From NCBI GenBank assembly GCA_030064955.1, contig JASJDW010000142.1:1-10299 (forward strand): 10,299 nucleotides of DNA, written 5' to 3'. Numbering within the stretch: position 1 is the stretch's first letter; each line of letters starts with the position of its first letter. The DNA is from Crocosphaera sp. (GTDB lineage Bacteria > Cyanobacteriota > Cyanobacteriia > Cyanobacteriales > Microcystaceae). Position numbers and translations under genes: made by a program. Below are positions 1 through 10,299 of this stretch, piece after piece. Below the pieces are notes generated by a model that did no database searches, was not told the origin of the DNA, and saw only the letters and a program-made list of their open reading frames with translations.

Positions 1-212
1 CTTTAGCTATTTCATATTACTGTTGCCTTTTCTGAACTCCTGAACTCCCGAACTCCTAACTCCTAAAACTAGAAGAGTTTGTACCGTTCGGCTTTAGCTA
101 TTTCATATTACTGTTGCCTTTTCTGAACTCCTGAACTCCCGAACTCCTAACTCCTAAAACTAGAAGAGTTTGTACCGTTCGGCTTTAGCTATTTCATATT
201 ACTGTTGCCTTT
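1..212. repeat. 91-bp tandem direct repeat, 2 full copies plus a 30-nt partial third copy; may extend beyond the window start
   Basis: Copies start at 1, 92 and 183, and I saw no mismatches. The third copy matches through 212 and then diverges. Each unit holds a heptamer/octamer tract (33-70 and 124-161: GAACTCC TGAACTCC CGAACTCC TAACTCC TAAAACT), which reads as AGGAGTT-type units on the minus strand. Confidence 0.95.
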
Positions 213-1023
213 CCCGTAGGGATATATCTCTGCCTGGATGAGAGTATAACAAAGCCAAATTATCAACTATATTAGCTATTTTAGGATGATTCTCACTAAG
301 TAATTTTTGACTCATGTTTAAAGCTTGTAAATATAAACATTCCGCCTCTTCATATCTTCTTTGATTATGATATAGTGCAGCTAAATTATTGAGGCTATCT
401 GCCACATAAATATGATTTTCTCCTAGTAACTTTTTCTTTAATTCTAAAGCTTGTAAATATAAACATTCTGCTTTTTCAAGTTTTCCCTGGTTATAGTATA
501 ATGAAGCTAAATTATTAAGACTATGGGCAAAATCAAGATTATTTTCTCCTAGTCGTTGTTTTCTCAATTCTAATCCCTGCTCAAATAATTTTTCTGCTTC
601 TTCATACCTTTCCTCATGATAATATAATATAGCTAAATTATTAAGGCTATGAATCACATCAGGATGGTCTTTTTCTAATAATCTTTCTCTCAATTCTAAA
701 GCTTGTTCAAACAAGAATTCTGCTTCTTCATATTTTTCCTGATCATCATAAAGTGAAGCTAAATTATTAGCAATATTACTATAATTCAAGTCAGATGGTC
801 TTTCAAGAATTTCATATAGTTCCAATGCTTTTGAATAATAGACAATAGCTTGTTGTTGTTCTTTTTGATAATTTTCATTTTCTCCTTTTTCCAATTTATG
901 TTTATAAGCATCTCCTAAATTTTTATAAAGTCGAATTAAACTAGGATCGTGATCCCCTTTCTCTGTTTCAACCTGTTTAACCAATATTTGTAAATCATTT
1001 AATGGTAATAAATTCTCACTCAT
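199..1023 (-). CDS. Stand-alone TPR repeat protein (kinesin-light-chain-like TPR_10/TPR_12 type, about six 42-aa repeats), apparently 3'-truncated
   Basis: The 274-aa ORF has a recurring motif, [SN]LNNLAxLYxxQxxYEEAExLxxQALELxxxLLGExH, with a 42-aa (126-nt) period. No other domain is present. The last repeat stops after helix A (NLALLYSHPGR then DISLRERQQ*). Confidence 0.85.
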   Translation of the reverse strand: MSENLLPLNDLQILVKQVETEKGDHDPSLIRLYKNLGDAYKHKLEKGENENYQKEQQQAIVYYSKALELYEILERPSDLNYSNIANNLASLYDDQEKYEEAEFLFEQALELRERLLEKDHPDVIHSLNNLAILYYHEERYEEAEKLFEQGLELRKQRLGENNLDFAHSLNNLASLYYNQGKLEKAECLYLQALELKKKLLGENHIYVADSLNNLAALYHNQRRYEEAECLYLQALNMSQKLLSENHPKIANIVDNLALLYSHPGRDISLRERQQ

Positions 1024-1106
1024 AAGCTACCTGAAATTGTTAGATAGTCTTCAATTTTTTAAGATAAAATAAAATACACAGATAACAACTCCTTAAAAAA
1101 ATAAAA

Positions 1107-1355
1107 ATGGATGCCTTTAGTCCCACACCTCCACCCTGGACAGAAACTGCTGTTCATGGGCTACAATTCTGTTGCCCTCGTTGTCATTCTACTGCGAATA
1201 AAGCCCAAAAAGCTTGGATCAATCGACAGGCCCCCGTTATAACTGAAGACTATGGCCGCCGATGGCAAGAATTTTATTTGTGTGAATGTGAACAAGCATG
1301 GTGGGCCTGGAGTAGCGATCGCCCCCCTTCTGATCTCAACAGCAACAAAGGATAG
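1107..1355 (+). CDS. Small four-Cys (CCxxC ... CxC) zinc-ribbon-like hypothetical protein, 82 aa
   Basis: The ORF is intact and visibly more GC-rich than its neighbours. It has Cys pairs CCPRC and CEC about 35 residues apart, a Trp-rich C-terminal part (WWAWSSDRPP) and an internal HIP1 site. I believe it resembles a conserved cyanobacterial small protein but cannot name a family. Confidence 0.6.
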   Translation: MDAFSPTPPPWTETAVHGLQFCCPRCHSTANKAQKAWINRQAPVITEDYGRRWQEFYLCECEQAWWAWSSDRPPSDLNSNKG

Positions 1356-1520
1356 AATAAAGATTGACACTCCCACCGTTAAGCTATCGCTGTAACGGGG
1401 GATTCTTTGTTCACAGAGGCTACTTGCTTAGACAGGATTTCTCCTATCGTAGTAGAGGTATCCTCTCCCAAAGCGTTTAGACTATCTTGTAGCCAGGTTC
1501 CTGAGTGACCCACAGTACCT
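1346..1520 (-). ncRNA. Predicted TnpB omega (right-end) RNA: a scaffold overlapping the 3' end of tnpB plus a flank-derived guide. Extent is a guess.
   Basis: Placed by analogy with characterised TnpB systems, where the guide RNA is read from the tnpB 3' end through the right end into flanking DNA. A bulged 10-bp hairpin (1371-1401) straddles the tnpB stop codon. There is no direct sequence proof of transcription. Confidence 0.3.
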
Positions 1521-2605
1521 AATCCGAGTTTTAAGATGTTGCGTGCAGCATTTTCATCACGATCTAACTGAGATCCACAAGCACAAATATGAGTCCTTGT
1601 TGAGAGAGATTTCTTGACTTTTTCTCCGCAATTAGAACAGTTTTGAGAAGTGAATTGAGGAGGGACAGCAATTGTTATCTTGCTGTGTTTTTCTCCCAAA
1701 TATTCAAGCCAAAGACGAAACTGATACCAGGCAGCATCATTAATTGATTTAGCTAAACAATGATTTTTAACTAAGTTCTTAATCCTTAAGTCTTCGTATG
1801 CTATCACATCGTTAGAGTGAATTACGCACCTTGCTAACTTCACAGCAAAGTCTTTACGTTGTCTACTTATTTTAAGGTGAGCTTTAGCTAATCTAGCCCG
1901 CGCTTTTCTTTGATTAGAAGACCCTTTCTTTTTTCTAGATAGTCTTCTTTGAAGTCTTTTAAGTTTCTTCTCTCCTTTTCTTAAGAATCTAGGGTTATCA
2001 ATTTTCTGTCCATTCTGGTCAGTGTAGAAGGACTGTAACCCAACATCTAAACCGACTACACTGTTAGCTGGTTCAGTATCTATTTTCACGTCAACAGAGA
2101 GAATGAACTGACAATAGTAGCCATCAGCCCTCCGAATTAGCCTTACCCTTTTAATTGATTCAATGGGGTAAAAGTTTAAATCGTAAGTCCCTACAAGTCT
2201 TACTTTACCAATGTTATTCTTATCTGTAAAAGTAATCGCTTTTCTGGTAGTTAGGTCGAGTTTCCAGCCAGTGGTTTTGTACTCCACAGAACGGCAATTC
2301 TTTTTAAACTTCGGGAAACCCTTTTTCCCAGGAATCTTGCGTTTACAGTTGTCGTAAAAACGAGATATAGCTGACCACGCTCTTTCGGCACTAGATTGCC
2401 TAGCTTGTGAGTTTAGCTGGTTAGCAAAGTCAAAATCATGGGCTAATACACGACAATATTTATTAAGGTCATACTTATTCACTTTTTCATGATCCATCCA
2501 AAAACGCAAGCATTTATTCTGGACAAACTGAGCCGTACGTATGGTCTCATCTATAGCTGTGTATTGATGCTTTTTAGCTCTAACTTTGAACTCTAAAACT
2601 AACAT
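1379..2605 (-). CDS. tnpB: TnpB (OrfB) RNA-guided nuclease / IS605-family accessory protein, 408 aa
   Basis: All RuvC-like motifs are present: VGLDVGLQ (Asp), IAYEDLRIKN (Glu), DRDENAARNI (Asp). The zinc finger CSNCG...HICACG is also present. The N-terminal MLVLEFKVRAK...QYxxIDExIRTAQFVxNKCLRFW is typical of cyanobacterial OrfB proteins. Confidence 0.93.
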   Translation of the reverse strand: MLVLEFKVRAKKHQYTAIDETIRTAQFVQNKCLRFWMDHEKVNKYDLNKYCRVLAHDFDFANQLNSQARQSSAERAWSAISRFYDNCKRKIPGKKGFPKFKKNCRSVEYKTTGWKLDLTTRKAITFTDKNNIGKVRLVGTYDLNFYPIESIKRVRLIRRADGYYCQFILSVDVKIDTEPANSVVGLDVGLQSFYTDQNGQKIDNPRFLRKGEKKLKRLQRRLSRKKKGSSNQRKARARLAKAHLKISRQRKDFAVKLARCVIHSNDVIAYEDLRIKNLVKNHCLAKSINDAAWYQFRLWLEYLGEKHSKITIAVPPQFTSQNCSNCGEKVKKSLSTRTHICACGSQLDRDENAARNILKLGLGTVGHSGTWLQDSLNALGEDTSTTIGEILSKQVASVNKESPVTAIA

Positions 2606-2667
2606 TTATGCTAACCTTACTAGCCTAAATATGAGTTTAGCACAAGTTTTCTGGTCTGAGCCAAAAA

Positions 2668-2708
2668 GCGGATGCGACCCAACCGCCGTAAGACGGCGGT
2701 AGGATGCG
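2668..2708. repeat. Perfect 7-bp hairpin flanked by a direct repeat, in the tnpB 5' leader inside the IS
   Basis: CCGCCGT-aag-ACGGCGG lies at 2683-2699. It is flanked by GGATGCG at 2670-2676 and 2702-2708. Function is unknown. Confidence 0.6.
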
Positions 2709-2757
2709 CGCACCAAGAAGTTGCTAAAATATGGTTGCTACGCAGTTAATATATTTG

Positions 2758-2811
2758 GTCGGGGTTTCATCCCACCGCTAACGTTCGTGTAACCGGGGTC
2801 TTCACCCCGAC
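2758..2811 (-). repeat. Left-end structured region of the IS (nested inverted repeats)
   Basis: GTCGGGG (2758-2764) pairs with CCCCGAC (2805-2811). An inner perfect hairpin is CGGGGT-cttc-ACCCCG (2794-2809). The region encloses the block shared with the right end (2770-2798). Confidence 0.75.
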
Positions 2812-2835
2812 ATTTCAAGATAAATAATTGAATCA

Positions 2836-5628
2836 ATGCGCTGTTTAAACTGCCACTTGGATAACCTTCCCGAAACTACCCAAACCTGTCCCAATTGTGG
2901 GGCGCAAGTTGTCGCTTTGTTACAAGAAGTGTTACCCCAAGGCACCCAACTGCGATCGCAGACATATTGTCTTGAAGATGCTATGGGGAAAGGCAGTTTT
3001 GGCATTACCTATCGCGCCCATCATACCGCATTAAAGAATCCTGTCGCCATTAAAGAGTTTTATCCCATTGAGTACGTATCTCGAAATATTGAAACCAAAC
3101 TATTAATTATTCCCGAAAAACATCGAGACGCATACAAAAGAAACTTATATCGTTTTTTAGAAGAAGGACAAATATTAGCTAAGCTGAATCATCCCAATGT
3201 AGTTAAAGTTAGGGATTTATTTGAAGAACGAGACACCGCTTACATTGTTATGGAGTTGGTACAAGGAAAAACTTTATTACAAGAATTAGAAAATCAGCCC
3301 AACAAAAAACTAACTCTCGACAGAATAGAAAATTTAATTGGACAATTAGTTAATGCGTTAACTGCCATTCATGAAGCAGGGATTTATCATCTAGATTTGA
3401 AACCCGAAAATATACTCTTAACCCCCAATGATCAATTGATTCTAATTGATTTTGGAGCAGCCACATTAGCCGATGATGCTAAACGAAAAAAGACCCGTTC
3501 TTTTACCGAATGTTATGCAGCCCCAGAAATTATGTCAGGGGGAGAAGTTGGCCCTGAAAGTGATCTATTTGAAGTAGGGATGATTCTTCATGAACTATTA
3601 ACAGGAACCTTGCCACCTCCAGCTATGAAGCGTGTTCTAGAAACCGATATTTGGCAGCCTCAAGGGTTAGAGCATCCTTGGGATATGTTAATCGTTGATG
3701 CGTTAAGAATTCAAAGAATCTATCGCAGTTCCACTGTAGAACAATGGTGGGAACTAAGAAAACAAAAACAAGGAAATAGTATCAACCTTGAACAAAAAAG
3801 CGTTGAAAATTTACAAGGAAAATTTACGCTGCCCTTATTACAACAACAAGGCATGACTCAAAAACTAGGGCGAGGTTGTATTAAAACAGTGATTCCGATT
3901 AATCAAATTCAAGTCTTAGTTTTAGAAGCGGGGGGCGCATCTTTATTCGATGTAAATACTGGTATTATTCCTTGGGAAATTGATTGTCCTACCTCCTGTG
4001 GAGCCATCAGCAAAAATCAAAAAATACTAGCTTTAGTTTGGCAAAAAAATATCTATTTATGGGATTTAACTCAAGGGAAATTTTTGCGACAATTACAAGG
4101 TCATTCAAAAAAAATAACTGACCTAGCGTTTAATCAAGATGGCTCTTTATTACTCTCAGGAAGCCTTGATGAAACCTTAATTATCTGGGACATTCAAACA
4201 GGCAGAAAACGTCACGAACTATCTGAACCGATGGGACGCATCACTGCCGTTGCTTTTAGCGAAGATAGTCAATTTGTTGCCTCTGGTTGCCATAGCGGAA
4301 TTGTGAGAATTTGGGGAGCTATTTCCGGTCAAGAATGGCGATGTTTAGAAGGACACCAAATGGCAGTAGAAACCTTAATTTTTAGCCCAGATAGCAAAGT
4401 ATTAGCCTCTGGCGGACAGGATCAAATCATTCATTTATGGGACGTTACTTCAGGGAAATTGCAACAAGTATTAGAAGGCCATCAAGACTGGATAACAGCA
4501 TTAAATTTTGATAAAACAGCAAGTTATTTAGCCTCTGCATCAGCAATTAATGATAAAACCATTCGTATTTGGTCTGTTGCACAAGGACAACCCACCCAAC
4601 AACTACAGGGTCACAGTAACACCATCCAAGCGATCGCTTTTTGTCCCGATGATCGTTATTTGGTCTCAGCAGCATTAGACAACACTATCCGTCTCTGGGA
4701 CAGAGAAACTGGAAAGGCGATCAAACAACTACAACAACATACCAATTGGGTGTATAGTGTGGCTTGTAGTGGGGACGGTCGTTGGGTGGCGATCGGATAC
4801 AGCGATTGGACGGTACATCTTTGGGATATCATTGAACAACGGGAAGTTAGTTGTCTTGAAGGTCATGAAAGTGCTGTTTCTAGTGTGGCCTTTTGTCCTG
4901 ATAATCAACATCTTATCTCTGGGAGTTGGGATGGAACCCTAAGAGTCTGGGATATTCACACAGGAAAATGTAAACGCATTTTACAGGGTCATCAACACTG
5001 GGTTAGTTGTGTTGCGGTGAGTTCTAATGGTCAATGGGTTGCGTCTGGAAGTTGGGATAAAACTGTTTGTCTTTGGGAGACTACTAATAGTTGGCACCAG
5101 TTTAAAATCAGTAAACCTACTCGTATTTTACAGGGTCATTTAGAAGATATTGAAGGGGTTGCTTTTAGTCCTGATAGTCAATTAATTGCTAGTTCTGGTA
5201 ATGATAAAACCATTAAAATATGGGAAGTTGTATCCGGTCAACAGGTTCAACAATTAGAGGGTCATAAATATAGTGTAGAGGATTTGGTTTTTAGTCCCGA
5301 TGGTCAATTTATTGCTTCAGTTAGTCGAGATAAAACTGTTAGAGTTTGGCACGTTATTTCTGGTAAAGAAATTCATCGATTTCAAGGCCATACCAATTAT
5401 GTTAAATGTGTGGCGTTTAGTTTGGAAGGTCGGTATTTGGCCTCAGGGGGAAAAGATCAAATGATTGCCATTTGGGATTTAATTTCAGGCGAATTAACTC
5501 AATTAATTCAAGGTCATACCAATTGTATTAATAGTATTGCTTTTACTGGGGATGGTTCTTTTTTAGTGTCTGGAGATAATGATGGAGTGGTTCGGTTATG
5601 GAAATTACAGTTAGGAAGCGAGGGTTAG
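2836..5628 (+). CDS. Multidomain Hanks-type Ser/Thr protein kinase: N-terminal CxxC-x11-CxxC zinc ribbon, kinase domain, C-terminal WD40 array (12 clear plus 2 degenerate blades)
   Basis: Kinase motifs seen: G-loop GKGSFGITY, VAIKE Lys, catalytic loop HLDLKPEN (3388-3411), DFG (3448-3456), APE. These are followed by repeated GH-x(23-30)-WD units from about aa 345 to the C-terminus. Confidence 0.93.
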   Translation: MRCLNCHLDNLPETTQTCPNCGAQVVALLQEVLPQGTQLRSQTYCLEDAMGKGSFGITYRAHHTALKNPVAIKEFYPIEYVSRNIETKLLIIPEKHRDAYKRNLYRFLEEGQILAKLNHPNVVKVRDLFEERDTAYIVMELVQGKTLLQELENQPNKKLTLDRIENLIGQLVNALTAIHEAGIYHLDLKPENILLTPNDQLILIDFGAATLADDAKRKKTRSFTECYAAPEIMSGGEVGPESDLFEVGMILHELLTGTLPPPAMKRVLETDIWQPQGLEHPWDMLIVDALRIQRIYRSSTVEQWWELRKQKQGNSINLEQKSVENLQGKFTLPLLQQQGMTQKLGRGCIKTVIPINQIQVLVLEAGGASLFDVNTGIIPWEIDCPTSCGAISKNQKILALVWQKNIYLWDLTQGKFLRQLQGHSKKITDLAFNQDGSLLLSGSLDETLIIWDIQTGRKRHELSEPMGRITAVAFSEDSQFVASGCHSGIVRIWGAISGQEWRCLEGHQMAVETLIFSPDSKVLASGGQDQIIHLWDVTSGKLQQVLEGHQDWITALNFDKTASYLASASAINDKTIRIWSVAQGQPTQQLQGHSNTIQAIAFCPDDRYLVSAALDNTIRLWDRETGKAIKQLQQHTNWVYSVACSGDGRWVAIGYSDWTVHLWDIIEQREVSCLEGHESAVSSVAFCPDNQHLISGSWDGTLRVWDIHTGKCKRILQGHQHWVSCVAVSSNGQWVASGSWDKTVCLWETTNSWHQFKISKPTRILQGHLEDIEGVAFSPDSQLIASSGNDKTIKIWEVVSGQQVQQLEGHKYSVEDLVFSPDGQFIASVSRDKTVRVWHVISGKEIHRFQGHTNYVKCVAFSLEGRYLASGGKDQMIAIWDLISGELTQLIQGHTNCINSIAFTGDGSFLVSGDNDGVVRLWKLQLGSEG

Positions 5629-5683
5629 GAGTCAGGAGTTCCACAGCGAAGCTCCGGCTAAGCGCGAACAGGAGTCAGGAGTT
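5627..5683 (+). repeat. STRR-like element: two copies of AGGAGTCAGGAGTT flanking a 29-nt GC-rich core
   Basis: AGGAGTCAGGAGTT occurs at 5627-5640, overlapping the last two bases of the kinase stop codon TAG (5626-5628), and again at 5670-5683. The core is CCACAGCGAAGCTCCGGCTAAGCGCGAAC. Confidence 0.85.
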
Positions 5684-5715
5684 ATAATAAGTTGGATAGT
5701 AAAGAGTGAACTATT

Positions 5716-6141
5716 ATGGAACCTTTTACCACTGCAAAAATTCTGGAGTTTGTGGTAGGTGCAGTGATTACAATGGGGGTAGAAAATCTTCCAACTGCCA
5801 CTAAAAAACTCTGGCAAACTATTCGTAACCGTCTGCAAAATCAACCCGTTGCACAAGTAGCGATCGCAGAAATTGAGGAAAATAACTCGCCAGATCAAAT
5901 TCCCAAATTGGCCCCTTTCTTGGAGGTGGAAATGCTGTCTGATGAGACGTTTGAACAACAGGTGCAGCAGTTAGCAAAAGAAGCTATTGAGCAAGATAAA
6001 GAAACAATTAATATTTATGTTGCTAAAGCTGAAAAAAGTACAGTTGTTGGGAAGCAAGAAGCAGAAAATCTAAACAATTATAATGCAGAAACAATTAGTA
6101 ATATTGGCACACAGAATGTTATTAACGTAAAAAAGGAATAG
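5716..6141 (+). CDS. Hypothetical 141-aa protein with a hydrophobic N-terminal helix and an acidic/Gln-rich helical remainder; probably the N-terminal module of the downstream STAND protein
   Basis: The ORF starts MEPFTTAKILEFVVGAVITMGVENL. It ends two codons after an A_AAA_AAG heptamer. The -1 frame is open from there into the NB-ARC ORF. Confidence 0.6.
   Translation: MEPFTTAKILEFVVGAVITMGVENLPTATKKLWQTIRNRLQNQPVAQVAIAEIEENNSPDQIPKLAPFLEVEMLSDETFEQQVQQLAKEAIEQDKETINIYVAKAEKSTVVGKQEAENLNNYNAETISNIGTQNVINVKKE
6129..6135 (+). promoter_or_regulatory. Candidate -1 programmed ribosomal frameshift slippery site A_AAA_AAG (alternatively the site of a 1-nt homopolymer indel)
   Basis: In the 5716 frame the codons are GTA AAA AAG GAA TAG. 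A -1 slip continues GGA ATA GGG ... in the frame of ORF 6267..9008. I could not find an obvious downstream stimulatory stem-loop or an upstream SD-like element. Confidence 0.4.
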
Positions 6142-6266
6142 GGGAAAATGATGTACAACGACTCATAGAATTTTGGCAAGAAAAACCTGATAGGAAAGCG
6201 ACCTTAGCATCAAGTTTAATTACATCGCCTCCTGTTGTTAAACCTTGGGTAGATAGGTTAGAAGAA

Positions 6267-9008
6267 ATGACCACTATTCAAGGTTGGTTTGATGATGCTG
6301 ACGTTAATTTAATGGGTATTGTTGGGTTAGGTGGAATCGGAAAATCTGCCTTAGCTGCGTATTTTTATAATAGATTTTCTCCTTCTCCCACACTCCCCAC
6401 ACCTCCCACACTGCCCACCCTCAAATTCTGGGCTGATGTTAGTTTAAATCCCGATTTTGCTGCTTTTGCTGAATCCATTATTAAGGGTTTATCAGGAACT
6501 TTGAATGCGACGGGTGACGTTAATATTTTAATTGCTGATTTATTCAAGATTTTACATCAACATCGTTGTTTATTGGTGGTGGATAATGTTGAAACTTTGC
6601 TAAACGAATCAGGAGAATGGCAAAGCGAAAATTATACTACCTTTTTCCAGCGTTGGAAGCAACAGGGACACACCAGTATTTTGTTATTGACCACAAGAGA
6701 TAAACCTAACCTTTATCGAGGGAATAATTATTGGTATTCTTTGGGAACTTTCACAGTTGATGAAGGTAAAACTTTATTAAAAGCATTACAAATTGAAGGA
6801 AGTGACAAAGACTTAGAACAATTAGTTACTAAAATAAATGGTCATGCGTTGACCTTAAGATTAGTGGCAGCATACCTCAAAGAATATTGTGATAGTCAAC
6901 TAAGTCAAGTGAGAGAATTGGGGTTAGATGAATTTGAGTTAATTTACGAAGAAGCATCAGGACTCCATCGTCATAAAAACGATGCACGATTATCATGGAT
7001 ATTAGAACAACATTTAACCCGTTTAAGTGAACAACAAAGACAATTTTTAGTTAATTTATCCGTCTATCGTCAACCCTTTGATGTAACAGCAGCAACAGGG
7101 ATGTATATCAATGCTAATTTTACAGAAGGAGAGACAGAAGCAACCATAAAACCCATAGAAGTCAAGAAAGAATTACAAAATTTAGCTAATCGTTCCTTAT
7201 TATCTCGTAGCGATGAAAAAGGTTATGAATGTCCCCTATTACTTAAACCCTATTTACAGAAAAAATATCCCGACTTAACCCAGTGTCATCAAATAGCGAT
7301 TAATTATTATTTATCTATTGTTCCCCCGAAACCCTGGACAAACCTCGATCAGATACAAGGATATTTAGAGATTTTCTATCATTGGTATCAATTAGGAGAA
7401 TATGACACTGCATTTGATTATTTGCGTCATGTTGATGAGTTTATGACCCTTCAGGGATATTATCATCTTCAGGTCAAATATTATTCAGATTTAGTGAGGA
7501 TTTATGAGGAAATAGAAGATCAAAATAATTGGAACTATGCTGCTTCTCTCACTTCTTTGGGGAATGCTTACCAATCCCTGGGACAATATCAACAAGCGAT
7601 ACAACACCATCAACAGTCTTTAGCTATCTTTATAGAAATAGAGAATCGCAACGGTGAAGAGTCTTCCTATGGTAATTTGGGGAATGCTTACTTTTCCCTG
7701 GGAAAATATCAAGAAGCGATAGAATACTATCAACAGTCTTTAGCTATCACCACAGAAATCGGAGATCGCAATGGTGAAGCTAATTCCTATATAGGTTTGG
7801 GGAATGCTTACTTTTCCCTGGGACAATATCAACAAGCAATAGAAGACTATAATAAATCTTTAGCTATCTTTCAAAAAATCGGAGATCGCAAGGGTGAAGC
7901 TAATTCCTACAGTAATTTGGGGAGTGCTTACGATTCCCTGGGAAAATATCAAGAAGCGATAGAATACCATCAACAGTCCTTAGCTATCACCACAGAAATA
8001 GGCGATCGCAATGGTGAAGCTACTTCCTATATAGGTTTGGGGATTGCTTACCGTTCCCTGGGAAAATATCAAGAAGCGATAGAATACTATCAACAGTCCT
8101 TAGCTATCCAAACAGAAATCGGCGATCGCAACGGTGAAGCTAATTCCTATGGTAATTTGGGAAATGCTTACTCTTCCCTGGGACAATATCAAGAAGCGAT
8201 AGAATACCATCAACAGTCCTTAGCTATCACCACAGAAATAGGCGATCGCAATGGTGAAGCTAATTCCTATATAGGTTTGGGGAATGCTTACTCTTCCCTG
8301 GGACAATATCAACAAGCGATAGAATACCATCAACAATCTTTAGCTATCCAAACAGAAATCGGCGATCGCAACGGTGAAGCTAATTCCTATATAGGTTTGG
8401 GGAATACTTACTCTTCCCTGGGACAATATCAACAAGCGATAGAATACTATCAACAGTCTTTAGCTATCACCACAGAAATCGGCGCTCACAATGGTGAAGC
8501 TAGTTCCTATAATAATTTTGGGAATGTTTACTATTTGCTGGGACAATATCAACAAGCGATACAATACTATCAACAGTCTTTAGCTATCACCACAGAAATC
8601 GGCGCTCACAATGGTGAAGCTACTTCCTATATGGGTTTGGGGAATGCTTACCGTTCCCTGGGACAATATCAACAAGCAATAGAATACTATCAACAGTCCT
8701 TAGCTATCAAAAGAGAAATCGGCGATCGCTATGGTGAAGCAAATGCTTGGTTTAACTTAGGATTAACATTAAAGAAATTAAACCGTAAATCAGAAGCAAA
8801 AGAATGTTATCAAAAATCTCGTCAATTATATCAAGTAATGGGACTGGATCGAGATGTTCAAGACTGTAACAACCAACTCATCAAACTACAACGAGGATGG
8901 TTAGAAAAGATTTTTTATTTTATCTTAGGAGTGATTAAGTTTCCTGTTGCGTTAGTTGTGTTTGTTTTGCTCAAAGTTTGGGAATGGATTAGAAAAATGA
9001 TTCATTAG
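6267..9008 (+). CDS. STAND NTPase: NB-ARC domain plus about eleven 40-aa TPR repeats plus a C-terminal hydrophobic tail. The annotated ATG is probably not the true N-terminus, because the frame is open from 6126.
   Basis: Motifs seen: Walker A GLGGIGKS (6324-6347), Walker B LLVVDNVE (Asp at 6582), LLLTTRD, GHALTL (GxP-like). The TPR units have consensus GEAxSYxxLGNAYxSLGQYQQAIEYxQQSLAIxxEIGDRN. The tail is IFYFILGVIKFPVALVVFVLLKVW. Confidence 0.9.
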   Translation: MTTIQGWFDDADVNLMGIVGLGGIGKSALAAYFYNRFSPSPTLPTPPTLPTLKFWADVSLNPDFAAFAESIIKGLSGTLNATGDVNILIADLFKILHQHRCLLVVDNVETLLNESGEWQSENYTTFFQRWKQQGHTSILLLTTRDKPNLYRGNNYWYSLGTFTVDEGKTLLKALQIEGSDKDLEQLVTKINGHALTLRLVAAYLKEYCDSQLSQVRELGLDEFELIYEEASGLHRHKNDARLSWILEQHLTRLSEQQRQFLVNLSVYRQPFDVTAATGMYINANFTEGETEATIKPIEVKKELQNLANRSLLSRSDEKGYECPLLLKPYLQKKYPDLTQCHQIAINYYLSIVPPKPWTNLDQIQGYLEIFYHWYQLGEYDTAFDYLRHVDEFMTLQGYYHLQVKYYSDLVRIYEEIEDQNNWNYAASLTSLGNAYQSLGQYQQAIQHHQQSLAIFIEIENRNGEESSYGNLGNAYFSLGKYQEAIEYYQQSLAITTEIGDRNGEANSYIGLGNAYFSLGQYQQAIEDYNKSLAIFQKIGDRKGEANSYSNLGSAYDSLGKYQEAIEYHQQSLAITTEIGDRNGEATSYIGLGIAYRSLGKYQEAIEYYQQSLAIQTEIGDRNGEANSYGNLGNAYSSLGQYQEAIEYHQQSLAITTEIGDRNGEANSYIGLGNAYSSLGQYQQAIEYHQQSLAIQTEIGDRNGEANSYIGLGNTYSSLGQYQQAIEYYQQSLAITTEIGAHNGEASSYNNFGNVYYLLGQYQQAIQYYQQSLAITTEIGAHNGEATSYMGLGNAYRSLGQYQQAIEYYQQSLAIKREIGDRYGEANAWFNLGLTLKKLNRKSEAKECYQKSRQLYQVMGLDRDVQDCNNQLIKLQRGWLEKIFYFILGVIKFPVALVVFVLLKVWEWIRKMIH
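7561..8760 (+). repeat. Ten in-phase 120-bp tandem DNA repeats encoding the TPR units, with no indels and high nucleotide identity
   Basis: Units start at 7561, 7681, 7801, 7921, 8041, 8161, 8281, 8401, 8521 and 8641. For example, 8161-8280 versus 8281-8400 differ at 9 of 120 positions by my count, and 7981-8040 versus 8221-8280 differ at 1 of 60. More degenerate units flank the array on both sides. Confidence 0.95.
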
Positions 9009-9190
9009 GGTTGAGGAATTTCTAAATCTCTACAAATTTTGCGGACTAAAAACTCATTAATTTCTCGATGTCTTGGAATCGCTGACACTTTTTGAACCAT
9101 TCGATTAACATAGATTGTATGATTTCCTCCTTCTCGAAGAAACTCGCATCCATTGACTTCTAAATGCTTAATTAAATCTCGTCTTTTCAT
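9005..9190 (-). CDS. hicA: HicA-family type II toxin (mRNA interferase), 61 aa
   Basis: The sequence MKRRDLIKHLEVNGCEFLREGGNHTIYVN...SAIPRHREI matches the HicA/YcfA pattern, including the conserved GxxH and IPRH segments. Its start codon overlaps the hicB stop. Confidence 0.85.
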   Translation of the reverse strand: MKRRDLIKHLEVNGCEFLREGGNHTIYVNRMVQKVSAIPRHREINEFLVRKICRDLEIPQP

Positions 9191-9405
9191 TACCCTGATA
9201 CAGTTAGGGTTTCTCTAATAACATCCATTCCTTGAATAGATTCTTCTGCTAACATTCGATTAGCTTCTAAGACTAAATCTATTGCTTCTAATAAATTACT
9301 TCTCGCTTCCTCTAGGGTTGTTCCTTGAGTGTTTGCACCTGGTAATTCTTCAACAAAAGCAATATAACCTTCTGGAACCTTTTGAAAAATTGCTGTTAAC
9401 TGCAT
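9190..9405 (-). CDS. hicB: HicB-family antitoxin, short form (UPF0150-like fold only), 71 aa
   Basis: The sequence MQLTAIFQKVPEGYIAFVEELPGANTQGTTLEEARSNLLEAIDLVLEA is the typical HicB N-terminal domain. It is coupled to hicA through a TAATG overlap at 9188-9192. Confidence 0.8.
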   Translation of the reverse strand: MQLTAIFQKVPEGYIAFVEELPGANTQGTTLEEARSNLLEAIDLVLEANRMLAEESIQGMDVIRETLTVSG

Positions 9406-9546
9406 AAATGTCCATTTTTATTGTTCCTAAGTCATTATATCATAAAATTTTTTATCATCTGTTCATCTCGTTTACACCCACTAAATTATTTATTTATATA
9501 AAATATATATTAACCCATGCTGACTACGATAAGGAGAACTGGAAAA

Positions 9547-9948
9547 ATGACCCTTACTTTTAATCGAGACACTTACGGAAGTTTACTGGCTAAATATCAA
9601 CCTAAAATTATTGAAACTGAGGAAGAAAACGAACAAGCGATCGCCCTTTGTGAACAACTTTCTCATGTTGAAAAGCCAAGTTTAGAAGAATCAGCGTTCT
9701 TGGAATTATTAATCACCTTAATTGAAAAGTATGAAGCAGAGAATTATCCCATTTCCCAAGCATTACCCCATGAAATATTGACTCATTTGATGGAAAGTAG
9801 AAACTTAGACATCCAACAACTATTAAACATTTTAGGAACAGATTTAATTAATCAAGAAATATTAACAGGTGAACGAAAAATTACTGATGAACAAGCCAAA
9901 AGACTAAGTATGTTTTTTAATGTTTCTTCCGATCTATTTAGATTATAA
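9547..9948 (+). CDS. HTH (XRE-type, COG5499/HigA-like) antitoxin-type transcriptional regulator; start moved to the internal ATG
   Basis: The N-terminal part has YxxLLxxYxPKxIETEEENEQA...LIEKYE. The C-terminal part has an HTH-like segment (LTHLMESRNLDIQQLLNILG...ILTGERKITDEQAKRLSMFFNVSSDLF). AAGGAG at 9531-9536 precedes ATG 9547; the ORF-track start at 9517 has no SD. Confidence 0.7.
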   Translation: MTLTFNRDTYGSLLAKYQPKIIETEEENEQAIALCEQLSHVEKPSLEESAFLELLITLIEKYEAENYPISQALPHEILTHLMESRNLDIQQLLNILGTDLINQEILTGERKITDEQAKRLSMFFNVSSDLFRL

Positions 9949-9974
9949 CCATAATTTAAACAAAGAGAATAACC

Positions 9975-10175
9975 ATGAAAGTTAAATATGATCCAGAATC
10001 AGATATTTTAATTTTTATCATCAAAGATATTCCCCCCTCTAATGCTATTTCAGAAGCAGGAGAAATTATTATTAGTTATGATGAGACAGGTGAACCTATT
10101 AGCATTGAATTTTTAAATGCTTCTAAAAGACAATTAATTAATCCCCAAGAAACTGCTTTACAAATTCATCAATAA
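9975..10175 (+). CDS. DUF2283-family small protein, 66 aa
   Basis: MKVKYDPESDILIFIIKD...ISYDETGEPISIEFLNASK matches the DUF2283 pattern (YDxExDxL ... DxxGxxxGIExL). Confidence 0.7.
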   Translation: MKVKYDPESDILIFIIKDIPPSNAISEAGEIIISYDETGEPISIEFLNASKRQLINPQETALQIHQ

Positions 10176-10194
10176 ACTTATTTTTTTAATGATC

Positions 10195-10299
10195 ATGATA
10201 AAAATTTATTATGAACCCGAAACAGAACTTTTAACTATATTTTGGCAAACTCCCAGAAAAAATCAAATCTGTACTGAATTAGATAATGGTGTTATTTAA
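10195..10299 (+). CDS. Second DUF2283-like paralogue, only 34 codons before an in-frame TAA at the window edge (truncated copy or very short ORF)
   Basis: My own translation gives MIKIYYEPETELLTIFWQTPRKNQICTELDNGVI*. The segment KIYYEPETELLTIF parallels KVKYDPESDILIFI of the preceding gene. The ORF is below the ORF-track length cut-off. Confidence 0.35.
   Translation: MIKIYYEPETELLTIFWQTPRKNQICTELDNGVI

What the first reader, a model, noticed from the sequence alone, without database searches (positions are those of the whole stretch)
6124..6269. Canonical -1 slippery heptamer A_AAA_AAG links the 141-aa ORF to the NB-ARC/TPR ORF
Seen in sequence: ORF 5716..6141 ends ...AAC GTA AAA AAG GAA TAG. 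The heptamer A_AAA_AAG (6129-6135) is in the correct phase for tandem -1 slippage and lies two codons before the 0-frame stop. The -1 frame is the frame of ORF 6267..9008. It is open from 6126 (47 codons: RKKGIGENDVQRLIEFWQEKPDRKATLASSLITSPPVVKPWVDRLEE) and has no ATG, GTG, TTG or CTG before the ATG at 6267. That ATG lies only 19 residues before the Walker A motif, inside what in NB-ARC proteins is the conserved helix preceding the P-loop (VDRLEEMTTIQGWF...GIVGLGGIGKS). A start at 6267 would therefore clip the domain. Established knowledge: A_AAA_AAG is the slippery site of E. coli dnaX and of many IS3/IS1 transposase fusions, where the slip site also sits just upstream of the 0-frame stop. 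Inference: the locus either makes a short 141-aa product plus a roughly 1097-aa fusion at a set ratio, or it is a single gene broken by loss of one A from an A7 run. That loss could be a real mutation, phase variation or an assembly error. Programmed recoding of a STAND NTPase would be unusual.
Basis: partly seen in the sequence, partly recalled or inferred. Interest (0 to 1): 0.8.

Follow-up and report, generated by a model that had tools for sequence, protein, structure and literature searches.

The report
Conserved frameshift joins death-effector to sensor
In a Crocosphaera cyanobacterium, a small membrane-effector-like gene and the NB-ARC/TPR immune-sensor-like gene after it are joined by a slippery site conserved across relatives, so ribosomes probably make mostly the small protein and occasionally a fusion of both.

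Summary
ORF 5716..6141 ends GTA AAA AAG GAA TAG, with A_AAA_AAG (6129-6135) in phase. The -1 frame is open from 6126 and has no ATG, GTG or TTG before ATG 6267.

The heptamer alone is not unusual in this window. Its conservation is what carries the case. In 13 distinct loci (12 Crocosphaera-type, 73-100% nucleotide identity, plus one distant cyanobacterium) the small ORF ends with an in-phase A_AAA_AAG or G_GGA_AAG. The 0-frame stop follows 0-1 codon later, and the NB-ARC ORF continues in the -1 frame. The linker evolves as -1-frame coding sequence but has no conserved start codon. A natural single-ORF homologue (P0070) matches the predicted fusion end to end.

Programmed -1 ribosomal frameshifting is therefore the best explanation (about 0.78). 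A recent indel, an assembly error or A-run phase variation is effectively excluded. No stimulatory RNA structure was found.

The 141-aa product looks like a Bell-type helical effector with a disordered, amyloid-motif-like tail. Relatives that have separate genes carry a second motif copy on the NLR. The recoded loci do not.

A parallel variant in Nostoc PCC 7120 and Acaryochloris plasmids uses a single in-frame UGA inside a hairpin. I found no prior report of either arrangement. Nothing here is experimentally verified.

The parts
5716..6141 (+). 0-frame ORF of 141 aa: a Bell-like helical domain plus a disordered tail. This is the predicted major product.
   Evidence: There are 14 homologues of 116-141 aa, and none is fused within one ORF. 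The N-terminus MEPFTTAKILEFVVGAV has an acidic residue at position 2 followed by a hydrophobic helix.
5716..6036 (+). Helical domain (residues 1-107), a five-helix bundle.
   Evidence: AlphaFold2 with a 61-sequence alignment gave pLDDT above 90 over residues 1-100, with helices at 6-20, 27-39, 44-56, 59-75 and 77-107. There was no hit in Pfam, PDB sequences or PDB folds.
6040..6138 (+). Disordered C-terminal tail (residues 109-141) carrying a candidate amyloid-signalling motif, ...NLNNYNAETISNIGTQNVINV.
   Evidence: pLDDT is below 50. It resembles the Crocosphaera watsonii Bell/NLR motif ...GKIYNADQITINE listed in the supplement of Dyrka et al.. This part is inference.
6123..6125 (+). TAA in the -1 frame. 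It is the 5' limit of the interval in which a -1 shift gives an open fusion (6126-6138).
6129..6135 (+). Slippery heptamer A_AAA_AAG in X_XXY_YYZ phase.
   Evidence: It is conserved as A_AAA_AAG or G_GGA_AAG in 13 loci. The AAAG core is invariant in alignment A3. AAG makes up only 19% of Lys codons in the window.
6139..6141 (+). 0-frame stop TAG, one codon after the heptamer.
   Evidence: The stop lies 0 or 3 nt after the heptamer in all 13 loci.
6135..6266 (+). -1-frame linker of 44 codons (GIGENDVQRLIEFWQEKPDRKATLASSLITSPPVVKPWVDRLEE) with no ATG, GTG or TTG.
   Evidence: It shows coding-type substitution only in the -1 frame, while the other frames carry 3-7 stops. Indels among orthologues are +1 or +10 codons. 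The LITSPP..WV.R.EE segment is shared with homologues.
6267..9008 (+). NB-ARC/TPR ORF in the -1 frame: 913 aa from the ATG, or 957 codons from the shift site.
   Evidence: Pfam NB-ARC scores 39.7 bits against a cut-off of 23.5, at fusion residues 185-389. TPR_12 scores E 2e-175. The Walker A motif is GLGGIGKS.
7436..8815 (+). Array of 120-nt (40-aa) TPR units that are 73-88% identical to one another (61% at the array edge).
   Evidence: family D1.
8910..8981 (+). C-terminal hydrophobic segment IFYFILGVIKFPVALVVFVLLKVW, a possible membrane anchor on the NLR.
   Evidence: Comparable tails are present in P0001, P0005 and P0070.

Best explanation
The locus is one translational unit with a programmed -1 ribosomal frameshift. 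Ribosomes start at ATG 5716. Most of them terminate at TAG 6139 and release a 141-aa protein, which consists of a Bell-like helical bundle and a disordered tail.

A minority slip back one base on A_AAA_AAG (6129-6135), when the tRNA-Lys on AAG re-pairs with AAA. These ribosomes continue in the -1 frame through a 44-codon linker into the NB-ARC/TPR sensor. The result is a 1097-aa effector-sensor fusion with junction ...NVINVKK-GIGENDVQR.

The layout, its conservation and the coding status of the linker are shown here. The slippage itself, its efficiency and the two products are inferred.

A functional model follows, at lower confidence (about 0.4). The rare fusion is the sensor. It carries the same tail motif as the abundant free effector because both come from the same codons. 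When the NLR oligomerises, the clustered tails could template the free effector into an active, membrane-targeting state. That is how two-gene Bell/BASS-NLR amyloid signalling pairs work, but this arrangement would need no second motif copy on the NLR.
For: 1. All 13 distinct loci share the same anatomy. They are the window, L001 (Crocosphaera chwakensis CCY0110), L007/L010, L008/L011, L012, L014, L015, L017-L021, and the distant L024 (55% nucleotide identity). Each has an in-phase A_AAA_AAG or G_GGA_AAG, a 0-frame stop 0-3 nt later, and a -1 frame that opens a few codons upstream and runs into the NB-ARC domain. In L015 the permitted shift interval is exactly the heptamer.

2. Both heptamers are reported as highly shift-prone in E. 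coli (review PMC5009743). They are interleaved on a neighbour-joining tree, so slipperiness survived repeated replacement. The 0-frame amino acids around the site vary (VKK, LKK, TKK, EKK, LGK), but the nucleotide pattern does not.

3. The linker is protein-coding in the -1 frame only. It is 38% synonymous there against 10-11% in the other frames, has no stops where the other frames have 3-7, and its indels are in-frame. The frame with the highest synonymous fraction changes from 0 to -1 at the heptamer.

4. No ATG, GTG or TTG is conserved in the first 35 or so linker codons. Four loci, including the window, have none in any of the 46-47 codons.

5. The conserved LITTPP..WVGR.EE segment lies upstream of Met 6267 in homologues. 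One of them has a caspase domain fused in-frame upstream of it (P0011).

6. A natural single-ORF protein, P0070, is collinear with the predicted fusion from residue 1 to about 598 (E 3e-90).

7. The NLR ORFs are intact at 631-982 codons.

8. Identical A6 appears in five further contigs from at least three sequencing samples.

9. No promoter-like or terminator-like site on the + strand lies between the ORFs.

10. For the functional model: relatives with separate genes (L031, L032) have a tail-like motif at the NLR N-terminus (z 4.6 and 7.2). All 10 recoded loci tested have none (z at most 1.0).
Against: - There is no direct evidence: no peptide, ribosome-profiling or reporter data.
- No conserved or unusually stable downstream RNA structure was found, and no upstream SD-like stimulator (with z-scores from -1.2 to +1.5). 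Efficiency may therefore be only a few per cent.
- The Met at 6267 is conserved across the Crocosphaera clade, and the Pfam NB-ARC match begins there. Independent initiation of an untagged NLR could coexist with frameshifting or even dominate.
- The orthologues are related, mostly metagenomic, and many come from one study. The 13 loci are not 13 independent observations.
- Substitution counts in the first half of the linker are small, at 15 variable sites.
- It is unknown whether Crocosphaera decodes AAG with a single tRNA-Lys(UUU), which is the condition that makes A_AAG so slippery in E. coli.
- Bell-domain identity rests on shared features and context, not on a profile match.
Confidence: 0.78

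Rival explanations
1. These are two ordinary adjacent genes. The small protein ends at TAG 6139. The NLR is translated independently from ATG 6267, or by reinitiation or a rare start codon in the linker. The heptamer is incidental.
For: - Met 6267 is conserved in the Crocosphaera clade, and the Pfam NB-ARC match begins there.
- Some relatives do have separate genes with their own ATG or GTG (L031, L032, L034).
- Annotation pipelines call two genes.
- In-phase slippery heptamers occur elsewhere in the window with no apparent function.
Against: - This does not explain why the 44-56 codons upstream of the Met stay open, take only in-frame indels and show -1-frame synonymous bias in every orthologue.
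- It does not explain why the X_XXA_AAG pattern and the adjacent stop persist while the encoded residues change.
- The codon next to the stop is ATA, CTA, TTA or GTA, so no consistent start exists.
- The distant L024 has Ile, not Met, at the equivalent position.
- The relatives that truly have two genes carry a second motif copy on the NLR, which the window lacks.
Confidence: 0.12
2. This is a single gene broken by a one-base deletion (A7 to A6): a pseudogene, a sequencing or assembly error, or a recent mutation.
For: Homopolymer runs are prone to indels, and a single added A would restore one ORF.
Against: - The same frame break occurs in 13 loci at 55-100% nucleotide identity, including an isolate genome.
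- Half of those loci have G_GGA_AAG, which is not a homopolymer.
- No fused orthologue exists within the clade.
- The downstream ORFs are intact and under purifying selection.
- Five further contigs from at least three sequencing samples agree on A6.
Confidence: 0.03
3. The frames are joined at the nucleic-acid level. Either slipped-strand phase variation of the A-run occurs in DNA, or RNA polymerase slips on the A-run and produces some +1A transcripts.
For: An A6 run is present. Transcriptional slippage is used by some bacterial genes and IS elements (review PMC5009743).
Against: - By established knowledge, known transcriptional slippage sites need runs of about 8-9 or more. Here the run is A6.
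- In 7 of 13 loci the run is only G3A3.
- No length polymorphism appears among the independent contigs.
- What is conserved is the codon phase of the heptamer, which matters for ribosomes but not for polymerases.
Confidence: 0.04

Closest known systems
E. coli dnaX tau/gamma -1 frameshift
   Same: It uses the identical heptamer A_AAA_AAG, read by tRNA-Lys. One mRNA gives two products with a common N-terminal part at a set ratio.
   Different: In dnaX the shifted product is the shorter one, and the site is flanked by an upstream SD-like element and a downstream hairpin. Here the shifted product is the long one, no stimulator was found, and the only conserved neighbour is the 0-frame stop.
IS3-family (for example IS911, IS150) OrfA / OrfAB transposase frameshift
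   Same: A small upstream ORF has an A_AAA_AAG-type heptamer just before its stop. The -1 frame ORF has no start of its own. The fusion is the minor, active product, and the short product acts alongside it.
   Different: Those are mobile-element transposases and usually have a downstream structure. This is a chromosomal NLR-like locus that is syntenic between Crocosphaera genomes. The TnpB gene at 1379-2605 is unrelated to it.
Phage tail assembly chaperones G/GT (lambda-like)
   Same: This is conceptually the closest case. The abundant short form and the rare long form share an N-terminal module, and the long form adds a domain that connects the short form to its partner.
   Different: The proteins and their function are unrelated, and there is no homology.
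Bell-domain / BASS / NLR amyloid-signalling gene pairs (Dyrka et al. 2020, bioRxiv 10.1101/2020.01.06.895854; Bab/Agp, bioRxiv 10.1101/2024.11.07.622273)
   Same: A helical protein of about 140 aa starts MEP- with a hydrophobic first helix and has a disordered C-terminal tail. It is encoded immediately upstream of, and collinear with, an NB-ARC/TPR protein. Rare all-in-one fusions exist. Crocosphaera is among the listed taxa.
   Different: In the described pairs the NLR has its own start and its own copy of the motif. Here the NLR ORF has neither and is reached by recoding. Neither paper mentions frameshifting or readthrough: the terms 'frameshift' and 'stop codon' were absent from Dyrka et al., and 'stop codon' from the Bab/Agp preprint.
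Other cellular bacterial -1 frameshifts (copA, csoS2)
   Same: These are chromosomal genes in which -1 frameshifting yields two functional isoforms. csoS2 occurs in cyanobacteria and chemoautotrophs.
   Different: The gene families are different. In those cases the shifted product is the truncated form.

Membership tests
Programmed -1 ribosomal frameshift site (tandem-slippage type) | An X_XXY_YYZ heptamer in 0-frame phase, located inside the overlap of the two frames | tested here: met
   A_AAA_AAG lies at 6129-6135, and the overlap interval is 6126-6138.
Programmed -1 ribosomal frameshift site (tandem-slippage type) | The -1 frame continues into a long ORF that lacks its own initiation site upstream of conserved coding sequence | tested here: met
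   There are 960 codons open in the -1 frame. No ATG, GTG or TTG occurs in the 46 codons from the heptamer to Met 6267, and the linker is under -1-frame coding constraint.
Programmed -1 ribosomal frameshift site (tandem-slippage type) | The shift site and the two-frame arrangement are conserved across diverged orthologues | tested here: met
   This holds in 13 distinct loci at 55-100% nucleotide identity. Two interchangeable shift-prone heptamers are used.
Programmed -1 ribosomal frameshift site (tandem-slippage type) | A stimulatory element (downstream hairpin or pseudoknot, or upstream SD-like sequence) | tested here: not met
   RNAalifold found no conserved helix near the site. Single folds were not more stable than shuffles. 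Rfam gave nothing. Only the adjacent stop codon is conserved. This feature is common in the family but not obligatory.
Programmed -1 ribosomal frameshift site (tandem-slippage type) | A trans-frame protein is actually produced | not testable with these tools
   This needs proteomics, a reporter assay or ribosome profiling.
Bell-domain effector / NLR amyloid-signalling pair | An alpha-helical domain of about 100 aa with a hydrophobic N-terminal helix and an acidic residue at position 2-3 (the 'MEP..' motif) | tested here: met
   The N-terminus is MEPFTTAKILEFVVGAV. The AlphaFold2 model is a five-helix bundle over residues 1-107 with pLDDT above 90.
Bell-domain effector / NLR amyloid-signalling pair | Sequence homology to the published Bell-domain profile or proteins | not tested
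   No Bell model exists in Pfam or NCBIfam. No reference Bell sequence was available, and PDB searches were empty.
Bell-domain effector / NLR amyloid-signalling pair | A short protein (120-140 aa) with a C-terminal amyloid-forming motif | tested here: inconclusive
   The protein is 141 aa and its tail (109-141) is predicted disordered. The tail resembles the C. watsonii motif listed in the paper's supplement. Amyloid propensity was not tested.
Bell-domain effector / NLR amyloid-signalling pair | A collinear adjacent gene for an NB-ARC or NACHT protein with TPR or WD repeats | tested here: met
Bell-domain effector / NLR amyloid-signalling pair | A matching copy of the motif at the N-terminus of the NLR | tested here: not met
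   The tail and the downstream 110 residues show no similarity (z 0.5). Separate-gene relatives L031 and L032 do have a matching copy, with z 4.6 and 7.2. The window is therefore a variant and not a canonical pair.
STAND NB-ARC/TPR (NLR-like) NTPase | An NB-ARC domain with a Walker A motif, followed by a repeat sensor domain | tested here: met
   PF00931 scores 39.7 bits against a cut-off of 23.5. The Walker A motif is GLGGIGKS, and 11 TPR_12 stretches follow.

The most novel reading that the evidence does not exclude
Translational recoding may be a recurrent, convergently evolved way of wiring Bell-type death effectors to their NLR sensors in cyanobacteria. Crocosphaera-type loci and L024 use -1 frameshifting on X_XXA_AAG. 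Nostoc PCC 7120 pCC7120gamma and six Acaryochloris plasmid loci use a single in-frame UGA held in a conserved hairpin. In both cases one mRNA would yield abundant free effector plus a rare effector-NLR fusion that shares the same signalling tail. That would remove the need for a second motif copy. It could also tie the amount of armed sensor to the cell's translational fidelity, for example under stress or phage infection.
Probability: 0.4. Interest if true: 0.9.

Novelty: new variant of a known kind. Interest (0 to 1): 0.8.

Why it matters
Conserved programmed frameshifts in bacterial chromosomal genes are few: dnaX, prfB, copA, csoS2 and a handful more. This would add one in an immune-type NLR system, where I found none reported in the papers searched.

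It also gives a concrete, testable idea for how effector and sensor are coupled and dosed. The short and long products share the effector and its signalling tail at a ratio fixed by the ribosome.

Relatives reach the same architecture in three other ways: an in-frame UGA, a true gene fusion, or two genes with duplicated motifs. That suggests selection acts on the stoichiometry and not on one particular mechanism.

There is a practical consequence too. Annotation pipelines mis-start these NLR genes. PGAP used ATT, ATA or ATC starts in Nostoc and Acaryochloris, and a GTG in C. chwakensis. Surveys of NLR N-terminal domains will therefore miss this class.

Tried and rejected
- **Downstream stimulatory RNA.** RNAalifold on 12 junctions and single folds of 65-100 nt found nothing conserved or more stable than shuffles. 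A 9-nt long-range complement (6133-6152 against 7225-7244) is within chance expectation.
- **Rfam.** It gave no hit on the window or the junction.
- **Heptamer rarity.** AAAAAAG is not enriched in the window, so I did not use rarity as an argument.
- **Identity of the N-domain.** Pfam, NCBIfam, the PDB sequence profile and Foldseek against PDB were all empty. The Bell assignment therefore rests on features and context.
- **ORF 9517-9948 as a partner.** It is not related to the N-domain.
- **tblastn against plasmids.** The window's own N-domain and P0046 found nothing. Only more typical family members reached the Nostoc and Acaryochloris loci.
- **Promoter or terminator between the ORFs.** None was found on the + strand.
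- **A fused orthologue within the clade.** None was found. The only single-ORF relative is the distant P0070.
- **P0013/L023.** This N-domain joined directly to TPRs is set aside as either a deletion variant or an assembly chimera on a 2.4-kb MAG contig.
- **Selenocysteine for the UGA variant.** I considered it and could not test it. The junction gave no significant Rfam match at all (best E 3.9).

Full report
**Observation**

The window reads ...AAC GTA AAA AAG GAA TAG at 6124-6141. ORF 5716..6141 encodes 141 aa. A_AAA_AAG occupies 6129-6135 in X_XXY_YYZ phase.

The -1 frame has TAA at 6123-6125, opens at 6126 and runs without a stop to 9008. It contains no ATG, GTG, TTG or CTG before ATG 6267. 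A productive -1 shift is therefore only possible within 6126-6138. The predicted fusion is 1097 aa.

The heptamer alone is not statistically unusual. AAAAAAG occurs 6 times in the window against 7.8 expected. In-phase X_XXY_YYZ heptamers occur at 1.5% of codon positions in the window's long ORFs, and X_XXA_AAG at 3 of 2656. Pfam's NB-ARC match begins exactly at the Met encoded at 6267.

**Source and replicates**

The 141-aa protein is found unchanged on five other contigs from at least three sequencing samples. It is named as Crocosphaera sp. by NCBI. All five contigs are identical to the window across the junction, including the A6 run.

**Orthologues**

Crocosphaera chwakensis CCY0110, an isolate, has the same gene order: Ser/Thr kinase-WD40, a small ORF, then NB-ARC/TPR in the -1 frame. 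Its junction is TTG GGA AAG GAA TAG. The heptamer there is G_GGA_AAG, still in phase.

A search with the small protein returned 14 homologues at 64-100% identity. All are 116-141 aa and end in ..KK[ED]..GKE or ..KK. I recovered DNA for 12 distinct Crocosphaera-type loci.

Every one of them shows the same anatomy:
- an in-phase A_AAA_AAG or G_GGA_AAG;
- a 0-frame stop 0 or 3 nt later;
- a -1 frame that opens 0-10 codons upstream of the heptamer and continues into the NB-ARC domain.

In L015 the permitted interval is the heptamer itself.

A much more distant family member, L024, has 55% nucleotide identity in the N-domain. It has CTG GGA AAG TAG followed by a -1-frame NB-ARC ORF.

Both heptamers are described as highly shift-prone in E. 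coli (PMC5009743). They are interleaved on a neighbour-joining tree of the N-domain DNA. AAG is the minority Lys codon here, at 19%, yet it is invariant at the site.

**The linker is translated in the -1 frame**

Between the heptamer and the conserved Met, 38% of differing codon pairs are synonymous in the -1 frame. The figure is 10-11% in the other two frames, which each carry 3-7 stops. Length differences are +1 and +10 codons.

Among six gap-free orthologues, the frame with the highest synonymous fraction is frame 0 upstream of the heptamer (33%). Downstream it is the -1 frame, at 35% in the first half of the linker and 68% in the second.

No canonical start codon is conserved in the first 35 or so linker codons. 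Four loci, including the window, have none at all.

Homologous NLRs from other cyanobacteria share the LITTPP....WVGR.EE segment that lies upstream of Met 6267. One of them, P0011, has a caspase domain fused in-frame upstream of that segment.

A natural single-ORF protein, P0070, aligns collinearly with the predicted fusion from residue 1 to about 598 (E 3e-90). No + strand promoter-like or terminator-like site separates the two ORFs.

**What was not found**

There is no conserved or unusually stable RNA structure 3' of the site and no upstream SD-like element. Rfam gave no match. The only conserved neighbour of the heptamer is the stop codon. Efficiency is therefore unknown and may be low.

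**Interpretation**

Programmed -1 ribosomal frameshifting is the most economical account (confidence about 0.78).

A recent indel or assembly error is excluded by the shared frame break across diverged loci and by the intact, constrained downstream ORFs. Phase variation and transcriptional slippage fit poorly, because 7 of the 13 loci have only G3A3 and the conserved property is codon phase.

Independent initiation at ATG 6267 cannot be excluded as an additional route. It does not explain the coding linker or the conserved slip site.

**What the parts are**

The small protein has no Pfam, NCBIfam or PDB relative. A 61-sequence alignment gives a confident AlphaFold2 model: a five-helix bundle over residues 1-107, followed by a disordered tail over 109-141.

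The following features match the 'Bell' domain effectors described next to NB-ARC/TPR NLRs in cyanobacteria and actinobacteria:
- the MEP- start;
- the hydrophobic first helix;
- the size;
- the disordered tail;
- the position upstream of an NB-ARC/TPR gene.

In those systems the C-terminal amyloid motif (BASS) of the effector is mirrored at the NLR N-terminus (10.1101/2020.01.06.895854; 10.1101/2024.11.07.622273). That literature lists Crocosphaera watsonii pairs. 'Frameshift', 'stop codon' and 'readthrough' were absent from Dyrka et al., and 'stop codon' from the Bab/Agp preprint.

A profile search of 1.84 billion representatives found 61 relatives. Nearly all are stand-alone proteins of 90-155 aa.

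**Architectures in the wider family**

I saw four architectures:
1. A single-ORF fusion (P0070).
2. A -1 frameshift (the 13 loci above).
3. A single in-frame TGA, followed by 759-1474 open codons of NB-ARC/TPR in the same frame. This occurs in Nostoc sp. PCC 7120 pCC7120gamma and six Acaryochloris plasmid loci. In five of the seven loci PGAP had to use ATT, ATA or ATC as the start; the other two are annotated with GTG. The UGA sits in a two-tier hairpin that can form in all seven sequences (94.8% of cells paired, one compensatory pair).
4. Truly separate genes with their own ATG or GTG (L031, L032, L034).

The separate-gene loci tested (L031, L032) carry a second copy of the tail motif at the NLR N-terminus (z 4.6 and 7.2). 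All five frameshift loci and all five UGA loci tested do not (z at most 1.0).

This pattern motivates the functional model. Recoding would supply the NLR with the effector and its signalling tail, while most ribosomes make free effector. The model is inference.

A speculative link exists to translational stress. In Anabaena, derepression of a plasmid tRNA operon raises frameshifting and readthrough (PMC10272220).

**Verdict**

It is a new variant of two known kinds: -1 frameshifting of the dnaX/IS3 type, and Bell/NLR effector-sensor pairs. I found no prior report. It needs one proteomic or reporter experiment to be settled.

Noticed in passing
L025:4915-4960 (Nostoc sp. PCC 7120 pCC7120gamma); L026, L027, L029, L030, L033, L035 (Acaryochloris plasmids): In these relatives the Bell-like ORF and the NB-ARC/TPR ORF are in the same frame and are separated by a single TGA, usually TGA C. 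The frame is open for 759-1474 codons afterwards. PGAP chose ATT, ATA or ATC starts in five of the seven loci (GTG in the other two). The UGA lies in the outer stem of a conserved two-tier hairpin (UUGACU...AGUUAA around a GC-rich inner stem with one compensatory pair). This suggests programmed UGA readthrough, or another form of UGA recoding, as an alternative to the -1 frameshift.
   Followed up: partly
L031, L032, L034 compared with the window and the other recoded loci: Family members with truly separate genes (own ATG or GTG) carry a second copy of the effector's tail motif at the NLR N-terminus. Loci joined by a frameshift or an in-frame UGA carry none.
   Followed up: yes
L023:1620-2417 (protein P0013): A Crocosphaera MAG contig encodes the N-domain (to about residue 103) joined in-frame directly to the TPR region, with the tail, linker and NB-ARC missing. 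It is either a natural in-frame deletion or an assembly chimera.
   Followed up: no
window 8910-8981: The NB-ARC/TPR protein ends in a hydrophobic segment, IFYFILGVIKFPVALVVFVLLKVW, that looks like a C-terminal membrane anchor. Similar tails occur in P0001, P0005 and P0070.
   Followed up: no
window 7436-8815: There are ten tandem 120-nt TPR units that are 73-88% identical at the nucleotide level (61% at the array edge). This is the high internal repeat conservation noted for NLR sensor domains. Orthologues differ in ORF length (631-982 codons), which suggests that the repeat number varies.
   Followed up: no
window 1-212 and 5620-5690: A 91-nt unit is repeated 2.3 times with 100% identity at the window start. 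It contains GAACTCC-type heptamer repeats. The reverse-complement motif AGGAGT[CT] is repeated in the intergenic region just upstream of the small ORF.
   Followed up: no
window 1379-2605 (-) and 199-1023 (-): A TnpB / IS605 OrfB-like gene (OrfB_IS605 plus the Cas12f1-like TNB domain) lies next to a 274-aa TPR-only ORF. The latter may be a remnant of another NLR-type gene.
   Followed up: no
window 2836-5628 (+): A 930-aa Ser/Thr kinase-WD40 protein with an N-terminal zinc-ribbon-like CxxC..CxxC lies directly upstream. It is syntenic with the locus in C. chwakensis and in L002-L004, but not in L014, L015 or L023, where a pyridine-nucleotide disulfide oxidoreductase gene lies upstream on the opposite strand.
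   Followed up: partly
window 9005-9405 (-), 9517-9948 (+), 9975-10175 (+): Small genes of the toxin-antitoxin type lie downstream: a HicA-like gene (9005-9190) with a HicB/UPF0150-like gene (9190-9405), an ORF that looks HTH-antitoxin-like by eye (its only Pfam hit was a weak AAA_lid match), and a DUF2283 ORF. The equivalent position in L001 holds MqsA/DUF4258, and in L014 UPF0150/HicA. The NLR therefore sits in a variable island.
   Followed up: no
window 6148-6168: A tiny 0-frame ORF, ATG ATG TAC AAC GAC TCA TAG, preceded by GGGG, follows the stop. It is most likely a by-product of the -1-frame codons for E-N-D-V-Q-R-L-I.
   Followed up: no
window 3486-3492 and 1928-1934 (-): Two further in-phase A_AAA_AAG heptamers lie inside the kinase and TnpB ORFs, with no open -1 frame of note. 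They are a reminder that the heptamer alone is not evidence of recoding.
   Followed up: partly

Follow-up and report, generated by a model that had tools for sequence, protein, structure and literature searches.

A conserved slippery heptamer suggests programmed −1 ribosomal frameshifting between a Bell effector and an NB-ARC/TPR receptor in cyanobacteria

Introduction

Positions 5716–9008 of a 10,299-nucleotide stretch of DNA from Crocosphaera sp. (GCA_030064955.1 JASJDW010000142.1:1-10299; hereafter the window, with positions counted from its first letter and all features on the + strand) contain two open reading frames in different phases, and the question raised by this locus is whether they are two neighboring genes or parts of one product. 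ORF1 (5716..6141) encodes a zero-frame product of 141 aa and ends with a TAG at 6139–6141. The NB-ARC/TPR ORF (ORF2; 6126..9008) is read in the −1 frame with respect to ORF1, is open for 960 codons, and encodes a linker, an NB-ARC domain, a TPR array, and a hydrophobic anchor; the two ORFs overlap by 13 nt. The first ATG of ORF2 is at 6267, which is where the NCBI annotation starts the NLR (P0181, 913 aa), and the frame is already open from 6126. The first-pass annotation had noticed that the two ORFs, read as one, encode a three-part protein, and this observation stands: a conceptual join at the heptamer A_AAA_AAG (6129–6135) gives exactly 1097 aa. Neither a promoter-like nor a terminator-like site was found in the scanned inter-ORF region.

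Judging from sequence comparisons, the locus is likely to be a Bell/NLR regulated-cell-death module in which programmed −1 ribosomal frameshifting links the two parts, and not a pair of independent genes. The module is probably used in anti-phage or other conflict. Known programmed frameshifts are few in cellular, non-mobile bacterial genes, with dnaX, prfB, copA, and csoS2 as examples.

The N-terminal module and its tail

The Bell domain was described as an all-alpha domain of about 100 aa with five modelled helices, the N-terminal one being hydrophobic, and with an acidic position 2–3 (MEPIS-type start); it is mostly found as a protein of 120–140 aa, NLR-adjacent and collinear, and rarely as the NLR N-terminus (Dyrka et al. 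2020, bioRxiv 10.1101/2020.01.06.895854). The N-module encoded by ORF1 agrees with this description in sequence homology, in a five-helix fold with an MEP-type start, and in its length and NLR adjacency. The ORF1 protein, which is 100% identical to a Crocosphaera sp. MAG protein, begins MEPFTTAKILEFVVGAVITMGV, with an MEPxT start. The structure prediction that the first-pass annotation had called for was made with AlphaFold2 on a 56-sequence alignment, and it gives five confident helices (residues 6–20, 27–39, 44–56, 59–75, and 77–107; pLDDT above 90) followed by a disordered Asn/Gln-rich tail (residues 109–141). In this model, the helical domain with its MEPFT start covers residues 1–107 (5716..6036) and its hydrophobic helix 1 covers residues 6–20 (5731–5775). 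No solved relative was found for the Bell module by Foldseek or by PDB sequence searches, and a Pfam search of ORF1 gave no match.

Profile searches with the N-module recovered 61 representative clusters, and a wider profile recovered 509 clusters at 90% identity; the proteins in them are cyanobacterial and 120–150 aa long. MEP/MDP-type starts, with Pro directly after an acidic residue in the first seven positions, are present in 113 of the 169 members of 110 to 199 aa. The profile built from Crocosphaera N-module sequences only (A1) finds the BASS10-tailed small proteins P0019 (2.2e-16) and P0022 (1.9e-12), and the wider profile (A2) finds P0160 of Pseudanabaena sp. SR411 at 1e-32, the tail of which is the one given for the Bell protein OYQ65653.1 in Dyrka Table S2. 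Family members recovered with the window's profile thus bear published BASS8 and BASS10 tails. By sequence homology, the N-module is a member of the Bell family of Dyrka et al. 2020. This family has no Pfam entry, and the earlier view of the N-module as an unassigned, perhaps new, effector domain has to be given up. Its placement in the effector slot was sound; related NB-ARC modules have an in-frame trypsin or caspase at this position (P0192, P0194). Membrane targeting and execution of cell death were shown experimentally only for Bab, in E. coli (bioRxiv 10.1101/2024.11.07.622273).

The tail covers residues 98–141 (6007..6138) and is predicted to be disordered (AF2, pLDDT below 50), which is compatible with an amyloid motif. 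In the MAFFT alignment A2, it falls in the same columns as the BASS10-type tails, and its core, TVVGKQEAEN (6040–6069), weakly resembles the BASS10 amyloid-signalling motif. With the four BASS10 instances of Dyrka Table S2 as its sole input, an HMM matches the published-type tails of profile-found proteins at 2.6e-14 to 1e-5, and P0075, a relative of the frameshift type, at 5.8e-4. The window's tail is matched with E 1.9, or 0.04–0.13 over residues 109–118 after iteration, and 3 of 1000 shuffles score equally; on these scores it may be called weakly BASS10-like. When the tail was compared with residues 1–108 of the −1 ORF, no local alignment was obtained, so there is no separate copy of the motif at the NLR N-terminus. 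If the NLR N-terminus carries no tail motif of its own, then the motif becomes common to the NLR only via a frameshift fusion.

The NB-ARC/TPR receptor

A Pfam search of ORF2 gave an NB-ARC domain at 6267..6881 (PF00931; E 4.6e-10, 39.6 bits vs the cutoff of 23.5, thus above the gathering score) and 11 TPR_12 stretches. The NB-ARC domain contains the Walker A motif GLGGIGKS (P-loop, 6324–6347), and a Walker B-type LLVVDNVE can be read directly in its translation. Just past the P-loop helix lies a Pro/Thr-rich insert of 18-nt tandem repeats, PSPTLPTPPTLPTL (6385..6422), which is variable between orthologues. The TPR sensor array (7524..8840) has a core of ten 40-aa units, seen in the DNA as 9.9 copies of a 120-nt unit with 86% matches (7556–8744). 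Variation between the units is concentrated at about six of the 40 positions, and the repeat number varies among orthologues, with −1 ORFs of 959, 923, 972, and 630 aa. Since the units are near-identical, with few variable sites and differing repeat number, the first-pass term "hypervariable TPR" is fair in that sense. The ORF ends with a hydrophobic segment, IFYFILGVIKFPVALVVFVLLKV (8910..8978; mean Kyte-Doolittle 2.5 over 19 aa), which is conserved in L001–L003, P0049, P0183, P0188, P0189, and P0191, and is a probable membrane tail anchor.

An Avs-like layout had also been proposed for this protein, Avs1-5 being antiviral STAND proteins that recognise the terminase or portal protein of phages. 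The order of effector, STAND NTPase, and repeat sensor agrees with it, but no PADLOC Avs model matches either ORF; ORF2 is matched by generic TPR models only and ORF1 by none. The protein belongs more naturally among the NB-ARC/TPR NLR-like proteins of cyanobacteria that are paired with Bell effectors.

The slip site and its conservation

The proposed −1 ribosomal frameshift site, A_AAA_AAG at 6129..6135, is in phase with ORF1, lies one codon before its stop, and is the sole in-phase X_XXY_YYZ heptamer in the window's 13-nt overlap. Relatives keep it as A_AAA_AAG or as G_GGA_AAG, the latter, which we take to be the phage lambda G-T shift site, being used in L003, L006, L016, and L017. Exactly one in-phase heptamer, within an overlap of 7–70 nt, is present in 11 of the 11 loci analysed, and the heptamer was likewise seen by inspection in L016, L017, and L019. 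In all these loci, the zero-frame stop follows 0–1 codons past the heptamer and the STAND ORF runs on in the −1 frame. The −1-frame stop of L007 lies directly next to the heptamer, which leaves the heptamer itself as the only place for a shift in this locus. Altogether, 18 slip-site loci were recovered, near-duplicate contigs such as L004, L005, L012, L014, and L020 included.

The layout extends over nine of nine independent lineages that are pairwise less than 50% identical, down to about 25% identity. These nine lineages were predicted from protein ends in KK or GK, and all nine predictions were confirmed; in the control locus L018, the protein of which ends in VSF, the slip-site arrangement is absent. 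Ends in KK or GK occur in 12 of the 51 representative Bell clusters found with the N-module profile (about a quarter). The idea that a frameshift sets the stoichiometry of the two products was the strongest point of the first-pass annotation, and the conservation of the slip site in nine lineages argues for it. In the window, no stimulatory structure was detected in the RNA downstream of the heptamer (fold z +1.5); the consensus fold of this region is weak, with a strong hairpin in L013 only. To our knowledge, no stimulator has been identified for lambda G-GT. A relative with an uninterrupted fusion (P0049) and two with an in-frame UGA at the corresponding junction (L021, L022), all described below, also speak for a joined product. 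Both heptamers are highly shift-prone in bacteria, as known from dnaX and from tests of synthetic constructs in E. coli (PMC5009743).

Proposed mechanism

In the model proposed here, most ribosomes would finish ORF1 at 6141 and release a free 15-kDa Bell protein, composed of the membrane-targeting five-helix domain and the disordered BASS10-like tail. A minority would slip back one base on A_AAA_AAG (6129–6135) and produce a rare protein of 1097 aa, in which Bell, tail, NB-ARC, TPR, and C-terminal membrane anchor follow one another. It is assumed that the TPR array senses a ligand and that the NB-ARC domain then oligomerises, which would cluster the N-terminal Bell and tail modules. The clustered modules might form a pore of their own, or they might nucleate and recruit the excess of free Bell via the shared tail; the outcome in both cases would be membrane damage. 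A broader and more tentative proposal is that recoding is a family-wide rule in one clade of Bell-STAND modules from cyanobacteria, through X_XXA_AAG or, in part of the lineages, UGA read-through. Free effector and fusion would be made in a fixed ratio from one mRNA, and the rare ligand-triggered fusion would recruit the free effector via the shared tail, in place of the duplicated amyloid motif of two-gene pairs. We regard this extension as possible rather than likely.

Alternative readings of the junction

It might be argued that recoding is real and that function resides in the long fusion alone, which would form resistosome-like pores, with the frameshift throttling the synthesis of a toxic receptor and free Bell being a by-product or a decoy inhibitor. 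We consider this rather unlikely, although several observations would fit it. P0049 consists of one uninterrupted ORF and is collinear with the conceptual fusion (33% identity, E 4e-99), which also shows, as the earlier annotation had wondered, that the N-module occurs fused to an NTPase elsewhere, here to NB-ARC; its tail is missing. The tested antiphage NLRs Avast2 and several bNACHTs bear a Bell/Hell-type N-terminal region (bioRxiv 10.1101/2024.11.07.622273), and the window's own tail is just weakly BASS10-like, its amyloid character being putative. However, the recoded members retain a tail homologous to that of BASS-bearing Bell proteins, whereas the in-frame fusion (n = 1) has lost it. 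A simple throttle would not need a frameshift, as a weak start could do, and the short product, a conserved Bell protein of full length, resembles the free effectors of classical pairs.

The second alternative is an ordinary two-gene Bell/NLR pair, in which translation starts separately for ORF1 and, at ATG 6267, for the NLR, and the heptamer has no function. This ATG, the annotated NLR start, is shared by the Crocosphaera clade; it precedes the P-loop by 19 codons and coincides with the beginning of the Pfam NB-ARC match. Most classical Bell/NLR pairs are collinear, and overlap is common among them. Independent initiation at the conserved ATG may occur at the window's locus. As an explanation of the junction, the two-gene reading is nevertheless improbable. 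The 44 codons that precede the ATG are open: the stretch 6135..6266 has no stop in the −1 frame, with 3–6 stops in each of the other two frames. Between the window and L003 it shows 3, 0, and 9 substitutions at codon positions 1, 2, and 3 (7 synonymous and 3 non-synonymous codons), and it evolves as coding sequence. Its end is a pre-P-loop motif, SSLITSPPVVKPWVDRLEE (6210–6266), which is kept in the distant loci L009, L011, L013, L016, and L017. Between slip site and P-loop, L011 and L013 have no ATG, GTG, or TTG, and L009 has no Met. The NLR starts given in databases sit at arbitrary points within the pre-P-loop motif. Signalling in classical pairs requires a copy of the tail motif at the NLR N-terminus, and this NLR has none. 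Across nine lineages, the heptamer is fixed at its synonymous sites.

It could also be asked whether the ribosome makes the shift at all, as RNA polymerase might slip on the A-run, or the homopolymer might undergo phase variation at the DNA level. The A_AAA_AAG loci do have runs of 6–7 A, and transcriptional slippage is known from bacteria (PMC5009743). Four loci, however, use G_GGA_AAG, with three G and three A only, and L021 and L022 use an in-frame UGA. Phase variation would moreover be expected to leave some loci in the "ON" in-frame state, and 0 of the 18 slip-site loci, near-duplicates counted, are in it. This explanation is therefore very improbable. The least credible reading, which we set aside, is a pseudogene or an assembly or sequencing indel in the homopolymer. 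It is true that the window derives from a MAG and that L011, L016, and L017 have extra frame breaks or truncations in the NLR, so that part of the family may be decaying. Yet assemblies and lineages that are independent of each other, among them the genome of the cultured strain C. chwakensis CCY0110 (L003), change frame at one and the same codon, always with a canonical, in-phase heptamer, and the ORF that follows is intact for 959 codons.

Relation to known systems

Programmed frameshifting at a Bell/NLR junction is best considered against the Bell/NLR BASS1-10 pairs and Bab/Agp (bioRxiv 10.1101/2020.01.06.895854, 10.1101/2024.11.07.622273). With these, the window shares a Bell protein of 120–140 aa with an MEP-type hydrophobic helix 1 and a short C-terminal motif, a position directly upstream of and collinear with an NB-ARC/TPR NLR, the cyanobacterial host, and TPR repeats that are highly conserved internally. 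In classical pairs, the NLR is translated as a protein in its own right, from its own start codon, and bears a separate N-terminal copy of the motif, whereas the window-type NLR would be entered from the Bell ORF via a −1 slip site or, in L021 and L022, a UGA. The word "frameshift" is absent from Dyrka et al. 2020 and from the Bab/Agp preprint, and no description of a recoding arrangement at the Bell/NLR junction was found in the literature searched. The novelty rests in the recoded junction, the N-module being an effector of a known kind, the Bell domain. If the broader, family-wide proposal is true, no programmed recoding event has been described before in an NLR-type immune gene of a prokaryote, and the cellular genes with −1 frameshifting would gain a large new set. 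Across many cyanobacteria, a cell-death effector is linked to its NLR-type receptor by a slip site that is conserved and has a read-through variant; this would account for the routine annotation of these NLR genes as truncated and with arbitrary starts. Screens that demand a motif at the annotated NLR N-terminus would probably miss recoded Bell/NLR loci.

The effector, STAND NTPase, and repeat sensor are ordered as in Avs/AVAST and bNACHT proteins, and Avast2 and several bNACHTs have about 15 conserved N-terminal residues as in Bell and Hell domains (bioRxiv 10.1101/2024.11.07.622273). Unlike these, the window has NB-ARC, canonical TPRs, expression by recoding, and a separate short product. 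A functional analogy can be drawn with HET-S/NWD2, the plant CC-NLR resistosomes (ZAR1), and MLKL, where an NLR activates an alpha-helical membrane-targeting domain and an N-terminal helix is released; in the fungal HET-S/NWD2 system, a motif carried by the NLR serves as the amyloid template for activation. This likeness is one of function and is drawn from the literature; Pfam and Foldseek gave no similarity of the window's proteins to HET-S/NWD2, ZAR1, or MLKL.

With respect to the shift itself, the closest likeness is to lambda G/GT and E. coli dnaX, which use the same heptamers, shift close to the 3' end of the short ORF, and give two products with a common N-terminal part. In lambda, a fixed G/GT ratio of about 30:1 matters in assembly (PMC5009743). 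The proteins are unrelated, and the window differs in its immune or cell-death role and in having no evident stimulator. The frameshift offers a testable model for fixing the effector-to-sensor stoichiometry in an immune module, with lambda G/GT and Gag/Gag-Pol as analogues. In retroviruses, related genes reach the same short/long ratio of Gag and Gag-Pol either by −1 frameshifting or by stop-codon read-through. A similar relation may hold between the −1 slip loci and L021 and L022, though only as an analogy, Gag-Pol being a viral polyprotein with no homology to the proteins considered here. In L021 and L022, a single in-frame TGA (context CAC TGA C) stands at the same Bell/NLR junction, and, as read from sequence, it is a second route to a pair of short and long products. 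Both loci are listed under named taxa, without a MAG label.

Domain organization of the Bell–NLR locus

The first open reading frame of the locus (ORF1; 5716-6141, + strand) encodes 141 aa, is 100% identical to an annotated protein of the Crocosphaera sp. MAG that is the source of the window, and has no match in Pfam. The NB-ARC/TPR protein (NLR; ORF2, + strand) extends from its first ATG at 6267 to 9008, in a frame that is open from 6126 and is -1 relative to ORF1. The ORF1 frame ends with GTA AAA AAG GAA TAG, which contains the canonical slip heptamer A_AAA_AAG at 6129-6135, with the stop one codon beyond. Joining both frames at this heptamer gives exactly 1097 aa (the conceptual fusion), which reproduces the three-part protein of that length described in the first-pass annotation, and Pfam recognizes NB-ARC and 11 TPR_12 stretches in ORF2. 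The TPR array consists of 9.9 copies of a 120-nt unit with 86% identity, varying mostly at ~6 of 40 positions, and the repeat number varies among orthologs. A hydrophobic C-terminal segment of ~23 aa (8910-8978), conserved in orthologs and in distant NB-ARC/TPR homologs with an FPFALV core, suggests that the NLR is tail-anchored and membrane-resident. Directly past the Walker A helix, an 18-nt tandem repeat (6385-6422) encodes a Pro/Thr-rich insert (PSPTLPTPPTLPTL). In the orthologous loci L001, L002, L003, and L016, this insert is absent, longer, or Ser/Pro/Ala-rich, and thus it behaves as a variable microsatellite within the NTPase. No Rfam family was found anywhere in the window.

Assignment of the N-terminal module to the Bell family

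The close homologs of the ORF1 product (N-module) are Crocosphaera ORFs of 116-141 aa, all except P0014. In this partial protein of 266 aa from Crocosphaera sp., Bell residues 1-103 are joined in frame to the NLR TPR region, with loss of tail, slip site, and NB-ARC; it looks like a recombination derivative. An exhaustive profile search with the N-module gave 61 representative clusters, nearly all of 90-180 aa, and a further search with a broader profile gave 509 clusters of ~135-140-aa cyanobacterial “hypothetical proteins” without a Pfam domain. Most family members start with MEPxT, MDPxT, or similar, followed by a hydrophobic helix. In the AlphaFold2 model of the N-module, based on a 56-sequence alignment, residues 6-107 form five helices predicted with confidence, and the tail is disordered. 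Pfam searches at E up to 10 with the N-module and all 56 alignment members revealed no consistent family; a lone stray match to HetE-N (0.003, in one alignment member) was rejected, as was RuvC in NCBIfam (18 bits against a cutoff of 100), where only sub-threshold noise was obtained. The N-module had no match in PADLOC, and its profile found nothing below E 0.28 among PDB sequences. No Foldseek match of the model in the PDB reached an E-value below 2.8, and BAK, the top row (probability 0.06), was taken as a chance match.

Bell was described as a five-helix, membrane-targeting cell-death domain, the genes of which adjoin NLR-like genes in Cyanobacteria and Actinobacteria; its C-terminal amyloid signaling (BASS) motif has a second copy at the NLR N-terminus (Dyrka et al., 2020, bioRxiv 10.1101/2020.01.06.895854). 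A conserved N-terminal “MEPIS” motif, helix 1 cupped by four helices, and experimental antiphage and membrane activity of the Bell-like protein Bab were also reported (bioRxiv 10.1101/2024.11.07.622273). The N-module firmly fits this description by sequence and model, and the link to the published Bell set is direct. The tail of the related protein P0160 is the one listed in Table S2 of Dyrka et al. for the Bell protein OYQ65653.1 of Pseudanabaena sp. SR411, and an HMM built from only the four BASS10 instances of that table matches several family members (1e-5 to 3e-14). These matches place the module in a known family and do not bear out its first-pass reading as a new domain; the NLR has no Avs match in PADLOC. 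The core of the window tail, TVVGKQEAEN, scores weakly against BASS10 (E 0.04-1.9, equalled by 3 of 1000 shuffles), so its assignment to this motif is tentative, though the Bell assignment is firm.

A conserved -1 slip site at the Bell/STAND junction

Among the Crocosphaera loci, A_AAA_AAG is found in the window, L001/L004, L002/L005, and L007, and G_GGA_AAG in L003 (C. chwakensis CCY0110) and L006. For distant family members, the slip arrangement was predicted from protein C-termini with KK or GK, and it was found in all those examined (L008, L009, L010, L011/L012, L013/L014, L016, L017, and L019/L020). In every slip-site locus recovered, the STAND ORF resumes in the -1 frame after the ORF1 stop. 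Counting the Crocosphaera clade and the distant loci, nine lineages with mutual identity below 50% carry this arrangement. The junction was analyzed in 11 loci (window, L001-L003, L006-L011, and L013), and in 11/11 exactly one in-phase heptamer lies in the 7-70-nt overlap, with the zero-frame stop 0-1 codons beyond; by inspection, L016, L017, and L019 have a matching heptamer and stop. The -1-frame stop of L007 lies directly against the heptamer, and therefore the shift would be possible nowhere else. In the control locus L018, whose Bell member ends VSF, both the heptamer and the -1 continuation are missing; the following gene begins 198 nt on, with a BASS10-like N-terminus. In L019:1525-4859 and L020:610-3944, a Bell ORF ending EKKL contains A_AAA_AAG and is followed by a -1-frame nSTAND1 (PF20703) with pentapeptide repeats, and neither NB-ARC nor TPR is present. 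Since nSTAND1 replaces NB-ARC/TPR in these loci, the slip site travels with the Bell module. In L019/L020, gene calling places the NTPase start ~250 nt too far downstream, beyond the NPYKGLLYFDEEDSDRYFGRE stretch.

In E. coli, both heptamers rank with the most shift-prone ones, and low-level -1 frameshifting fixes the ~30:1 ratio of lambda G to GT (PMC5009743). No conserved stimulatory structure was found downstream of the heptamer (consensus fold -6.4 kcal/mol, almost no covariation), and the window sequence in this region folds less stably than its own shuffles. L013:931-971, on a Tara Oceans contig, forms a strong predicted hairpin (-20.4 kcal/mol, z -4.4) that begins 8 nt past A_AAA_AAG; this structure may stimulate frameshifting and is absent from the window. 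Several compared loci are short metagenomic contigs. In L011:1505-2308, L016:4408-5367, and L017:852-1571, the -1 NB-ARC ORF is cut short at 239-319 aa, and its continuation lies in another frame or is missing. These breaks may represent decaying Bell–NLR loci, further recoding, or assembly errors.

Predicted entry into the NLR frame

For the window locus alone, it is possible that the NLR is translated by independent initiation at ATG 6267. Such initiation leaves the relatives unexplained: between slip site and P-loop, L011 and L013 contain no ATG, GTG, or TTG, and L009 contains no Met. In the window, the 44 codons ahead of the first ATG are open, and the other two frames contain 3-6 stops. 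Codons were compared in pairs among the window, L001, L002, and L003 (L007 was left out, as a one-codon indel makes ungapped comparison invalid). Between the window and L003, these 44 codons differ mainly at the third position (3/0/9 changes at positions 1/2/3); 7 codons of the pre-ATG stretch differ synonymously and 3 non-synonymously. The motif SS.LIT.PP....W..R.EE, located upstream of the first ATG, is preserved in loci with saturated DNA. The annotated starts of database NLR homologs fall at arbitrary points within it, which suggests systematic miscalling. No promoter-like or terminator-like site was found between ORF1 and ORF2, and the NLR has no own copy of the Bell tail motif.

RNA polymerase slippage or phase variation could also produce the shift, but this is disfavored by the existence of GGGAAAG and UGA variants, and also because none of the slip-site loci has an in-frame allele. 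Equally disfavored are a pseudogene and an assembly error, since the same change recurs at a canonical in-phase site in independent assemblies and is present in the genome of a cultured strain, C. chwakensis CCY0110 (L003). The support for recoding is, in all cases, comparative.

Other states of the junction

The Bell ORF of L021:2479-3060 (Aerosakkonema sp. BLCC-F183) and of L022:2515-3060 (Argonema galeatum) terminates with CAC TGA C, and the NB-ARC/TPR ORF resumes in the same frame right after this single TGA; a GTG within the conserved WVGRK motif is annotated as the start of the NLR. Stop-codon read-through seems here to take the place of the -1 frameshift at the same junction. Selenocysteine at this UGA was rejected as unlikely; to our knowledge, cyanobacteria generally lack the selenocysteine machinery. 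The related protein P0049 is encoded by one ORF of 658 aa. It aligns collinearly to the conceptual fusion at 33% identity (E 4e-99) and has no Asn/Gln tail. The conceptual fusion, used as query in a word-indexed protein search, gave 15 matches, in which the fused proteins were all effector-swapped; trypsin or caspase domains fill the N-terminal slot of related NB-ARC modules. The Bell/STAND junction thus takes four forms: a paired motif on separate genes, a -1 slip site, a UGA in frame (L021/L022), and a true fusion (P0049).

Full-text literature searches on frameshifting in connection with NB-ARC, cyanobacteria, Bell, STAND, NLR, or antiphage systems yielded no report of recoding in these genes, and the word “frameshift” is absent from both Bell papers (bioRxiv 10.1101/2020.01.06.895854 and 10.1101/2024.11.07.622273). 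Therefore, the novelty would lie in the recoding-coupled architecture, as a variation on a known type of system, and not in the N-module itself.

Proposed mechanism

ORF1 encodes a Bell protein, and the compared junctions establish it, at the level of sequence, as the predicted point of entry into the NLR reading frame. It is proposed that the majority of ribosomes would produce free Bell protein and a few the tail-anchored Bell–NLR fusion. Binding of a ligand by the TPR array would lead to NB-ARC oligomerization, after which the clustered N-terminal modules would insert into the membrane themselves or, alternatively, would nucleate and recruit the free Bell pool via the shared tail. Our guess is that the lack of a stimulatory RNA structure in the window fits a low-efficiency shift with a large excess of the short product. 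A serious alternative within recoding is that the slip site acts only as a throttle and the long form alone is active.

Genomic neighborhood

On the same strand as the Bell ORF, a gene at 2836-5628 encodes a 930-aa Ser/Thr kinase fused to at least 12 WD40 repeats and ends 88 nt upstream of it; the spacer contains no promoter-like or terminator-like site. The kinase domain matches the PADLOC kinase models mad6 and PD-T4-6. This gene order is kept in L001-L003 at 85-86% identity and not in the distant loci. In this short spacer region (5627-5683), the 14-nt AGGAGTCAGGAGTT occurs twice, 43 nt apart. Further upstream, an IS200/IS605-type TnpB with OrfB_IS605 and Cas12f-like TNB domains (1379-2605, - strand) adjoins an 82-aa Cys-rich ORF without a family match (1107-1355, + strand). 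Convergent with the NLR, a HicA toxin/HicB antitoxin pair is encoded at 9005-9405 (- strand), with a 4-nt overlap between the HicA ORF and the stop codon of the NLR. L001 has this pair too, and in L022 HicAB genes are located close to the NLR. The region 9517-10175 contains a 143-aa ORF, conserved beside the NLR in L002 and L003, whose C-terminus faintly resembles HigA antitoxin, followed by a DUF2283 protein; the NLR neighborhood is thus rich in toxin–antitoxin-type genes.

Follow-up and report, generated by a model that had tools for sequence, protein, structure and literature searches.

The NB-ARC protein and its ten-unit TPR array

This locus raises the question of what a block of ten similar TPR units does in a cyanobacterial STAND gene, and how these units have come to resemble one another. 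Our preferred answer, to which we assign a probability of roughly 0.75, is that the array is the variable TPR sensor of a cyanobacterial NLR-like STAND ATPase, in which units 2-10 are reshuffled, a few groove columns set the specificity and a Bell-like effector is activated. The window, that is, the whole stretch of 10,299 nucleotides that was analysed, derives from ~8-11x short-read marine sediment metagenomes and belongs to a Crocosphaera-like cyanobacterium. The features of the gene and of its array, all on the + strand, are as follows.

6267-9008, +: called ORF of 913 aa, comprising an NB-ARC STAND NTPase, the TPR array and a tail (Pfam, Foldseek)
7279-7541, +: degenerate N-terminal TPR-like helices, aa 338-425, capping the array (AlphaFold, conserved motif)
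7542+120(k-1), +: start of TPR unit k, 40 codons (Tandem Repeats Finder, per-column register table)
7542 (start), +: unit 1, older, with a one-to-one counterpart in a sister species
Units 2-10, +: lineage-specific, internally similar block (nearest-neighbour analysis)
8742-8861, +: degenerate 11th (terminal) unit NAWFNLGLTLKKLNRKSEAKECYQ..., a family-wide conserved C-terminal cap
8910-8981, +: C-terminal hydrophobic TM-like helix IFYFILGVIKFPVALVVFVLLKVW, aa 882-905 (AlphaFold)

ORF 6267-9008 belongs to the NB-ARC (AP-ATPase) clade of STAND NTPases: Pfam NB-ARC (PF00931) matches aa 4-205 with 38.8 bits against a cut-off of 23.5 bits, the Walker A (GLGGIGKS, aa 20-27) and Walker B (LLVVDNVE, aa 102-109) motifs lie in invariant columns, and the best Foldseek match is the STAND-TPR protein 6mfv. 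The called ORF begins at NB-ARC profile position 8 and contains no N-terminal effector domain, so that the tripartite NLR layout (effector, NOD, repeats) is incomplete in it, and it would acquire an effector only if ORF 5716-6141 is joined to it by the recoding proposed below. The TM-like helix sits inside one long predicted helix (aa 861-912, AlphaFold); such a tail, with an AFPFALV-type motif, is found in 17 of the 67 family members, the others having a Trp/Arg-rich amphipathic tail. An exact-protein look-up of the 913-aa product returned no record, and the best match in a genome scan of GTDB representatives was 90%, none reaching 100%.

In codon register the repeat occupies 7542-8741 (+) and consists of ten 120-bp units, all of which translate in frame without an indel, as the first-pass annotation had stated; Tandem Repeats Finder reports 7556-8744, with a period of 120, 9.9 copies and 86% matches. 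The span of 7561-8760 given in that annotation is the same array, displaced by 19 nt from the codon register, and its description of the units as near-identical is generous. Pairwise identity among units 2-10 is 77.5-94.2% at the nucleotide level (mean 86.4%) and 57.5-90% at the amino acid level (mean 77%), and the older unit 1 differs from each other unit at 26-31 positions per 120 nt. The finer details that it listed are present in the sequence: segments 7981-8040 and 8221-8280 differ at a single base, long tracts are common to different units (identical over 78 bases at 7945/8185 and over 60 bases at 8443/8563), and HIP1 occurs in units 4-7 and 10, with GGAGATCGC in units 2-3 and GGCGCTCAC in units 8-9 in its place.

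The units are TPR repeats (Pfam clan CL0020) of the 40-residue TPR_12 / LGN type. TPR_12 matches 11 stretches of the 913-aa ORF with an E-value of 1.8e-177, the unit scaffold xSYxxLGxAYxSLGxYQxAIEYxQQSLAI has the L7-G8-Y11 / A20 / F(Y)24 / A(S)27 packing pattern of TPRs, and AlphaFold models the array as paired 18-residue helices in a helix-turn-helix arrangement with pLDDT of 95-98. About 2.5 degenerate TPR-like repeats flank it on the N-terminal side; the modelled helices of this cap are H338-351, H360-375, H379-396 and H399-416, and its YLEIFYH motif is conserved in all homologues.

Assembly support for the array

The ten units in this order represent a minimal tiling and not a long-read-verified count, because the scaffold joints are bridged by contigs of other assemblies. 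One possibility is that short-read collapse, expansion or chimeras have rendered the unit count, the unit order and the mosaic tracts unreliable. In independent scaffolds from this population, gaps of 100 N interrupt the array between 7967 and 7968, 8239 and 8240, and 8447 and 8448, each at unit phase 66 or 98, and an NCBI contig ends inside the array at 8022; the arrays of other loci are also gapped. An attempt to validate the unit order with Logan contigs failed, as these fragment into 78-149-bp pieces within the array, and even the best run gave virtually no coverage of positions 8468-8555 at 100% identity. However, every in-array joint is bridged by a contig of another assembly, one contig covers 7.5 units, and the unique pieces are at single-copy depth (7.8-14.6, compared with 7.5-11.1 for the flanks). 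Moreover, the pattern of variable columns described in the next section is independent of unit order and recurs in arrays from genomes that are complete or nearly so (Microcystis CP169647 and CP191408, Nostoc AP018180). We consider an assembly artefact a very improbable explanation of the array.

Variable columns and the predicted ligand-binding groove

In the AlphaFold model, helix A of each unit comprises columns 36-40 plus 1-13, where the unit column equals the TPR position minus 1; with this conversion the register proposed earlier, which placed variable residues at TPR positions 2, 5, 6 and 12, is correct. When ranked by variability, the leading columns in the window are 30, 11, 4, 5 and 1, and those in 28 other arrays of the family with at least 80% internal nucleotide identity are 1, 4, 30, 11 and 5. 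Column variability in the window correlates with that in these 28 arrays (Spearman rho 0.66, p = 3e-6), so the hypervariability of helix-A columns 1, 4, 5 and 11 is recurrent. The statement that substitutions are confined to a few helix-A positions holds for these peaks but not for the remainder, which is spread out, nor for hot column 30. The latter column lies on helix B, a placement that was absent from the earlier reading.

Columns 1, 4, 5, 11, 30 and 31 take up ~53-55% of the pairwise nonsynonymous differences. At these six columns, which are the window's own most variable ones, dN/dS is ~4, compared with 0.44-0.46 at the remaining 34 codons, both values being simple counts on recombining paralogous units and not estimates from a recombination-aware codon model. 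By a conservative count of steps, the five family-defined columns (1, 4, 5, 11 and 30), which are 5 of the 40 columns, receive 18 of the 40 minimum nonsynonymous steps; the corresponding MST-based Fisher test of N:S for the window alone (18:3 vs 22:10) is not significant (p = 0.2). It is replication across the family that carries the dN/dS argument. In the 28-array family set, pN at the five hot columns is 2.0-2.7 times the pooled pS.

These data bear on another reading, in which the array is a recent lineage-specific tandem amplification, mostly in two-unit steps, whose units are young and undergo no continuing homogenisation, the variable columns being merely tolerant and exposed. Helix-B columns 17, 24 and 25, which are on the outer face by helical phase, have a pN of 0.02-0.05 against a pS of 0.19; plain relaxation is unlikely because their pN is so far below pS, and the 2-2.7-fold excess at the hot columns across the 28 arrays argues in the same direction, as do the multi-nucleotide codon changes that pile up at columns 4, 11 and 30.

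The variable sensor that we favour calls for variability on the binding face, and array faces were assigned through the register of LGN, the closest solved TPR. LGN/Pins/AGS3 (PDB 3sf4, 3ro2, 4wnd, 7ep7) aligns with the array at 33-34% identity in an ungapped register over ~200 residues and shares with it 40-residue TPRs with LGNAY and GDR signatures, and Foldseek matched the array model to LGN TPR-peptide complexes with a TM-score (target) of up to 0.63. LGN itself differs from the array in that it is a eukaryotic scaffold of eight diverged repeats, with no NTPase and no repeat homogenisation. For the contact mapping we used the LGN sequence, to which all seven published contact residues fit with one numbering offset. 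These LGN-Whirlin contact residues fall on array columns 1, 1, 4, 5, 11, 26 and 26, and LGN R136/R236, Y139, N100 and K106, which touch the Whirlin peptide in the inner groove (PMC9187228), occupy columns 1, 4, 5 and 11, respectively. Hence four of the five hot columns coincide with ligand-contact columns, and helix-A peptide contacts of LGN lie where the array varies. The position of the fifth, column 30, was deduced from helical phase and from LGN R221/D81 (column 26). Judging from the sequences and models, the otherwise similar units differ mainly at predicted ligand-contact positions, and the excess of nonsynonymous change appears to be at a few putative binding-face sites, as in the internally conserved NLRs of fungi.

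Unit turnover between lineages

The nearest relative of each of units 2-10 is found within its own array, at 88-94%, compared with 82-91% for units of other species. These units are thus closer to one another than to any unit of the sister species, which agrees with the homogeneous array described in the first-pass annotation: unit similarity is higher within the array than against orthologous positions, the mark of concerted evolution in fungal NLRs. On the other hand, unit 1 and the flanking units of loci L003-L005 are one-to-one orthologous between species, most of these flanking units being conserved at 93-100%. The number of units is 2 in C. chwakensis, ~9-12 in three Crocosphaera MAGs and 10 here, so that it ranges from 2 to ~12 among species whose NB-ARC modules are 83-90% identical. 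Between species, the NB-ARC module has an omega of 0.14-0.27 at a dS of 0.21-0.35; within the array the corresponding values are 0.86 and 0.17. Neither an even scatter of variable sites or their location on the convex face, nor a constant number and sequence of units across divergent strains, either of which had been named as evidence against ongoing diversification, was found.

Permutation tests on the units of the array support mosaicism (p = 0.016 and p < 0.0005), and 32 of the 78 site pairs fail the four-gamete test, although short-read assembly may have inflated this signal, as chimeric units could mimic mosaicism. The failures and the clustering of tracts suggest exchange between units, which speaks against amplification without continuing homogenisation, as does the finding that high internal unit identity, reaching 92-94% nt in other family members, arises independently in many genera. 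Such amplification does fit the pairing of the closest units at lag two (u2/u4/u6 and u5/u7, 93-94%), where the 78-bp identical tract is also found, as well as the array dS, which is slightly below that between species. It also fits the lack of strain-level turnover: independent assemblies of this population show no variation in the array and differ only at 2610-3075. Overall, we regard as unlikely the full alternative, in which the variable columns would be merely tolerant; nevertheless, the data do not discriminate between continuing homogenisation by gene conversion and a recent amplification of one or two units.

A further alternative is a regulatory or scaffolding role for this STAND protein, which would then bind an endogenous partner and not act as an immune receptor, the unit differences reflecting fixed positional roles. 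The mostly one-to-one flanking units of L003-L005 are compatible with this, as is the PADLOC result, in which the matches are confined to generic 'TPR repeats containing protein' models and include no known defence system. However, the central block has no between-species orthology and unit number varies from 2 to 12, a Bell-like partner gene lies upstream, relatives of the NLR carry TIR, and the neighbourhood contains HicAB and TnpB, with HepT/MNT in those of relatives. Taken together, this makes such a role rather improbable.

DGR-type diversification was also considered and was rejected, since neither a reverse transcriptase nor a template repeat lies close to the gene; the RT near L087, another locus, is of the group II intron type. 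The first-pass annotation had described its pattern as one reported for diversifying STAND conflict systems. In a term search of Kaur 2020 (on 'diversifying conflict systems'), diversification was ascribed to DGRs and domain shuffling, and repeat homogenisation was not mentioned. The earlier interpretation was thus sound in part, as to register, groove columns and lineage-specific units; the pattern that it invoked is documented for fungal NLRs and mentioned for bacterial ones. Concerted evolution plus diversifying selection is a known pattern, of which this array is a new bacterial example.

A Bell-like ORF and a candidate -1 frameshift upstream

The region immediately 5' of the called ORF contains the following features.

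5716-6141, +: 141-aa Bell-like small protein (motif, fold model, synteny)
6129-6135, +: A_AAA_AAG, candidate heptamer for -1 frameshifting, read in the phase of the small ORF one codon before TAG
6135-6266, +: 44 codons in the NLR frame encoding GIGENDVQRLIEFWQEKPDRKATLASSLITSPPVVKPWVDRLEE, without ATG/GTG/TTG

The 141-aa ORF starts with MEP and a hydrophobic helix MEPFTTAKILEFVVGAVITMGV, followed by a domain of five helices and by an N/Q/G-rich disordered tail that contains two pseudo-repeats, and a homologue lies directly 5' of the NLR in ~30 loci. With its helical build, its hydrophobic helix at the N-terminus, an acidic residue at 2-3 and its position collinear with an NLR, it resembles the ~140-aa MEP-helix proteins with unstructured C-terminal tails that lie directly 5' of NB-ARC/TPR genes in the cyanobacterial Bell/NLR pairs, for which the MEPIS motif has been described (10.1101/2020.01.06.895854; Bab/Agp, 10.1101/2024.11.07.622273). 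It matches nothing in Pfam or PADLOC, and its membership in Bell is unproven because Foldseek of its model against the PDB gave no fold match (best E 3.3). Two differences from these pairs are seen here: the NLR frame has no start for 44 codons and overlaps the small ORF in -1 at a slippery heptamer, and the matching motif pair is only loosely visible, the Bell tails (xDTNINLGK / IGTQVNLGK; DTNINLGK-type) bearing a loose resemblance to STNLITTPP on the NLR side.

The extension 6135-6266 is under purifying selection (pN/pS 0.28) and has no stops in four genomes, compared with 3-6 stops in the other frames, and its NLITTPP..W motif is family-wide in the aligned post-slip peptides of 15 loci. A_AAA_AAG, G_GGA_AAG, G_GGA_AAC or C_CCA_AAG is carried by 15 of the 18 -1 junctions, compared with 9% of control ORFs, and in most relatives the 0-frame stop lies 0-1 codon 3' of the heptamer. 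The combination expected of a -1 frameshift, namely an in-phase X_XXY_YYZ heptamer and a start-less -1 ORF conserved in relatives, is thus seen in these predicted junctions, as at the dnaX- and IS3-type sites (A_AAA_AAG), and two products sharing their N-terminus would arise here. Unlike those sites, this one has no downstream hairpin (the MFE 3' of the heptamer, -4.9 kcal/mol, is weaker than that of all 200 shuffles) and no Shine-Dalgarno-like element 5' of it that could be seen by eye, and a trans-frame product is predicted.

On balance, we think that the NLR is probably made by recoding from the Bell-like gene and not from its own start, through -1 frameshifting in the window and at least 14 other cyanobacterial loci and through TGA readthrough in a few lineages (L010, L012 and L013). 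This would yield large amounts of the free Bell-like membrane effector plus a small, fixed fraction of Bell-NB-ARC-TPR fusion that may seed or activate the free effector upon ligand binding by the TPR array. The replacement of a frameshift by an in-frame TGA in some related lineages would parallel the alternation of frameshift and readthrough in retroviral gag-pol. TGA readthrough in Microcystis is doubtful, as the changes in the stretch from the TGA to the first start are distributed over codon positions as 26/12/4, unlike the pattern of purifying selection. The words frameshift and readthrough occur in neither of the two Bell/NLR preprints, and a full-text literature search found no link of programmed frameshifting to bacterial NLR/STAND genes.

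Proposed mechanism and comparison with known systems

In the mechanism that we propose, stacking of the units would form a superhelix, with helix A of each unit lining the groove on its inside. Columns 1, 4, 5 and 11 of helix A and column 30 at the groove-facing end of helix B would vary from unit to unit and set the ligand specificity, with the packing residues and the outer face staying almost invariant. Units 2-10 would have arisen, and would be reshuffled, by unequal recombination or duplication of 120/240-bp segments, and consequently unit number and content would change quickly between lineages, the NB-ARC module meanwhile remaining under purifying selection. On the model of Avs and fungal NLRs, ligand binding may release autoinhibition and lead to oligomerisation of NB-ARC, by which the putative membrane-targeting Bell-like effector encoded just 5' might be activated.

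Fungal NLRs with highly internally conserved repeats reportedly include the WD40 arrays of HET-E, HET-D and NWD (Paoletti 2007; Chevanne 2010). In fungi, concerted evolution plus diversifying selection has been described for NLR TPR/ANK/WD arrays (Dyrka 2014, PMC4986451), among them Podospora Pa_2_10340, which shares NB-ARC plus TPR with our protein. Common to both are units far more alike than those of ordinary TPR proteins, a variable repeat number, a tendency towards even-numbered or two-unit steps, and a few hypervariable, positively selected positions on the (here predicted) binding face. The array differs in its bacterial host, in its 40-residue LGN-type units as opposed to the 42-residue KLC-type of fungi, and in the similarity of units 2-10, which at 77% aa (86.4% nt) is, at the amino acid level, below the cut-off of 85% for 'highly conserved' repeats in fungi. 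It further differs in that number variation is seen only between species, in contrast to allelic polymorphism, and in that its dynamic block is bordered by flanking units that are stable and orthologous. For bacterial NLRs, TPR/WD repeats with 80-90% internal conservation have been noted, with the same regime considered likely (10.1101/2020.01.06.895854).

Avs/bNACHT proteins are also STAND NTPases, in which a C-terminal TPR-like sensor binds a phage protein and triggers oligomerisation (Gao 2022; PMC13581612). However, their sensors are irregular, non-repetitive and work by shape complementarity, none of the Avs models of PADLOC matches here, and the effector of our protein would be a separate or recoded Bell-like domain.

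If the proposed recoding is true, it would tie a cell-death effector to the sensor that controls it and so represent a mode of regulation that is new for bacterial immune receptors, and many such NLR genes would be annotated with truncated N-termini. For the array, the analysis nominates five columns per unit as candidate specificity determinants and provides site-level, family-wide evidence, drawn from sequence comparison, that bacterial NLR-like receptors may diversify their TPR sensors in the manner of fungal NLRs. The combination of repeat reshuffling with selection on putative groove residues strengthens the case for a strategy common to kingdoms.

The NLR and its repeat array

The tandem repeats lie within the NLR, a 913-aa NB-ARC-TPR protein whose neighbourhood resembles a defence or toxin-antitoxin island.

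Features of the window, by position
1-212: perfect 91-bp direct repeat, 2.3 copies, 100% identity, with CTGAACTC octamer runs
199-1023, minus: KLC-type TPR gene, 3' end adjoining the 91-bp repeat at the window edge
1379-2605, minus: TnpB/OrfB_IS605 gene (Cas12f-like TNB domain)
2836-5628, plus: 930-aa protein (zinc ribbon, Ser/Thr kinase domain, 12 WD40 repeats)
5716-6141, plus: Bell-like ORF, 141 aa, upstream of the NLR
6267-9008, plus: NLR (NB-ARC-TPR protein, 913 aa)
within 6267-9008: NB-ARC STAND NTPase module (Pfam PF00931 above threshold; Walker A GLGGIGKS; Walker B LLVVDNVE)
within 6267-9008, listed between NB-ARC and the ten units: about 2.5 degenerate TPR-like repeats
8742-8861: degenerate capping unit, after the ten units
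8910-8981, within the tail 8862-9005: C-terminal hydrophobic TM-like helix, IFYFILGVIKFPVALVVFVLLKVW
9005-9405 (minus) and 9517-10175 (plus), past the NLR: HicA/HicB toxin-antitoxin pair, 143-aa ORF and DUF2283 gene

Tandem Repeats Finder reported an array at 7556-8744 (period 120, 9.9 copies, 86% matches), which in the frame of the ORF corresponds to ten 40-codon units at 7542-8741 with zero indels. The first-pass annotation had placed this same array at 7561-8760, 19 nt away from the codon register, and was right about its unbroken phase, its scaffold (xSYxxLGxAYxSLGxYQxAIEYxQQSLAIxxEIGDRxGEA), the single-base difference between 7981-8040 and 8221-8280, and HIP1, found in units 4-7 and 10 and replaced by GGAGATCGC in units 2-3 and by GGCGCTCAC in units 8-9. 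However, its wording "near-identical" was generous, since units 2-10 share 77.5-94.2% nucleotide identity (mean 86.4%) and 77% amino acid identity, and unit 1 differs from the others at 26-31 of 120 positions.

The AlphaFold model (mean pLDDT 87.7, 95-98 in the array) places helix A at unit columns 36-40 and 1-13, and helix B at columns 16-33. The top structural matches are the STAND-TPR protein 6mfv and TPR-peptide complexes of LGN/Pins (33-34% identity), to which phmmer aligns the units without gaps across ~200 residues. Searches gave 45 protein hits and 169 genomic loci for this family, which is widespread and cyanobacterial. The nearest relatives are in Crocosphaera, with NB-ARC domains 83-90% identical; the window itself is from marine sediment metagenomes.

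A TM-like tail with an AFPFALV-type motif occurs in 17 of 67 family members and is replaced in many Nostoc members by a Trp/Arg-rich amphipathic tail (RGFWVWLRRLWRWVRSWFRR). For an NLR-like protein, it is unusual to have a membrane-associated C-terminus. Just past the P-loop helix, an 18-bp tandem repeat (6385-6422, 2.2 copies) encodes a Pro/Thr-rich insertion (SPSPTLPTPPTLPTL) that is missing in C. chwakensis. Read depth there peaks at 340-520x versus 8-24x in the flanks, so the repeat motif is common elsewhere in the metagenome.

Variable columns and the predicted binding face

The most variable columns in the window are 30, 11, 4, 5 and 1, then 31; by Nei-Gojobori counting, with columns chosen post hoc, dN/dS is ~4 at these six and 0.44-0.46 at the other 34. 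As an independent test, we collected in-register units from 60 family members and kept for analysis the 28 arrays, besides that of the window, whose internal nucleotide identity was 80% or higher. The same five columns rank highest there by nonsynonymous divergence (1, 4, 30, 11, 5), with pN at 2.0-2.7 times the pooled pS of 0.187, and the column pattern correlates with that of the window (rho = 0.66, p = 3e-6). With columns defined by the family, these 5 of 40 columns account for 18 of the at least 40 nonsynonymous steps needed to relate units 2-10. Within the window alone the N:S contrast between hot and other columns (18:3 versus 22:10) is not significant. Helical phase puts helix-B columns 17, 24 and 25 on the outer face, and their pN, at 0.02-0.05, is well under pS; the hot columns are therefore not merely unconstrained surface.

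Faces were assigned via the LGN register and published Gpsm2(LGN)-Whirlin contacts, mapped to unit columns on the LGN sequence. A single numbering offset fits 7/7 contact residues, R221/R236, K106, Y139, N100, R136 and D81 falling on columns 26/1, 11, 4, 5, 1 and 26. These contacts sit in the inner concave groove lined by the alpha-A helices (PMC9187228). Since LGN-Whirlin contacts fall on columns 1, 4, 5 and 11, four of the five hot columns correspond by alignment to columns that contact ligand in the closest homologue with a solved structure. On helix B, column 30 would lie one helical turn past column 26. At column 8, the mostly conserved Asn corresponds to that of the 'LGN' signature in LGN. 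The earlier assignment of variability to TPR positions 2, 5, 6 and 12 was mapped correctly, but omitted the helix-B site.

Assembly of the array and its turnover

Logan contigs from the best run (about 8-11x depth) fall to 78-149-bp fragments inside the array and leave 8468-8555 essentially uncovered at 100% identity. Independent scaffolds of the same population carry 100-N gaps at three joints: 7967|7968 and 8447|8448 share unit phase 66, with 480 bp between them, and 8239|8240 is at phase 98. An NCBI contig stops at 8022, inside the array. One contig covers 2607-8447 (7.5 units), every gap joint is spanned by a contig from another assembly, and no differences from the window array were found among same-population assemblies. 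Because assemblies break inside the array and the joints are bridged across them, unit count and order represent a minimal tiling. The column pattern is independent of unit order and recurs in arrays from complete or near-complete genomes. N runs also occur within the TPR arrays of several public genomes (L008, L053, L074, L081); assembly failure is common in these internally conserved arrays, which makes the repeat counts published for the family unreliable.

Unit 1 is nearest to unit 1 of C. chwakensis (85%, versus 78% within its own array), whereas each of units 2-10 has its nearest relative inside the window array (88-94%, versus 82-91% in other species). The Crocosphaera MAGs L003-L005 have flanking units that correspond one to one as orthologues (93-100%), and internal similarity is restricted to the central block. 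C. chwakensis CCY0110 has 2 units, L003-L005 have about 9-12 and the window has 10; NB-ARC omega between the Crocosphaera species compared is 0.14-0.27 at dS 0.21-0.35. Units 2-7 pair at lag two (a 78-bp identical tract, 93-94% identity), which suggests steps of 240 bp. Permutation tests show clustering of matching polymorphic sites (p = 0.016 and p < 0.0005), and of 78 informative site pairs, 32 fail the four-gamete test. The similarity and mosaicism of the units fit unequal recombination or gene conversion, although the mosaic evidence should be taken cautiously given the short-read assembly. The array may also be the product of a recent amplification, with which the same data are compatible.

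Neighbouring genes

In every Crocosphaera locus the kinase-WD40 gene directly precedes the Bell-like/NLR pair, and its protein may be part of the same system; its kinase part matches the PADLOC mad6 and PD-T4-6 models. The TnpB gene is missing from the syntenic C. chwakensis locus, and L084, a variant scaffold that co-occurs with the window, departs from it only at 2822-3075, adjoining the TnpB insertion. No family match was found for the 143-aa ORF downstream of the NLR. At the equivalent position, L087 additionally carries HepT/MNT and a second HicAB pair.

Candidate recoding at the junction of the Bell-like ORF and the NLR

The 141-aa ORF has an N-terminal MEP and hydrophobic helix, a confident five-helix domain and a disordered N/Q/G-rich tail, and so fits published descriptions of the Bell-domain effectors that pair with NLRs; searches of Pfam profiles and PDB folds gave no match to confirm this. 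Homologues lie directly upstream of the NLR at about 30 loci. In L002, a Crocosphaera MAG contig, the Bell-like domain is fused in frame to the pre-TPR and TPR regions without NB-ARC (protein P0039), and the units of this paralogue bear an 8-residue insertion (LAEGEIRKAA).

The NLR frame is -1 relative to the Bell-like ORF, opens at 6126 and contains no ATG, GTG or TTG before 6267. The 44 codons ahead of 6267 are under purifying selection (pN/pS 0.28), lack stops in the NLR frame in four genomes (3-6 in the other frames) and include a family-wide motif, NLITTPP..W. The heptamer A_AAA_AAG at 6129-6135 is in phase with the Bell-like ORF, one codon ahead of its TAG stop. In-phase X_XXY_YYZ heptamers occur at 15 of 18 -1 junctions in the family (the window, L004, L005, L006, L009, L011 and L014-L022), versus 9% of control ORFs, with four different sequences at a conserved position, usually 0-1 codon ahead of the stop. 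No stimulatory RNA structure was predicted at the window site. These patterns make it probable, but unproven, that a -1 programmed frameshift joins the two ORFs.

In L010 (7866), L012 (7911) and L013 (7911), the two ORFs share one frame with only TGA-C between them, and the conserved NLITTPP motif follows the TGA but precedes any start codon; these junctions are candidates for stop-codon readthrough. The same-frame TGA arrangement also occurs in L057 and, at 7878, in Microcystis (L032, L039, L041, L043), with C after the TGA in most. In Microcystis, codon-position differences of 26/12/4 make readthrough doubtful. Frameshifting and readthrough go unmentioned in both Bell/NLR papers, and full-text literature searches turned up no link of programmed frameshifting to bacterial NLR/STAND genes.

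Comparison with known systems

The first-pass observation was confirmed and its interpretation supported in part. It had described homogenisation with a diversifying binding surface as a pattern reported for diversifying STAND conflict systems; by a term search of Kaur et al. 2020, diversification is put down there to DGRs and module shuffling, and 'gene conversion' gave no hit. In fungal NLRs, Dyrka et al. 2014 (PMC4986451) described NB-ARC/TPR genes with high internal repeat conservation, repeat numbers that are polymorphic (from 2 to more than 14), and positive selection at concave-face sites. The window array resembles this regime in a bacterial host, and is therefore a further bacterial case of an already-described pattern, to which it adds site-level and family-level support. 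The more novel lead is the candidate recoding that would couple the Bell-like ORF to the NLR.
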